A stretch of 64,000 nucleotides of DNA. Source: Chloroflexota bacterium (GTDB taxonomy: Bacteria > Chloroflexota > UBA11872 > VXOZ01). The stretch lies in NCBI GenBank assembly GCA_963663275.1, contig OY760183.1, forward strand, positions 2,048,001 through 2,112,000, in the 5' to 3' direction. Below are positions 1 to 64,000 of this stretch, in pieces. A program made the position numbers and the translations under genes. The notes below the pieces were generated by a model, which was not told the DNA's origin, ran no database searches, and saw nothing but the letters and a program-made list of their open reading frames with translations. How positions within the stretch are numbered: position 1 is the stretch's first letter; the number at the start of each line of letters is the position of its first letter.

Positions 1-948
1 ACCGCGCTGGCTGCGGCGCTGGCGGCGGAGTTCAATGCGGAGATCGTCAGCGCCGATTCCCGCCAGGTTTACCGTGGTCTGGACATCGGCACGGCCAAGC
101 CTACGGCTGAAGAACGCGCCCACGCCCGGCACCACGTGATCGACGTGGTTTCACCGGACAGCACCGCATTCTCCGTGGCAGTGTGGCGCGGCCATGCTGA
201 AAGAGCGTTTGCAAGCCTCAGCGCGCGCCGCAAGCGGCCGTGGCTCGTGGGCGGGACCGGGCTGTACGTGCAGTCGATTGTCGAAGGGCTTGAACTGCCG
301 GACGTGCCGCCTCAGCCTGCATTGCGCGCCCAACTGGAACAAACGATGCGGCATGGGGGCGTGGACGCTCTGTATGCGCGGCTGCAGCACGTAGACCCTG
401 AAGCCGCGGCGCGCATCGACCGGCGCAATCCCCGGCGGCTCATCCGCGCCCTGGAAGTCTGCCTCGTTTCCGGCAAGCCGTTCTCCGCGCAGCGCGTCCG
501 GCGTCCGCCGCCGTATCCGGTATTGCAGATCGGTCTGCGCGCGGACCGGGAGACGCTTTACCGGCGCATCGACGAGCGCGTCGATCGCATGATTGCGGCC
601 GGTTTGCTGCAAGAGGTCGCGGGTCTGCTCGACCAAGGATTGACGACGGATCTGCCGAGCATGCAGAGCGCCGGCTACCGGCAACTTGCCGCGCACCTGC
701 AAGGAGCGTGCACGCTGGCCGAGGCTGTCCAGCAGACGAAATACGCGACCCACCAACTGGCCAAACGCCAGGAGACTTGGTTCCGCAAGCAAAAGGGCAT
801 ACAATGGATAGACATAGACGCCGCTGAAACTGATACAGTGGCAACTGCAAGGCATTGGGTAGAAGGCTTCTACGAAGAGTGCGAGCGGACGCGGGGCCTG
901 TCCGCCGCAAAAGGAGCGGCAAGCGGTGGCGGTGAGAGACACGCATAA
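1..948 (+). CDS. miaA: tRNA dimethylallyltransferase (5' end outside window)
   Basis: Frame 1 is open from base 1: ...EIVSADSRQVYRGLDIGTAKP...; also VGGTGLY, RRLIRALEV and AKRQETWFR motifs. Confidence 0.95.
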   Translation, partial: TALAAALAAEFNAEIVSADSRQVYRGLDIGTAKPTAEERAHARHHVIDVVSPDSTAFSVAVWRGHAERAFASLSARRKRPWLVGGTGLYVQSIVEGLELPDVPPQPALRAQLEQTMRHGGVDALYARLQHVDPEAAARIDRRNPRRLIRALEVCLVSGKPFSAQRVRRPPPYPVLQIGLRADRETLYRRIDERVDRMIAAGLLQEVAGLLDQGLTTDLPSMQSAGYRQLAAHLQGACTLAEAVQQTKYATHQLAKRQETWFRKQKGIQWIDIDAAETDTVATARHWVEGFYEECERTRGLSAAKGAASGGGERHA

Positions 949-1186
949 GGCGTTCCAGCGTCTTACCGGCGCGGGGTACAGCAAGGAGATGACGGAAGCC
1001 TTGCTGGAAATCCTCGGTGAGTCCGGGGATGACTTGGTGACCAAAGACTACTTGGACATGCGCATGCGTGAATTGGAGTCTCGCTTGGAACTGCGCCTTA
1101 CGCAGCGTTTCGGGGTAATGCTGGCGGCTGCAGTCAGCGTGATGATTGCGGTTCTGCTGGTGCCGGAACTGCTGGGGGCGCGTTAG
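926..1186 (+). CDS. Small DUF1640/CCDC90-like coiled-coil protein with C-terminal TM helix, copy 1
   Basis: DTHKAFQRLTGAGYSKEMTEAL...LVTKDYL...RELESRLELRL followed by a hydrophobic tail; AAGGAG upstream. Confidence 0.65.
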   Translation: MAVRDTHKAFQRLTGAGYSKEMTEALLEILGESGDDLVTKDYLDMRMRELESRLELRLTQRFGVMLAAAVSVMIAVLLVPELLGAR

Positions 1187-1308
1187 GTTCAATTGGAAGG
1201 CGGTTTCCTAGGCGCTTTAAGATCCTGCCTGAGTAATGAAAGAAGCGGGCTGAACGAAAGAAGGCGAGTGTCGGGATAACCTCGCCGATGCAAAAGGAGT
1301 AAGAGACG

Positions 1309-1584
1309 GTGGCAGTGAAAGATACGCATAAGGCCTTCCAGCGTCTTACCGGCGCGGGCTGTAGCAAGGAAATGTCCGAAGCCTTGCTGGAAATCCTGGG
1401 TGAGTCGTGGGACTCAGTAGCCACCAAGTCAGACATAGCCGGTATGGCCACCAAAGCCGACTTGCGCGAACTGGAGTCCCGCTTGGAACTGCGGCTTACG
1501 CAGCGCTTCGGGGTAATGCTGGCGGCCGCAGTCAGCGTGATGATTGCGGTGCTGCTGGTGTTGGAATTGCTGGGGGCGCGTTAG
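1309..1584 (+). CDS. Small DUF1640/CCDC90-like protein, copy 2 (tandem paralog)
   Basis: Near-identical to 926..1186, with an extra ATKxD unit. Confidence 0.65.
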   Translation: MAVKDTHKAFQRLTGAGCSKEMSEALLEILGESWDSVATKSDIAGMATKADLRELESRLELRLTQRFGVMLAAAVSVMIAVLLVLELLGAR

Positions 1585-1643
1585 GATTACGGACGGGCAA
1601 GCAGCGCGTGACCGCGCATAGCGCAAGGAGTTGGGAGCACGCG

Positions 1644-2492
1644 ATGGCACAAGACTTAGAGTTCATCAAGATGCACGGAACGGGCAACGACTTCGTGGTG
1701 GTGGATGCCCGGGCGAATGGTGAGCGGGCGTGGGCCGGCCTGGCGCCCAAGCTCTGCGACCGCAACTTCGGGATTGGCAGCGACGGCCTGCTGCTCATCG
1801 ACACGGACGCGGACCGGGGCTACCGGTTCCGCATGTTCAATCCCGACGGCAGCGAGGCCGAAATGTGCGGCAACGGCATCCGCTGCTTTGCCAAGTATCT
1901 CTACGACACCGGCGAAATCGGCGAAGGCTGGCTGGGCGTGGACACGCTGGCGGGGGCGCTCCAGGTGAACGTGCATCCGGGCGACAACGAGCGCTTTGCC
2001 GTCTCCGTGGACATGGGCCCGCCGTATCTGGCTCCGGCGGAAATCCCGGTGCTGGCCGATACCACGCCGGTCAAGGACATGCCGCTCAGCGTAAATGGCA
2101 CAGAGCTTGCGATAACGGCCGTTTCGATGGGCAATCCCCACGCGGTGACGTTTCTCGACGACATCGCGGCCTTTCCGCTTACTACCATCGGCCCGGAAGT
2201 AGAACATCATCCGGCGTTTCCGCAGCGCACCAACTTCGAGATTGCCCAGGTGGTGGCGCGCGACCGGATCGAGGTCAAGGTGTGGGAACGGGGTGCGGGG
2301 CCCACGCTGGCCTGCGGCACCGGCGCGTGCGCCACGGCGGTGGCCGCCCGCCTGCACGGCCTGACGGACGAGACCGTCACCATCGGTCTGCCCGGCGGCG
2401 ATTTGACCATCTCGTGGGACGGCGAGGGACACGTGTTCATGCGCGGCGCGGCGCAGACGGTCTTTGCCGGTACCTGGTTGCAGGGAGACTAG
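1644..2492 (+). CDS. dapF: Diaminopimelate epimerase
   Basis: KMHGTGNDF, NPDGSEAEMCGNGIRC, MGNPHAV, ERGAGPTLACGTGACA; start ATG 1644 after AAGGAG/GGAG. Confidence 0.97.
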   Translation: MAQDLEFIKMHGTGNDFVVVDARANGERAWAGLAPKLCDRNFGIGSDGLLLIDTDADRGYRFRMFNPDGSEAEMCGNGIRCFAKYLYDTGEIGEGWLGVDTLAGALQVNVHPGDNERFAVSVDMGPPYLAPAEIPVLADTTPVKDMPLSVNGTELAITAVSMGNPHAVTFLDDIAAFPLTTIGPEVEHHPAFPQRTNFEIAQVVARDRIEVKVWERGAGPTLACGTGACATAVAARLHGLTDETVTIGLPGGDLTISWDGEGHVFMRGAAQTVFAGTWLQGD

Positions 2493-2495
2493 TCC

Positions 2496-2831
2496 ATGTC
2501 CGACAGTACCAAGCGTCTCCTTGTCATAATTCTCGCTCTGCTGCTTGGCATCGTCTCCATCGCCCCGTTTGGCAGGATCAACCGCAGCGAACGCGCCGGT
2601 GTGCTTGCCGCGGTGGCTACCGCTCTTGTGGGCTTGATCGCTTTCATGCGGCGCGAAACGGAAGGCGAGCTCTTGGGCATTCCCTATAGCTTCAGCCCGC
2701 CGACGCTCGAGCGGCTGAAAGGGCGGCTGTGGAACGCCGACGACCCGCGCGTCTTCACCCCGCATATCTTCGGCTGGGGTTGGAGCGTGAACTTCTACCA
2801 GATTGGGAAGCGCCTCGGCCTGATTTCCTAA
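2496..2831 (+). CDS. Small membrane protein, DUF5808-like
   Basis: Two TM segments plus WNADDPRVFTPHIFGWGWSVNF, resembling the DUF5808 motif. Confidence 0.6.
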   Translation: MSDSTKRLLVIILALLLGIVSIAPFGRINRSERAGVLAAVATALVGLIAFMRRETEGELLGIPYSFSPPTLERLKGRLWNADDPRVFTPHIFGWGWSVNFYQIGKRLGLIS

Positions 2832-2875
2832 CGTTCTACTTTGCAATGCGGTAAGCATCTTCGACTTAAAGGTCA

Positions 2876-4948
2876 ATGCGCATGGGGACGCTGGTCGGCG
2901 TAGACATCGGCGGCACGTTCACGGACATGGTCGTGCTCGACGAGACGCGCCGCGAACTGCGGATTGACAAAGTTGCCACCACTCCCGACGATCAGTCGAT
3001 CGGCTTCATCGCCGCCTTGGACGGCATGGGGGTCTCGTACGCCGACATCGATCTGGTCACCCACGGCACTACCGTCGCCACCAACGCCGTGCTGGAGCGC
3101 GACGGCGGACGCTGCGGCCTGATCGCCACGCGGGGCTTCCGGGACATTCTGGAGTTGCGCCGCCGGGACCGCCCCCACATGTACGGCCTCACCGGTTCGT
3201 TCGAGCCGCTCATTCCCCGTGACCGCCGCCTGGAGGTGACCGAACGCATTGCCGCCGAGGGCGCGGTGGTCACACCTCTGGATGAGGAGGAGGTCTTAGA
3301 GGCGGGAAGATCATTGGTAGCGCAGTGGGTGGAGGCGATCGTCGTCAGCTTCATGAACGCCTACGCCAACCCCGAACACGAACTGCGCGCCAAGGAGATC
3401 CTGCAAGCCGAATGGCCCCATCTCTACGTGGTGACGTCCAGCGAGACGCTGCCGGTCTACCGCGAATTCGAGCGCACAAGCACGGCGGTGGTGAACGCTT
3501 ACGTGCAGCCGAACGTAGGCGATTACCTGGAACAACTGGAGGAACGCCTCCAGGCGCGGGGCTACGCCAGCGACCTCTTCATCATGCAGTCGAACGGCGG
3601 CATGATGTCCGCGGCCAGCGTGCGCGACTTACCCCTCAATACGGTGCTGTCCGGTCCGGCGGCCGGCGTGATTGCCGCTACGCGGATTGCCGCCGAGGAC
3701 GGCTTCACCAATCTGATTACCTACGACATGGGCGGCACCAGCCTCGACGTATCGCTGGTGCAAGAGGGCAAGCCGCTGCCGTCGAGCGGCATGGACCTGG
3801 AATTCGGCATTCCCCTCATGGTCTCGATGATCGACATCCATACGATCGGCGCGGGCGGCGGCAGCATCGCGCGCATCGATCAGGGAGGCTTGCTGCAAGT
3901 GGGGCCGCAGAGCGCGGGCGCGGATCCGGGCCCGGTCTGCTACGGCAGGAACGGCACGGCGCCAACGCTGACCGACGCCAACCTCATTCTCGGCAGGATC
4001 AACCCGGACTACCCGATTGCCGGCGTGGCGGGCGCGTCTTTCGACGTAGCGAGCGCCCGGTCGGTAGTCGGAGAAGCGATCGGCAAGCCGCTGGGGCTTA
4101 CCGCCGAGCAGGCGGCGCAGGCAATCGTGACGGTGGCGAACAACCGCATCGCCGGCAGCCTGCGGCGCGTCTCGATCGACAAGGGCCACGATCCACGGGA
4201 GTTTTCTCTCTTCTCCTTTGGCGGCAGCGGGCCGTTGCACGCGGGCTTTCTGCTGCGCGAACTGAGCATCGGCCGGGGCATCGTGCCCTACTATCCGGGC
4301 ATCGCCTCCGCCTGGGGCTGCGTCATCGCCGACCGGCAGCATGACTTCGTGACGATGCAGAATGCCCTTCTCAGCGAACTGGACATTGCGGACGCGGAGC
4401 GGGTCTTTGCCGAGCACCTAGCGGCGGGAGAAGAGATGCTGGCGGGTGAAAACGTGCCGCTGGAGCGCGTCAGCTTGCTGCGTGAAGCCGACATTTCCTA
4501 TGAAGGGCAGACCCACGTCATTCGCACCGCCCTGCCGGCGGGCGAACTCAGCCATGAGAACATCGCGGCCAGCTTTCGCGGCGCCTACTTGCAGCACTAC
4601 GGCCGGGTGGAAGAGGGGTTTGGCGGTTTGGAGGAATTGCTGGCGCGGATTCCCATGCGCGTGCTCAACCTGCGCACGGCCGTCATCGGCGTCCGCGCCG
4701 ACGTGCGCTTGAAAGACTACGTGACTGCGCCGGAAACGACGCTGGCGGAGGCGCGCAAAGAGGAAAGGCCGGTGTACGTGGACGATGGATTCGTAACCTG
4801 TCCAGTCTACGACCGCGCCAAGCTGCCGTGGGACGCCGTGCTTACCGGTCCTGCCCTGCTCGAGCAGCCGGACACGACGGTCTGGCTGGCCCCCTGGTGC
4901 CGGGCCACCGTTGCCCCCGGCGGCAGTTTGCTGATAGAGGTGGTGTGA
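2876..4948 (+). CDS. Hydantoinase/oxoprolinase family subunit A
   Basis: GVDIGGTFTD, HGTTVATNA, SGPAAG, DMGGTS, IGAGGGSIA, GPQSAGADPGPVCYG. Confidence 0.93.
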   Translation: MRMGTLVGVDIGGTFTDMVVLDETRRELRIDKVATTPDDQSIGFIAALDGMGVSYADIDLVTHGTTVATNAVLERDGGRCGLIATRGFRDILELRRRDRPHMYGLTGSFEPLIPRDRRLEVTERIAAEGAVVTPLDEEEVLEAGRSLVAQWVEAIVVSFMNAYANPEHELRAKEILQAEWPHLYVVTSSETLPVYREFERTSTAVVNAYVQPNVGDYLEQLEERLQARGYASDLFIMQSNGGMMSAASVRDLPLNTVLSGPAAGVIAATRIAAEDGFTNLITYDMGGTSLDVSLVQEGKPLPSSGMDLEFGIPLMVSMIDIHTIGAGGGSIARIDQGGLLQVGPQSAGADPGPVCYGRNGTAPTLTDANLILGRINPDYPIAGVAGASFDVASARSVVGEAIGKPLGLTAEQAAQAIVTVANNRIAGSLRRVSIDKGHDPREFSLFSFGGSGPLHAGFLLRELSIGRGIVPYYPGIASAWGCVIADRQHDFVTMQNALLSELDIADAERVFAEHLAAGEEMLAGENVPLERVSLLREADISYEGQTHVIRTALPAGELSHENIAASFRGAYLQHYGRVEEGFGGLEELLARIPMRVLNLRTAVIGVRADVRLKDYVTAPETTLAEARKEERPVYVDDGFVTCPVYDRAKLPWDAVLTGPALLEQPDTTVWLAPWCRATVAPGGSLLIEVV

Positions 4949-4949
4949 A

Positions 4950-6686
4950 TTGAACATCGATCCGATTACCCTCGCGGTCATTCGCGGCGGCCTGGAGCAA
5001 ATCGCCGATGAGATGGATGCCACCCTGGAGCGCATGGCATTCTCGCCGGTGATTTCGGACGGGTTCGATCGCGCCAGCGGCATCTACCACGTGCGCGACG
5101 GCGAGGTGATCATGCAGGGGCCGCGCGGCCTGCCGAACTTCATCTGCGTGATGGAGTTCACCGTGCGCTCGGTGATCGAGCGTGTCGAGAACCCTGCGGA
5201 CGGCGACGTCTACATCGTCAACGACCCCTATCTGGGCGGCACCCACTTGATGGACGTCAAGATGGTCAGTCCGTTCTTCTACAAGGGCAAGCTGAGGGCG
5301 TTCCTGGCGAACAGCGGCCATTGGCCGGACATCGGCGGGCGGGTGCCGGGCGGTTTTTCGACGCGAGCCACGGAAATTTACCAGGAGGGCTTGCGCCTGC
5401 CGCCGGTACGCATCATGGATAGGGGCAAGTTAAACCAGGACGTACTCGACATAATCCTGCATAACGTGCGCGTTTCCGCCGAGCGCCAGGGCGACATCAT
5501 CGCCAAGATCACGGCGCTCAACCTGGGCGCGGAACGCCTGACGAAGTTGCTCGACCGCTACGGGGAAGAGACGGTCTTTGCGGCGGTGGACGAGATGAAG
5601 GCGCGCTCCGAGCGGCTCATGCGCAGCCACATCGAGACCATTCCCGACGGCACGTACGAATTCACCGATCACATCGACAGCGACGGCGTGGAGTGGGAGC
5701 CGCTGGCGCTGCGCCTGAAGCTGACGATAGACGGCAGCGACGTGCACGTGGACTTTTCCGAGAGCAGCCCGCCCTGCCGGGGGCCGCTGAACAGCGTCTT
5801 CAGCACCACGTTGGCCGGGGTGTTCATCGCGTTCAAGCACATCTTTCCCGACGTGCCCATCAATGCCGGCTGCTTTGCGCCAATCACGGTCAATATCCCG
5901 CCAACGACGTTCCTACACGCCCAACCGCCGCGTCCGGTGGCCGGCTGCGCCGCCGAAGTGTGCCAGCGCGTAATCGACGTGATGCTGGGCGCGCTGAGCC
6001 AGGCGATACCGGATAACGCCTACGCCGCGCCCATGGGGACGGTGACGAATCTCTCGGTCGGCGGCGAGAATCCGGACCGGGGCTACTACGTCTTCTACTC
6101 GTTCATCGGCGGCGGCTACGGCGGCAATTTCGCTACCGACGGGCTGATAAACGGCAATCCCACCATCGCGGTGGCGCGCACGCAGGCGCTGGAAATCTTC
6201 GAGTTCCGCTATCCGGTGCTCTTCACGCGCTACGCCATTCGCGAGGGCTCCGGCGGCGCGGGCGAGCGGCGCGGCGGCTACGGCGTCATTTTCGAGTTCG
6301 AGATACGGCACGGCGACGCCAGCGCCTCGCTATTGGGTGAACGAGGGCGGTTCGCGCCGTTTGGAATCCTGGGCGGTCAAGCGGCGCAACCGGCGGAACA
6401 CGTGTTTACGCTGCGCGGCGAAGAGTACAGGCCGGAACACATTACCAAAGATGAGGGCGTGCACATGGTGCCCGGCGACGTGCTCAGCTTGAGAACGCCG
6501 GGCGGCGGGGGCTACGGCGATCCGTACGAGCGGCCGGCGGCGCTTGTGCTCCAGGACGTGCGGCGCGGCTACTACGACCGCGCCGCGGCTCTGCGAGACT
6601 ACGGCGTGCGCATCCAGCCGGACGCGTGGGTAGTGGACAAGGACTCGACGCGGATGCTCCGCCGGGGCAGGCGCGCGCGAGAGTAG
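4950..6686 (+). CDS. Hydantoinase B/oxoprolinase family subunit B
   Basis: NDPYLGGTHLMD, HWPDIGG, EIYQEGLRLPP, TPGGGGYGDP; TTG start adjacent to subunit A. Confidence 0.93.
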   Translation: MNIDPITLAVIRGGLEQIADEMDATLERMAFSPVISDGFDRASGIYHVRDGEVIMQGPRGLPNFICVMEFTVRSVIERVENPADGDVYIVNDPYLGGTHLMDVKMVSPFFYKGKLRAFLANSGHWPDIGGRVPGGFSTRATEIYQEGLRLPPVRIMDRGKLNQDVLDIILHNVRVSAERQGDIIAKITALNLGAERLTKLLDRYGEETVFAAVDEMKARSERLMRSHIETIPDGTYEFTDHIDSDGVEWEPLALRLKLTIDGSDVHVDFSESSPPCRGPLNSVFSTTLAGVFIAFKHIFPDVPINAGCFAPITVNIPPTTFLHAQPPRPVAGCAAEVCQRVIDVMLGALSQAIPDNAYAAPMGTVTNLSVGGENPDRGYYVFYSFIGGGYGGNFATDGLINGNPTIAVARTQALEIFEFRYPVLFTRYAIREGSGGAGERRGGYGVIFEFEIRHGDASASLLGERGRFAPFGILGGQAAQPAEHVFTLRGEEYRPEHITKDEGVHMVPGDVLSLRTPGGGGYGDPYERPAALVLQDVRRGYYDRAAALRDYGVRIQPDAWVVDKDSTRMLRRGRRARE

Positions 6687-6926
6687 GGCGAATGACGCTC
6701 TGCCCGTTGCCAGTTCGGAGAGTCGCAAGAGTCTGCATCTTTTTGTCTACGATCTTCATTGGGCGCGCGGCCGCGTGTGGGCAATTGGGCAGTGTCTTAC
6801 GCAAGCCTTGCCCGTCTGCGGGATTATTCGGCTATGGCGGCGCTTGCCACGATTCGCTAGAGTAGAGGCAGGCGCAATGGGGTAGAGCCAAGTTTGCGAC
6901 TATTGCTAGTGGAGAGGAGCGCGCGC

Positions 6927-7385
6927 GTGAGCGTGTGGGGTAGAGTTCTCTTTATTTGCTTACTGGTGGCTGTAATGGCTGGCTGCGGCGAATCTGCGGC
7001 GGTTGAGGTTGACGTCGGGCCCGAGACCGCGACAGAGACCCAGTCCGCGCCCACTGCCGAGAGTGTTGCGGAAGCGGCGCCAACGGCAACCCCGTCACCA
7101 GCGCCTGACCCCGCGCCCACGCCCGCGGTTGAAGCCGACGCCGACTCAGACGCCGCGCCTGAGGAGCCCGCGCCGACGCGGACGCAGAGCATCATCCTCT
7201 ACGACCTTACGGAAATTGAGAAGACCTGCCCGGGGTACCAGGAGTTCACTGGATTCCGGCAGACCGTTTCCCAGGTGAAGATAACGTGCACCAGTCCCGG
7301 CGTGGAGACGGTGTATTTCGTGGACTTGGACAACCTGGTGGTTACGGGCATACGCGTGCCGCTGCTCGAGCCGGAGATGCCGTAG
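6927..7385 (+). CDS. Lipoprotein of unknown function, paralog 1 (Pro/Ala linker plus 2-Cys C-terminal domain)
   Basis: Lipobox-like MAGC; C-terminal domain similar to the next two ORFs; start uncertain (GTG 6927). Confidence 0.7.
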   Translation: MSVWGRVLFICLLVAVMAGCGESAAVEVDVGPETATETQSAPTAESVAEAAPTATPSPAPDPAPTPAVEADADSDAAPEEPAPTRTQSIILYDLTEIEKTCPGYQEFTGFRQTVSQVKITCTSPGVETVYFVDLDNLVVTGIRVPLLEPEMP

Positions 7386-7440
7386 CGGCCCGGGCGGCCC
7401 GGCCTGGGAGAAAGCGCGCAATGGCTAAGCGGGGCGTGAC

Positions 7441-7848
7441 GTGAAGCAGCCGTGCCGTTTCCTGCTGGTGGTTCTCAGCGTGGCGCTGGGCGGCTGCGGC
7501 GGCGTCATTGCGGAAGTCAGCCGACCGGCGGCGGAAAGTACGCCGCTGCCGACCCCCACCGCGGCCCCGCGTCCCACCCCGTCGCCGGCGCCTGCGCTCG
7601 GCCTGCGCACGCACGGGATCATATTCCACGACCTCACGCAGAGCGAGCGGATTTGCCCCGGCTTTGCGGAAATCCTGTCCCCGTTCGAGATGTCTCCGGA
7701 CCAGTCGTCCGACTCAGCCACGGAGGTCGTGCGGCAGGTGCGGCTGGTCTGCACCAACGACGCTACGGGAACGGTCTACGTGGTGGACCTGGAAAACCAG
7801 ACCATCACCGCCACGCGCAAGCCGCCGCCGGTCCCAGGGATGCCATAA
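7441..7848 (+). CDS. Lipoprotein of unknown function, paralog 2
   Basis: Lipobox LGGC, PT linker, shared C..C domain. Confidence 0.7.
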   Translation: MKQPCRFLLVVLSVALGGCGGVIAEVSRPAAESTPLPTPTAAPRPTPSPAPALGLRTHGIIFHDLTQSERICPGFAEILSPFEMSPDQSSDSATEVVRQVRLVCTNDATGTVYVVDLENQTITATRKPPPVPGMP

Positions 7849-7852
7849 GCCA

Positions 7853-8209
7853 ATGAATGCGCTCTTTCGCTTGGGAATCCTGCTCTTGAGCCTGGCGCTG
7901 GCCTTGGCTGGGTGCCGGAGCGCGCCGCCGGCGCCAACTCCGCAGCCCGCGGCGGCCGCGTCAGAGCCGGCGCAGCCGACTCCAACACCCCGGCCTTGGG
8001 CGGAGGGCGTGCTCTTCTTCGAGATCGAGGAACCGGAGCAGACCTGCCTCGGCTACCAGGAGTATCTCTCCCTGCGCGAGACGATCACGCAAATCAAGAT
8101 CGTCTGCACGGTAGAAGGCATCGAGACCGTCTACTTCATCGACACGGAGAAGCAGACGGTGACCGTGGTGCGCATTCCGATACCGCTGACCGTAAAGCCG
8201 CAAGAGTAG
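7853..8209 (+). CDS. Lipoprotein of unknown function, paralog 3
   Basis: ATG 7853, MNALFRLGILLLSLALALAGC; shared C..C domain (3' part of track ORF 7508..8209). Confidence 0.7.
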   Translation: MNALFRLGILLLSLALALAGCRSAPPAPTPQPAAAASEPAQPTPTPRPWAEGVLFFEIEEPEQTCLGYQEYLSLRETITQIKIVCTVEGIETVYFIDTEKQTVTVVRIPIPLTVKPQE

Positions 8210-8217
8210 GGTCTGCA

Positions 8218-8859
8218 ATGACGTGCTCGATGGCGCGGAATGGATTAGCGCTTTACAGAGAATACTACGTGGCTACCGGGGATGAACGGCTGGGGCTGTT
8301 CACGCTTGTGGCTGAGCGCTTCGGCTGCCGGAGCGCGCTCTATCCGGGCAGTTTTGCTCACCTGACGCCGGCGTTTGTCTTTCCTCTCACCTGCTTTGCG
8401 GACATGGATAGGCGCGCGGCGGGCTTCTTTGCTGAACCGGGTGTTGGCGACCTAGTGGCGCGGCGGAAAGTCTACGCGCAAGAGCCGCGCATCCGGTTTC
8501 ATCAGGCCGACTATGAGAAGGGCTTGGCGGAAGCCGAAGAGAGTTTTGATCTCTTGATTTCGCTGCACGCGGGGTTTGTCTCACAGCACTGCGAGCGGTA
8601 CCTGAAGCCAGGCGGCATGCTGTTGGTCAACAACAGCCACGGCGACGCCAGCATGGCCCGGCTGGACGCGGACTACACGCTGGCAGGGGCGATCAGCCGC
8701 CGGGGCGAGCGCTTTCGGCTGGTGGAGCAAGACCTAGACTCGTTTTTCGTGCCGAAGCGGCAGCGAATAATCACCCGGGAGTACCTGGAGCGGACGAGGC
8801 GCGGCGTTGCCTTGAACCGGCGCGCCTATGCCTACGTGTTCCGGAGGGTGCGCTCGTAG
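8218..8859 (+). CDS. Class I SAM-dependent methyltransferase-like protein
   Basis: ALYPGS, FADMD, SFDLLISLHAG and YLKPGGMLLVN give a Rossmann MTase pattern; start 8218 or 8230. Confidence 0.6.
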   Translation: MTCSMARNGLALYREYYVATGDERLGLFTLVAERFGCRSALYPGSFAHLTPAFVFPLTCFADMDRRAAGFFAEPGVGDLVARRKVYAQEPRIRFHQADYEKGLAEAEESFDLLISLHAGFVSQHCERYLKPGGMLLVNNSHGDASMARLDADYTLAGAISRRGERFRLVEQDLDSFFVPKRQRIITREYLERTRRGVALNRRAYAYVFRRVRS

Positions 8860-8862
8860 CAG

Positions 8863-9240
8863 CTACTCTTCAGTGATGTGCGCCGCCAGCTTGTCCACGA
8901 GTTGATTCACTCGTAGGATGCCGGTTTGCACGAACGTGTCCGGTTGCCAGCCCTCGTAGAAGTTTTGGCGCAGGGAATTCGCTATATGGAAGTGAACATG
9001 GAATCCGGTGTCACCAGTCTCGCTCGAAATTCTGCTGACGCCTTCGAAGAGGCGCGCATAAGTACCGTGCTCCCAGCCTTTGTGCTCGGCTGTGGCTTTC
9101 ACGGCTTGCGCTGCCGCGCCCCAGGCCTTTGCCGATGCTTGCCGTATGTCGCCGGCCGCGAAATCGGCGTGCGCCTGTTCGATGAAGCGGCGGCTGGTTT
9201 GCAGATATCGTTCCACGGCCGCTTCTCGCCCATTGACCAC
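8863..9240 (-). CDS. PaREP1/HEPN-like family protein
   Basis: GDIRQASAKAWGAAAQAVKA...ANSLRQNFYE; GGAGG upstream of GTG. Confidence 0.7.
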   Translation of the reverse strand: MVNGREAAVERYLQTSRRFIEQAHADFAAGDIRQASAKAWGAAAQAVKATAEHKGWEHGTYARLFEGVSRISSETGDTGFHVHFHIANSLRQNFYEGWQPDTFVQTGILRVNQLVDKLAAHITEE

Positions 9241-9402
9241 CACTATGACCTCCCAGAAGATTTGCCAGCCCACAATTCTAGCATGGATCGCAACAACGCG
9301 ACACTGCTGGAACGGCATTCAAGATAGGGCGAAATCCTGACATGGCACTTCTCCGCCCAATTCGGCTACCGTATCGAGACCAGGCTGCGGACGCGGCGCG
9401 CT

Positions 9403-10626
9403 CTACAGGAACAAGCCAGGCGTCGGCTCGGTATCCGCGCTGGCCCAGACTTTGCGGACGCGGTGGTTGAAGGTGTCGGCAATGTAGAGATTGCCGGCGA
9501 TGTCCACCGCTACGCCGAGGGGATAGTGTAGGGCGGCTTGTCCCGCCGGCCAGCCGTCGCCGCTAAAGCCGAAGCGCTCGCTGCCGGCCACCGTCGTAAT
9601 GCCGCCCGCGGGCGTGACCTTGCGGATGCGGTGGTTGAACGTATCGGCAATGTAGAGGTTGCCCCGGCTATCGAGAGCGACACCGTAGGGGGCGCGCAGC
9701 GTGGCCTGGGTGGCGTCGCCGCGATCGCCGTTGAAGCCGGAACTGCCGGTGCCGGCGACCGTCCTGATGAGGCCGTCCGCGTCCACCAGGCGTATGCGCC
9801 TGTTCTCCCGGTCGACGACGTAGAGCTTTCCGTCAGCGGAGACGGCCACGCCGCGGGGGCTATTGAGGCGGGCGAGCGCCGCCGGGCCGCCGTCGCCGTT
9901 GAACCCGGCCGCGCCCGTGCCCGCTACGGTGGTGATTGTGCCGTCCGCCGCCAGTCTGCGCACGCGATGGTTGCCGGTGTCGGCGATGTAGAGCGCGCCG
10001 TCGGCGGCTACCGCGATGCCGGTGGGGTAAGCGAGCATTGCCGCCGCGCCGGGGCCGCCGTCACCGGCGAAACCGGGGTCGCCCGTGCCCGCCACCGTGG
10101 TAATGACGCCGGCGGCGGTCACCTTGCGGATGCGGTGATTGTAGGTGTCGGCCACGTAGAGCGCGCCCGCGGCATCCACGGCGACGCCGAGCGGCCTGCG
10201 CAGGCGGGCGTCGCGGGCCTGGCCGCCGTCCCCGTCAGCGCCGGCCTCGCCCGTGCCGGCGACCGTGGTGATGACGCCGTCCGGCGCGACGCGGCGAACG
10301 CGGTGGTTGAAGGCGTCCGCGACGTACACGTTGCCCGCGGTGTCGATGGCAAGGCTGGCCGGCGTGTTGAGCGTGGCCTCTAAAGCCGGCACGCCTTCGC
10401 CGCTGCCGCCGGCGATGCCGTTGCCGGCGATCGTGGTGATGATGCTGGAGCGGGTGACTTCCGATTCGTGTTGTGCCTGCGCCACCGGCTGTGCCTGCAC
10501 GGCAGCGACGGATTGCGGCCCGGGGAGAGCCAGAACGAGCAATGCCACCGCCGCGTAGAGCGGAGCAGTGAGCGCCCGCAAGAGCAGCGCGGCACGTTTC
10601 AATGGTCTTCGGGTTTGACGAAACAT
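9403..10626 (-). CDS. Secreted NHL-repeat beta-propeller protein
   Basis: Six repeats of ITTVAGTGxxGFxGDGGxAxxAxLxxPxGVAVDxxGNLYIADTxNHRIRKV; N-terminal hydrophobic signal. Confidence 0.9.
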   Translation of the reverse strand: MFRQTRRPLKRAALLLRALTAPLYAAVALLVLALPGPQSVAAVQAQPVAQAQHESEVTRSSIITTIAGNGIAGGSGEGVPALEATLNTPASLAIDTAGNVYVADAFNHRVRRVAPDGVITTVAGTGEAGADGDGGQARDARLRRPLGVAVDAAGALYVADTYNHRIRKVTAAGVITTVAGTGDPGFAGDGGPGAAAMLAYPTGIAVAADGALYIADTGNHRVRRLAADGTITTVAGTGAAGFNGDGGPAALARLNSPRGVAVSADGKLYVVDRENRRIRLVDADGLIRTVAGTGSSGFNGDRGDATQATLRAPYGVALDSRGNLYIADTFNHRIRKVTPAGGITTVAGSERFGFSGDGWPAGQAALHYPLGVAVDIAGNLYIADTFNHRVRKVWASADTEPTPGLFL

Positions 10627-10741
10627 GAGCGTTCGGCAAATACTGTGTTCAGAGCATTCAACTTCCAGCGCTCGCGTTTACCCATTATACGCCATGCTCG
10701 CGTATGAACGGGGACGCGAGGCGTATGCGGGATGGTGACCG

Positions 10742-13210
10742 TTGATAAGAGTGCGTTATGCCGCCGCCGTGGCGCTTGGCTGCCTGTGCTTGCTGCTGAC
10801 GGCGTGTGGAGAGGACGAGCCGGCCATCGACGCCGCCGTTGAAGCAACGGCCACCGTTCCCTCGCCGCGCGTCACCCAAACGGCTGCGCCCGCGGACGCG
10901 CCGCCCACGGCCGCGCCGCTCGCGCCCACGCCAACCGAGAAACCGGCGGGGTCGGCGGCCACACCCGACGTTGCCCCCACCGCCGCGCCCACGCCGGATC
11001 CGCTGCCTACGCAGGCGCCGTCACCAACGGCCCTGCCGCTGTCCACGCCGGCGCCGGCGGCTTCACCGGAGGCTGCTCCCGCGCCCGCGGCGACCCCGGT
11101 TCTCGCCAACGTGTCGGCGCTTCGTTTCACCGGAGTGCGCGTGCTGCTCAACGAGCCGAGCCAGGTGCAGGCGGTCTTCTCGCTCCGCGACCAAGAGGGC
11201 AACCCCGTGATTCTGCCGGCGGCGGAGTTGCAAGGCGCAACGCGCATCTACGAGCGCGGCGGCGACGCGGCGGCGTGGGAGGAAATCGACTACACGGAGA
11301 CCAACTTCTTCGTGCACTCCGCGGAGCGCTTCGCGTTGGAGGTCGTGTTCGTCCTGGACTTCACGCGCAGCATGACCACCTGGCGGCTGCCCGACGGGAC
11401 GGCCGGCAGCGCGCTCATGCGCCAGGCGTTGGCGCGCGCGCTGGAGCGCCTGCCGGAGGCCCATCGCGTTGGGGTCGCGGCCTTTCACGATCGCAGCGCG
11501 GAGCCGGTGATACTGGCTTTTCCCACCACGGACCGGGACCTGATACGCACTGCCGTGGCGCAGTTTGCCGAATCGGGTTTCGACTCCGGTTCCAGCCGCC
11601 TCTGGGACGCCGTGGCGCGTGGACTTGCAATGTTCCAAGCGGAGGAAGACGCCTCACTTGACATAAGCCGCGCCTTGGTCTTTCTCTCGGACGGGCGGGA
11701 CACCAGCAGCCTGCGCACCCGCGACGACGTGATCCAACTGGCGCAGGCTGGCGGCGTGCAACTCTACCCGCTCGGCCTGGGGGACGTTTACCAGGAGCCG
11801 GAATTGCGGTCTTTGGCGACGGCGACGAACGGCGCGTACTACGCGGTGGACGCATTGGCGCGGCTGGAAGCGCAGTTCAATGCGTTGGTGAACGACCTTG
11901 CCGGCCAGTATAAGCTCAGCTACACCACCCTCCGCCGCGGCGGAGAGTACGCGGTGCGCATCGAGACCACGTTGCAGGGGGTGACCGGCGTCTTTACCAG
12001 CGGTGCGCTGCCCGTCGGCGACGTGTACAGCCCGGATACGCAGGGGCGCATCGCGGTGGATCCGCCGACGCTTGACGTGGAAGAGCAGACCGCCGCCACG
12101 TTTGTGCGCGCACTCCACGTGCCGCGCAACATCCAGCACTTCCGCTTTACAGTGCCTCTGGACCGTCCCGTTGAAGTCTCACTGGTGCCGGCGCGCGCGG
12201 GCGGCCTGCTGGCAGGGTGGGAACTCTCCCCGCCGGATGAAGCGGGTTATTGGAGGGCCGAGGGGCCGGCGCCGCTGTCGTTTGGCAACTTCGGCTTGCT
12301 CTTCAAGGTAGTTGTGACCGGCGTGAGCGAGACGGACTTTGCCATTCCCATCGTCTTCGACAACAGCGGCTATGGCGGCAATAAGCAATTCGTCGTCGTC
12401 TCCGGCGGCGCCGAACGCCTGGCGCGGCTCGCCTTCGCCAGCCTGCGCGACGAGAATTGGGAACTCTACGCGGTGTACGCGGACGGCAGCGGCTTGACGC
12501 GCCTGACTAACGATCCGGCCAACGACGTGGCGCCCAACTGGTCGCCGGACGGACGCCGCATCGCGTTCGCCAGCAACCGCGCTGGCAACTTCGACATTTT
12601 CGTGATGAACGCCGACGGCGAGAAAGTTACGCAATTGACGGACGCTCCCGGCGACGACTTTGCGCCCCGCTGGTCGCCCGACGGCCGCCGGCTGGCGTTC
12701 TACAGCGAACGGGAAGGCAACGTGGACATCTACGTGATGAACGCCGACGGCAGCGGGCAAACGCGGCTCACGTTCGACCGGGGGCGCGAACTCACGCCCT
12801 CTTGGTCGCCCGACGGGGTGAAGATCGCCTTTACCAGTGACCGGGAACGGAACTTCGACATCTTCACGATAAACGCCGACGGCAGCGCGTTGACCCAGGT
12901 GACCAGCGACCGGGCGGCGGATACGGCGCCGGCTTGGTCGCCGGACGGGCGCAGACTGGCCTTCACGAGCAAGCGCTCCGGCAACTGGGAGGTCTACACG
13001 ATCAACGCCGACGGCAGCGGGCTGACCCAGGTGACGACGCACCCGGCCGACGACTTCGCTCCCGCGTGGTCGGCGGACGGCAGCCGCCTGGCATTCTACA
13101 GCATCAGGAATCTCAACTACGAGATCTACGTTATGAACCTGGCCGACGGTTCCCTCACGCGCCTGACCGAGCACCCGGCGCTGGACGCCGATCCGGCGTG
13201 GTCGCCGTAG
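10742..13210 (+). CDS. Lipoprotein with Pro/Ala linker, VWA domain and C-terminal TolB-like (PD40) repeats
   Basis: Lipobox LTAC; MIDAS-like VFVLDFTRSM and VFLSDGRD; repeated PxWSPDGRRIAFxSxRxGNxDIYVMNADG. Confidence 0.85.
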   Translation: MIRVRYAAAVALGCLCLLLTACGEDEPAIDAAVEATATVPSPRVTQTAAPADAPPTAAPLAPTPTEKPAGSAATPDVAPTAAPTPDPLPTQAPSPTALPLSTPAPAASPEAAPAPAATPVLANVSALRFTGVRVLLNEPSQVQAVFSLRDQEGNPVILPAAELQGATRIYERGGDAAAWEEIDYTETNFFVHSAERFALEVVFVLDFTRSMTTWRLPDGTAGSALMRQALARALERLPEAHRVGVAAFHDRSAEPVILAFPTTDRDLIRTAVAQFAESGFDSGSSRLWDAVARGLAMFQAEEDASLDISRALVFLSDGRDTSSLRTRDDVIQLAQAGGVQLYPLGLGDVYQEPELRSLATATNGAYYAVDALARLEAQFNALVNDLAGQYKLSYTTLRRGGEYAVRIETTLQGVTGVFTSGALPVGDVYSPDTQGRIAVDPPTLDVEEQTAATFVRALHVPRNIQHFRFTVPLDRPVEVSLVPARAGGLLAGWELSPPDEAGYWRAEGPAPLSFGNFGLLFKVVVTGVSETDFAIPIVFDNSGYGGNKQFVVVSGGAERLARLAFASLRDENWELYAVYADGSGLTRLTNDPANDVAPNWSPDGRRIAFASNRAGNFDIFVMNADGEKVTQLTDAPGDDFAPRWSPDGRRLAFYSEREGNVDIYVMNADGSGQTRLTFDRGRELTPSWSPDGVKIAFTSDRERNFDIFTINADGSALTQVTSDRAADTAPAWSPDGRRLAFTSKRSGNWEVYTINADGSGLTQVTTHPADDFAPAWSADGSRLAFYSIRNLNYEIYVMNLADGSLTRLTEHPALDADPAWSP

Positions 13211-13341
13211 CCAGGATAGACGGAGGAGGTTCATGGCAGGCCAACGAGACCCGAGTAAGGTTACACAAAGATAAAGAGTCTTACACGTTCCTCGCCGTGT
13301 AGATTGTTTCCACTACAGAAAGAGTGACGTGAGAGTCAAAT

Positions 13342-14100
13342 CTAGCCCTGGGCAAATCCAAGATACTCGGCTAGTTCTTTGTGCTCGATGACTATGTTGG
13401 TGTCTGTTACCCGGTTCAATTCCCTGGCTCCCCCAGGAAGCAACTTCCCGCTCCGTTCCTTGAATACGACGTTAGCAACCAGTTTTCCATAATCCTTGAT
13501 AAGCTCGATTGCCGGAACATAGTCTTGATCTCCTGAAACAATCACTGCCACGTCGTAAATGTCCTTGAGGGAGGCCATGTCACAGGCTAGCTTGACGTCT
13601 ACCGACTTTTCTTCACCTAATCTGCCTTCAAACAGGTTGTACCGGACAACACCCGACCGCCGAAACTCTATCGCATCATGTTGAGCAGCAATGCCGTCTT
13701 GCACCTTAATCTGCCCGTCGAACCGGCGCTGCACATTCGCTTGCTGCTCCTTCAAGAGTTGCACCATTGCTTGCATCTTGCTGTTCAACTCTTCGCTCTC
13801 GGTGATTTGATCTAACTCTGCTCTATAGCTGGGATGCTTTGACAATACAGTCCGCAATCTGCTCGGGTCTCTCGCAAGCTTATTCAGACTGTACGGCCAG
13901 AAGGAAACGGCCCGAACCACATACCAGTACGTCCTAACGCGCAGGCCGCCGTAGCGGGGAGCACAGGCAAGTCGCTCAAAGAACTGGGTCCATGCAGCTT
14001 GCCTTGGCAAGTAGTTTATCTCTCGGAACTCACTCTTGAATAGCCTAACAATCGAGTGGCGAAAGTTCTCACCATCTACAAATACACAGACTCGGTTCAT
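13342..14100 (-). CDS. NYN domain (LabA/DUF88, PIN-like) putative ribonuclease
   Basis: VFVDGEN, EEKSVDVKLACDM and VIVSGDQDYVPAI carry the acidic catalytic motifs; visibly more AT-rich than neighbours; start ATG 14100 or GTG 14112. Confidence 0.88.
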   Translation of the reverse strand: MNRVCVFVDGENFRHSIVRLFKSEFREINYLPRQAAWTQFFERLACAPRYGGLRVRTYWYVVRAVSFWPYSLNKLARDPSRLRTVLSKHPSYRAELDQITESEELNSKMQAMVQLLKEQQANVQRRFDGQIKVQDGIAAQHDAIEFRRSGVVRYNLFEGRLGEEKSVDVKLACDMASLKDIYDVAVIVSGDQDYVPAIELIKDYGKLVANVVFKERSGKLLPGGARELNRVTDTNIVIEHKELAEYLGFAQG

Positions 14101-14111
14101 CGCATTCACCA

Positions 14112-14241
14112 CATAGAAAGAAGCGGCGAACCCGCAGTTCGCCGCTTACATAGGCAGCGAACGTGTAGGTTCGCCGCGAAACACGGCGAACCCGCAGTCC
14201 GCCGCAAATGATTCAGCCTAGGAACACCTAGACGCTTCTAC
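14112..14241 (-). ncRNA. Putative structured leader RNA / antitoxin-like hairpin repeat array upstream of the NYN gene
   Basis: Three hairpins of consensus GCGGCGAAC-loop-GUUCGCCGC (14121-14147, 14154-14177, 14183-14205) plus a small hairpin 14218-14231; all deviations are G.U pairs on the minus strand; last stem followed by UUCUUUCU. Confidence 0.5.
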
Positions 14242-14247
14242 GTCCAC

Positions 14248-14276
14248 ATGTTACTTGAAGCCGGCTCATGAGTCAA
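14248..14276 (-). promoter_or_regulatory. Sigma70-type promoter for the leader and NYN gene
   Basis: Minus strand TTGACT-17 nt-TAACAT. Confidence 0.65.
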
Positions 14277-14553
14277 GGACTTGCTAGTCTCTTCGCAAGA
14301 CGTGGGACACTTCCATCTTCTTGGCTGGATGTTCAACAATGAGTTTGCTTCTTCTCACGCGCTGACAACTCTTGCGAAACTCTCCAGTTCGTTGAACTAA
14401 CGAGGCCACCGAGGAGACCTGACTGGCGGACTGAACTATCTCTCAGCCTTCGTTTCGTGATACCGTATACTGCGACTGCTTTGCATTACGGGGAACCTAT
14501 TCTTCCCCTTTACGATAGTTTGAGCACACGCGCGCACGAAAGAGGATGGACTC

Positions 14554-15717
14554 ATGCGTTTTGCGAATCGGATAGCCAAGTTGCCGCCGTACTTGTTCGC
14601 CGAGGTGGACCGGCGGATTGCGGCCAAGCGGAAAGAAGGGGTGGACGTGATCTCGCTGGGGATTGGCGATCCCGACTTGCCCACGCCGCAGCACGTGATC
14701 GACGCCCTGGCGGCGGCCGCGGCCAAACCCTACACCCACCAGTACCCGGAATACGAGGGACTGCCTGAGTTCCGCGAGGCGGTGGCGGCGTGGTACGGGC
14801 AGCGGTTCGGCGTAAAGCTGGACCCGGAGACCCAGGTGGTCTCGCTCATCGGCTCCAAAGAGGGCATCGCCCACTTTCCCGTGGCGGTGGTGGACCCCGG
14901 CGACGCGGTGCTGGCCACCGACCCGGGCTACCCGGTCTACCACACCGGCACGCTCTTCTCCGACGGCGAGACCTACTACGTGCCGCTGCGGGCCGAGAAC
15001 GATTTTTTGCCCGACCTTGGGGCGATTCCCAACGACGTGATAAGACGCGCCAAAATGCTCTGGATCTGCTATCCGAACAATCCCACGGCGGCGGTGGCGC
15101 CCCGCGCGTTCTTCGAGGAGTGCGTGGCGTTCGGCAAGCAACACGACCTCATCATTGCCCACGACGCGGCCTATACCGAGGTCTGCTTCGACGGCTACAA
15201 GCCCATGAGTTTCCTGGAAGTGGACGGCGCGATGGACGTGGGCATAGAGTTTCACTCGCTCTCCAAGACCTACAACATGACCGGCTGGCGCATCGGCATG
15301 GCCGTGGGCAATACCGACATCATCGAGGCGCTGGGCCGGGTTAAGACAAACATCGACTCCGGCATCTTCCGCGCGGTGCAGGAGGCCGGCGTGGTGGCGC
15401 TGAACGAGACGCCGCAGTCTTGGATCGACGAGCGCAACGCCATCTACCAGGAACGCCGCGACCTGATCCTGAACGCCCTGGCGGGCATGGGACTGAACGC
15501 GCAGACACCCAAGGCCAGCCTCTACGTGTGGTCGCCCACACCCAAGGGCATCTCGGCCATCGACTTCTCCGTGCGGCTGCTCGACGAGGCGGGAATCGTC
15601 ATCACCCCGGGCGTGGGCTTCGGCGACGCGGGCGAGGGCTACTTCCGCATCTCCCTGGCCTGTCCGACGGACCGCCTGCAAGAGGCGATGGAACGCTTGG
15701 CGGCGGTGAATGTCTGA
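14554..15717 (+). CDS. dapL: LL-diaminopimelate aminotransferase (class I/II PLP aminotransferase)
   Basis: LPPYLFAE, VISLGIGDPD, GSKEG, YPNNPT, HDAAY, SLSKTYNMTGWRIG; dapF is in the window. Confidence 0.75.
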   Translation: MRFANRIAKLPPYLFAEVDRRIAAKRKEGVDVISLGIGDPDLPTPQHVIDALAAAAAKPYTHQYPEYEGLPEFREAVAAWYGQRFGVKLDPETQVVSLIGSKEGIAHFPVAVVDPGDAVLATDPGYPVYHTGTLFSDGETYYVPLRAENDFLPDLGAIPNDVIRRAKMLWICYPNNPTAAVAPRAFFEECVAFGKQHDLIIAHDAAYTEVCFDGYKPMSFLEVDGAMDVGIEFHSLSKTYNMTGWRIGMAVGNTDIIEALGRVKTNIDSGIFRAVQEAGVVALNETPQSWIDERNAIYQERRDLILNALAGMGLNAQTPKASLYVWSPTPKGISAIDFSVRLLDEAGIVITPGVGFGDAGEGYFRISLACPTDRLQEAMERLAAVNV

Positions 15718-15758
15718 GTGAGCCGAGCCCGGTAGCTTGCTGTGCCTTGCGCCAAGAG

Positions 15759-15782
15759 GCGGGGGACAAGCCCCCGCGCTAC
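15759..15782. repeat. GTAG-type REP family A (GTAGCGCGGGGGCTTGTCCCCCGC)
   Basis: Copies at 15759, 17966, 27236, 36123, 44908 (interrupted), 45161, 45229, 51861, 51921, 52185; partial copies near 27470, 35990, 51801, 52148. Confidence 0.9.
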
Positions 15783-15842
15783 ACCTTAGCGGTCTTTGCG
15801 GGGAGCGGCGCGGGGAGGAATTCAGGCGCAAATTGCCAGACC

Positions 15843-15870
15843 GTAGGGGCACGACATGTCGTGCCCCTAC
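15843..15870. repeat. GTAG-type REP family B, perfect 28-bp palindrome GTAGGGGCACGACATGTCGTGCCCCTAC
   Basis: Identical copies at 15843-15870, 36070-36097 and 44992-45019. Confidence 0.92.
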
Positions 15871-15975
15871 CGCGAAGAGATCTTTTCATTCCCCTACGGC
15901 GAAGAGGTCTAGGTGGCTCGTTCTGGCAATCCGCCTGGTAGCGAAAACTGTTGGCTGTAGGCGCTTCATCTGGAT

Positions 15976-16875
15976 GTGAATGTGGCTGAAATGAGGGAAC
16001 AGCACGTTTCCCGCGCCGCTCGGTTGGCGGAGACTATAGCCGACGACTTCTATAGCTCCAGGCTTGACTTGTCGGCGAGAGGCATTGAGACAATCGATCC
16101 TTGGTCGCAAATGCCGGAAGTGGCGAGCGCGAAGAGGCTGCGCGCTTCAGGAGCCTCGGATCGGCGGTTGCGGTTGTACCTCACGTTCAATACAGCGATG
16201 GATCGTGCCCGGGATTCGAACCGCCTCTGGCGGAACGCTTTCGCAATGTTCAAAGCGCGCCCAAGCCTCTATGAGCCTGATGTCGTTTCGGACGTACCGC
16301 TCGACACACTGCGAGAAGTCCTCACTCACTTTCACGTTAGCCAGCGCCACGGGCCTGATTCAGAGGCATGGAGAGACATCGCCCAGAGCCTGGCCTCCAA
16401 TGAAGGCCCAGTGTATCGGGTAATCGAGGAAGGTGTGGGCGACGCCGACGAATTGCTCCGAGATCTACGTAGCCGGAGTGGGGGGCGAAATCGCTTCCCA
16501 TCACTCAGAGGGCCAAAGATTCGCCCACTATGGGTGCGCACTATGGCGAGCCCCGGCGGGGCTGCCATCAGTGGAATTGATAGCATTCCGGTCGCGGTTG
16601 ACGTTCACACAAGGCGCGTGACTGAAAACCTTGGGGTGACGGATACGCGTGAATTCAGCATGGAGAAAGCGAAACCTATCATCCACGCGGCGTGGCATGA
16701 GGCGGTTGCGGCGGCGAATTTCGGCGGGCCGCCGGGCATAGAAGGCACGTGCGCCGCGCTGGACCCGGCGCTGTGGTTCTTTGGAAAGTACGGTTGCAGT
16801 TTCTGCGAGGAGAAGGGAGAACTGCTGCCCATCAGCCGGGCGTGTGACGGCTGTACGCTATTCGATCGCCGCTAA
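15976..16875 (+). CDS. HhH-GPD-like DNA glycosylase family protein with C-terminal Cys cluster
   Basis: FPSLRGPKI (HhH-like), PVAVDVHTRRV (catalytic Asp motif), LDPALWFFG, CSFC...CDGC. Confidence 0.6.
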   Translation: MNVAEMREQHVSRAARLAETIADDFYSSRLDLSARGIETIDPWSQMPEVASAKRLRASGASDRRLRLYLTFNTAMDRARDSNRLWRNAFAMFKARPSLYEPDVVSDVPLDTLREVLTHFHVSQRHGPDSEAWRDIAQSLASNEGPVYRVIEEGVGDADELLRDLRSRSGGRNRFPSLRGPKIRPLWVRTMASPGGAAISGIDSIPVAVDVHTRRVTENLGVTDTREFSMEKAKPIIHAAWHEAVAAANFGGPPGIEGTCAALDPALWFFGKYGCSFCEEKGELLPISRACDGCTLFDRR

Positions 16876-16896
16876 TTGAAGCGTCTACGTCTGTAG

Positions 16897-17787
16897 CTAC
16901 TCTTCCAGCAGCCGCGCTTCGGTGAGAATGGCGCGCACCGCTTGATGCTGCTCCGGCGGCAGCGGCGCCAGTGGGAGGCGCGGTTCGCCGCCGTGGTAGC
17001 CGCGAAGGGTCATGGCCGCTTTGAGGCCGGCAACGCCGAAACGGGTCGTGACGGCGGCGTTGGGCGCCATGAGCCGGTACTGGAGCGCACGCGCCTCGTC
17101 CAGCGCTCCCTGATGGCAGCGTTCGAACAGCCGCACGCACTCGCGCGGCGCGAGATTCGCCAGCGCCGCCACGCCGCCGGCCGCGCCTACGCAGAGTGAA
17201 ACAAAGAGAAAACTCGCCGATCCCGCCAGCACCGCGAAGTCCGCATCCCGCGTCTGCCGGATGATTTCCGTAATCTGCACGATGTTCCCGGAGCTATCTT
17301 TCAGCCCCAGGATGCGCGGATGTTGCGCCAGGGGAACGGCCACGTCCGGGCCCAGATTGACGCCGGTATTGGCGGGCATGTTGTAGAGCAGCAGCGGCAG
17401 GTCTGCCTCATCCGCCAGTGCGGTATAGTAGGCGCGCAGCACGTCCGACGTGAGGGCTGACTTGTAGTAGGAGGGCGGCAGGACGAGCGCGGCCTGCGCG
17501 CCGCGCGCGGCGGCCTGCGCGATGAAGGCCAGCGCCTGCTTAGTCGATTCGTAACCCACGCCCACGATCACCTGCGCGCCGCCGAAGGCGTTGGCAACCA
17601 CCGTCTCCAGCGCCTGCAACTTCTCCGCTTCGGTCAGCGCGGGCAGTTCGCCGTTGGAGCCGAGCGCCACAAATCCGGTTAGGCCCGTGGGAGCGAGTTT
17701 GCGTACGTTTGCCGCGAGCAGGTCGAGCGCGAGTTCTTGGTTGACAAAGGGCGTTGCCAAAGGCGGATAGATGCCGGTCAGTTGCAT
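16897..17787 (-). CDS. Dihydrodipicolinate synthase family aldolase (HOGA-like)
   Basis: GIYPPLATPF, GSNGE (not the DapA GTTGE), LYNMP, GLKDSSG. Confidence 0.85.
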   Translation of the reverse strand: MQLTGIYPPLATPFVNQELALDLLAANVRKLAPTGLTGFVALGSNGELPALTEAEKLQALETVVANAFGGAQVIVGVGYESTKQALAFIAQAAARGAQAALVLPPSYYKSALTSDVLRAYYTALADEADLPLLLYNMPANTGVNLGPDVAVPLAQHPRILGLKDSSGNIVQITEIIRQTRDADFAVLAGSASFLFVSLCVGAAGGVAALANLAPRECVRLFERCHQGALDEARALQYRLMAPNAAVTTRFGVAGLKAAMTLRGYHGGEPRLPLAPLPPEQHQAVRAILTEARLLEE

Positions 17788-18153
17788 GGGAGTTCTCCTC
17801 AGCCTGAGTTCGTTCACGGGCCAGTATAGTCCGCAGCCGCCCGGTAGACAATGACTACGGTGAAGCCATTTTTACCTGGCGTAAAGTGTGCGCCGCATGC
17901 CCGGTAACGTAGGTTTCTAACCTGCGCATTGCCGCCGTGGCGCGGGCGCAGGTGGAAGAGCGGAGGCGGGGGACAAGCCCCCGCGCTACGGGTGTGCGGT
18001 AGGGTAGGTTTTCAACCTGCGCGTGACCGCGTGGGCGCAACTTTGTCTTTCATCTCCCAGCACGTACAATAGGCAGTGAATTCGCCGGCGCGTGCGGCGC
18101 CGGCGCATCTACCGTGTTTAGCCTTGCGCAATTCAAGAAGGGAGCGAGTTGCC

Positions 18154-19191
18154 GTGTCTGTGAGAATTGGGATTATTGGGGTTGGCGGACGGTCAATCCG
18201 CGAGATGCGGGACCTGGTGAAGATACCGGAAGCGGAAATCGCCGCGTTGTGCGACATCGACGAGCCGCGCTGCGCGGCGGCCGTGGAGACCATAAACGGC
18301 TCCCTGCCGGAAGGCGCGAGTCCCATACAGCCGGGTCTCTTCTCCGATCACCGGGCGATGTTGGACGCGGTGGAGTTGGACGCGGTCTACATCTCGCTGC
18401 CGACGTTCGCGCACGGCCAGCTTGACCACGACGTGATCGCGGCCGGCAAGGCGGTTCTCATTGAAAAACCGATTGCCATCGAGCTTTCGCTGGCGAAAGA
18501 GATCGCGGCGCATATTGCCGAAAAGGGGATTGTGAACTCCGTCGGCTACCAAATGCGGTACGCGCCTTCCGTGGGGCAGACGCGCGCACTGTTGGATGGC
18601 GTGCCCATCGGCATGGTGATCGCCGTGCGCTGGGGCGGCCTGCCGGGCACGCCATGGTGGAAGGTCCAGGAGCAGTCCGGCGGTATGCTCATCGAGCAAC
18701 ATACGCATGGCATCGACCTGGTGCGGTACTTCGTGGGCGAGCCGGACACCATCTACGCCGCGGGCGACACGGTGCTGCTGACGGACGAGCCGGGCCTGAC
18801 TATCTTCGACGTGAATGCGGCGACGGTGCGCTTCAAGAACCGCGCGGTGGGCATGATTGGCAACTCGCCCGCGGCCCACGCGGGCGTTCCGCCGAACGTC
18901 ACCAACGTGCTGCACATTCTCGCCAAAGACCTGACCGTGACGGCGGGGTTCGACAGCACGACGGTCTGGCGGCCCGGCCAGGAAACGGAAACCATTACGT
19001 CCGATCAGGATTCTAACTTGCTGCTGAACCAGGCGTTCGTCAACGCCGTCGCCAACAACACGCAGGAAGGTATTTTGTCTCCGTATTCCGATTCACTGCG
19101 GTCGTTCGCCTTCACGTACGCTGCCCAGAAATCTGCCGAACTGCGGCGTGAGGTGCAAATCACCGATGATCTTGAGGTGGTGCCCCAATGA
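18154..19191 (+). CDS. Gfo/Idh/MocA family oxidoreductase
   Basis: IGIIGVG, VLIEKP, VGYQMRY, SGGMLIEQHTHGID. Confidence 0.9.
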   Translation: MSVRIGIIGVGGRSIREMRDLVKIPEAEIAALCDIDEPRCAAAVETINGSLPEGASPIQPGLFSDHRAMLDAVELDAVYISLPTFAHGQLDHDVIAAGKAVLIEKPIAIELSLAKEIAAHIAEKGIVNSVGYQMRYAPSVGQTRALLDGVPIGMVIAVRWGGLPGTPWWKVQEQSGGMLIEQHTHGIDLVRYFVGEPDTIYAAGDTVLLTDEPGLTIFDVNAATVRFKNRAVGMIGNSPAAHAGVPPNVTNVLHILAKDLTVTAGFDSTTVWRPGQETETITSDQDSNLLLNQAFVNAVANNTQEGILSPYSDSLRSFAFTYAAQKSAELRREVQITDDLEVVPQ

Positions 19192-19973
19192 GAATCGGCA
19201 CACGCACGGGTTCAATCGGCGCTGAAGGAGAGCGGGCTCTGCCGGTGGCGGCAACGCTGGGCTTTGCGGGTGTGGAATTTTCTATCAGCGCCCGCGACCC
19301 GGCAGGAAACATCCTCGCGGAGCAAGACGGTTGGGACACACTGAAGCGCCAAGCGGCGGAGACTGGCGTGGTGGTTTGCTCGTTGTGCGTCGGTAATCTG
19401 GGCGTGATGCTGACGGGGGACAGCGCGGCTCGCCAGCAGGGCATCCGCGTGGCGACGAATGCGATTGCGGCTGCCGCTTACCTTGACGCGCGCCTGATCC
19501 TCTGCGCCATGGACGCCCCGCCGGAACAGCCCTACGAGGAGTCTTTCGACCGCTGGGTGGACGGCTTCAGCGAGATCATGCCGGCTGCGGAACGCGAGGG
19601 CGTGATCATGGCGCCGGAGAGCGTGGGACGCACGCATCCGCAGTCGGTGGAGCGTTTCCGCCGCCTGGTCGCCGCCATCGATTCGCCGCAGATTGGGGTC
19701 TACTTCGACGTTGGCAACGCCCACACGCAGGGGTTCGACCCCGCAGCCGATTTGCGAGATCTTGGCGGTCTCGTCAGCCAAATCCACACCAAGGAGCCGG
19801 ACCAGATACCGCTCATGGGTTCCGGCCCGCTGGACTGGGACGCAATCTTCGCGGCCATCGACGCCATCGGCTACGACGGCTGGCTGGTGCTGGAGACTTC
19901 CACCGGCGATGATGCCCGCGCCTCGGCGGTGTATAACCGGGAGTTCTTGGAGCGGCGCCTGGGTATGGCGTGA
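19188..19973 (+). CDS. Sugar phosphate isomerase/epimerase (xylose isomerase-like TIM barrel)
   Basis: GFAGVEF, MAPE, YFDVGN, HTKE, GYDGWLVLE. Confidence 0.85.
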   Translation: MRIGTRTGSIGAEGERALPVAATLGFAGVEFSISARDPAGNILAEQDGWDTLKRQAAETGVVVCSLCVGNLGVMLTGDSAARQQGIRVATNAIAAAAYLDARLILCAMDAPPEQPYEESFDRWVDGFSEIMPAAEREGVIMAPESVGRTHPQSVERFRRLVAAIDSPQIGVYFDVGNAHTQGFDPAADLRDLGGLVSQIHTKEPDQIPLMGSGPLDWDAIFAAIDAIGYDGWLVLETSTGDDARASAVYNREFLERRLGMA

Positions 19974-20015
19974 CGGCATCGACGTGGCGCGAGTCTCTTG
20001 GAGGGTGCGTTCAGG

Positions 20016-20112
20016 CCGTTCGTGCTGAGCTTGTCGAAGCATGAACGGCCTGAACGCGGCGGGGTTTCGCTTGGCGTCATGCATTGCCCTTCGACAGGCT
20101 CAGGGCGAACGG
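20016..20112. repeat. REP-like family C (CCGTTCGTGCTGAGCTTGTCGAAGC / CTTCGACAGGCTCAGGGCGAACGG pairs)
   Basis: Also near 20970-20997, 22630-22685, 30279-30368 and 54121-54225. Confidence 0.8.
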
Positions 20113-20124
20113 TAAGGATTCAAG

Positions 20125-20206
20125 AGCGCACGGCTGCCGCTGCAAAGCGCACGGCTGCCGCTGCAAAGCGCACGGCTGCCGCTGCAAAGCGCACGGCTGC
20201 CACTGC
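20125..20206. repeat. 21-nt tandem repeat x4 (AGCGCACGGCTGCCGCTGCAA)
   Basis: Three exact units plus a partial one; a degenerate 4-unit copy lies at 21009-21087. Confidence 0.9.
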
Positions 20207-20214
20207 TGGGTTGA

Positions 20215-20838
20215 CTAGCGCGGCTCGTCCGGTTTGAAGACCGCGCCCAGCACGGGGCTTGGGCCCCACTCGGTCGCCAGGCACTCCATGTAGATCACGT
20301 CCCAATACTTGCCGCCCATGAAATGGCTTTCGCGGCGGCGGCCGAACTCTTTGAAGCCGGCTTTCGTATAGGCGCGGACGCCGGTGGGGTTGTACTCGTG
20401 GACGAGCAGCATCACGTTGTGGAGGCCTTGCACCGTGAAGGCGTAGTCGAGCATCAGTTGCGTGGCTTCCGTGCCGTAGCCCTTACCGCGGGCGTCTGGC
20501 TCGCCGATCGTGATGCCGAATAAGGCCGTGCGGTTGCGATGGTCGATGTCGTGGAGACCGGTAGTGCCAATCGGACGTCCGGTGTTCTTCTCATAGATCG
20601 TAAACTGTACGACCGCGTCGCCGCGCGTGTTGGCGCGTTCGTACCATTGCTCTTCTTGTTCCAGGGTGAGCGGCCGGGGCATGGGTCCCAACATCCGCGT
20701 AGTAGTAAAGTCATTGAACCAGCGCGTGTACAGCGGGACCAGGTCTTTGCGCAGCGGGCCCAGCGCGACCTTTTCGCCAACGATATTGACGAGCGGCAGT
20801 TCATTTGTCGATGATTCTGATTGTCGTTTCGCGTCCAT
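20215..20838 (-). CDS. GNAT acetyltransferase, RimJ/RimL-like, paralog 1
   Basis: FGITIGEPDARGKGYGTEA, NPTGVRAYTKAGF. Confidence 0.92.
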   Translation of the reverse strand: MDAKRQSESSTNELPLVNIVGEKVALGPLRKDLVPLYTRWFNDFTTTRMLGPMPRPLTLEQEEQWYERANTRGDAVVQFTIYEKNTGRPIGTTGLHDIDHRNRTALFGITIGEPDARGKGYGTEATQLMLDYAFTVQGLHNVMLLVHEYNPTGVRAYTKAGFKEFGRRRESHFMGGKYWDVIYMECLATEWGPSPVLGAVFKPDEPR

Positions 20839-21086
20839 TTGCGACCTACCTATGTACTCAGCGTAGTCGGATTATACGCACACTGACGATCCACCGTTCG
20901 AACTCTTTGGGCTTCGCGGAGGCCTTGTCGATGTATTCGCCGCCGTGAGCCTCAATGTCTCCATGATTTGCCCTTCGACACGCTCAGGGCGAACGGTAAG
21001 GGTTCAAAAGCGCTCGGCTGCCACTGCAAAGCATTTGGCTGCCACTGCAATGCACTTGGCTGCCTCTGCAAAGCGCACGGCTGCTG

Positions 21087-21716
21087 CTAGGTTGACTGTC
21101 GCGGCGTGTCCGGCTTGAAGACCTCCGCCAGCACGGGACTTGGCCCCCACTCGGTCGCCAGGCATTCCATGTGGATCACGTCCCAGTATTTGCCGCCCAT
21201 GAATTGGCTTTCGCGGCGTCGGCCAAACTCTTTGAAGCCGGCGTTCGTGTACGCGCGGATGCCGGCGGGATTGTATTCAAAGACCCGCAGCATGACGTTA
21301 TGCAGGCCGAGCGCCGTGAAGGCGTAGCCGAGAATAAGCCGCGTGGCCTCCGTGCCGCAGCCCTTGCCGCGGGCGTCCGGCTCGCCAATCATTATGCCGA
21401 ATTCGGCCGTGCGGTTGCGATAGTCGATGCCATGGAGACCGCAGTTGCCAATGGGGCGTGCGGCGCCCCGCTCGTAGATCGTAAACGAGACATTGTCCGC
21501 GCTTTCCGCGGACTCGCGCTCGTACCACTGCTCCTCTTGTTCCGCGGTAAGCGGCCGGGGCAGAACGCCCATGGTGCGCAGCGTGTGAAAGTTGTTCATC
21601 CAGCGGGTATACGTAGGCACTAGATCTTTGCGCAGCGGGCCCAGTGCGGTCTTTTCGCCGACGATATTGAACAGCGGTGTTGCACCCGGTGAATCTGCTT
21701 GTGGTTTCGCTTTCAT
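21087..21716 (-). CDS. GNAT acetyltransferase, RimJ/RimL-like, paralog 2
   Basis: FGIMIGEPDARGKGCGTEA; closely similar to its neighbours. Confidence 0.92.
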   Translation of the reverse strand: MKAKPQADSPGATPLFNIVGEKTALGPLRKDLVPTYTRWMNNFHTLRTMGVLPRPLTAEQEEQWYERESAESADNVSFTIYERGAARPIGNCGLHGIDYRNRTAEFGIMIGEPDARGKGCGTEATRLILGYAFTALGLHNVMLRVFEYNPAGIRAYTNAGFKEFGRRRESQFMGGKYWDVIHMECLATEWGPSPVLAEVFKPDTPRQST

Positions 21717-21914
21717 TTGTGACTTGCCTGCGTGAACTTTTCGACCGAATTCGTTGTGTGCCCCGAATCTTTCTGTGATGCCTTGATCACTCGGTAAGAC
21801 CTAAACTTGCTTAACCTGAGCTTGCATAGTATCCAGGCGTGAACGGTTGTGAGCGCAGGGCGAAATTTCATTCCTGGTTTCACCCTCTGACCGGCTCAGG
21901 GCAAGCATAGACCA

Positions 21915-22550
21915 TTACTGGGAGGACGGGCGCGGCTCGTCAGACTTGAAGGCCTCGGCCAGTATCGGGCTTGGGCCCCGCTCTGATGACAGGCACTCCA
22001 TGTGAATCTCGTCCCAGCGCTTGCCACCCATGAGAATCTTCTCTCTGCGACGCCCATACTGCTTGAAGCCGGCTCTCGTGTAGGCACGGATACCGGCCAG
22101 GTTGTATGCGTGGACGGTTAGCTTTACGTTGTGTATGCCGAGTGCCGTGAACGCATAGCCGAGCATCAGTTGCGTCGTCTCCGTGCCATAGCCCTTCCCG
22201 CGCGCTTCGGGCTCGCCAATTGTAATGCCGAACTCGGCAGTGCGGTTGCGATAGTCAATGTCGTTGAGACCGGTGTTGCCGATGGGTCGCATGGTGTCCC
22301 GCTGGTACACGGTAAAGGCTATTTCGGTCTCGCCACGCTGAATCACGCGCTCATACCACTTCTCTTCCAATTCCACTTCAAGTGGGACCGGCATTGCTCC
22401 CAGCGTACGAAGCGTATTGAAGTCGTTGTACCAGCGCGTATAGGTTGGAATCAGACTTTTGCGCAATGGGCCGAGCGCGACTTTCTCGCCTACGATGTTG
22501 ACGAGCGGCAGCGTGGCTGCACATGTTTCTGATTGTGGTTTCGTGTCCAC
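21915..22550 (-). CDS. GNAT acetyltransferase, RimJ/RimL-like, paralog 3
   Basis: FGITIGEPEARGKGYGTET; GTG start placed by alignment with paralogs. Confidence 0.9.
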   Translation of the reverse strand: MDTKPQSETCAATLPLVNIVGEKVALGPLRKSLIPTYTRWYNDFNTLRTLGAMPVPLEVELEEKWYERVIQRGETEIAFTVYQRDTMRPIGNTGLNDIDYRNRTAEFGITIGEPEARGKGYGTETTQLMLGYAFTALGIHNVKLTVHAYNLAGIRAYTRAGFKQYGRRREKILMGGKRWDEIHMECLSSERGPSPILAEAFKSDEPRPSSQ

Positions 22551-22967
22551 TTGAGACCTACTTGCTAACTCTCTTTGAGCGGGACCAACGCGCAGGCCCG
22601 TCGCTGCAAATCTGGATTGTGCGCCTTTAGTTCGTACTGAGCTTGCCTTGCTGAGCCTGTCGAAGCATCTAAGTGTGAACGGTCGCTTTCGCATGGACTT
22701 TCAGAGGCGCCACTTGCTCTTCGCCCCCTGGCTGTTTACTGATTCGATGCCATTTGGCCATAGCAACTATCGGCTAGAGGGTCTTAGGGTACGTGCTAGA
22801 ATAGCATAGGTGTGTCCGCTTGAGCGCAATTGAGCGGCGAAATATCAACAAGGCCTCCTGCCCATTCGTGCACCGTTCAATTGGGGTAGACTGGAGCCGG
22901 TGTGGTCACCGTTGCCGGCAGGAGAGCGTTCAACCCACAAAAACCGCATGGAACCACGTATGCCGCC

Positions 22968-23969
22968 ATGAGTGCGATTTCCGTACAAAACCTCTCCAAA
23001 TACTACGCAGTCCACCAGAAAGAACCGGGACTGGTCGGCTCGCTCAAGTCGTTCGTGCGGCGCAAGACCTACGACGTGAAGGCCGTGGACGACATCTCGT
23101 TCTCCATCGAGCCCGGCGAGTTGGTCGGTTTCCTGGGCCCGAACGGCGCGGGCAAGACCACCACGCTCAAAGTGCTCTCCGGGCTGCTCTATCCCACCGG
23201 CGGCGAGGTATCCGTGCTGGGCTACACGCCGTGGCAGCGCCAGGCGGCCTTTCAGCGGCGCTTTGCCCTGGTGATGGGACAGAAGAACCAGGTCTGGTGG
23301 GACTTGCCGCCCATGGAGACCTTTCTCATCAACAAGGAAATCTACGAGGTGCCGGACGCGCATTTCCACGAGACGCTGGACGAACTGGTGCAGATCCTCG
23401 AACTGGAGCAGGTTATCAACGTGCAGGCGCGCAAACTCTCGTTGGGCGAGCGCATGAAGTGCGAGTTGCTGGCCGCGCTGCTGCACCGGCCCCAGGTGCT
23501 CTTCCTGGACGAGCCGACCATCGGCCTGGACGTGGTGATGCAGCAGAACATCCGCAACTTCGTGCGCGAGTACAACGCCCGCTATGGCGCGACGGTCATC
23601 CTGACGAGCCACTACATGCGCGACGTGGAGGCGCTCTGCGACCGGGTGCTCATAATCGACCACGGCCATCTCGTCTTCGACGGCGACCTGGATACGGTCG
23701 TGCGCCGCTACGCCGACTACAAGTTCATCACCGTAACGTTCGCCACGCCGGTGGCGGAAGCCGCATTGGCCGAGTTCGGCGCGGTGACCGCCTACCGCCC
23801 CCGCACCACCACCCTGCGCATTGCCCGCGACGCCGTGCCGCAGGTCTCCGCTCGATTGCTACAGGACTTCCCAGTGCTGGACCTGAACATCGTCGAACCC
23901 GAGGTTGACGAGGTGGTGCGGCAGTTCTTCTCCGGTGAACGGCCCGCGTATGCAGAAACTGTTTCGTAA
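22968..23969 (+). CDS. ABC transporter ATP-binding protein
   Basis: GPNGAGKTT, LSLGERMK, LFLDEPT, TSH. Confidence 0.95.
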   Translation: MSAISVQNLSKYYAVHQKEPGLVGSLKSFVRRKTYDVKAVDDISFSIEPGELVGFLGPNGAGKTTTLKVLSGLLYPTGGEVSVLGYTPWQRQAAFQRRFALVMGQKNQVWWDLPPMETFLINKEIYEVPDAHFHETLDELVQILELEQVINVQARKLSLGERMKCELLAALLHRPQVLFLDEPTIGLDVVMQQNIRNFVREYNARYGATVILTSHYMRDVEALCDRVLIIDHGHLVFDGDLDTVVRRYADYKFITVTFATPVAEAALAEFGAVTAYRPRTTTLRIARDAVPQVSARLLQDFPVLDLNIVEPEVDEVVRQFFSGERPAYAETVS

Positions 23970-24762
23970 ACTACGCGCGGCCTTTCTCTTTTCATGGCAA
24001 GATGCCCTCATATATCGCACCGAGGGTTTTATTTGGTTCATCAACGACGCCGTTATACCGCTCGTGATGATTGCGCTCTGGCTGGCGGCGTACCGCACCG
24101 TTGATCGGGTTGGAGCGTACGCGGTCGAAGACATGGTCCACTACTACGTCATGTTCTTGGCCCTGAGCACGATTCTGACGCCCTATCCGGAGGGGTACTC
24201 AAGCTACCTCATTCGCAATGGCGCAATCTCTCTGCACCTCGTGCGGCCGTTCCCGTTCCAACTGTGGCTGCTCGCAGGTGAAGTCGCTGGAAGAGTCGTC
24301 CGGCTCTTCTTTCTCATTCCGCTCATACTCTTGATTGTCCTCACTCTTGGGTGGGGCCTGCTGGATGCGTTCGCGCTGACGTGGGAGACTACGCCCATCC
24401 TGCTGGCGAGCATGGTGCTTTCCTTTTTGCTAAGCTACTGCCTCAAGCTGTCCATCGGCCTGCTGGCGTTCTGGATAGGTCGCATTGATGGAATTGCCCA
24501 AGTGTTTATTATTGTCAAGATTTTTCTGGCCGGGAACATCATGCCTTTGGACTTGATGCCGCCGGCAGTGGAGCGAATGACGTTCTTTCTGCCGTTTCGC
24601 TACCTCTATTTCTTCCCGGTGCAGTTGCTCCAGGGCCGGCTCGACTTTCTGTCTGCGCTGGGCGGGCTCGCTATACAGGGCATGTGGTTGGTACTGGCGT
24701 ACCTGCTTATGCAATGGGTGTTTGCCGCCGGGGTGCGCCGCTACGGCGCGTATGGAGGCTGA
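23950..24762 (+). CDS. ABC-2 family (DUF990-like) permease A1
   Basis: Multi-TM; IRNGAISLHLVRP, LPFRY, RRYGAYGG. Confidence 0.88.
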   Translation: MQKLFRKLRAAFLFSWQDALIYRTEGFIWFINDAVIPLVMIALWLAAYRTVDRVGAYAVEDMVHYYVMFLALSTILTPYPEGYSSYLIRNGAISLHLVRPFPFQLWLLAGEVAGRVVRLFFLIPLILLIVLTLGWGLLDAFALTWETTPILLASMVLSFLLSYCLKLSIGLLAFWIGRIDGIAQVFIIVKIFLAGNIMPLDLMPPAVERMTFFLPFRYLYFFPVQLLQGRLDFLSALGGLAIQGMWLVLAYLLMQWVFAAGVRRYGAYGG

Positions 24763-24765
24763 ATT

Positions 24766-25554
24766 ATGCGACGGTACGTGCGGCTCTATCGCGCCTTTGC
24801 CAAGAATTCCATCCTGGACTCGCTGGAATATCGGCTGAGTTTCACGATCTGGAGCATTGCCACGGTCCTCCTCGCTGTGGTCTACGTGCTATCGCTCCAA
24901 TTCATCTTCGGCCACGTGCGGACGATCGCCGGCTGGCGCATGGAGCAGATGCTGGTGCTGGCGGCCACCGTGATGATCGTGGATGGCATCGTGGAGTCGA
25001 TCTTTGGCGAGAATATGAACGGGCTCTCCGGGCTCATTAATCGCGGGGAGCTCGATTTCGTGTTGAGCAAGCCGGTAAGCTCACGCTTCTACGTTTCAAC
25101 GCGGCGGTTTGATTGGGACCCGTTAGTACAGGTGGTTACTGGATGCGCCGTACTATGGTACGCAATTGGTATGCTCGCGCAGCCGATTGCCTGGCATGGC
25201 GCGCTGCTCTACGTGGGGTTGGTATTGTGCGCGAGCTTGATGGCCTATTCCCTCTGGTTTATGGTCGTGTCGGTCACGTTCTGGGCCGGTAGACTCAATA
25301 ACGTAGCGAATCTCTACTACAACTTCATTGAGATTGCCCGCGTACCCACCGACGTCTTTCGCGGCTCGCTCCGCATCGGCCTGACGTTTGTGCTGCCGGT
25401 GGCTTTCATCGCCACGGTCCCCAGCCAAGCCCTCATGGGCCTCCTCAGCCCCGCATTCGCCCTCACCGCCTGCGCCATGACCGCCGCGCTCCTCATCCTC
25501 TCCCACCTCTTCTGGCGCTTGGCGCTGACGAAGTACTCCAGCGCGAGTAGTTAG
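24766..25554 (+). CDS. ABC-2 family permease B1
   Basis: IAGW, GELDFVLSKP, LPVAFIATVP, YSSASS. Confidence 0.88.
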   Translation: MRRYVRLYRAFAKNSILDSLEYRLSFTIWSIATVLLAVVYVLSLQFIFGHVRTIAGWRMEQMLVLAATVMIVDGIVESIFGENMNGLSGLINRGELDFVLSKPVSSRFYVSTRRFDWDPLVQVVTGCAVLWYAIGMLAQPIAWHGALLYVGLVLCASLMAYSLWFMVVSVTFWAGRLNNVANLYYNFIEIARVPTDVFRGSLRIGLTFVLPVAFIATVPSQALMGLLSPAFALTACAMTAALLILSHLFWRLALTKYSSASS

Positions 25555-25565
25555 GCGAGTTTTGT

Positions 25566-26378
25566 ATGCAGAAACTGTATTCGAAAGCACGCGCGGTGTT
25601 CCTTGCCTCCTGGCAAGAGTCCTTGATGTATCGCGCCGAGAGTCTCGTCTATTTCATCGGAGACGCGGTGCTGCCGCTCGTGATGATAGCCCTCTGGACG
25701 GCCGCCTTCCGCACCGTTGATCGGATTGGCGCATACGCCGTGCAGGACATGGTGAACTACTATCTCATGTTCCTGGTGTTCAGCACGCTCTTGACGCCTC
25801 ATCCGGAGTGGAACACGAGCGCGCTGATACGCAGCGGCAACCTCTCCAAGTACCTCGTGCGCCCGTTTCCCTTTATGCTGGAACAGCTTACGGGAGACGT
25901 TGCCTGGAGGGGCGTGCGCGTCTTCTTCCTGGCGCCGATGCTGCTGGTCTTCTTCTTGATTTTCGGACAGAGCGCGCTGGACAGCTTTGGGATCAGGTGG
26001 GAAATCGTGCCTATTCTACTCGTAAGCGCGGCGCTTTCATTCTTGCTGAGCTACTGCCTGAAAGTGACCCTGGGCTTTCTGGCTTTCTGGATCGGTCAAG
26101 TGGACGGTATCATCGAGGTATATCTCATCGTCACGATGTTCCTGGCCGGCAGCATCATCCCCCTGGACCTCATGCCTGGCGCGGTGGAGCGCCTCACGCA
26201 CTTCCTACCGTTTCGTTACCTCTACTTCTTTCAAGTGCAGTTGATTCAGGGGCGGCTCGATCTTGCGGCGGCTTTGGGTGGACTGGCGGTGCAAGCGGCG
26301 TGGCTGGCGGCAGCTTATTTGCTGATGCGGCGCGTGTTTGCGGCCGGATTGCGCCGTTTTGGCGCGTACGGGGGCTGA
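25566..26378 (+). CDS. ABC-2 family permease A2 (paralog of A1)
   Basis: IRSGNLSKYLVRP, LPFRY, RRFGAYGG. Confidence 0.88.
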   Translation: MQKLYSKARAVFLASWQESLMYRAESLVYFIGDAVLPLVMIALWTAAFRTVDRIGAYAVQDMVNYYLMFLVFSTLLTPHPEWNTSALIRSGNLSKYLVRPFPFMLEQLTGDVAWRGVRVFFLAPMLLVFFLIFGQSALDSFGIRWEIVPILLVSAALSFLLSYCLKVTLGFLAFWIGQVDGIIEVYLIVTMFLAGSIIPLDLMPGAVERLTHFLPFRYLYFFQVQLIQGRLDLAAALGGLAVQAAWLAAAYLLMRRVFAAGLRRFGAYGG

Positions 26379-26381
26379 AAG

Positions 26382-27170
26382 ATGGTGCGATACCTGCGGC
26401 TCTACGCGGCTTTTGCCAAGAACTCCATCCTGAACGCGCTGGAATACCGGCTGAGCACCGCGGTGTGGAGCGTCTCCACCATCTTCTATGCCGCCGTGTA
26501 CGTCGCCTCCATCCACTTCATCTTTGGCCACGTGCAGACCATCGCGGGCTGGCGCATGGAACACATGCTGGTCCTGGCGGCGACGGTGATGATCGTGGAC
26601 GGCATCGTGGAGACGATCTTCGGCGAAAACATGAACGCGCTCTCCGACCTGATCAACCGGGGTGACTTGGACTTCGTGTTGAGCAAGCCGGTCAGCGCCC
26701 GCTTCTACGTCTCCACCCGCAAGTTCGATTGGGATCCGCTGGTGCAGGTTGCGCTCGGCGGGGGCGTGTTGTGGTACGCGGTCGGCTTGCTCGCGGAGCC
26801 GCTCACGTGGGGTGGCGCGCTGCTCTATCTGGCGCTGATCCTGTGCGCGTGCTTGATCACCTACTCGCTCTGGTTCATGGCGGTCTCGGTAGTATTCTGG
26901 ACCGGCCGGCTCCGCAATGTCGCCTACCTCTACTACAACATGATTGAGATTGCCCGCATCCCCACCGACGTCTTTCGCGGCGCGCTGCGGATGGGCCTGA
27001 CGTTCGTGCTGCCGGTGGCTTTTGTCGCAACCGTTCCCAGCCAGGCCCTCATGGGCCTGCTCAGCCCCGCCTTCACCCTCGCCGCCTTCGGCATGACCGC
27101 CGGACTGCTGATTCTTTCCCACCTCTTCTGGAAACTGGCGCTGACGAAGTACTCCAGCGCAAGCAGCTAG
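26382..27170 (+). CDS. ABC-2 family permease B2 (paralog of B1)
   Basis: GDLDFVLSKP, YSSASS. Confidence 0.88.
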   Translation: MVRYLRLYAAFAKNSILNALEYRLSTAVWSVSTIFYAAVYVASIHFIFGHVQTIAGWRMEHMLVLAATVMIVDGIVETIFGENMNALSDLINRGDLDFVLSKPVSARFYVSTRKFDWDPLVQVALGGGVLWYAVGLLAEPLTWGGALLYLALILCACLITYSLWFMAVSVVFWTGRLRNVAYLYYNMIEIARIPTDVFRGALRMGLTFVLPVAFVATVPSQALMGLLSPAFTLAAFGMTAGLLILSHLFWKLALTKYSSASS

Positions 27171-27767
27171 TGACATACCTAGTGTCCCGCCGGCGTAGTG
27201 CCGGGCCGAGCGCAAGCGAGGAATCTCAGGCAAACGTAGCGCGGGGGCTTGTCCCCCGCCTCCGGTCTTCCATCGGAGCCGACGCCACGGCAAGATGCGC
27301 AGGTTAAAAACCTACGCTACCGGACAGGCGAAGTGCGGGGGCTGGCCCCTAATGTTGTCGCATCAAACGCAGTGAGAATGAAATCTACGCTTGTTTCTCC
27401 GGTAGCGCAGGTTTGTAACCTGCGTCTTCCGTAGGGTCAATCGATTTCGTTCACACTCTTCTTTACCGGCGGGGGCTTGTCCCCCGCAATGTGAAGTGGC
27501 TACGGGTCGATAGCGGTTTGCAACCCCCGCTTCTCGTCGATTCTGGTTTTGTGGGATTGCACGTGCTACCCTTAGTAGCGGCAATTGTTGTTCTGGAATC
27601 CATTGTTGCGCAGGACCGACGGCGGACGCCCGCATAGATGAACAAAACCGCGGGCAGAGTGCGAGATGTCAAGGGCCGCTCCCATCGAGTCTCTCCAGGG
27701 ACCGGGAGAGTGGCATGCAGCGGGCGGCCGCCGGTGGCCGGAGCTATTTCACACAGGGAGAAGTGGT

Positions 27768-30230
27768 ATGGAAAATGTGCTCGATGTGCTGAGCAGGCTG
27801 ATTACGGCGCGGCCATACGTTACGATCCTGGTCGTCATCTTGCTCACCGTGCTGATGGGCGCGGGGGCGACGCGGCGGGAGATGCCGGCGGAGTCCGAGG
27901 CGTTCCTGCCGCCGGAGAGCGACGTCTCCCGCGTGATGGCCGAGATCGACGAGTTCTTCGGGGATTCCGGCGAGGTTATCGTTGCCACGCTCGTGTTTCG
28001 CGGGGAGGCGCTGAATCCCAATGGGCTTGCCCAAATGGACGCTTTGCTCGCCAAGATCGCCGATGATCCGGGCGTCACGGACCTGCTGGCGCCGGCTAAT
28101 GCGGTCATCGCGCCCGCGCTGCTGATCAAGCAGGCGCTTCAAGCGGACAGCCTGGCGTCGATCGCGCAGGAGCAGATCGAGTCCGCCCGCAGCCTCCCGC
28201 AGATCCAGGAGGCGCTGGAGGCGATGACGGGAACCGACACGGACGGTACCTCGGTCGCGATCGCCAACGTCCACCTGCGCGACACGGGCGACGAGCAGGT
28301 AGAGGAAGCGCAACGTCGTATCCACCAACTGGCGATCGAGGATGAAGGCCCGCTGCAAGTGAGCACCATCTCCCCAATCGTTGTCGAGGATGAGTACAAG
28401 CAAGCCACAGAGGAGGGGATGCTGCCGCTGGTAGGGGTGGCGCTGCTGCTCATCATGGCGTTGCTCCTGGTCTTCATGCGCACGTTCTCCGATCTGCTGC
28501 TCACGTTCTTGGGGCTCATCCTTTCGCTGATTTGGGTCATAGGGCTGGAGGGTTGGTTCGGCCCGAGCGCTCTGGGTCTGATTGGGCCGCCTAGTTCCCT
28601 GACCATGATGATCCCGGTAATTGTAATCAGCCTCACGGTGGACTATGCGATCCAGTCAGTCGCGCATTACCGCGAGCAACGCGCCGCCGGCGGGCCGGTG
28701 CTCGAAGCGGTGCGCAGGGGCTTGCGCACCGTCACCGTTCCGCTGGTGCTCGCCGCCGTTACCACCATCGTGAGCCTGTTGGCGGGCCTGATTTCCCCAA
28801 TCGGCGTGATTGGCGACTTTGGCGTCGTCGCGGGGCTGGGCGTGGGAAGCAGCCTCATCGTGATGCTGACGTTACTGCCGGCCGGCTGGCTTATCATCGA
28901 CCGCCGGCGCGAGGCGCGCGGCACGTTGAAGCCGCCCCGGCTTGTCATGAACGCGCTGCCCGGCATTGGGCGGGTAGCGGCGCTGATGGGAGCGTCGGTC
29001 ACGCGCAGGCCGGTACCCTACTTCGTCGTGGTAATTGCATTGACGGTCTGGCTTGGGTACAACGCCACCAGGCTCGAGTCGGAGTTCACGATCCGCGAGA
29101 TCCTGCCGCGGGACGGGAGCGTGATGGCGGATATGGAGACGCTCGACTCAGCCGTGGGCGGGTCAACCGAAGTAGCCAGCGTGCTGGTGAAGGGCGAGGC
29201 TACGGAGACGCGCACCTTCCTGAACGTGCGCGATCTCACCAACGCTTTCGAAGATAAAGAGCGCCGCCCGCAGGCGGCGGCAGGGCCAATCCAGTCTTCC
29301 TATGAGATGATCGTTCGGGACTGGATCCATGACAGCGGGGAACCCGGCGACAAGTACGACCCGGAGTTGGCCGCACTCTACCGGGAAGCCACCGCGGGCG
29401 CTGAATTCGACGCAGAGCTGATGCAGGAGTTGCTCGACCGCATCCAAGCCCAAGATCCCGCTCTGGCGCGCAACTTGGTGAACAATCCGGACGGGATAGA
29501 CGCCATGCTGCTCCAGTTCCCCATGCACATTGGAGACCCCGAGGGAGCGAAGGCCGTTCAAGAGGAAGTCGAGGCTCTCTGGCTCGGCGACGACAACGCG
29601 ATTACGGCAACCTCGCTCGACATAGTCCTGGTGAATATCACGGACGAAATCACGGCGCGCCAGACTGAGGCGATTGGCGCTACGGTTACGGTGGCCTTGA
29701 CGGTGCTGGCAATCTTCTTCTGGGTGACGGCGCGCCAGCCGGCGCTGTCGATCATCGCGGTGGGCCCCATTGTCATCGCCGTCATCTGGGTGCTGGGCAC
29801 GATGGCGCTGTTGGGCATCCCGTATACGAACGTCACGTCCTTGATCACGGCGCTGGCGATCGGCATCGGCGTGGACTACACCATTCACATGATTCACCGG
29901 TACCGGGAAGAATACTCCCGGAGCCGCAATCCGGAGCAAGCGGCGACGGAGACGCTCGCCACCACCGGCTCGGCGCTGCTCGGCTCCGCGTTGACAACGG
30001 CGTTGGGGCTCGGGGTGCTGGTGGCCGCGCCGCTGGCCGCGTCCCAGCAATTCGGCATTACGGCGGCGATTACGATCGCCTACTCACTGCTCGTCTCCAT
30101 CCTGGTGGTGCCGCCCGCGATGACAATCTGGGGCGCATTCCAGAACATGCGCCTGCGTTCGATGATCAAGCGTGAGTGGGATGAGCTTGACGTGGCAATC
30201 GAGAACATACATCAGCGCCAAAGCGCTTAG
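27768..30230 (+). CDS. MMPL/RND family transporter
   Basis: Two halves with TVDYAIQ and GIGVDYTIH motifs; about 12 TM segments and two extracytoplasmic loops. Confidence 0.9.
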   Translation: MENVLDVLSRLITARPYVTILVVILLTVLMGAGATRREMPAESEAFLPPESDVSRVMAEIDEFFGDSGEVIVATLVFRGEALNPNGLAQMDALLAKIADDPGVTDLLAPANAVIAPALLIKQALQADSLASIAQEQIESARSLPQIQEALEAMTGTDTDGTSVAIANVHLRDTGDEQVEEAQRRIHQLAIEDEGPLQVSTISPIVVEDEYKQATEEGMLPLVGVALLLIMALLLVFMRTFSDLLLTFLGLILSLIWVIGLEGWFGPSALGLIGPPSSLTMMIPVIVISLTVDYAIQSVAHYREQRAAGGPVLEAVRRGLRTVTVPLVLAAVTTIVSLLAGLISPIGVIGDFGVVAGLGVGSSLIVMLTLLPAGWLIIDRRREARGTLKPPRLVMNALPGIGRVAALMGASVTRRPVPYFVVVIALTVWLGYNATRLESEFTIREILPRDGSVMADMETLDSAVGGSTEVASVLVKGEATETRTFLNVRDLTNAFEDKERRPQAAAGPIQSSYEMIVRDWIHDSGEPGDKYDPELAALYREATAGAEFDAELMQELLDRIQAQDPALARNLVNNPDGIDAMLLQFPMHIGDPEGAKAVQEEVEALWLGDDNAITATSLDIVLVNITDEITARQTEAIGATVTVALTVLAIFFWVTARQPALSIIAVGPIVIAVIWVLGTMALLGIPYTNVTSLITALAIGIGVDYTIHMIHRYREEYSRSRNPEQAATETLATTGSALLGSALTTALGLGVLVAAPLAASQQFGITAAITIAYSLLVSILVVPPAMTIWGAFQNMRLRSMIKREWDELDVAIENIHQRQSA

Positions 30231-30402
30231 AACCTGTTTACTATCTGCTTATGAGGGAGTTTGCAAAGTCGATAGAGACCGTTCGTGCTGAGCCTGTCGA
30301 AGCATGAACGGCTATATGCAACCTTGCGGTGGTTCCGTTCACCCTTCGACGCGGCTCAGGGCGAACGTTCCTCGTGCAGACAGAAAGATCGTAAACAGGC
30401 TC
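30230..30402. mobile_element. MITE, 173 bp, IS5-family-like ends, TTA target duplication, carrying REP family C
   Basis: TIR GAACCTGTTTACTATCT / AGATCGTAAACAGGCTC flanked by TTA at 30227-29 and 30403-05. Confidence 0.7.
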
Positions 30403-30430
30403 TTAGTGGAGTCTACCGCAGAAGGCGCAG

Positions 30431-30476
30431 GAGATTGACGGCGGCAGACCGCACGCGGCCTACCGCCGTCAATCTC
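30431..30476. terminator. Long hairpin between the convergent MMPL and P450 genes
   Basis: GAGATTGACGGCGG ... CCGCCGTCAATCTC. Confidence 0.6.
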
Positions 30477-30510
30477 GTTAACGAAGGGCCGTTTGGAAAG
30501 CGCCGCCGCG

Positions 30511-32538
30511 TCAGGCGTAGAGCTCGCGCCGCTGCTCGGCGACGACGAACTTCAGCTTCTTGCTCGTGCTCAACGTCGGAAACGGGTCGATCTTGAGCTT
30601 GTAGTTCTTGGGAGCAATCTCGAACGTGTAGTAGTGCACCAGCATGAGCAGGTTTACGGCCAGTTGCAGTTCTACCCACCGGAAGCCGAGACAGGTGTGC
30701 GTGCCCAGCCCGTACGGGGCATAACCGGGACTGCGATGCTCATTGCGCGGCGGCAGGTAGCGGTCGATGTCGAGCGTGTGCGGCTCGGGGAAAACTTTCT
30801 CCATGTAGTGGGATGCCGTCTGGGCAATGTAGATGCGCGACCCTTCATCGATTTCGTAGCCCTCTATCGTGAAAGAGTTCATCACGTGCCTGACGGATAT
30901 GGGAATGGTTGGGTAGAGGCGCATGATCTCCATCAGGAAACGGTGGGTGACGTCGATTGCGTCACCCCTGATGTCTTTGGGATCCGGGTCGCCGTCCGCA
31001 AACAGCGCCTCGGCCTCGGCCCGGATTCTGTCGTTGAGTTCAGGGCGGGAAATCAGGGAGTAGAGCGCGAAACTAAGGGCGTCGCTCACGTACATGCTGG
31101 TGATCAGCGGCGCCACCAGATGAAAGCGCAGGTTCGCCTCTGGGAAGAACTGCGGGTCGCTTTCGTACAAACTCAGGAAGTCGTCCGGCAGGTCGCGCGG
31201 ACAACCGGCGCGTTGTGCGGGCGTATGGACGCTGTTAATTCGCTCCAAGAGCTCGCCAACTTTCTTGGAGCAGCGTTTCATGCGCGGTGTATGCATCATG
31301 AATGGAGGCAAGACCTTAAGCACACCCGTGCTAAGCGCCCGCTGCTTGTAGGCGATCAGGTCGTCGATGAGGTCTTGCGATTCAACGCTGATGAGGATCG
31401 GCGAGATCTGCGCGTTTATCAGCTTCAGGCACGCGTTGCTGGCGGGAAGGACGTCGCCGACCTTCCACGTGGCCATATGAGACCGGGCAAGGTCGTACAG
31501 ACGGCCCATCTGGCCTTCCAATCTCTCGCGGGAGAGGCTCGGCTGGGAGGCCTTGCGCAGCCGGAAGTGATCGGCGCCGTCCAGCGCGGGCAACATGCCG
31601 GACGTGCCGAACACTTTTTCAAACCCTACCAGATAGTCCTTAGACCGCAAGTGCATGCGTCCGTTGCGGCGGAACCACTGATTTGTGCGTGCTCCCGCCA
31701 GGAATGTCAGCGGTTTCGCGAACGGCGGGCGCAGTTGATAGACCGGGCCGTACTCTTCCGTGAGATCCGCAAAGAGCGCGGGCAGGTTGCCGTTGCGAAG
31801 GTGTCCGTTCAATAGCATCCGGTGGAGCGGGACCGTGGGAATTGTCCTTGAAAAAGCGGACCGCCGGAGCAGGTGCGCGGCGAGGTTTTCGCTGACCGCG
31901 CTGGCAACGGCACGGCCGATATCCGACATCTTGCAGATTGTCTGAATGCGCTGCTCCGACTCTTCTTCGAGCGGATAGATGAAGCGCACGACGTCGCATG
32001 TATTGAGGAGGCAGATGACGATGACATCTCTTGGGGAGGGGATTTCATCGTCGAAGATTGCCCGGCCCACGCGCGACTTGACGAAGTCCGCCTCAGTGCC
32101 TTCAAGGGAACCGTCCCGCTGGCCGCTCCGCCAGGCAGTGCGGGACATCGTCCAGAATTCGCCGTCGTGGTAATCGAGAATGTTCTCTTCAGCCAGGCGC
32201 TCCAGCGTCTGTTCGAAGATCGGCCCCGCGCGAAAGACGAGCCGTTCGATCCAGTACTGCGCATTGTATTGCTCCGGCTCTTCCACGATTTTCGCCAGAA
32301 TGGAATCCACGACTGGGTCGCCCGTCTCGGTCGGGTCCAGCACAGTGAGGGACTCCATATCCGTGTCAATCCGAGACTGCAAGAAGAGTTCCGCGAGTAC
32401 GGCGCCAATGATAGCGCAGTTCAAGTCCCAACCGGGCACCTGCCGGAAGTAGCCGGTCTCCTCATTGAGGAGCATCAGGACGAGTTCCTCGGGTAGACTT
32501 AGCCGGTAGACCGCTTTACCTGCCTCAATGAGACTCAT
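30511..32538 (-). CDS. Cytochrome P450 fused to an N-terminal GPP34/GOLPH3-like domain
   Basis: C-terminal EIMRLYP (ExxR), DIDRY and YGLGTHTCLG (heme Cys); N-terminal LSLPEELVLMLL...GAVLAELFLQSRI...TGDPVVD matches the GPP34 pattern. Confidence 0.82.
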   Translation of the reverse strand: MSLIEAGKAVYRLSLPEELVLMLLNEETGYFRQVPGWDLNCAIIGAVLAELFLQSRIDTDMESLTVLDPTETGDPVVDSILAKIVEEPEQYNAQYWIERLVFRAGPIFEQTLERLAEENILDYHDGEFWTMSRTAWRSGQRDGSLEGTEADFVKSRVGRAIFDDEIPSPRDVIVICLLNTCDVVRFIYPLEEESEQRIQTICKMSDIGRAVASAVSENLAAHLLRRSAFSRTIPTVPLHRMLLNGHLRNGNLPALFADLTEEYGPVYQLRPPFAKPLTFLAGARTNQWFRRNGRMHLRSKDYLVGFEKVFGTSGMLPALDGADHFRLRKASQPSLSRERLEGQMGRLYDLARSHMATWKVGDVLPASNACLKLINAQISPILISVESQDLIDDLIAYKQRALSTGVLKVLPPFMMHTPRMKRCSKKVGELLERINSVHTPAQRAGCPRDLPDDFLSLYESDPQFFPEANLRFHLVAPLITSMYVSDALSFALYSLISRPELNDRIRAEAEALFADGDPDPKDIRGDAIDVTHRFLMEIMRLYPTIPISVRHVMNSFTIEGYEIDEGSRIYIAQTASHYMEKVFPEPHTLDIDRYLPPRNEHRSPGYAPYGLGTHTCLGFRWVELQLAVNLLMLVHYYTFEIAPKNYKLKIDPFPTLSTSKKLKFVVAEQRRELYA

Positions 32539-32706
32539 ATGCGCTTGCCTCCGCGTGTCGCTGCTTGAACTGGCCTTGCATTGGCGCCTTCCCCACTCCA
32601 GAGTTTGCCTTGCGGTGAGGGCAACCCGAACAGGAGCAAACCGGAGAGGCCCCAGTTGTACGTGAAGGCAATCCTGCTGAGATGCAAAGGTACCGCACTC
32701 CTCACA

Positions 32707-32749
32707 AACTGACCATACAATAACTGACTATACAATAGTAGCATACAAT
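32707..32749. promoter_or_regulatory. Direct repeats in the divergent P450/Rieske intergenic region
   Basis: AACTGACCATACAAT, AACTGACTATACAAT and AGTAGCATACAAT in tandem. Confidence 0.45.
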
Positions 32750-32832
32750 ACACACCGGCTGGTATCATTATCAATGAATTTCGCGTATAGTAAGTTCTTG
32801 AGTTCTTGAGTGATTGCGGAGAGCGCCAAACG

Positions 32833-33873
32833 ATGTCGACTCCACTCACACAGCCTGGGGACGCTTCATCGCTGTATCCGTTTCCCGAGGGCTGGTACTT
32901 CATCGCCAGCCGCGGGGCCATAGAGCGAGAGAAGCTCATCCAGAAGACCTGGATGGGCGAGAACATCGTTGCCTATTGTGATGAGAATGGGCGCGTCTGC
33001 GTGGCCGGGGCCTACTGCCCCCACTTGGGCGCAGACCTTGGCCCGGCCGCCGGCGGGCGCGTGCGCGAAGGGCGGCTGGTCTGCCCTTTCCACGGCTATG
33101 AATTTGACGCCACCGGCACGTGCGTCGCCACTCCCTACGCGCCGCCGCCCCGGCACACGGGGCTGAGCGTATTCGAGACGCAGGAAATCGCCGGCATGAT
33201 CTTCGCCTGGTGGGGCATCGAGGGACGGGAGCCGCAGTGGACCCTGCCCGCGGATTCCATTGACGTAGAGGGATGGTGCGGCCTGGAGATGCGGACGGTT
33301 CGCTTTGCCGGCCATCCCCAGGAGACGTCGGAGAATGCGGTGGACCTGGCCCACCTGCGGTACATCCACGGCTTTGGCAACGTGGAGCGCGTCGAGCCGG
33401 TGTCGGTAGACGGGCCGCACCTCAGGAGCCGGTTCAACTTCAAGTCAACCCGCTCGATCGCGAAAGTCGGCTCTCTTACCTTCGATCTCACCGCCGACAC
33501 CCACGTCTACGGGCTGGGCTACTCGTTCGTGGACATTCGCGAGCGCTCGATCGGCATGGACATGCGTCTCTGGGTGCTTGCGACCCCGGTAGACGGCACC
33601 CTCATAGACGTGTGGCTGGCATCGCAGATACGGGAGTTGCGCAAGCCGAAGCGGTGGCTGGCCGGGCTGGGGTTTCTGCCCGTGGGGCTGCGCGCGCCGA
33701 TCATGAATAAGTTCACCGCGTCTCAACAACAGCGGGAAGTCTTGCAGGATGAGGTTATCTGGACCCGCAAGCGGTACCAGCCCCTACCGCGCCTCTGCCG
33801 CTCCGACGGCGAAATCACCCGGTACCGCCGCTACTGCGCCCAGTTCTACCCCGACGCTCAGGGTAGCAACTGA
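32833..33873 (+). CDS. Rieske [2Fe-2S] non-heme iron oxygenase/desaturase (KshA/Neverland/PrnD-like)
   Basis: CPHLGADL...CPFHG, ENAVDLAHLRYIH, QDEVIW, DGEITRYRRYCAQFY. Confidence 0.88.
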   Translation: MSTPLTQPGDASSLYPFPEGWYFIASRGAIEREKLIQKTWMGENIVAYCDENGRVCVAGAYCPHLGADLGPAAGGRVREGRLVCPFHGYEFDATGTCVATPYAPPPRHTGLSVFETQEIAGMIFAWWGIEGREPQWTLPADSIDVEGWCGLEMRTVRFAGHPQETSENAVDLAHLRYIHGFGNVERVEPVSVDGPHLRSRFNFKSTRSIAKVGSLTFDLTADTHVYGLGYSFVDIRERSIGMDMRLWVLATPVDGTLIDVWLASQIRELRKPKRWLAGLGFLPVGLRAPIMNKFTASQQQREVLQDEVIWTRKRYQPLPRLCRSDGEITRYRRYCAQFYPDAQGSN

Positions 33874-33960
33874 CCCTCTACCGGGAATCGTATTCTCGAT
33901 TTTCCCCGCGCACGGTGTAGTTCACACTCGTTGCGCATTGACTCGCCGTGTCAGGCGGCG

Positions 33961-35319
33961 CTACGCCTTCCTGAAGCGCCAGCCGTACATGATGCTGCCG
34001 TAGTGATTGAACGTCCGCCTGGCGGCGGGATCGTCGAATGGGTAATCCGCGCCGAGTTGCCGCGCGGCGGCGAGCCCGGTGATGAGGCAGGTCTCCTGGC
34101 TGTTGATCAGCGTGTGCGCGCCGCAGTGCCACGAACGCCGCTTGCCCTGGATGAAGCGGAACAGGTTGACCAGCCAGGCAACGTGGCGCACGTCGTGCAC
34201 CACGTGCTGGAACCACCACCTCTTGATGATCTTCTCCTCATCGATACGGCTGATGGGGTTATAGGTGACCAGGCACGGCTTGTCGGAGCGCTTTGCCCAC
34301 GGCTGCTGGTTGTGCATGATGTAGGTGATTTCATAGTTGTCCGGCCGGGCGCCGTACTGTTCGATGTGGTTGCTCCGCGTGGTCAACGGCTTCACCGCGT
34401 TGTCGGGCAGCACCGAGGCGTCCGAATGCACGACGGTATGGTTGTGGAGTTCGCTCTCGTAGCGAATGGATGAGAGAATGTAGCGCTCCATGAAGGTGGG
34501 TCTATCGAGCATCATCAGCGTCTGGTTGGCGTTGCAGGCGAAGATCACCTGGTCGAACGCCTCCCGCACGCCGTCCTCATCCTCCACCACCACGCCGGAC
34601 GGCTGCCGGTACACCTTGCGCACCGGCCGCTCCAGGTAGATCTTATCTTGGAAACCCGCCGACAGGTTCTTGTAGATGCGCCGCGTTCCCTGGTCCCAGG
34701 TGTTCATGGGCGTCGCGGATTCGATGTCGAAGAACTCGAGATACCGCGCGAAGAGCGCCGCCGGCATGTCGAACACGTTAGTCGCCATCAGAAAGTTGAC
34801 GAACATGGGCTTGAGGATCTTGTACCGGAAGTCGCCGGAGTATCCACCCCAATTCAGGACCGTGCCCATGCTGACGTAGTTGAATGGGTTGATGGCGTTC
34901 AGCAACTTCGATTGGGCGCGGGTAAGCCCGCCAAACCAGTGCAGACGCCGCAAGAGTCTCTGAAACTGGGCAATCTCGCTTTGCAGTTGCGCTCTGATGT
35001 CGGAGTCGAAGTCGTGGGCGTACACGCGGCCGCGGTACTTCACGCTGTAGCTGAAGCGGGTATCGATCAGTTCGATGCCGAACTGTTCCATCAGCAGCAG
35101 CATGTGCTCGTACACCGACGGTATACAGGCCGTAACGGAAATGTCGAAGGGAATTGAACTGCCGTCGGCCTGAGGCATATCGGCCGTGATCGCGTTGCCG
35201 CCAATCCGATCATTGGCCTCGAATAACCGGAAGTCAAAGCGGTCCGGATGGTGGTGCAGCGCCCAAGCGGCGCCCAGCCCGGCAATGCCGCCGCCAACGA
35301 TGGCTATTCTCTGGGTCAT
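33961..35319 (-). CDS. FAD-dependent oxidoreductase (amine oxidase-like family)
   Basis: IAIVGGGIAGLGAAW, FEANDRIGG, FDQVIFAC, WHCGA. Confidence 0.8.
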   Translation of the reverse strand: MTQRIAIVGGGIAGLGAAWALHHHPDRFDFRLFEANDRIGGNAITADMPQADGSSIPFDISVTACIPSVYEHMLLLMEQFGIELIDTRFSYSVKYRGRVYAHDFDSDIRAQLQSEIAQFQRLLRRLHWFGGLTRAQSKLLNAINPFNYVSMGTVLNWGGYSGDFRYKILKPMFVNFLMATNVFDMPAALFARYLEFFDIESATPMNTWDQGTRRIYKNLSAGFQDKIYLERPVRKVYRQPSGVVVEDEDGVREAFDQVIFACNANQTLMMLDRPTFMERYILSSIRYESELHNHTVVHSDASVLPDNAVKPLTTRSNHIEQYGARPDNYEITYIMHNQQPWAKRSDKPCLVTYNPISRIDEEKIIKRWWFQHVVHDVRHVAWLVNLFRFIQGKRRSWHCGAHTLINSQETCLITGLAAARQLGADYPFDDPAARRTFNHYGSIMYGWRFRKA

Positions 35320-35536
35320 TGTCCGCGCATCCTCGATGAAGACGGCCTTGCCGCCGAATTGGCCTGGCTAATCCTGTCTCCGCCGCCGTTTGAGAGCCGG
35401 TCGGCGGTGTCGGCGCGGCGACGTGCGCGCCCGGCGCTCTCTCAGTCACGCTAAACTTCCCGCTGCCGCAGAGAACGTCGAGCGCGGAGCGACGGTGTGA
35501 GAATGCTCGCTGCCCCCGCCACCCGCTATTGTACAC

Positions 35537-35905
35537 CTATGCCACAGCACGGGGCCGCGCCTGATGCACGCTCTCGGGGGTTTCGTCGTTGTAGGTTGTG
35601 AGCGATCCCGCGTGCGTGTGGGACGTGTTTATCATCACGTGCTCCGGCGGGATACCGGCGCGCTCTTCGATCAGCCATCGCACGTAGCGAACTTGCTGGA
35701 TGGGGAGCGCGCAGAGATCGCGGGTGACCAGGGCAAACGTAATGTCGCCGTCCGATGACTCCGGTGACCTCATCGCGAGCACTAACGACGTGGCGTAGAG
35801 GTCATCGCGGACGGCATCCGCGCCGTGCTCGCGGCCGCCGTAGCCAACGAGCGGCGTGCCGAGCGGCGGCGTGAGAGCGGCGCGACCGACACCGGCGTAG
35901 AGCAT
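35537..35905 (-). pseudogene. Truncated neutral/alkaline ceramidase-like N-terminal fragment
   Basis: AGVGRAALTPPLGTPLVGY, DDLYA, HVMINTSHTHAG, then a stop after about 122 aa. Confidence 0.6.
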
Positions 35906-36212
35906 GGCGTTGTTCTCCTGGGTGTAGAGCGTCGATTTTGCAGCGTTAAGCGAGTTTCGCGAGTGGCGTCCGCGATTTGTGCCGCGAGGCGGGGGACAAG
36001 CACACATGGTGTCGCATTGAGAAGTGGAGAGTTTCGAATAGGATCTGTCTAGACGGTGTGTCACCCGGTGTAGGGGCACGACATGTCGTGCCCCTACACC
36101 GGCGCGCGCCGCGTTGCAAGAGGCGGGGGACAAGCCCCCGCGCTACGGCTGACCCGAAAAAAGAGCGCGTCGGGCACGGCCAAGCGCCTCGAATACCGGC
36201 AACTGTAGTCTA

Positions 36213-37511
36213 TCAATCAGTCAGGAATAGTTCAACCACCGGCGTATGCGCGCCGGGGCGTTGGATGGGCAGTTCCAGCGTGAGCGTGTCCTCTCCAGCG
36301 CTGGGATAGCGGTGGTGCTGGGTAAAGTCGAAGGTCTTGACCTCGGAGCCGTCGTGCAGGAGTTGGGCGTAGCGCACGCGGTTGCGCAGGCCGGGCAGGT
36401 GCAGGTACTTGAGCGGCCACGTGAAGACGTGCAGGTAGAGGCGGTTGGTTGCCGGGTTGTAGGTGTAGCGGCAGTCGGTGGGCGGCGTAAATGGCGCTTG
36501 GGTGCAGCCGTAGATAGCGCGTCCGTGCTGCCGCATCCACGCGCCGATTTCCGCCAGCGTGGCTTGGGCGCGGGGATCGAACTCGCCGCGGGCGGTTGGC
36601 CCCACGTTCAGGAGCATGTTGCCGCCCTTGGAAACGCAGTCAATAAGCATCTCCACGAGCAGTTGCGGAGACTTCCAGTCCAGGTTGTCCCGGTGGTAGC
36701 CCCAGGAGCCGTTCAGGGTCTGGCAGGCTTCCCAGTTCACCGGCTTGCCGTCCACGTGCAGCCAACTGGGCGGGATGAACTGCTCGGGCGTGTGAAAGTC
36801 CTGCTCGATTTCGCTGCGGTTGTTGACGATGATGCCGGGGTTTATCTCCCGCACCATCCGGATGAGTTCCGCGCTCTGCCAGTCGTCTTTGCCCTTGCCC
36901 TTGCTCCAGCCGTAGTCCTGCTGCGAGTACGAGAAGTCGAGCCAGAGGAGGTCGATGGTACCGAACATGGTAAGGATTTCGCGCACTTGGCCGTGGAGGT
37001 ACGCCGCGTACTTGCGCACGTCGCGGTCTTTGGTGGCCTCCCGGAACGCCAGGTCGTTCGCCTGGGGATGGACGCCGTCCACGGGAAATTCGGGATGGTG
37101 CCAGTCGATGAGCGAGTAGTAGAAGCCGACTTTCAGGCCCTCGGCGCGAAAGGCCTCGACGAACGGTTTCAAGAGGTCGCGCTTGGCGGGCGTGTTCGTG
37201 GCTTTGTAGCCGGTGAGGTGGCTGTCCCACAGGCAGAAGCCGTCGTGGTGCTTGCTGGTGAGGACGACGTACTTCATGCCGGCCTCCCGCGCCGTGCGCG
37301 CCCAGGCCGCCGGGTCGTAGAGATCGGGGTCGAAGTTATCGAAGTACGGCTGGTAGTCCGCGTCGCTGATTTCTTCGTACTTCTTCACCCACTCGTGGCG
37401 GCCGGCCAGCGCGTAGATGCCCCAGTGAATGAAGAGGCCGAAGCGGTCGTGGGTCCACCAAGCAGTATTGCCCGGCGTCGGCTCGGGCCGGGGAATGGTC
37501 GTGTTCTTCAT
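36213..37511 (-). CDS. Alpha-L-fucosidase (GH29)
   Basis: RFGLFIHWG, KHHDGFCLW, YYSLIDW, LWLDF, NNR, SWGY, GNMLLNVGP. Confidence 0.93.
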   Translation of the reverse strand: MKNTTIPRPEPTPGNTAWWTHDRFGLFIHWGIYALAGRHEWVKKYEEISDADYQPYFDNFDPDLYDPAAWARTAREAGMKYVVLTSKHHDGFCLWDSHLTGYKATNTPAKRDLLKPFVEAFRAEGLKVGFYYSLIDWHHPEFPVDGVHPQANDLAFREATKDRDVRKYAAYLHGQVREILTMFGTIDLLWLDFSYSQQDYGWSKGKGKDDWQSAELIRMVREINPGIIVNNRSEIEQDFHTPEQFIPPSWLHVDGKPVNWEACQTLNGSWGYHRDNLDWKSPQLLVEMLIDCVSKGGNMLLNVGPTARGEFDPRAQATLAEIGAWMRQHGRAIYGCTQAPFTPPTDCRYTYNPATNRLYLHVFTWPLKYLHLPGLRNRVRYAQLLHDGSEVKTFDFTQHHRYPSAGEDTLTLELPIQRPGAHTPVVELFLTD

Positions 37512-37717
37512 CGATGCTGCTCCTCTCAGGCGCTTCCGTCCTTTCTCCCAAGCATAGCAGAGGCCGCGCGCGGCGGTTTGACGTGTGGAAAGTGTGTACT
37601 CTAAAATCTTTGTATTGTATAGGTACGTTCACTTTCCCGGTGGAAGCCGCGCCGCTGGCGTCCGGGTGGGGACACGTCTTTGCCAGGGTAACGGCCGGAT
37701 GCAAAAAGGGAGAAACA

Positions 37718-39404
37718 ATGTTCTCGGCTCACTTCGACTGCATGCGTAAGGCTGCTGTGTACGTGGCGGCTATCGGGCTAATTGCCGTGCTTGGGGCAGC
37801 GTGCGCGGTGCAGCCGGTTGCGGTCCCGGCGCCGCCGGCCGCACCGGACGAGGAAGCGCCCACGCTGGCGGAAGTGCCGGAGGATGACGATGACGCGCTC
37901 ACCCGGGCCTTCGTGGAGAATGCCATCGCATACTACAAGGAGAACGGGCTGGAGGCGACAATCGAGCGCTACAGCGACCCAAGCAGCCGGGAGGGCGAAC
38001 GCCAGTTGGACCTGCTCGACGCTGAGACGTATGTCGTGCTGGCATCGCCCGTCAACCATTTGATAGGGAACATGTTCGATTCGCACGCTCCCGGCGGGCC
38101 GTTCCACGGAGAGATAGAAAAGACTGGGGAGGAGGGCCGTTGGTTAGATGGGCTGATACCCAACCACGCGGCCGGGGGACAGCTGGAACCGGCGAGGATT
38201 TTCATAATGGTCCTGGACGGGCTGGTGTTCCGGGCGAGGCACTTCGTGGTGATCGAGAACGTAGCAGACACCACCAAAGAGTACGTCAACCGGGCCATCC
38301 GGTATTACGACGACAACGGCCTCGACGCTACGATCGCCTACTACAACAGCCGCGAAAGCTTCGACGGTCAGTTCTACCTGTTCATGATGGACGAGAACGA
38401 CATCTATCTGGTGCATCCATTCCTGCCGGACTTGATTGGCACGGACATCAAAGCGGTGACCAGTTCGGACAATCCCCAACTGGGGCCGGGAGATAGCGCA
38501 GGCGACCGCGGAAGGAATCTGGGTTGAGTACCTGTGGCCGAGCCCGGTCTCGCTGAACGAGGAGAGCAAGGTAACCTGGGCTGTCCGGCACGACGGGAAG
38601 ATATTCGCGTCGGGGTACTACGCCGGCAGGGAGGATCCCGAGACCCCGCCCTGGGTGGGAGCGGATCCGAGAGAGTACACGGTTGCGTACGTGAACCGGG
38701 CGATAGAGCGATACGAAGAGTTCGGTCTGGAGTCGGTGAAGGCGTACTACAACAGCGTGGCGAGTATCGAGGGCGAGTGGTATCTGTTCGCGACGGACGC
38801 CAGCGACATCTACGTGATACACCCTGTGTTCAGCCGCCTCGTCGGAACAGATATCAAGGACGTGGTGAGTTCGGACGGGTACGAGCTCGGCAAGGAGATA
38901 GCGCAGGCGACAGAGGAAGGCCACTGGATAGAGTATCCGTGGCCGCACCCGATAACGGAGGCGGAGACCCCGAAGGTGTCCTACGCCAAGAGGCACGACG
39001 GATACATTTTCGCATCGGGTTACTATCCGCTGCCGGATGACCCCGAGGGATACACCCGGAGTTACGTACAGAAGGCGATAGACATGTACGAGCGCGAGGG
39101 GCTTGAGGCGACGGTCGCACATTACAACAGCCGCGAGAGCATAGACGGCCAGTGGTACATGGTCATCATCGGCGAGGACGGGGAGACCTTAGTTGACGCT
39201 CGCCTTCCGGGCCACGTGGGGAAAGACGCAAGGGATTACGTTACCTCAGACGGATTCAACGTGGGCGAGGCGATACTGAAAGCTACCGAGGACGGCTACT
39301 GGTTCCAGAGGAGCATCGTCACTCCGGAGGCTTCCACCCAGATGAATGTCTGGGCAATCCGGCACGACGGGCTGGTCTTTTCGTCGGGCTACTTCGGCCA
39401 ATAG
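37718..39404 (+). pseudogene. Lipoprotein with four tandem Cache-like domains, +1 frameshift at the G-run 38482-38485
   Basis: Lipobox-like GAAC; four repeats of YVxxAIxxYxxxGLEATxxxY; removing one G restores LGREIAQATAEGIWVEYLWP, matching LGKEIAQATEEGHWIEYPWP in repeat 3. Confidence 0.75.
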
Positions 39405-39572
39405 GCGTCCGTTCCGATTGCATCCCCTGTCTCTGACTGGATCGGCAGGGAGATCAAGGACGTGGTAGGTGCGGAAGGTTTCGAGTTGGGCAAAGCCCTG
39501 GCTACGGAGGCGGACGGCGGGCGCGGGAGACGAACCCGCGCCCGGTCGTAAGGAGACTTTTCCATAGCTCCG

Positions 39573-40583
39573 TCACTCCGGCGAAAGCCGGAAGGTGGAT
39601 TCACATTTCAAGTGCAACACCTGGTTGATGAATACTTCGGCTGGCGTTTGGAAGTCAAGACACTTGCGCGGGGTGTGGTTGTAGGCGTGGACCAGTTGCG
39701 CAAAGCGTTGTTGGCTCACCTGTGCCAGGTCGGTCTTGCGCGGCAGCCGGCGCCGCAGGCGGCCGATGGCGTTCTCGATGCCCCCTTTCTGCCAGGGCGA
39801 GTGGGTATCGCAGAAGAAGGTTTGGATGCCCAAGTCATGGAGGCGGTAATGCTGTGCGAACTCCGTGCCATTGTCGAACGTGACGGTCTGGCTGCACGCT
39901 GGGGGCAGCGCGGCGAACAGGTCGTGCAGGATAGTGGCGATCGGCGCTGCCGCCTTGCCGGGCGGTCGCGCGGCCAGCAACAGGCGCGAGTGGCGCTCGT
40001 GCAGGGTCAAGACTGCTTGACCGTAGGTGCGAAAGAGCATCAGGTCCGCCTCCCAGTGGCCGGGCGTTTGGCGGTCTGCCGCCGCCTGGGGCCGTTCTGC
40101 CAGCGGTCGGCGCTGGGCAATGAACGAGGCCGGACTGCCGCCCTTTCGCCCGCGCCAGCCCCGTTTGGACTTGGCGCGCGGCAGGTAATGCCGCCAGTTA
40201 CCGTCCTTCGTGCGCGCCTGCTGCCCGTAGATGAAGCGATAGATGGTCTCGTGAGAGACGACCGGCGCGCCGTTCTCCCGCGCCAAACGTCCGGATACCT
40301 GCTCCGGCGACCAACAATCCCGCAAGTATCCCAACACCACCTCCCGCAACTCGGCATCCCGCTCCAGCTTGCTGCCGCGCCAGCACCGCGCCCACGCCTG
40401 ATCATCGGCATACTTTGGCTCATAGCCTGCCGATTGCGATCCATTTCGTTTCACCTCCCGCGAAATCGTCGATGGCGCGCGACCCAGAGTTGCAGCGATT
40501 TGCCGGTGCGAGGTTCTCGCGGTGAGAAGTCGGGCAATTTCACACCGCTCTTCAATGGTAAGTTGTGTGTATTGTTTTCCCAT
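39573..40583 (-). CDS. IS30 family transposase
   Basis: HTH LGRAPSTISREVKRN, WSPEQVSG, SHETIY, GHWEADL, TFDNGTEF, PWQKGGIEN. Confidence 0.95.
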   Translation of the reverse strand: MGKQYTQLTIEERCEIARLLTARTSHRQIAATLGRAPSTISREVKRNGSQSAGYEPKYADDQAWARCWRGSKLERDAELREVVLGYLRDCWSPEQVSGRLARENGAPVVSHETIYRFIYGQQARTKDGNWRHYLPRAKSKRGWRGRKGGSPASFIAQRRPLAERPQAAADRQTPGHWEADLMLFRTYGQAVLTLHERHSRLLLAARPPGKAAAPIATILHDLFAALPPACSQTVTFDNGTEFAQHYRLHDLGIQTFFCDTHSPWQKGGIENAIGRLRRRLPRKTDLAQVSQQRFAQLVHAYNHTPRKCLDFQTPAEVFINQVLHLKCESTFRLSPE

Positions 40584-40627
40584 GGCAACACCTTAGCAAA
40601 GTGTTGCACTTCGTTTGTGAGTCTAGG
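39594..40627 (-). mobile_element. IS30-family insertion sequence (1034 bp)
   Basis: Imperfect 27-bp IRs GGTGGATTCACATTTCAAGTGCAACAC / GTGTTGCACTTCGTTTGTGAGTCTAGG; GAA duplicated on both sides. Confidence 0.88.
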
Positions 40628-40704
40628 GAATCCAGACCGCACATACAACTAAGAGCAGCTTGCTTTCAAGCTATTTCACCCCCATCCCAACCTCCCCACT
40701 CAAT

Positions 40705-40854
40705 GGCGGACAGGGGTAGGCATTCTACATTCGACTTCACGTGTCATTCCGAGCGGAGCGCAGCGGAGAGAGGAATCTAAGGTTTTCGCTGCAAAAACGT
40801 CGGTACTAGATTCCTCGCTCCGCTCGGAATGACATTTGCCTACCCCTGTCAGCC
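40705..40854. mobile_element. MITE, 150 bp, 18-bp TIRs, 6-bp CTCAAT duplication, internal GTCATTCCGAGCG-type palindrome pair
   Basis: GGCGGACAGGGGTAGGCA / TGCCTACCCCTGTCAGCC; CTCAAT at 40699-704 and 40855-860. Confidence 0.75.
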
Positions 40855-40930
40855 CTCAATGGGGAAGGGGCTTTGCGGGGGCATCCGGAAGGATCCCCGA
40901 GCTTGGCGGACGCCGTGCAATGCGCGCTCG

Positions 40931-41602
40931 CTAGCCGAACTCCTTCAGCTTCTGCACGGCTTCCACGACCGTCTCGAAATTGCCGCCGCCGAATTTGACG
41001 AAGCGGATCTGCCCTTGCCGGTCGATGCCGTAGAAGGACGGAAACGCGCGGTTGCCGAACGCGTTCCAGAGCACCAGGTCGTTGTCCACTACCACCGGAT
41101 AGGTGACGCCTAGGGCATCGGCCTGCTCCTTGATTTCGCTGATGTCATTGGAAGATCCGCGGTACGGAAAGTGGATGGTGATCAGCTTGAAGCGGTCATC
41201 GTGGTAGGTATCGAAGAGGTCCACCAAACTGGGGACTTCGCTGCGGCAAATCGGTCAGGTGTACGTCCAGAACACCACCATGGCCGCGGCCTTGCCCTCC
41301 AGGCTCGAGAGTTTAATGGGCTCAGAGTTGAACCAGCTTGTAAGATCGATTTCAGGCGCTTTGCCGAGCATGGGCAGGTCGAGTTCCGGCGCGGCGTCCG
41401 CCTGCTTCTCCGGCGCCGCCGTCGGCTGCGCCTGCGCCGGGGCCGCGGTGGGATCCGCCTTTGGTTGCGCTTTGCTCTCTTGTTCGGAACCGGCGGACTG
41501 CTCTTCTGTCGCGTCCGCTTCGTCCGATCCGCCGCCGCAGGCGGCCAGAGCGGTTACGGACGCGCCGCTGAGCAGTAGTGAAAGCATCGAGCGTCGTAGC
41601 AT
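40931..41602 (-). CDS. Selenocysteine-containing thioredoxin-like redoxin (TlpA/DipZ-like lipoprotein), in-frame UGA at 41255-41257
   Basis: Track ORFs 41255..41602 and 40931..41227 are in the same frame and read WFNSEP...VVFWTYT-U-PIC...IHFP...YPVVVDND...AFPSFYGIDRQGQIR; UxxC sits at the CxxC position; selB is in the window. Confidence 0.85.
41212..41240 (-). promoter_or_regulatory. Candidate bacterial SECIS hairpin
   Basis: CGAA-GUCC-CCA-[GUU]-UGG-U-GGAC-CUC-UUCG; apical loop begins with G, 25 nt after the UGA. Confidence 0.55.
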
Positions 41603-41723
41603 CGTTCTCGTCTCCTTGCTAATGCCGCTTCGTAGTCGCCATTGGCTGCGCCGAGCGGTTCAATTCAACACCGGTAGCACGTGCCGGTTGGCGCCCGCGC
41701 CGGCGAGCGCCGGTCACGCGCCG

Positions 41724-42461
41724 CTAACCCAGTGAGTATATTCCCAGAATACCACTAACGTAGGCGAGGAAATTTGTCGCGACCGCGATGCCCATCAGGA
41801 TCAGGAAGACCCCACTCGCCCGTTCGACCGCCAGCATGTGCGACCGGAGCCACGCGAGCACCGCCGTGGCGCGGTCGATGGCCGCGGCCATTGCGAGGAA
41901 CGGAATGCCCATGCCGGCGGCGTAGATGGCCAGCAAGATGCCGCCGCGCAGGACGGTATCGGCGCCGGCGGCCTGCAGCAAGATGCCCGACAGGATCGGC
42001 CCCACGCAGGGCGTCCAGCCGGTGCCGAACACGAGACCGATCAGGAAAGAGGTGGGCGGGCCGGTCTTCTCGGTATCGATGCGTCCCAGCGGCGTACTGC
42101 GCAGCGAGACTTCCCGCTGCAATATCTGCTGCAGCCACGGGATGCGGAGGAACCCCAGAAAGCTCAGGCCAAAGACCACGAGCAACGCGCCGCCGACCAG
42201 CCGCATGGTGGGCAGGCCCTGCTGAAAGGCCAGACCCACAAAGGTGATGGCGACACCCAGCGCGACGAAGATGGTACCGAAACCGAGTATGAAGGCAAGG
42301 GCGTTGATGAAAACTGCGCGCCGGGCGGGCTTATCGTGGCGCACGGCATTGACGTGGCGTCCGCCAAGATACACGAGATAGGCCGGCACCAGCGGCAGGA
42401 AACAGGGCGAGAGAAAAGAAAGTATTCCCGCGCCGAACGCTATGCCAACGTCGATGATCAT
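41724..42461 (-). CDS. ccdA: Cytochrome c biogenesis protein CcdA
   Basis: AGILSFLSPCFLPLVPAY, GWTPCVGPIL, YAAGMGIPF. Confidence 0.9.
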   Translation of the reverse strand: MIIDVGIAFGAGILSFLSPCFLPLVPAYLVYLGGRHVNAVRHDKPARRAVFINALAFILGFGTIFVALGVAITFVGLAFQQGLPTMRLVGGALLVVFGLSFLGFLRIPWLQQILQREVSLRSTPLGRIDTEKTGPPTSFLIGLVFGTGWTPCVGPILSGILLQAAGADTVLRGGILLAIYAAGMGIPFLAMAAAIDRATAVLAWLRSHMLAVERASGVFLILMGIAVATNFLAYVSGILGIYSLG

Positions 42462-42634
42462 GTCCTCTGTCCGCTCCTCTCTGCACGCCGTCTGTCACGT
42501 CTGATTTCATTATACCGCTAAAGGGAGAGTCATTCAGCAGGCGCGCGCCAATACGGACAGGCTGCGCTTGCCGCGGGGGCCTGGGACTGGGAAGGCGTTG
42601 AAATGAGGCGTCGCGATGGACCCTCGGTGTGCGC

Positions 42635-43585
42635 TCAAGTGAGCAGGTAGAGGCCGCTCACCGAGGATTCCTGGTGCACGCGGTCGATGGCTTCGGCAAA
42701 GAGTTGCGCCACGGAGAGAATTGTCATATTGGCGGTGCGCTTGTCGGGCGGGATGTGCACGGTATCGGTGAGAATGACCTCTTGGATGAAGTCCTGGTGC
42801 AAGCGTTCCGGGGCGGGGCCGGCAAGCAGGCCGTGCACGGCCGCCAAGCGCAACCGGGGTTGCGCGCCGGCGTTGATGACGGCGTGGGCGGTTTCCACGA
42901 TGGTGCCGCCGGTGGATATGATGTCGTCGATGATGATGGGGTACTTGCCCGCCAGGTCGCCGATCATGCCGACAATGCGCGACGTGGTGGCGGATTCGCG
43001 GGCTTTGTGAATCAGGGCCAGAGGCACGCCCAGGCGCTCCGCGTACTTCTCCGCCAGCTTGGCGCGGCCCACGTCCGGCGCGACGATAACGGAATCCGTG
43101 AGGTCTTGCTGCTTCAAGTAGTCGATGATTAGGGGCACCGCCGAGAGTGTCTCGAAGGGGATGTTGAAGAAGCCCTGCATGGCCGGCGCGTGGATGTCGG
43201 TCACGACGATGCGGTCAACCCCCGCGGCCTGGAGCATGTCCGCCACGACCTTGGCGCTGATTGGCTCCCGTCCGTGCGCCATCCGTTCCTGGCGGGAGTA
43301 GCCGTAGTAGGGTATGACGGCGGTGATGCGCTTGGCCGAGGCCCGCCGCAGGGCGTCTATCATGAGGAGCAGTTGCATCAGGTTGTCGTTGACGGGCGCG
43401 GAGGTGGGCTGCACGACGTACACGTCGCAGCCGCGCACGCTCTCGTTCACTCTCACCAGCGTCTCGGAATCCGGCGCCTCTTCAATGCTGACGTCGCACA
43501 GACCGGTGCCCAGCAGGTCGGCGATCCGGGTAGCCAACGGCACGCTGGCCAGGCCCGAGAGAATCTTGATGTCCCCGTTTACCAT
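42635..43585 (-). CDS. prs: Ribose-phosphate pyrophosphokinase
   Basis: ESVRGCDVYVVQ, PYYGYSRQ, VAPDVG, IIDDIISTGGT. Confidence 0.95.
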   Translation of the reverse strand: MVNGDIKILSGLASVPLATRIADLLGTGLCDVSIEEAPDSETLVRVNESVRGCDVYVVQPTSAPVNDNLMQLLLMIDALRRASAKRITAVIPYYGYSRQERMAHGREPISAKVVADMLQAAGVDRIVVTDIHAPAMQGFFNIPFETLSAVPLIIDYLKQQDLTDSVIVAPDVGRAKLAEKYAERLGVPLALIHKARESATTSRIVGMIGDLAGKYPIIIDDIISTGGTIVETAHAVINAGAQPRLRLAAVHGLLAGPAPERLHQDFIQEVILTDTVHIPPDKRTANMTILSVAQLFAEAIDRVHQESSVSGLYLLT

Positions 43586-43679
43586 TGCGGCCGCACCTCT
43601 TGATTCCGCGTTTCTACAAAGGCACACGTCGTCTTTGGGCCGATTGCCCGTCGCGCTCGTACCGCGGCCCGGCGTACCT

Positions 43680-44789
43680 TTAGCGCGCGGTCTCCTGGTC
43701 GCTGACTTCCGCGTGGCGTTCTTGCGCCAGCCGGATGAGTTCGTCCAGCAGCGCCGAATACGGCAGCCCGGAGGCTTCCCAGAGTTTGGGATACATGCTG
43801 ATCGGCGTAAAGCCGGGTATGGTGTTCACCTCGTTTACGTAGGCGGCGCCGGTCTCGCCGTCGATCAGGAAGTCCACCCGCGCCATGCCGCAGCACTCCA
43901 GGGCCTGGAACGCGCTGAGCGCCAGCCCCTGCAACTCCTGTGTCAGTTCGTCCGGAATGGGCGCCGGCACGTGCAGCGCCGAATCGGCCTCGTACTTGGC
44001 GGCGTAATCGTAAAACTCATGGGCCGCCACGATCTCCCCCGGCACGGAAACAAGCGGCGCGTCGTTGCCGAGGACCGAGAGTTCGATTTCCCGGGCGTGG
44101 GGCACGGCGGCTTCGACGATCAGCCTGCGGTCGTAGCGGGTGGCCGTCTCGAACGCCGGAGCCAACTCAGCGCGATCGTGGACTTTCGATATGCCAATGC
44201 TGGAACCGAGTGTGGCCGGTTTGACGAAGAGCGGGTAGGAAATGTGCGCTTCGACCTCCGCGATGCACTTGTCCGGCAGGGCCTGCCAGGCGCGCCGCCG
44301 CACTTCCAGGTGCTCGACGATCGGCAGGCCGGCGTAGTGGAAGAGCCGCTTCTGCACCAGCTTGTCCATGCCCAGCGCCGAACTGAGCACGTCGCAGCCG
44401 ACGTAGGGCATGCCGGCGAGTTGCAGCAGGCCCTGGATGCTGCCGTCTTCGCCGTTGGGTCCGTGAAGGATGGGTAGAACAACGTCGAGCGCGGCGATTG
44501 GCGCAGAATCTGGCGCGGCCTCAGACGTTTCGCGGTGGGCCAGGGCAGCCGGAGGGCTGAGAGCGATGTGCACGGAAGAAGCGTCGCTCGCCTGGGACTC
44601 CTGGTCCTCCAGCGCGCGCTGCGGGTCAGCGTCCAACAGCCAGCGGCCGTCGCGGGTGATGCCGATGGGAATTACCTCGTATTTGTCCGCGTCGAGCGCC
44701 GCCAACACGGAGCGGGCGGATACGACCGATACGTCATGTTCGGCTGAACGTCCGCCAAAGAGCAAGCCGACCTGGAGCTTTTCGCCCAT
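43680..44789 (-). CDS. ddl: D-alanine--D-alanine ligase
   Basis: FGGRSAEHDVS, LHGPNGEDGSIQG, GSSIGI, YDYAAKY, NEVNTIPGFT. Confidence 0.96.
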   Translation of the reverse strand: MGEKLQVGLLFGGRSAEHDVSVVSARSVLAALDADKYEVIPIGITRDGRWLLDADPQRALEDQESQASDASSVHIALSPPAALAHRETSEAAPDSAPIAALDVVLPILHGPNGEDGSIQGLLQLAGMPYVGCDVLSSALGMDKLVQKRLFHYAGLPIVEHLEVRRRAWQALPDKCIAEVEAHISYPLFVKPATLGSSIGISKVHDRAELAPAFETATRYDRRLIVEAAVPHAREIELSVLGNDAPLVSVPGEIVAAHEFYDYAAKYEADSALHVPAPIPDELTQELQGLALSAFQALECCGMARVDFLIDGETGAAYVNEVNTIPGFTPISMYPKLWEASGLPYSALLDELIRLAQERHAEVSDQETAR

Positions 44790-44927
44790 AATCGATGAGA
44801 CGCTCGGTACCCGTATGCTATGCTGACGTGAGGTGGCATCATTATAGCAGGTTGGCGGAGACTCTCCTAGAGCCTGCGGCACCCTGGTTCGAAGGCTTCG
44901 CAGCAACGTAGCGCGGGGGCTTGTCCC

Positions 44928-45101
44928 CAATGCTGTCGCATTAAGGGTGAAGAGTCACGAGTGTGAGCCTCTAGGCGGCTTGTCACGCGGTGTAGGGGCA
45001 CGACATGTCGTGCCCCTACACCGCGTTGACGAGAGATGAAGCGCATTAGCAGCGCGGGTACTGCGTGGTTGCCTAAGTCAGAAGCTAATGCGACAGCATT
45101 G
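44928..45101. mobile_element. MITE, 174 bp, IS4-family-like TIRs, 11-bp duplication inside a REP-A palindrome, carrying REP-B
   Basis: TIR CAATGCTGTCGCATTA / TAATGCGACAGCATTG; GGGCTTGTCCC on both sides. Confidence 0.78.
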
Positions 45102-45263
45102 GGGCTTGTCCCCCGCCTCTTGGCGAGAAATGCTATGGTTTCCCTTAGCGTCGCACAAACGTAGCGCGGGGGCTTGTCCCCCGCCTCTTGGCGAGAAACG
45201 CTATGGTTTCCCGCAGCGTCGCACTAACGTAGCGCGGGGGCTAGTCCCCCGCCTCTTGGCGAG
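45102..45263. repeat. 68-bp-period tandem repeat of REP-A with a near-identical linker
   Basis: REP-A starts at 45161 and 45229; linker CTCTTGGCGAGAAAYGCTATGGTTTCCC..AGCGTCGCAC.AAC repeated. Confidence 0.8.
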
Positions 45264-45431
45264 CAGTAACGGCCCTGCCGGGTTGACCGCTCAATTTCCG
45301 CCTCACGCCGCGTCGAATGGGCCGCTCCATGCGCCTGGCGCGTGCCATGCCGCGCTCAGTCGCAAACGCCGCCTCTCGTTGCGATGAGCCTTCTCCCGCG
45401 CACACTTCTCGAGGAGCGAATTCCGTTGTTC

Positions 45432-46829
45432 ATGCTTGCCGACCTCTACCGCGCGCTGCGGCGCGCGCCGCCGCACCCGGCGGCGGACATCGTTTGCGCG
45501 GGACTGTGCCATGATTCACGCATTCTGCGGCCGGGCGAGGTCTTTTTGGCGCTGCGCACCGGCCAGCGGGACGGCCATGCATTCATCCCGGACGCCGCGG
45601 CCAAGGGCGCCGCCGCGATCGTCTGCCAACGTCCGCGTGACGACGTGGGCATCCCACAGATTCGCGTGCGCAATCCGAATGACGCGGCCTGGAAACTCGC
45701 CGCCTACCTGGTGCGGCAGCGCCCGGAACTGCGCATTGTGGCCGTGACGGGCAGTTACGGCAAGACGACGACGAAAGAGGCGATCGCGGCGGCGCTGGCC
45801 GAACGCTTCGCGGTCTGCAAGACGCTGGGCACCGAGAACAACGAACTCGGCATTCCCCGCACGGTGGCGCGCTGTCAGCCGGATGACGACGTGCTCGTGC
45901 TGGAAATGGGGGCGCAATGGCGCGGCGAGATTGCCGCCTACTGCCGCCGGATTCGACCGCACGTGGGCGTGGTAACGGCGGTTGGGCCGGTGCACCTTGA
46001 GTTATTTGGGTCGCTGGACAAGGTGCGGCAGGCCAAGGGGGAACTGGTCCAGGCGCTGCCGGCGCGCGGCGCGGCGGTGCTCAACGGCGATGACTCGCGG
46101 GTCAGGGGCATGGCCGCCCGCACCCGCGCTGGCGTTATCTACTACGGTACCGGCGGCGAGACGGACGTAACGGCCCGCAACGCGACTCTGCTGCCGGACG
46201 GCTGGACGCGGTTCGACGTGAGCGTTGGGGCGGAGCAGGGGCAATTGCGGACGCGCATTCTGGGCAAGGCCGGAGTCTACGCCGCGCTGGCGGCAACGGC
46301 CGTGGGCCGCGTGTTTGGCCTGGGGCTGGCAGAGATTGAGGCGGGACTGGCTAGCGTCCGTCCCGCGCCGGGCCGCCTGCACGTGCGGGCCGGGCGCAGC
46401 GGTACGATTCTGCTTGACGACGCCTACAACGCCAATCGCGTTTCCGGCATTCTGGCGTTGGAGTCGCTGTCCCAGTTGGGCGCGGGGAGCACGCGGTTCG
46501 CGGTGCTGGGCGACATGCTGGAACTGGGAGAGTACGCGGCGGAAGAGCATCGTCTCTTGGGAGAGGCCGCGGCGCGCTGCGTCGACCGCCTAGTGACCAT
46601 CGGCAGCGAAAGCGCCGGCATCGCGGCGGGCGCGCGGGCAGCGGGCATGGACCCGGCGCAAATCACCGAAATCCCGGCGGACTATGTGGACGCCGCCGCG
46701 TTGGACGCGGCCTTGGACGCCGCCGAGAGCTTCTTGGCGGCGGAAGCGCAGCCGCGAGACGCGATTCTGATTAAAGGCTCGCACGGCATGGGCCTCTTCA
46801 AGCTGGCGGAGCGCTGGGCGGCTTCTTGA
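45432..46829 (+). CDS. murF: UDP-N-acetylmuramoyl-tripeptide--D-Ala-D-Ala ligase
   Basis: HDSR, DGHAF, VTGSYGKTTTKE, NNELG, LEMG, DDAYNAN, LGDMLELG, IKGSHG; start 45384 or 45432. Confidence 0.92.
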   Translation: MLADLYRALRRAPPHPAADIVCAGLCHDSRILRPGEVFLALRTGQRDGHAFIPDAAAKGAAAIVCQRPRDDVGIPQIRVRNPNDAAWKLAAYLVRQRPELRIVAVTGSYGKTTTKEAIAAALAERFAVCKTLGTENNELGIPRTVARCQPDDDVLVLEMGAQWRGEIAAYCRRIRPHVGVVTAVGPVHLELFGSLDKVRQAKGELVQALPARGAAVLNGDDSRVRGMAARTRAGVIYYGTGGETDVTARNATLLPDGWTRFDVSVGAEQGQLRTRILGKAGVYAALAATAVGRVFGLGLAEIEAGLASVRPAPGRLHVRAGRSGTILLDDAYNANRVSGILALESLSQLGAGSTRFAVLGDMLELGEYAAEEHRLLGEAAARCVDRLVTIGSESAGIAAGARAAGMDPAQITEIPADYVDAAALDAALDAAESFLAAEAQPRDAILIKGSHGMGLFKLAERWAAS

Positions 46830-47059
46830 GACGTTTCCCAGCGGCGTTCCGGCTTGAGGCGGCATGGCTGCGCGGCGGAATTGGCTGCCAGCACAGCCGC
46901 TTCGACTCTATTTCACCGCGCCGGCGCGTTGCGCTCTTGCGTCTTGGTTGAACTCTTCTTAGTTGAGGACACGCTCTCGGGCGCGTATTACGTTGGCCTC
47001 AAGGTTGCCTTCTTCAACTAAGACCCTGCCCGCACTAAATTGGCTTGGAGAACGAGACT

Positions 47060-48079
47060 ATGCTGGCGCTGCTTCTAGCGATCATGTGGTTCGGGATTGT
47101 CATCGACGAGGAGCCGACGGCGGGGCAATGCGCCCAACTGGACGCGGCGCGGCAGGAATTGAAAGAGGCGGGTTGGCACGGCGTTGACGCCTTCTATGCG
47201 GCCAACTGCGAGCCGGCGCCGACCAGGCCCAGGCGGACCTACATTGCCGGCGTGTGGCTCACGATAGCCCCGGAATCCGACGGCGGCGTGACCTATGGCC
47301 GTTGGATGTACGAGCAGGGCGGCTGGGACGACCATGACGGCGACGGCTGCGATACCCGTGAGGAAGTGCTGGCGGCCGAGGCGCGGACGTTTGCCGATGA
47401 CGACGAAGCGTGCGTGCCCGGCGGCGTGTGGTGGTCGTGGTACGATGAGAGGACGATCACGACGGTGACGGGCGTGGACATCGACCACGTGGTGCCGCTC
47501 GCCGAGGCGCATGAATCCGGCGGCTGGCGGTGGCCGTACGCGCGGCGCTTTGCCTACGCCAACGACCTGACTCTACCGCAAACCCTCACGGCGGTCTCGT
47601 CCGCGAGCAACCGGGCGAAGGGCGCGCGCGATCCGGCGGAGTGGCAGCCGCCGGCGGAATCCGCCTGGTGCCAGTACGCGCAGGACTGGATTGCGGTCAA
47701 GGTGTATTGGGGGCTGAGCGCGGACGCCGCGGAGGTCAGCGCGCTGCGGAAAATGCTGACGGAGTGCGACGAGCGGCCAAGGATCGTGTTCCCCACTCCC
47801 ACTCCTACTCCTACGCCGACGCCCACACCCTCACCGACGCCGGTTCCCACGCCCATTCCGACACCGACGCCGATACCAACGCCCACGCCAGCGCCGACGC
47901 CGACTCCAACCCCCGCGCCTTCCCTTACGCCAACGCCTACGTACGAGAATTGCGCCGCGGCGGAAGAGGCCGGCGAGGAGCGCGTGCCGGGGAGCGTGGG
48001 CGACGGATGGGGTTACCCCAAGGCTATGGTGCCCAGCGCGCGGGACGGTGACGGCGACGGCATCGTGTGCGAGCAATAG
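47060..48079 (+). CDS. Secreted HNH (DUF1524-like) nuclease with PT linker and Excalibur-like Ca-binding domain
   Basis: [35 protein letters not shown], (PT)n, YENCAAA...[11 protein letters not shown]. Confidence 0.8.
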
Positions 48080-48239
48080 AGACCCGCCGCCCGCCTGCGC
48101 ATGAGCGTGGATCCTCGTGCACGCGCCTCGCCGTGCGTCACTGCGCGCCAGCAAGCGACTATACTAGGCGCAAGAGCGTTTTCCGTGACGCCCGCTTCTT
48201 GGGCGCCGGCTACTTTGTATAGGCGGATTCTTCCAGCCC

Positions 48240-49298
48240 ATGCCCATGACCACGTACGCTTCCACGTTCATCCCCGGCATGGGGGAGGTAGTCGCCGCCG
48301 CGCTGGAGCAGGCGCTGGAGCGCGTGGAGATTGACCTGCTGCTCGACGGCCTTGCGGTCTACCGCGCGGAGGCCCGGGCCGCGGACGTGCGGGCGCTGCG
48401 CTTCTGCAACAATAGCTTCGTCTGTCTCATGTCGTTTGACGGGCTGGGGCGCAATCCCATCGGGCAGATGAGCGAGACGGTATTGGCGGACGGACGGCTC
48501 TTGCAGCGCCTGGCGCCCTATCTGCCGCGCAAGAGCCTCTCGTACCGCTTCGTGGCCTCCCACGGCAACCAGTTCGTCTCGCTGCCGCAACGCACACGGA
48601 CGGCGCTTGAACGGACGCTTGCGCCCGACCGGCGGCTTAGGCCGGATCACAGCAATCCCGACGTGGAGATCTGGCTGTTTTCCCGGCGGGAGGGAGTTGG
48701 CTTCGTGGGTTTGCGCCTCACCCGGCACACGGCCTACGAAAAGACCTTGGCGCAAGGCGAGTTGCGCCCGGAACTCTGCCACCTGCTCTGCCTGATGTCG
48801 GAACCGGCGGAGTCGGACGTGGCGCTCGATCCGTTTTGCGGTTCGGGGGCGATTCCACTGGAACGCGCGCGGGCATTTCCCTACCGCGCGCTGCTCGCCG
48901 GCGACATCGACGCCAAGCACGTGAAAGGCCTGCGAGCCAAAGTGCGGAAACTCCGCTGGCTGCAGCGCGGGCAGCGGCGGAAGTTCGTCATCGGCCGGTG
49001 GGACGCCTTGAACTTGCGCACGTTCGACCCGGGCTCCGTGGACAAGATCATCACCGACCCGCCCTGGGGCTTCTACGGCGGTCAACCCGCCGACCCGGAA
49101 CGGTTCCAGCGAGAAATGCTGCGCGAGTTCCACCGGATCCTGCGACCGCGCGGCCTTGTGGCGCTGCTGGTGGGCAGACCGCAACTCCTCGAGCGGGTTC
49201 TGCGTGACTTCGAGGGAGAGTTGACGGTCTTGAAACGCTATGACGTCCTGGTCTCGGGCAAGAAGGCGAGCGCGTTCAAGATAGAGAAGACCGCATAG
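48240..49298 (+). CDS. Putative RNA methyltransferase (UPF0020/Trm11-like)
   Basis: LRPE, LDPFCGSGAIPLE, GDID, IITDPPWG. Confidence 0.8.
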   Translation: MPMTTYASTFIPGMGEVVAAALEQALERVEIDLLLDGLAVYRAEARAADVRALRFCNNSFVCLMSFDGLGRNPIGQMSETVLADGRLLQRLAPYLPRKSLSYRFVASHGNQFVSLPQRTRTALERTLAPDRRLRPDHSNPDVEIWLFSRREGVGFVGLRLTRHTAYEKTLAQGELRPELCHLLCLMSEPAESDVALDPFCGSGAIPLERARAFPYRALLAGDIDAKHVKGLRAKVRKLRWLQRGQRRKFVIGRWDALNLRTFDPGSVDKIITDPPWGFYGGQPADPERFQREMLREFHRILRPRGLVALLVGRPQLLERVLRDFEGELTVLKRYDVLVSGKKASAFKIEKTA

Positions 49299-49439
49299 GC
49301 GCGCGGGCGTTGCCGGAGTGCGGTCGCTCACACCGCCGTCCGGCATTGTGATACGCTGCGCGCAAGGGCGGCGCGGCCCGGCGAGCGTGGCGGGAGCGCC
49401 GGCTCATGGGAGTGTAGAACGGACGGCGCAGGCGCGTAG

Positions 49440-51329
49440 ATGTACACAATTGGCACAGCGGGACACGTAGACCACGGTAAGTCAACGCTGATTCAGGCGC
49501 TCACCGGCATCGACCCGGACCGGCTGCGCGAAGAAAAAGAGCGCGGGCTGACGATCGACCTGGGTTTTGCGTGGCTCACCTTGCCCAGCGGCAAGGAAAT
49601 CTCGATAGTGGACGTGCCCGGCCACGAGCGCTTTATCAAGAACATGCTGGCGGGCGTGGGCGGCATCGACGCGGCCTTGTTGGTCATTGCCGCCGATGAA
49701 GGCGTGATGCCGCAGACCCGCGAGCACCTGGACATTCTCGACCTGTTGCGCGTTCCTGCCGGGATCATCGTCTTGACGCGCTGCGACCTGGTGGAGGATG
49801 AAGAGTGGCTGCGCCTCGTGGAGGAAGAGGCGCGCGAGACGGTGGCGGAGACCGGGCTGGCCGAAAGTCCGGTCGTGCGCGTCTCCGCGGTCACGGGCGG
49901 CGGCCTGGACGACCTCCGCGCAACTCTCGACGGTCTGCTTGCCAAGACGGCGGCGAAGCGAGACGTCGGCCGTCCGCGCCTACCTATCGACCGGGCGTTT
50001 TCGCTCACCGGCTTCGGCACGGTTGCCACCGGCACCTTGCTGGACGGCCAACTGCGCGTCGGCGATGAGGTACAGGTTGTCCCCGGCAACGTGGGCGGCC
50101 GCATTCGCGGCTTGCAGAGTCACAAGCACGCGGTGGAGTCCGCCCTGCCCGGCAACCGCGTTGCCGTGAACGTCGGCGGCATCGATACGGACGACATCTA
50201 TCGCGGGCAGGCGCTCTCGCTGCCGGGCATGCTTACGGCGACGCGCTTTGCCGACGTGCGCGTCCGGCTGCTGCCCGCCGCGCCGCGGCCCCTGGCGCAT
50301 GGGACGGTGGTCTCCTTCCACAGCGGGACCATGGAGACGCTGGCGCGCGCGCGCTTGCTCGACCGCGAGGCGATCCCACCCGGCGCGGACGGCCTGGCGC
50401 AACTGCTGCTCGTGAAGCCTGCGCCGCTCCTTAAGGGCGACCTCTTCATCATTCGCCAGCTTAGTCCGGCGTGCACGCTGGGCGGCGGTGAAATCCTTGA
50501 TTCATACCCGCCGCGCCACAAACGCTTCGCGCAAGACGTCATATCGGCGCTGGACACACTGGAAAAGGGCTCGCCCGACGACGTTGTGCTTCAAGCAATC
50601 CGCCAACGGGAGCCGTGCGCGCGCCAAGAGATCGGCGGCGTGCTGCCTCTCACCCCGGCGGAAGTGGACGAGATACTGGCGCGGCTGCTGGGCGCGGAGC
50701 AGGCCATCGACCTGGGACGCTCGCTCTACTCCGCCGCCGGCTGGGCCGAGCTTACCCGGCGCGTGACCGCTCTGCTTCAAGGGTTCCACGAGCGGTATCC
50801 GCTCCGCAACGGCCAGGGCAAGGAGGAAGTGCGGCGCAGTCTCGGCCTTTCCAGCCGCGTGTTCAGCGAGGTCATGCAGCGCCTCAGCGCCGATGAGGTG
50901 ATTGCTGAAGAGCAGGGCGCGTTGCGGCTCTTCGACTTCCAGGTCGCGTTGAACGCGCTGCAAGAAGAGGCGGCGGCCGCGTTGCTCGAGGCGCTGGAGC
51001 GAGAGCCGATGGCGCCGCCGAGCCTGAGTGATTTGCGCAAGCATCTGGATGAAGGCGAGATTAATGGTGAAGTGGACGACTTCCTGAACGTGCTGGCGGC
51101 GCAAGGCCGGATCGTGCAGGTCGGGGACGACCTCATCTATTCGCGCAGGGCCTACGCGCAGGCGGTGGCGCTGGTGCGCGAACTCCTGGCCGGGGAAGAG
51201 CGGGTTACGGTGGCCCAGGTGCGCGACGCCTTTGGCACCAGCCGCAAGTACGTGCTGCCGTTGCTGGAGCGGATGGACAAGGATAACGTGACCCGGCGGA
51301 TTGGCGATGAACGCACGCTTGCCGAGTGA
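49440..51329 (+). CDS. selB: Selenocysteine-specific elongation factor
   Basis: TAGHVDHGKS, DRLREEKERGLTIDLGFA, DVPGHERFIKNM, C-terminal winged helix SRKYVLPLLE..D...TRRIGDER. Confidence 0.97.
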   Translation: MYTIGTAGHVDHGKSTLIQALTGIDPDRLREEKERGLTIDLGFAWLTLPSGKEISIVDVPGHERFIKNMLAGVGGIDAALLVIAADEGVMPQTREHLDILDLLRVPAGIIVLTRCDLVEDEEWLRLVEEEARETVAETGLAESPVVRVSAVTGGGLDDLRATLDGLLAKTAAKRDVGRPRLPIDRAFSLTGFGTVATGTLLDGQLRVGDEVQVVPGNVGGRIRGLQSHKHAVESALPGNRVAVNVGGIDTDDIYRGQALSLPGMLTATRFADVRVRLLPAAPRPLAHGTVVSFHSGTMETLARARLLDREAIPPGADGLAQLLLVKPAPLLKGDLFIIRQLSPACTLGGGEILDSYPPRHKRFAQDVISALDTLEKGSPDDVVLQAIRQREPCARQEIGGVLPLTPAEVDEILARLLGAEQAIDLGRSLYSAAGWAELTRRVTALLQGFHERYPLRNGQGKEEVRRSLGLSSRVFSEVMQRLSADEVIAEEQGALRLFDFQVALNALQEEAAAALLEALEREPMAPPSLSDLRKHLDEGEINGEVDDFLNVLAAQGRIVQVGDDLIYSRRAYAQAVALVRELLAGEERVTVAQVRDAFGTSRKYVLPLLERMDKDNVTRRIGDERTLAE

Positions 51330-52089
51330 CCCGGCGCATCTTTCGGCGCAACGAGAGCAGAGCGCCACCGGGGGCGAGCAGGAAACGGCGCTGCCTGATC
51401 GCCGCGAACTGCGGCGGCTGACGGAAGAGGTGGGCGACGCGCTGGCGCGGCGCGGAGAGACGCTGGCCGTGGGGGAGACCTCGGCCGGCGGCGCGCTGGC
51501 CGGCGCGCTTCATGTTGATGGCCAGCCTAGAACACAGTTTCGCGGCGGGTTGGTTCTCTATGCCGGCAATGACGCGCCGCTGGCGCGTGAAATGGACGGC
51601 ATAGCGAGCAAACACGGCGTCGTGAGCGAGGAGTACGCTGCGGCATTGGCGCGGTATGTCCGCGGGACGTTCGGGTGTCAATGGGCATTGGCGGAGAGCG
51701 GTATTGCCGGCCCCCAGACCGGCCGCCGCTCGGCGAAGCCGGTGGGAATGGTGTGCCTGGCGGTGGCCGGGCCGGTTGGAGAGGGGAAATCCGCGCAAGA
51801 GCGCGGGACAAGGCCCGGCGCAACAGGACATCCGATCGCCAAGTCTCCGGACGGGCGTGCGCGGGGGACAAGCCCCCGCGCACCAGGGGAATCGGGAAAG
51901 GTCTCACAAGACCCGCAAGGGCGGGGGACAAGCCCCCGCGCTACGGGGGATTGGCAGGAAGAGCGGGAGCAAGTGTACACGGCCACGCGCCTGATGCCGG
52001 ATTGCGGGCGCGAGGCGAATCAACGGCAATTCGCGTTGGAGGCTTTGCGTCTCCTCCGGCGCGCGCTGCTGGCGCGACCTCAGGAATAG
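51307..52089 (+). CDS. CinA C-terminal / PncC-like protein with an in-frame REP-derived insertion
   Basis: TLAVGETSAGG, HGVVSEE, ESGIAGP, KPVGMVCLAV, then about 60 aa of insert (RGTSPRA repeats), then GREANQRQFALEALRLL. Confidence 0.7.
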   Translation: MNARLPSDPAHLSAQREQSATGGEQETALPDRRELRRLTEEVGDALARRGETLAVGETSAGGALAGALHVDGQPRTQFRGGLVLYAGNDAPLAREMDGIASKHGVVSEEYAAALARYVRGTFGCQWALAESGIAGPQTGRRSAKPVGMVCLAVAGPVGEGKSAQERGTRPGATGHPIAKSPDGRARGTSPRAPGESGKVSQDPQGRGTSPRATGDWQEEREQVYTATRLMPDCGREANQRQFALEALRLLRRALLARPQE

Positions 52090-52240
52090 GGATGGTCGGT
52101 TCCAATTGGAGCAGCGAAGGGACGCATCGCCGAAAGACACGCCAGCCGTAGCGCGGGGCTTCTTCCCGATGTTGTCGCGCAAACGTAGCGCGGGGGCTTG
52201 TCCCCCGCCTCTTGGAGAAACCGGCGGACTACAATCACTG

Positions 52241-52269
52241 TTGCGGGCGCGGCGCGGGCGTGGTATAGT
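52241..52269 (+). promoter_or_regulatory. Sigma70-type promoter upstream of the TPP riboswitch
   Basis: TTGCGG-17 nt-TATAGT with extended -10 TG. Confidence 0.5.
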
Positions 52270-52290
52270 TACGGCGTTGGACAATTGAAG

Positions 52291-52396
52291 AGTGGCGTGA
52301 TAGGGGTGTCCGGGAGTCCGGGCTGAGACGAGAGACGCGCGTATGTCCTCAAACCCTTGCACCTGATCAGGGTAATGCCTGCGGAGGGAATGCACT
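52291..52396 (+). ncRNA. TPP riboswitch (THI box)
   Basis: GGGGTG...GCTGAGA...ACCCTTGCACCTGATCAGGGTAATGCCTGCGGAGGGAA. Confidence 0.92.
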
Positions 52397-52416
52397 GCTG
52401 AGCCTGCATATCTTGG

Positions 52417-52446
52417 GCGTGCTGAATCCGCAGCACGCTTTTCTTC
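52417..52446 (+). terminator. Intrinsic terminator (riboswitch expression platform)
   Basis: GCGTGCTG-aatccg-CAGCACGC followed by TTTTCTT. Confidence 0.75.
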
Positions 52447-52530
52447 GTTAAATCAGCTTTCCTGGATGTTCCAGGCGATTACCGTAGGCGCGGGTTTGCA
52501 GCCTGCGCTCAATGCAGGAGGTTTGCACCG

Positions 52531-53952
52531 ATGCTCGGTTCGTTGTCCAAAATTCTGCCCAGGGTCGAAGTGCCGCCGGAGTGGGGTGTGGAGCCGGTGC
52601 CCCCGGCAGAGCGCCGCATGTCGTTTCGGCAGCACTTCGTGCTCTGGTTCAACCTGGGCATCGGTCTGCTCGTCATCCTGACCGGCGCGCTGCTGGTGCT
52701 GCCGGCGGAAGACCACGGCCTGGGCATGGCGCCCCGGCAGGCGTTGCTGGCGGTGATCGTCGGCAGCGCGATCGGCGTCTTCCTGCTGGCGCTCATGTCC
52801 TATGCCGGCGCGCGGGTGCACGTGCCCACCATGGTGCTGCTGCGTCCCGTGCTGGGCATACGCGGTTCCTACGTGCCCAGCGTCTTCAACTTTCTGCAAC
52901 TCGTCGGCTGGACCGCGTTCGAACTATGGGCCATGGCGTGGGCGGCCAACCACGTCGCCAAGACGATGTTCGATTTCGACGCGTACCTGCTGTGGCTGCT
53001 GGTATTCGCGGTCATCTGCACGTCATTCGCGTTGGGCGGCCCGATAGTGGTGGTGCGGCAATGGATGGAGAAGTTCGGCATCTGGGTGATGACGGCGGCC
53101 TCGCTCTGGCTGACCTACTCGATCGTGAGCAGTTTCAACCTGGGCGACGTGCTTTCCCAAACGAGCACCGACGGCGCGCCCTTCTGGGTGGGTGTGGACC
53201 TCGTCATCGCCATGCCGATTTCGTGGATACCGCTCATCGCCGACTACAGCCGTTTCGGGCGCAGCGATACCGGCGCGTTTGCCGGCACGGGGCTGGGGTA
53301 TCTTCTGGCTAACTCGTGGTTCTACGGACTCGGCGTGCTGCTGGTGGCGACGGTAACCCTCGGCGACCTGAGCAATCCGGCGGTGGCCATCGCCGGCGCG
53401 ATCATCGTCTTCACCGCCGGCTGGCTGGCGCTGCTTGCTACTTTGGCCGTGGAAACCGACCAGGCCTTCGCGGACATCTACTCGGCGGCCGTGACCGCCC
53501 AAAACGTCTTTTCGCGCGTCCCGCAGCGGGTCATCGTCGTGATCGTCGCCGTGATCGGCCTTGTGTTGGCGTCATTCCTCAACATGGTGACGTACGAAAT
53601 CTTCATGCTGCTCATCGGCTCAATCTTCATTTCGCTCTTTGGCGTGATGGCGGCGGACTACTTCGTGGTGCGGCGGCGGAGGTATGAGACGGAGGAACTC
53701 TATGCGCGGGACGGCGCGTACTGGTACCGGGGCGGCGTCAATTGGCTCGGCCTGCTCTGCTGGGCGGCCGGCGTGAGCGTCTACCACACCCTCAACCCCA
53801 ACCTCTTGAGCAATTTCGTGGATGGCGTTGGAGGCCTGGCGCCGGACGCGCTGACCGGCTACGGCGGCTCGCTGCCGTCGTTCATCGTGGCGTTCGCGCT
53901 CTACGCCGTGCTCAGCCCGCTGCTGTTGCGGCGCACGGCTGAGGAAGAATAG
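52531..53952 (+). CDS. Purine-cytosine permease family, CytX-like thiamine-precursor (HMP) transporter
   Basis: About 12 TM segments; WGVEPVP, QLVGWTAFE, MPISWIPLIADYSRF; downstream of a TPP riboswitch. Confidence 0.85.
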   Translation: MLGSLSKILPRVEVPPEWGVEPVPPAERRMSFRQHFVLWFNLGIGLLVILTGALLVLPAEDHGLGMAPRQALLAVIVGSAIGVFLLALMSYAGARVHVPTMVLLRPVLGIRGSYVPSVFNFLQLVGWTAFELWAMAWAANHVAKTMFDFDAYLLWLLVFAVICTSFALGGPIVVVRQWMEKFGIWVMTAASLWLTYSIVSSFNLGDVLSQTSTDGAPFWVGVDLVIAMPISWIPLIADYSRFGRSDTGAFAGTGLGYLLANSWFYGLGVLLVATVTLGDLSNPAVAIAGAIIVFTAGWLALLATLAVETDQAFADIYSAAVTAQNVFSRVPQRVIVVIVAVIGLVLASFLNMVTYEIFMLLIGSIFISLFGVMAADYFVVRRRRYETEELYARDGAYWYRGGVNWLGLLCWAAGVSVYHTLNPNLLSNFVDGVGGLAPDALTGYGGSLPSFIVAFALYAVLSPLLLRRTAEEE

Positions 53953-54412
53953 AGGAGAGCCTTCGCCCTCCGATAATGTTCCGATGGCGTCTCGTGCCAC
54001 ACGTGCACGTTCCAATTGCATCTCTACCGACCCCAACTAAACGGAGCGTGACGGGAAGAGTGAACAGAACGCGATAGGAAGCGTGAACGGAACCTGACAG
54101 GAAGAGAAAGCACACTGTCTGCCGTTCGCCCTGAGCTTAGTCGAAGGGTGAACGGCAGACAGTCTTGTTTGACGGACACGGCCGCCGCTCTCCGTTCATG
54201 CTTCGACAAGCTCAGCACGAACGGAAAGACTGAATCTCAATACGGCAAGAATAGCGCGAACGGAGGGTCTGAGCATCGATTGGGCGAGCTTAGCGCGTAC
54301 GGTTGGTCTGACGTTCAATACGACAGGTTCTGCGCAAAGGGAGGGCCAAAGCCCCTGTGCGGCAGGCTCAACGCGAACGGGAGTTCCTGAGTGAATTCTA
54401 CAAGCCCGGGCG

Positions 54413-54757
54413 CTAGCGGCCCTTATAGAGCGCGTCGGTCTTGGCCGCCATGATGAAGTCGTTGCGGTGCAGGCCCTTGACCTTGTGCGTCCACCACGAC
54501 ACGGTGACGCCCACCCACTCGGTGAGAATGGCCGGGTGGTGGTCCTGCTCTTCCGCCGCGGCGGCGACCGCGTTGGTGAAGGCCAACGACTGGGTGAAGT
54601 TGGGGAAGGGATAGACGCGCTCCAACTGCGAAATGCCGTCCCGCTCCACTATATTCCACTCCGGAATTGCGGGCTTCAAAGCGGCGATTTCCGCAGCGGT
54701 CATGGTCGGCGCGCCCACGCGGCAGGCCACGCACGTTTCAGACTCTAGCGACGCCAT
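54413..54757 (-). CDS. phhB: Pterin-4-alpha-carbinolamine dehydratase
   Basis: CVACR, AEEQDHHP, WWTHKVKGLHRNDFIMAAKTD. Confidence 0.9.
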   Translation of the reverse strand: MASLESETCVACRVGAPTMTAAEIAALKPAIPEWNIVERDGISQLERVYPFPNFTQSLAFTNAVAAAAEEQDHHPAILTEWVGVTVSWWTHKVKGLHRNDFIMAAKTDALYKGR

Positions 54758-54788
54758 GATTACCTCCACTCAAGCATGAATCCCATCG

Positions 54789-54928
54789 GAGACCTTTGCA
54801 TAGCTCCGTTATTCCGGCGAAAGCCGGAATCCAGAGCGCTTTTACAACTAAAAATAGCATGATTTAAATCTATTTCACCCCCATCCCAACCTTCCCCCAC
54901 TATGGGGAAGGGGTTATGCAAAGGTCTC
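54789..54928. mobile_element. MITE, 140 bp, TIR GAGACCTTTGCATA, CATCG duplication; intact counterpart of the element disrupted at about 39553-40886
   Basis: GAGACCTTTGCATA ... TATGCAAAGGTCTC; internal TTCCGGCGAAAGCCGGAA and CCTTCCCC..GGGGAAGG hairpins. Confidence 0.8.
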
Positions 54929-55003
54929 CATCGGGAGTGCTCGGTTCGCGATGGCTGCTACCGAAAACGACAGCACAGCAGATGCGCTGCCGTGCGAAAG
55001 CTC

Positions 55004-55249
55004 CTATTGCGGCACGAATTGAAACACGGTGATGAGAGCGGCCAGGAACACAACGCCCGCGACCACAAGTCCGCCAAGCCGCATGAGAATGCGCAACTCC
55101 AACGCCTTCAGCTTGGCATCGAGCACGGCCTCGGTTACAAGGTTTTCTCGCGGGTCGGCTACCACGTCCACCATTGCCTCGGCCTGGTCTTCCGGCACGC
55201 CTGCGCCCGTTTGCGTTTTCACCGCCTCGCGCGCATCATGATCTGCCAT
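55004..55249 (-). CDS. DUF1640/CCDC90-like small protein, copy 3
   Basis: GAGVPEDQAEAMV...NLVTEAVLD...LELRILMRLGG followed by a TM helix. Confidence 0.6.
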   Translation of the reverse strand: MADHDAREAVKTQTGAGVPEDQAEAMVDVVADPRENLVTEAVLDAKLKALELRILMRLGGLVVAGVVFLAALITVFQFVPQ

Positions 55250-55512
55250 TTCCGCGCGTCTCCTTGTGGAGCTATCCGCGCTCGTTTTCTAATTCTTCCA
55301 CAGCGATCGGCGCCTTGTAAAGGACTCATGAACTCTTGGCGCGTGCCATCGCAAGGGACACGTCGCGGAGACCCACGCGTGGCTGCGCTTGCCCGCGCAC
55401 ACATTAGCCGCCAGCGCCGCAATCTTGCTTGCGTTGGGTCAAGGGTGTATAGTCTTTCATGTCCTTGGGGCGCCAGGGAACGAACGACGCAGCATCGAAG
55501 AGGAGGCGAGCG

Positions 55513-56886
55513 ATGCGTCAAAGTAGGGCTACACGACGTGGCGTGCTGGCCGGCATGCTTGGAGGGAGCGGCGCGCTGCTGCTGGCGGCGTGCGGACAGG
55601 CCACAACGATGGGCGAGCCGGACGCGGACATGGCAGAGAAACCGGCCGCGGAAGAGAAACCGGCGGAGCCGGAGACGGTCACGCTCAACGTGATCTGCTA
55701 CACGGAAGCGCAGGGCGGCGACTATCAGCGGACAATCGAGGGCTATCGGGCGGAGGTCGGCACGGAAATCGACCTTTCGATCGACGTTACCGCGTGGGGA
55801 GAATATTGGCCGAAGCTCAAGACCTCCGCCGCCGCGGGCACGCCGTTCGACGTGATGATCATGAACGGCCCCAACATCATGTTCCACGCGGCGAACAATA
55901 TTCTCTACGACCTCTCGCCCTACGTAAAGGCCGACGGCATCGACATGCTGGAGACCTTCCCGGCGTATCTCGTGAATGTCTATACGCTGTTCGGCAAGGT
56001 CTGGGGTCTACCGAATTTCCACGCTACCATCGGTATGTACTACAACCGCGAGCACCTGGGTGAAGCGGGACTGGACGAGCCGGCGGAGGACTGGACGTTC
56101 GATGACTGGCTGGAGATGTCGCAAAAGCTCACAATCCGCCAAGGCGAAACCCCGGAGCGCTGGGGCACGTACGTCTCGGTTTGGGGGCAGACTGAAGGGT
56201 ACAACTACGTCCTGGCGAACGGCGGCGAAATTCTGAGCAAGGACAAGACGGAGTTTCTCTTTGGTCAGCCCGCCGGACTGGAAGCCTTCAACTTCATGCA
56301 CGGTCTCATTCACCAGCATGGCGTGGCGCCCACGCGCCCGGAGGCCTCCGACGCCGGCGGCAAGCGGAACATGTTCCACAACGGCTTGCTTACCTTCCGC
56401 GCCAGCGGCCCGTGGGAATTCGGCCACTTGGCGCCGCTGGACCACATCAACTGGGGTGTGCAGTACCTGCCACGGAACGTTCGCCAGGCCAACGTGGTCC
56501 ATGGCTCGTCGTTCGCGGCCGGCGACCAGGTACAAACGCCGGACCACTCGTGGGCGTTCATCAAGTACGCCACCACGTCCGATACCGGCGAGAATTCCAC
56601 AGCCGAGTTCACCATGCCCGGCAGTTGGAAGGGTTCCCGCAATTGGACCGCCAACAACGACTTCCCCGAACTGGCGCAGAAGTTCCTCGACTCCATGGAC
56701 TGGGGCTTCGACTACCCGCAGTCGTACTCCACCCTGGAATGGAACAGCGCCATCCCGGCTGAGCTCAACAAGGCCGTGGACAACGAGGTGACAATGGATG
56801 AAGCCGTCGCCACCGCCGTCGCCATCGGCAACAAGATCCTGGATGAGGAGCAGGTAGAGCTAAGGCGGCTGGGCGTGATTAGCTAG
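55513..56886 (+). CDS. Sugar ABC transporter substrate-binding lipoprotein (Tat signal), no cognate permease adjacent
   Basis: TRRGVL...LLAAC; YWPKLK, DLSPYV, YYNREHL, WTFDDWLE; AGGAGG upstream. Confidence 0.85.
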   Translation: MRQSRATRRGVLAGMLGGSGALLLAACGQATTMGEPDADMAEKPAAEEKPAEPETVTLNVICYTEAQGGDYQRTIEGYRAEVGTEIDLSIDVTAWGEYWPKLKTSAAAGTPFDVMIMNGPNIMFHAANNILYDLSPYVKADGIDMLETFPAYLVNVYTLFGKVWGLPNFHATIGMYYNREHLGEAGLDEPAEDWTFDDWLEMSQKLTIRQGETPERWGTYVSVWGQTEGYNYVLANGGEILSKDKTEFLFGQPAGLEAFNFMHGLIHQHGVAPTRPEASDAGGKRNMFHNGLLTFRASGPWEFGHLAPLDHINWGVQYLPRNVRQANVVHGSSFAAGDQVQTPDHSWAFIKYATTSDTGENSTAEFTMPGSWKGSRNWTANNDFPELAQKFLDSMDWGFDYPQSYSTLEWNSAIPAELNKAVDNEVTMDEAVATAVAIGNKILDEEQVELRRLGVIS

Positions 56887-56912
56887 CCAAAGCAGAATAG
56901 AGGGCAGTCCTA

Positions 56913-56945
56913 ACATTGGGTGCTTCCTTTGGAGGCACCCAATGT
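56913..56945. terminator. Strong hairpin after the substrate-binding protein gene
   Basis: ACATTGGGTGCTTCC-TTT-GGAGGCACCCAATGT. Confidence 0.55.
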
Positions 56946-57085
56946 GGATTCTTCCCATATGTTCTGCCTTTAGACGCACTTTGTGACGAAAGGTGCGAAT
57001 TCACCACAGTTGTGGTGAAATATGACCAACTGTGCGAATTGTCCGGTGGTTGCCCCTCTGCAATTGGGCAACCCTGAAGGCTACC

Positions 57086-60000
57086 ATGGAAGATCGCTTC
57101 TTTACACATCCAGTTTTGAATCCTCCCTACGAGTACCCATCGAGGCACTGGGAACTCGATGACGATGGTCAGCCGACGCATCGCATTAACGCGGGCAGAC
57201 GGCCGGCTGAGTTTCGGACTCCTATTCCCCAGCCGAAGAAAACCAAGGGGCAGCCTGTCCAGGAAAGACTTGCCGTCGGTGAAGCCGGTGGCAGCCCCGA
57301 GGATGACCAGCAGTCAGATATCGCCGCGAGGGTGGGGGAAATTCGAGGTTACGTAGACTTGTGGCGAGAAATGCCCGGCTCTGACAATTGGGGAGTCACC
57401 CCGGAGACTGCCCGGCTGCTCCAACACTGGCGCAACTATGACTTTAGCAGCTACCGCCCATTCTTCTGCCAGCTAGAAGCGGTCGAGACGATGATCTGGC
57501 TGACGGAAGTTGCGCCAAGGGAAAGGCCGGAAATCAGGGCCTTGTTGCGTAGCCTCGACCAAGCCAGCACGGACGCAAATCCTAATCTATTGCGCATGGC
57601 TCTCAAGCTGGCAACCGGAGCGGGCAAGACCACGGTAATGGCCATGCTCATCGCTTGGCAAACCGTCAACGCCGTGCGCCGGCCTGCCAGCAGAAACTTC
57701 ACGCGAGGCTTCCTGATTGTCACGCCCGGAATCACCATCAAAGACCGCTTGCGCGTACTCCAGCCGAACGATCCGGACAACTATTACGTGTCCCGTGAAC
57801 TCGTGCCGCCTGACATGCGCGAAGACATCAAGCGCGCCAAGATCGTCATCACCAATTACCACGCGTTCATGCTGCGCGAGCGCATGGACATCTCATCCGG
57901 CGGACGCGCCCTTCTGCAAGGCCGGGGCTCTGACTTGCTCACTCGAGAGACAGAGGGCCAGATGATCCAGCGCGTTATGCCCGACCTCATGAGTTTGAAG
58001 AACATCCTTGTGATGAACGATGAGGGACATCACTGCTACCGCGAGAAACCGGAGACCGAGGAAAGAACTCTTAAGGTCGAGGAAAAGCAAGAGGCAAGAA
58101 AGAATAACGAAGCCGCGCGCGTCTGGATTACGGGCCTGGAATCCGTCAAGAAAAGAGTTGGCGTCCGGCGGGTGATCGATCTCTCGGCAACGCCCTTCTT
58201 CTTGCGCGGTTCGGGCTATGAGGAAGGCACGCTGTTTCCCTGGACGGTAAGCAACTTTTCGCTGATGGACGCCATCGAGTGCGGAATTGTGAAGCTGCCG
58301 CGCGTGCCGGTCTCCGACAATATCCCCGGCAGCGACATGCCGACGTATCGGGCTCTTTGGGAGAACATCCGCAGGGATATGCCGAAGAAGGGACGAGGCA
58401 AGGCGAAGGGGCTCGAGCCCCTGGAGTTGCCCGTCACACTGCGGACCGCGCTGGAGGCGCTCTACGGCCACTACGACAGAACCTTCGACCTTTGGCAAGA
58501 CGCCAAGATCCCTGTACCTCCGTGTTTTGTCATCGTCTGCAACAATACTTCCACGTCCAAGCTCGTCTACGATTTCGTCTCCGGTTTCGAGCGAGAGGAT
58601 AAAGCCGGCGCCAAGCATGCAGTTTCAGGCCATTTTGCCCGCTTTTCCAATTACGATGAATTTGGGACCCGATTGGCGAGACCCTATACCATCCTTATCG
58701 ACAGCGAGCAGCTCGAGTCCGGTGAGGCGCTCAGTAGAGACTTTCGCACAATGGCTGCCGCCGAGATCGAGCAATTCCGCAAAGAACGGGTCGAACGTAC
58801 CGGCGATCGCAGGGAGGCGGAGAACATCACCGACCATGACTTGCTGCGGGAGGTCATGAATACGGTTGGCAAGGAAGACCGTCTTGGCGGCCAGATTCGC
58901 TGTGTCGTCTCAGTATCCATGCTGACAGAGGGGTGGGACGCCAACAACGTGACCCACATTCTGGGCGTGCGGGCGTTTGGCACCCAACTCCTTTGCGAGC
59001 AGGTGGTGGGCCGCGCGCTACGGCGCCAGTCGTACGAATTGAACAAGCAGAATCGCTTCAACGTCGAGTATGCCGACGTGCTCGGCGTTCCCTTTGACTT
59101 CACCGCGCAGCCGGTTGCGCCAAAACCGCAGCCGCCGCAGCGCCTGCTCCACGTCATGGCGGTGCGGCCCGACCGCGACGCCTGCGAAATCCGCTTTCCG
59201 CGGGTGGCCGGCTACCGGATCGAGTTGCCAAAGAGAGAACTATCCGCTCGCTTTACCCAGGATTCGAAGCTGCCGCTCACGCCAGAGTTGGTCGGCCCGA
59301 CGCGCACGCGAAATGAAGGCATCATTGGCGAAGGCGTCGACCTCAACCTCGTGCATACGCAGGTTCTTCGACTGCCCACAGTGGCATACCACCTGACCAA
59401 GCACTTGCTCCTCACAAAGTGGCGGGAAGACGGCAATGAACTGCCGGTAGCGTTCTTTGGCCGCCTCAAGCGCGTCGTTACCCAGTGGCTCGAAGAGTGC
59501 CTGGTCTGCAGCGGCGGCACGTATCCGGCGCAGCTTATGTATCCGACTATCGCGGAAATGGCGTGTGAACGGATCATGGCAGCGATTGTCAGAGCGAGTT
59601 CAGAAACAGCCGCGTCCAACGGGCAAGGGAATCAGATGCCCAAGGTGCTGCTCGACCCCTTCAATCCCACGGGCTCCACCGTGCACGTTAACTTTCGCAC
59701 GTCGAAAGTGGGCTGGCGGTCGGATCCCCGCAAGTGTCACGTGAACTACGTCATCCTGGACGGCGATTGGGAACGGGAATTTTGCGAGGTCGCGCAAAGG
59801 CATCCCCGTGTTCTGAGGTATGTCAAGAATCACGGCCTCGGTTTGGAGGCCCCGTACCACCTCGGCGGTATCAAACGCACGTACCTGCCGGACTTCATCG
59901 TCGTGCTCGATGATGGGCGCGGCGCGGACGACCCGTTGCGCCTGGTGGTGGAGATCAAAGGCTATCGCGGCGAAGATGCCAAGCAGAAGAAAGAGACCAT

Positions 60001-60142
60001 GGAAACGTACTGGGTGCCTGGGGTCAATGCGCTCGGCGCCTACGGCCGTTGGGCCTTCGCGGAGTTCACGGACGTGTTTGAGATAGAGGAGGAATTTAGT
60101 AGGATAGTGAGTGGAGAGTTGCCAGTGGCCGGTGGGCGGTAG
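57086..60142 (+). CDS. Type III restriction enzyme Res subunit (SF2 helicase plus PD-(D/E)xK nuclease)
   Basis: PFFCQLEA, LATGAGKT, NDEGHH, SATP, VSMLTEGWD, EQVVGRALRR, YLPDF...VEIKG. Confidence 0.92.
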   Translation: MEDRFFTHPVLNPPYEYPSRHWELDDDGQPTHRINAGRRPAEFRTPIPQPKKTKGQPVQERLAVGEAGGSPEDDQQSDIAARVGEIRGYVDLWREMPGSDNWGVTPETARLLQHWRNYDFSSYRPFFCQLEAVETMIWLTEVAPRERPEIRALLRSLDQASTDANPNLLRMALKLATGAGKTTVMAMLIAWQTVNAVRRPASRNFTRGFLIVTPGITIKDRLRVLQPNDPDNYYVSRELVPPDMREDIKRAKIVITNYHAFMLRERMDISSGGRALLQGRGSDLLTRETEGQMIQRVMPDLMSLKNILVMNDEGHHCYREKPETEERTLKVEEKQEARKNNEAARVWITGLESVKKRVGVRRVIDLSATPFFLRGSGYEEGTLFPWTVSNFSLMDAIECGIVKLPRVPVSDNIPGSDMPTYRALWENIRRDMPKKGRGKAKGLEPLELPVTLRTALEALYGHYDRTFDLWQDAKIPVPPCFVIVCNNTSTSKLVYDFVSGFEREDKAGAKHAVSGHFARFSNYDEFGTRLARPYTILIDSEQLESGEALSRDFRTMAAAEIEQFRKERVERTGDRREAENITDHDLLREVMNTVGKEDRLGGQIRCVVSVSMLTEGWDANNVTHILGVRAFGTQLLCEQVVGRALRRQSYELNKQNRFNVEYADVLGVPFDFTAQPVAPKPQPPQRLLHVMAVRPDRDACEIRFPRVAGYRIELPKRELSARFTQDSKLPLTPELVGPTRTRNEGIIGEGVDLNLVHTQVLRLPTVAYHLTKHLLLTKWREDGNELPVAFFGRLKRVVTQWLEECLVCSGGTYPAQLMYPTIAEMACERIMAAIVRASSETAASNGQGNQMPKVLLDPFNPTGSTVHVNFRTSKVGWRSDPRKCHVNYVILDGDWEREFCEVAQRHPRVLRYVKNHGLGLEAPYHLGGIKRTYLPDFIVVLDDGRGADDPLRLVVEIKGYRGEDAKQKKETMETYWVPGVNALGAYGRWAFAEFTDVFEIEEEFSRIVSGELPVAGGR

Positions 60143-60202
60143 CCGGTGAGGAGTCATTTCCGGCCCCCGGCGGCTGACCACCAACCACCAGAGAGGTGCG
60201 GC

Positions 60203-60493
60203 ATGAACAGAAATGGGACGCTGGAGTTGCTGAGGGAGCACAAGGCCACGCTTGCAGCGCGCTTTGGCGTCACCGGACTTGCGCTCTTCGGCTCGCTGGC
60301 CCGAGATGGAGCGGCAGACGGCAGTGACGTGGACATCTTGATCAGCTTTGACGGCCCGGCGGACTGGCGGCGCTTCTTCGGCGTCCAATTCTACCTTGAA
60401 GACCTTCTGGGAAGGCCGGTGGATTTGGTGACGGTCAAGAGCCTGCGCCCGGAACTCAGGCCATACGTGGAGCGGGAGTCCGTGCGTGTCTGA
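60203..60493 (+). CDS. Minimal nucleotidyltransferase (MNT) antitoxin
   Basis: LFGSLARD...SDVDILI, LEDLLGRPVDLV. Confidence 0.9.
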   Translation: MNRNGTLELLREHKATLAARFGVTGLALFGSLARDGAADGSDVDILISFDGPADWRRFFGVQFYLEDLLGRPVDLVTVKSLRPELRPYVERESVRV

Positions 60494-60845
60494 ATCCCGT
60501 CGAAGAGAGCGAGAGTGGCATTTCTACGTCAACGACATGATTGCGTGCTGCGAGAGAGTCTTGGCGTATACGGCTACCCTCGAACAGGCCGAATTTGTAG
60601 CCGATAGGCGCACCTATGACGCTGCGCTCTATAATGTTCTGCTCATTGGCGAGGCGGCCGCAAACCTTCCCGAATCTGTTCGCTCTGAGCACCGGGATGT
60701 CCCCTGGCGCGCACTGGTCGGTGCGCGCAACCGGATTGTCCATGGGCATTTCGCCGTTGACGACGATGTCATCTGGTCAATCATCCAGGACGCAATCCCT
60801 CTCTTGTTGCCGCAGTTGCGTGGGATCATCGATAAAGCGGAATAG
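60486..60845 (+). CDS. HepT-like DUF86 HEPN ribonuclease toxin
   Basis: IGEAA, VPWR, RNRIVH (Rx4H), DDVIW; overlaps the MNT gene. Confidence 0.88.
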   Translation: MSESRRREREWHFYVNDMIACCERVLAYTATLEQAEFVADRRTYDAALYNVLLIGEAAANLPESVRSEHRDVPWRALVGARNRIVHGHFAVDDDVIWSIIQDAIPLLLPQLRGIIDKAE

Positions 60846-60860
60846 AGGCAGTCTGACACC

Positions 60861-63845
60861 ATGCCCAAGCGAAAGAAATCCGCCAGGTCCGTGGAGGCGC
60901 TGACGCACACGGAGGAGAGCCGCAAGAATCTGCCGAGCGCGGAGCATCAGCCGCTGCTGCGGGAGGAAGAGCGGAACCCGTATCCGGTGCACTATGAGCG
61001 GCGCAACCGGGATCTTGACCCGCAGCTTGTCTGGCGCGGCAAGGATGAGCAGGATCTCGCGGATCTCGTCGTCAACGTGCCGCCGCTGTATATCCAGGAG
61101 CGGGTGCACCCCAAGGCGCTGGTTGACGACTTGCGGCGGTATAGTGACCGGTTGCCGGTAGCCGGCGGCCGGTCGTCAGCGGCCGGTGGTCAGGATGCGG
61201 GGGAGCAGGTGGCGCAGGGCAGTTTCGCGGACTTCTTTGCCGACTTCAACGGGCTGCCGTCCCCGGCGGCGGCTACCGAGTTCTACCAGCACGACGCCAA
61301 CTGGTCGAACCGCATGATCCTGGGCGACTCCTTGCAGGTGATGGCCTCGCTGGCGGAGCGCGAGGGGCTGCGCGGCCAGGTGCAGTGCATCTACCTGGAC
61401 CCGCCCTACGGCATCAAGTTCAACTCCAACTTCCAGTGGTCTACCACCAGCCGCGACGTGAGGGACGGCAAACTGGACCACGTCACCCGCGAGCCGGAAC
61501 AGGTGAAGGCCTTCCGCGACACCTGGCGCGACGGCATCCACTCTTACCTGACCTACCTGCGCGACCGCCTCACCGTCGCCCGCGATCTGCTGACCGAATC
61601 CGGCTCGATCTTCGTGCAGATCGGCGACGAGAACGTGCACCGCGTGAGGGCGCTGATGGATGAGGTGTTTGGGGACGAGAGATTCGTCGCAAACATTGTC
61701 TTTCAGAAGACTTCCTACAAGACTTCGAATACGCTTCAGACTACCTTTGATCACATCTTGTGGTACGCGAAACGCCAAGACCATATCAAGGCGAGGCAAC
61801 TCTATTTCGCCAAGATACCTGGTGGCATCGGTGCTTCTGGCTACTCTCAAGTAGAGTTGTCGGACGGCAGAAGAGTTCGCGTCAATGACTCCTTGTCCTT
61901 GAGAGACTCTGAAGATTCAAAGGTATTTGAGCTCACGTCCTTGATATCTGGAGGCGGCTCCTCCAAAGAAAGCAAATTTGAGTTTGAGGGAGAGGGTTTC
62001 ACCCCTGGTCAAGGCCAGCACTGGAAGACAACTCTGCCTGGGATGCAACGCTTGGCACACGCGAATCGCGTAGTAAAGTCTGGAAATAGACCGCGCTTCG
62101 TTCACTATCTTTCGGACTATGCTGTTTCGCAACAGACTGACAATTGGCTTGACACAAGGCTGTCTAGTTTTGGAGACGAGAAGCAATACGTGGTTCAGAC
62201 TGGCACCAAAATTATTGAACGCTGCATCCTCATGACCACCGACGCCGGCGATCTGGTACTTGATCCTACGTGCGGTTCTGGCACAACGGCGTACGTTGCT
62301 GAGCAGTGGGGGCGGCGCTGGATTACGATAGACACGTCGCGGGTGGCGCTGGCGTTGGCGCGGGCGCGCATCATGGGGGCGCGCTACCCGTACTACCTGC
62401 TCGCCGACAGCCCGGCAGGGCAGGCCAAGGAAGCGGAACTCACCGACAGGGCGGCGTCGGAGGCCGATACCTACGGCAGGCTGCGCCAGGGCTTCGTTTA
62501 CGAGCGGGTGCCCCACATCACGCTGCGGGCCATCGCCAATAATGCCGAGATTGACGTGATCTGGGAAGAATACGAGGAAAAGCTGGCGCCGCTGCGCGAG
62601 CGGTTGTCAGAAGTCAGTGGCCAGTGGTCGGTGGCTAGTGGTCAGGAGGAACCGGCCACGGGCCGCCGACCACTGGAAGAGTGGGAAGTCCCCCGTGAAC
62701 GCCCTGGCGACTGGCCACCGGCCACTGACTCGCTGCTTGCCGCCTACTGGGAACTGCGCATCGCCCGCCAGCAGGAGATCGACGGCTCCATTGCCCGCAA
62801 CGCCGACTACGAATACCTCTACGACAAGCCCTACGAAGACCGCAGCAAAGTGCGCGTGGCGGGGCCGTTCACCGTAGAGAGCATCTCGCCCCACCGCGTG
62901 CTGGCCGTGGATGAAAACGACGAGTTCGTAGAGGGTGTAGCGGAACCGAAGGGCGAGTTCGGCGAGACCGTGGACTTTCCTTCGGTAATCCTCGATAACC
63001 TGCGCGCGTCCGGCGTGCAGCAAGCCCACAAAGAAGACCGCATCACGTTCACCTCCGTGACACCCTGGCCTGGCCGCATGGTCTGCGCGGAAGGAAGGTA
63101 TGAAGAAGTGGCTAGTGGGCAGGGGTCAGTTGCTAGTGAAGAGAGCGGCGAGGGGTCAGTGGCTAGTGGGGAAAGTGAAGAGCGTGGAGTGGGACTAGCC
63201 ACCGGTCACTCGCCACTGACCACTTCCCGTCGGGCGGCCATCTTCATCGGCCCCGAATTCGGCACGGTCTCCCGCGCCGACCTATTCGAGGCAGCAGTCG
63301 AGGCCGCCGACGGCCGCTTCGACGTGCTCATTTCCTGCGCTTTCAACTACGAGGCCCACACCACCGAATTTGAAAGTCTTGGCCGCGTGCCGGTGCTCAA
63401 AGCGCGCATGAACCCTGATCTCCACATGGCGGACGAGCTCAAGAACACCGGCAACGGCAATCTGTTCGTGATCTTTGGCGAACCCGACATTGACATCCTC
63501 GACGCCGACGACGGACAAATTAGGGTAAAGATCAACGGCGTTGATGTCTTCAATCCTAGCAGCGGAGACGTGCACAGCGATGATCCGAACCGTATCCCCT
63601 GCTGGTTCATTGACACCGACTACAACGAAGAGAGCTTCTTCGTGCGCCACGCCTATTTTCCCGGCACCAACAACGATCCGTACAAATCGTTGAAGACCAC
63701 GCTCAAAGCCGAGATCAACCGCGAAGTCTGGGAGACTTTGCGCAGCGACACGTCGCGCCCGTTCGACAGACCTGAATCGGGGCGCATCGCCGTGAAAGTT
63801 ATCAATCATTTGGGCGATGAGGTGATGAAGGTGTTTAGGGTGTAG
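60861..63845 (+). CDS. Type III R-M Mod subunit, amino (probably m6A) DNA methyltransferase
   Basis: NRMILGDSL, IYLDPPYG, VLDPTCGSGTTA, IAVKVINHLGDEV. Confidence 0.92.
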   Translation: MPKRKKSARSVEALTHTEESRKNLPSAEHQPLLREEERNPYPVHYERRNRDLDPQLVWRGKDEQDLADLVVNVPPLYIQERVHPKALVDDLRRYSDRLPVAGGRSSAAGGQDAGEQVAQGSFADFFADFNGLPSPAAATEFYQHDANWSNRMILGDSLQVMASLAEREGLRGQVQCIYLDPPYGIKFNSNFQWSTTSRDVRDGKLDHVTREPEQVKAFRDTWRDGIHSYLTYLRDRLTVARDLLTESGSIFVQIGDENVHRVRALMDEVFGDERFVANIVFQKTSYKTSNTLQTTFDHILWYAKRQDHIKARQLYFAKIPGGIGASGYSQVELSDGRRVRVNDSLSLRDSEDSKVFELTSLISGGGSSKESKFEFEGEGFTPGQGQHWKTTLPGMQRLAHANRVVKSGNRPRFVHYLSDYAVSQQTDNWLDTRLSSFGDEKQYVVQTGTKIIERCILMTTDAGDLVLDPTCGSGTTAYVAEQWGRRWITIDTSRVALALARARIMGARYPYYLLADSPAGQAKEAELTDRAASEADTYGRLRQGFVYERVPHITLRAIANNAEIDVIWEEYEEKLAPLRERLSEVSGQWSVASGQEEPATGRRPLEEWEVPRERPGDWPPATDSLLAAYWELRIARQQEIDGSIARNADYEYLYDKPYEDRSKVRVAGPFTVESISPHRVLAVDENDEFVEGVAEPKGEFGETVDFPSVILDNLRASGVQQAHKEDRITFTSVTPWPGRMVCAEGRYEEVASGQGSVASEESGEGSVASGESEERGVGLATGHSPLTTSRRAAIFIGPEFGTVSRADLFEAAVEAADGRFDVLISCAFNYEAHTTEFESLGRVPVLKARMNPDLHMADELKNTGNGNLFVIFGEPDIDILDADDGQIRVKINGVDVFNPSSGDVHSDDPNRIPCWFIDTDYNEESFFVRHAYFPGTNNDPYKSLKTTLKAEINREVWETLRSDTSRPFDRPESGRIAVKVINHLGDEVMKVFRV

Positions 63846-63853
63846 TTGCTACT

Positions 63854-64000
63854 CTAGCCACACCAGGAGACCATAGTGCGCGCGAAGATGCGGGTGAGGT
63901 CGATTAAGTCCTCCACGTAGATGTACTCGTTGGGGGCGTGGGCGTTGTCGCCGCCGACGCCGACGGTGACGACCGGGGTGGGGCTGTGCAGGTTGAAAAC
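63854..64000 (-). CDS. C-terminus of an M20/ArgE-DapE family metallopeptidase (rest outside window)
   Basis: ...PVVTVGVGGDNAHAPNEYIYVEDLIDLTRIFA...WCG*. Confidence 0.7.
   Translation of the reverse strand, partial: VFNLHSPTPVVTVGVGGDNAHAPNEYIYVEDLIDLTRIFARTMVSWCG

Follow-up and report, generated by a model that had tools for sequence, protein, structure and literature searches.

Does the series of hairpins that precedes an NYN nuclease gene in a Chloroflexota genome encode an RNA dedicated to that nuclease, and does such an RNA restrain the enzyme in the manner of an RNA antitoxin? Bacterial nucleases of the NYN/LabA-like type are, to our knowledge, numerous and almost uncharacterised, and the original prediction for this locus – which lies in a 64,000-nucleotide stretch of DNA, here called the window – was of a system resembling the type III toxin-antitoxin loci. 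Comparison with related loci in other genomes and in metagenomes indicates that the leader in the window is a lineage-specific form of an RNA element that occurs widely and has no entry in Rfam 15. Our best reading is that a dedicated RNA would restrain the nuclease by attenuation, and probably also by binding.

The locus extends from 14276 to 13342, all on the minus strand, with the following features in the order of transcription.

14248..14276, minus strand: sigma-70-like promoter TTGACT-17-TAACAT, 9/12 matches in a consensus scan; on reading the sequence, TTGACT at 14276-14271, a 17-nt spacer and TAACAT at 14253-14248.
14216..14233, minus strand: hairpin 1, GUCUAGG-UGUU-CCUAGGC, with a 7-bp stem, aligned to hairpin 1 of the covariance model R1 (see below).
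14183..14205, minus strand: hairpin 2a, GCGGCGGAC-UGCGG-GUUCGCCGU, with two G.U pairs, from sequence reading and the R1 match at 14237-14178.
14154..14177, minus strand: hairpin 2b, GCGGCGAAC-CUACAC-GUUCGCUGC, with one G.U pair, from sequence reading and a pattern search.
14121..14147, minus strand: hairpin 2c, AAGCGGCGAAC-UGCGG-GUUCGCCGCUU, with a perfect stem; 12 pairs, 7 of them G-C, in a terminator scan.
14113..14147, minus strand: hairpin 2c together with the U-rich tract CUUUCUAU, overlapped by a second R1 match (14162-14115, 26.5 bits).
14106..14110, minus strand: Shine-Dalgarno-like GGUGA, 5 nt 5′ of the ATG, from sequence reading.
13342..14100, minus strand: NYN (PIN-like) nuclease gene, 252 aa, matching Pfam PF01936 with E 2.4e-12.

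The promoter, the small hairpin, the three GC-rich hairpins of about 30 nt and the perfect last repeat followed by CUUUCU had all been described in the original prediction, and all were found on the minus strand. The gap between the -10 box and hairpin 1 is 14 nt. Hairpin 1 is the 5′-proximal hairpin of the conserved RNA described below, with a loop (UGUU) one base shorter than the UGCGU of the family. Hairpin 2a is the first copy of the terminator-type hairpin, and 2b a second copy with a divergent loop; the arms of 2b and 2a can cross-pair in the minimum-energy fold. CUUUCU lies directly 3′ of hairpin 2c, which the scan calls terminator-like, and the two together form a putative intrinsic terminator, a weak one, the tract being weaker than the UUUUUUU of the consensus. 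Imperfect stem positions occur at three places in the hairpins 2 and, as had been claimed, each reads as G.U on the transcribed strand. The nuclease is likely to start at the ATG at 14100 (MNRVCVFVDGEN) rather than at the GTG at 14112 given in the open reading frame list. A leader peptide was also considered and rejected, the leader being without a usable open reading frame. As a whole the leader folds with -78.3 kcal/mol (z = -6.55; none of 200 shuffles was as stable), compared with -58.2 kcal/mol for the opposite strand. The arms of the three hairpin-2 copies are alike, so that alternative pairings between copies are possible.

To place these hairpins in a wider context, we used MAFFT to align the leaders of 48 related genes from other genomes, imposing no structure on the alignment. 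RNAalifold predicts two helices from the alignment, with compensatory changes in 13 of the 16 pairs; the helix of hairpin 1 shows them in six of its seven pairs. Pairing is found in 95.8% of cells compared with 85.5% in shuffled alignments, and the covariation score is 0.497 compared with 0.280; in both cases none of 500 shuffles reached the real value. Sliding the pairing partners by 1-3 columns lowers pairing to 38-51% of cells. Among the 767 cells there are 87 G.U and 8 A.C wobbles, an imbalance which points to a fold formed by RNA on the sense strand rather than to a DNA palindrome. The compensatory changes and the wobble bias agree with the proposal that an RNA fold is selected on the transcribed strand.

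The consensus that emerges is GCUUGGG-UGCGU-CCCAAGC, a linker of about 8-15 nt, and then GCGGGAGGC-UGCGU-GCCUCCCGC-UUUUUUU, and the full order of elements is a sigma-70-like promoter, hairpin 1, the short linker, hairpin 2 with its U tract, a Shine-Dalgarno sequence and the ATG. A GC-rich hairpin followed immediately by a U tract is thus situated between promoter and open reading frame, which is the anatomy of an intrinsic-terminator attenuator. The UGCGU loop is present in hairpin 1 of 31 of the 48 leaders and in hairpin 2 of 33; the linker is only loosely conserved (ATA in 23/48). The idea that the loops mimic tRNA anticodon loops was dropped as pure speculation.

The distribution of the element was followed with a covariance model, R1, built from the 48 leaders of other genomes with the window left out. 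R1 recognises the window leader at 14237-14178 with 34.6 bits (E 4e-9). Related nuclease loci were collected by a genome scan, keeping one genome per species (80 loci), and by a metagenome scan with a protein alignment (80 loci); a metagenome scan with a single protein query yielded no relative. R1 matches the gene's strand just upstream at 64/80 genome loci and 72/80 metagenome loci, the opposite strand upstream at 3/80 and 1/80, and gives a weak match at 0/80 and 1/80 and no match at 13/80 and 6/80, respectively. At least 136 of these 160 loci therefore have the RNA, although the two sets are not independent, as some metagenome loci duplicate genome loci. One of the 64 (L078) has its match about 270 nt upstream, owing to an interruption of the gene at that locus. 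Most R1-negative loci still have two hairpins, the second terminator-like, with other loops; these variants include a Patescibacteria type (CCUCGG-AAUUGU-CCGAG) and another type shared by L040, L147 and L156.

The NYN subfamily that carries the RNA has proteins of about 250 aa, and its 80 genome loci span some 11 phylum-level groups by record titles: Chloroflexota, Planctomycetota, Patescibacteria groups, Nitrospirota, Desulfobacterota and ‘Deltaproteobacteria’, Acidobacteriota, Gammaproteobacteria, Omnitrophota, WOR-3, Binatia and one Coriobacteriaceae bin. In nearly all of them this leader immediately precedes the start codon. The genes around the 80 loci show no conservation, and neither a conserved partner nor a protein antitoxin gene was found among them; the largest real cluster of neighbours covers 5/80 loci, and the second and third largest clusters are antisense open reading frames inside the NYN gene.

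Closer to the window, a search of 16 other genomes of the genus with the window protein recovered a full-length copy in just one (G007, 61% identity), together with NYN fragments containing stop codons in several others. Each copy or fragment is preceded by a leader in which a small hairpin and a single GC hairpin with a U tract behind it are present; G026 and G020, which are more distant, have another sequence in their second hairpin, and it is still self-complementary. Among 41 related genomes the R1 motif is found in eight, at a single locus each and always at an NYN gene or its remnant, the gene being intact in G000 and G007 and truncated or broken in G002, G005, G011, G020, G026 and G034. 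The six broken genes with intact leaders carry no weight, since an 11-fold difference in target size alone predicts them. The expectation that the RNA is dedicated to the NYN gene is supported by the two sets of 80 loci and by these eight genomes. The module is patchy in its distribution and apparently horizontally transferred; a tblastn search of sequenced plasmids and phages at E 1e-10 gave no match, both collections being biased to cultured hosts.

The surroundings of the gene in the window fit this picture, and two further features are relevant here.

13211..14450, no strand: low-GC insert of about 1.24 kb containing only the promoter, the RNA and the NYN gene, with GC of 0.48-0.55 compared with about 0.65 in the flanks.
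13281..13302, no strand assigned: terminator-like hairpin between the convergent NYN and PD40/VWA genes, flagged by the scan on the plus strand.

The segment from about 13211 to 14450 has a GC content of about 50% compared with 64% for the genome, and is thus a low-GC island; the NYN gene had been noted as AT-richer. The PD40/VWA and aminotransferase genes that flank it are 1240 bp apart here and 157-242 bp apart in four genomes of the same genus, and we infer from this difference that promoter, RNA and NYN gene are a self-contained insert. In the empty-site comparison the intergenic spacer was unalignable between species, so only outer limits can be given for the insert; it showed neither a target duplication nor terminal repeats. 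The hairpin at 13281..13302 is followed by a U-rich run on the minus strand. The gene upstream of the leader is divergently oriented. The hairpins do not behave as a REP, in line with the original remark that they are unlike the local REP families: the pattern GGCGAAC-N3-9-GTTCGCC has three sites in the 3.53-Mb genome, the other two unrelated, and the only R1 matches with E < 0.05 in the whole genome are the two at the NYN locus. The many dispersed genomic copies that define REP/BIME elements are thus not seen for the leader hairpins.

Transcription of the element and the gene can be considered from the spacing of the signals. A sigma-70 match of at least 9/12 is found within 50 nt upstream of hairpin 1 in 34/64 loci, compared with 0/63 control segments taken 110-160 nt further upstream. 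The end of the -10 box lies 7-21 nt before hairpin 1 in related loci, so the RNA is expected to start at, or just before, hairpin 1. Only 0-30 nt separate the U tract from the start codon in these loci, with a Shine-Dalgarno sequence of GGAGG or GGGGG type between them, so that a separate promoter could not fit. This arrangement implies that terminated transcripts would end as a small RNA of some 65 nt and that only read-through transcripts would be translated into NYN.

Four of the 160 loci (L053, L054, L072 and L150) depart from this plan: there the RNA is encoded on the strand opposite to NYN, at a distance of 85-200 nt upstream. These divergent RNAs retain their own U tracts, and their stems differ among the loci by compensatory changes. 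The RNA of L072 lies against the end of an open reading frame convergent with it, whose translation looks like dnaN, and so leads no gene on that strand. The NYN proteins of the four loci share 54-69% identity with one another compared with 46-57% with the others compared, and the divergent arrangement may reflect one old inversion or two. An RNA transcribed away from the gene has no way of acting in cis on the mRNA for NYN, so these loci suggest that the RNA works in trans, and they are the main evidence for a functional short RNA. That the RNA restrains NYN both in cis and in trans we consider an evenly balanced proposition.

The serious rival is a purely cis-acting autoregulatory leader, in which NYN cuts or binds the leader of its own mRNA and so sets its own level, the short RNA being a by-product. 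It is consistent with the position of the element at the 5′ end of the NYN transcript in 136/160 loci and of the terminator 0-30 nt 5′ of the start codon, and self-regulation of nucleases through leader hairpins is an established theme; it does not account for the four loci in which structure and U tract are kept on the opposite strand, outside the NYN mRNA, and on balance we think it unlikely.

The nuclease belongs to the Pfam NYN family PF01936, the sole Pfam match, scoring 48 bits with a cut-off of 24.2, and D9, D168, D191 and D193 are invariant in 25 homologue sequences, which confirms that the acidic motifs are intact. There are 964 homologous matches; among those listed, the 119 closest have identities of about 50% (48-66%). 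An AlphaFold2 model has a mean pLDDT of 91.2, and Foldseek ranks 2qip (LabA-like) first (E 1.3e-5), followed by T5 FEN (a flap endonuclease) and the NYN domain of MARF1. The Pfam match, the invariant acidic residues and the best structural match are all shared with the LabA-like/COG1432 NYN proteins (PF01936; 2qip), from which the window subfamily differs by an extra helical insert of about 75 residues; in the model this lies at residues ~67-140, after the second core strand, and is predicted to contain a 39-residue helix. In the portion of PMC5499597 available to us, canonical NYN domains are said to lack an insert at such a position, the COG1432 cluster is given as one of unknown function, and an RNA partner receives no mention.

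An NCBIfam search of the NYN protein returned no family, and a sequence profile search of the PDB gave nothing meaningful. PADLOC produced partial matches over the catalytic motif alone, to HEC-09 (2e-8) and NYN (1e-4); the HEC-09 candidate gave no phage defence on testing, according to the part of bioRxiv 10.1101/2024.01.29.577857 accessible to us.

Taken together, attenuation with probable binding can be set out as follows. The promoter would start a transcript a few bases 5′ of hairpin 1, and about 65 nt further on hairpin 2 and its U tract would act as an intrinsic terminator, releasing a two-hairpin small RNA and leaving the nuclease to be made from read-through. The near-invariant UGCGU loops would be the sites at which NYN contacts the RNA, for binding or for cutting, because no other protein accompanies the RNA from phylum to phylum. 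Besides attenuation in cis, an abundant short RNA could then keep the nuclease in check in trans, in the manner of a type III antitoxin. In a more ambitious version, RNA and nuclease would constitute a toxin-antitoxin or defence module of a new RNA-protein class, with NYN neutralised by a two-hairpin pseudo-substrate RNA of about 65 nt that is expressed from the same promoter and released by the terminator; the UGCGU loops would serve as docking sites, and the number of hairpin copies would tune the dose of antidote. We put this forward tentatively, and think it possible but rather doubtful.

Two other readings of the same layout are, in our judgement, distinctly improbable. A factor apart from NYN could read the attenuator and so decide read-through, be it an RNA-binding protein of the host or a small ligand, and the terminator-embedded layout and conserved loops would fit this as well. 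However, a ligand pocket is not obvious in a pair of simple hairpins whose loops are 5 nt long, an alternative antiterminator pairing was not evident on an informal look, and a host factor would have to be universal, since about 11 phylum-level groups have NYN alone in common. With a similarly small probability, the RNA could be a cofactor, scaffold or processed product, such that NYN and RNA form an enzyme acting on other targets, for example in defence. The strict linkage of RNA and gene, kept even in the divergent loci, and the patchy, apparently transferred module in a low-GC island here are both in keeping with such an enzyme, whereas the RNA, with its short and loosely conserved linker, has no variable guide-like segment. 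The same absence of a hypervariable segment from the RNA tells against the earlier notion that it is guide-like.

A DNA-level feature – a REP/MITE-type palindrome, a protein operator or a terminator of the upstream gene – is suggested by the palindromic, tandem units of the window, but is very improbable given that the hairpins are unique in the genome, that a promoter lies directly upstream, that the divergent upstream gene leaves nothing for them to terminate, and that 87 G.U against 8 A.C cells disfavours double-stranded recognition, though a single-stranded DNA hairpin could tolerate G.T.

Hairpin 2 is in triplicate in the window only, and R1 reported no second hairpin-2 copy in the leaders of the 160 other loci, whereas L020 and L076 each have an extra hairpin 1. 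From the doubling of the one and the tripling of the other, the hairpins appear to be duplicable modules. Conserved covarying hairpins upstream of homologues, for which the original prediction proposed a search, are indeed found, but their tandem repetition is not a conserved feature: the conserved unit is one 5′ hairpin and one terminator hairpin with matching UGCGU loops. The window leader is a diverged example, having a 4-nt hairpin-1 loop, three hairpins 2 and a weak last U tract, and the tripled hairpin 2 and weak tract could add binding sites and alter read-through.

The element does not correspond to a catalogued RNA. At gathering thresholds Rfam 15 gave no family at the leader in 20 loci. 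With E up to 1, the window matched Xoo2 alone (20.6 bits, gathering threshold 45, E 0.36), and L031 matched sroE (24.8 bits, threshold 51) and SraB (19.3, threshold 130), both sub-threshold and terminator-like; the Rfam comparison that had been proposed as a check thus identified no known family. Full-text searches outside subscription journals turned up no paper in which NYN genes are tied to an RNA motif or RNA antitoxin, in line with the earlier remark that no characterised NYN-based example was known. What we describe is an RNA family, missing from Rfam 15, that is coupled to an uncharacterised nuclease subfamily.

For this NYN subfamily, the strongly covarying RNA is a concrete candidate for a partner or a substrate. 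Should it restrain the enzyme in trans, the logic of RNA antitoxins of the type III kind would be extended to a PIN-like fold, and to phyla that are mostly uncultured, such as Chloroflexota, Planctomycetota, Patescibacteria and Nitrospirota. Were it to act in cis only, it would still be a new and widespread leader controlling a nuclease gene.

Two groups of well-studied systems invite comparison. The E. coli rne, rnc and pnp mRNAs have autoregulatory 5′ leaders, and the NYN leader resembles them in anatomy, as a structured hairpin leader that precedes a ribonuclease gene and is plausibly recognised by the enzyme. It differs from them in ending in a terminator, in having its own promoter at its 5′ edge, in travelling with the gene across phyla, and in being divergent from the gene in four loci.

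In type III toxin-antitoxin systems (ToxIN, CptIN, TenpIN) one promoter drives a repeat-array RNA, an intrinsic terminator follows, and the ribonuclease is expressed through read-through. The NYN loci share this order of promoter, RNA, intrinsic terminator and nuclease, they too form a stand-alone and patchy module, and the window RNA also has tandem repeats of about 30 nt, so that this part of the type III-like claim stands. Two defining features are absent: type III toxins have the ToxN/AbiQ fold whereas the nuclease here has an NYN/PIN-like fold by Pfam and Foldseek, and the type III antitoxin is a tandem direct-repeat array whereas the conserved NYN RNA is a single two-hairpin unit. For these two reasons the NYN-RNA module is not filed as a member of the type III family, which it resembles in layout.

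The RNA motif, a two-hairpin leader lying directly before the NYN nuclease gene, occurs in eight related genomes, and in six of these the leader is intact and the gene behind it is truncated or riddled with stop codons. The six intact leaders score between 48.8 and 70 bits with the RNA model, and the decayed genes correspond to the following loci:

G002, locus L010
G005, locus L009
G011, locus L108
G020, locus L004
G026, locus L109
G034, locus L107

Hairpin 1 is present in additional copies at two loci (L020:2880-2935 and L076:2820-2935), arranged in tandem in L020, and with the second copy in L076 located approximately 90 nt further upstream, ahead of the promoter. Other RNA genes lie near NYN modules at two loci:

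L035:2467-2520, minus strand, Acido-Lenti-1 RNA (Rfam, 51.7 bits), approximately 400 nt upstream of the module
L021:2727-2800, minus strand, tRNA gene, approximately 110 nt upstream of the module

The spacer between the PD40/VWA and aminotransferase genes, which holds the module at 13211-14450 in the window, differs in length between genomes, spanning 157-242 bp in four genomes versus 1.4-1.9 kb in G001, G004 and G007, whose inserts are other than the window's NYN module. Two further features of the window were noted:

15976-16875, plus strand, ORF of 299 aa with a cysteine-rich C-terminal end, in a region of somewhat reduced GC (~0.60) and with no Pfam match at an E-value of 0.01
45128-45189, plus strand, weak RNA-model match (11.9 bits, E 0.058), probably arising by chance

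In a Candidatus Magnetobacterium casense contig (L078:2700-3010), the NYN gene is split after approximately 17 codons by an insert of approximately 270 bp, and the RNA leader upstream is intact (64.6 bits). The insert has inverted repeats of approximately 25 bp at its ends and looks like a MITE.
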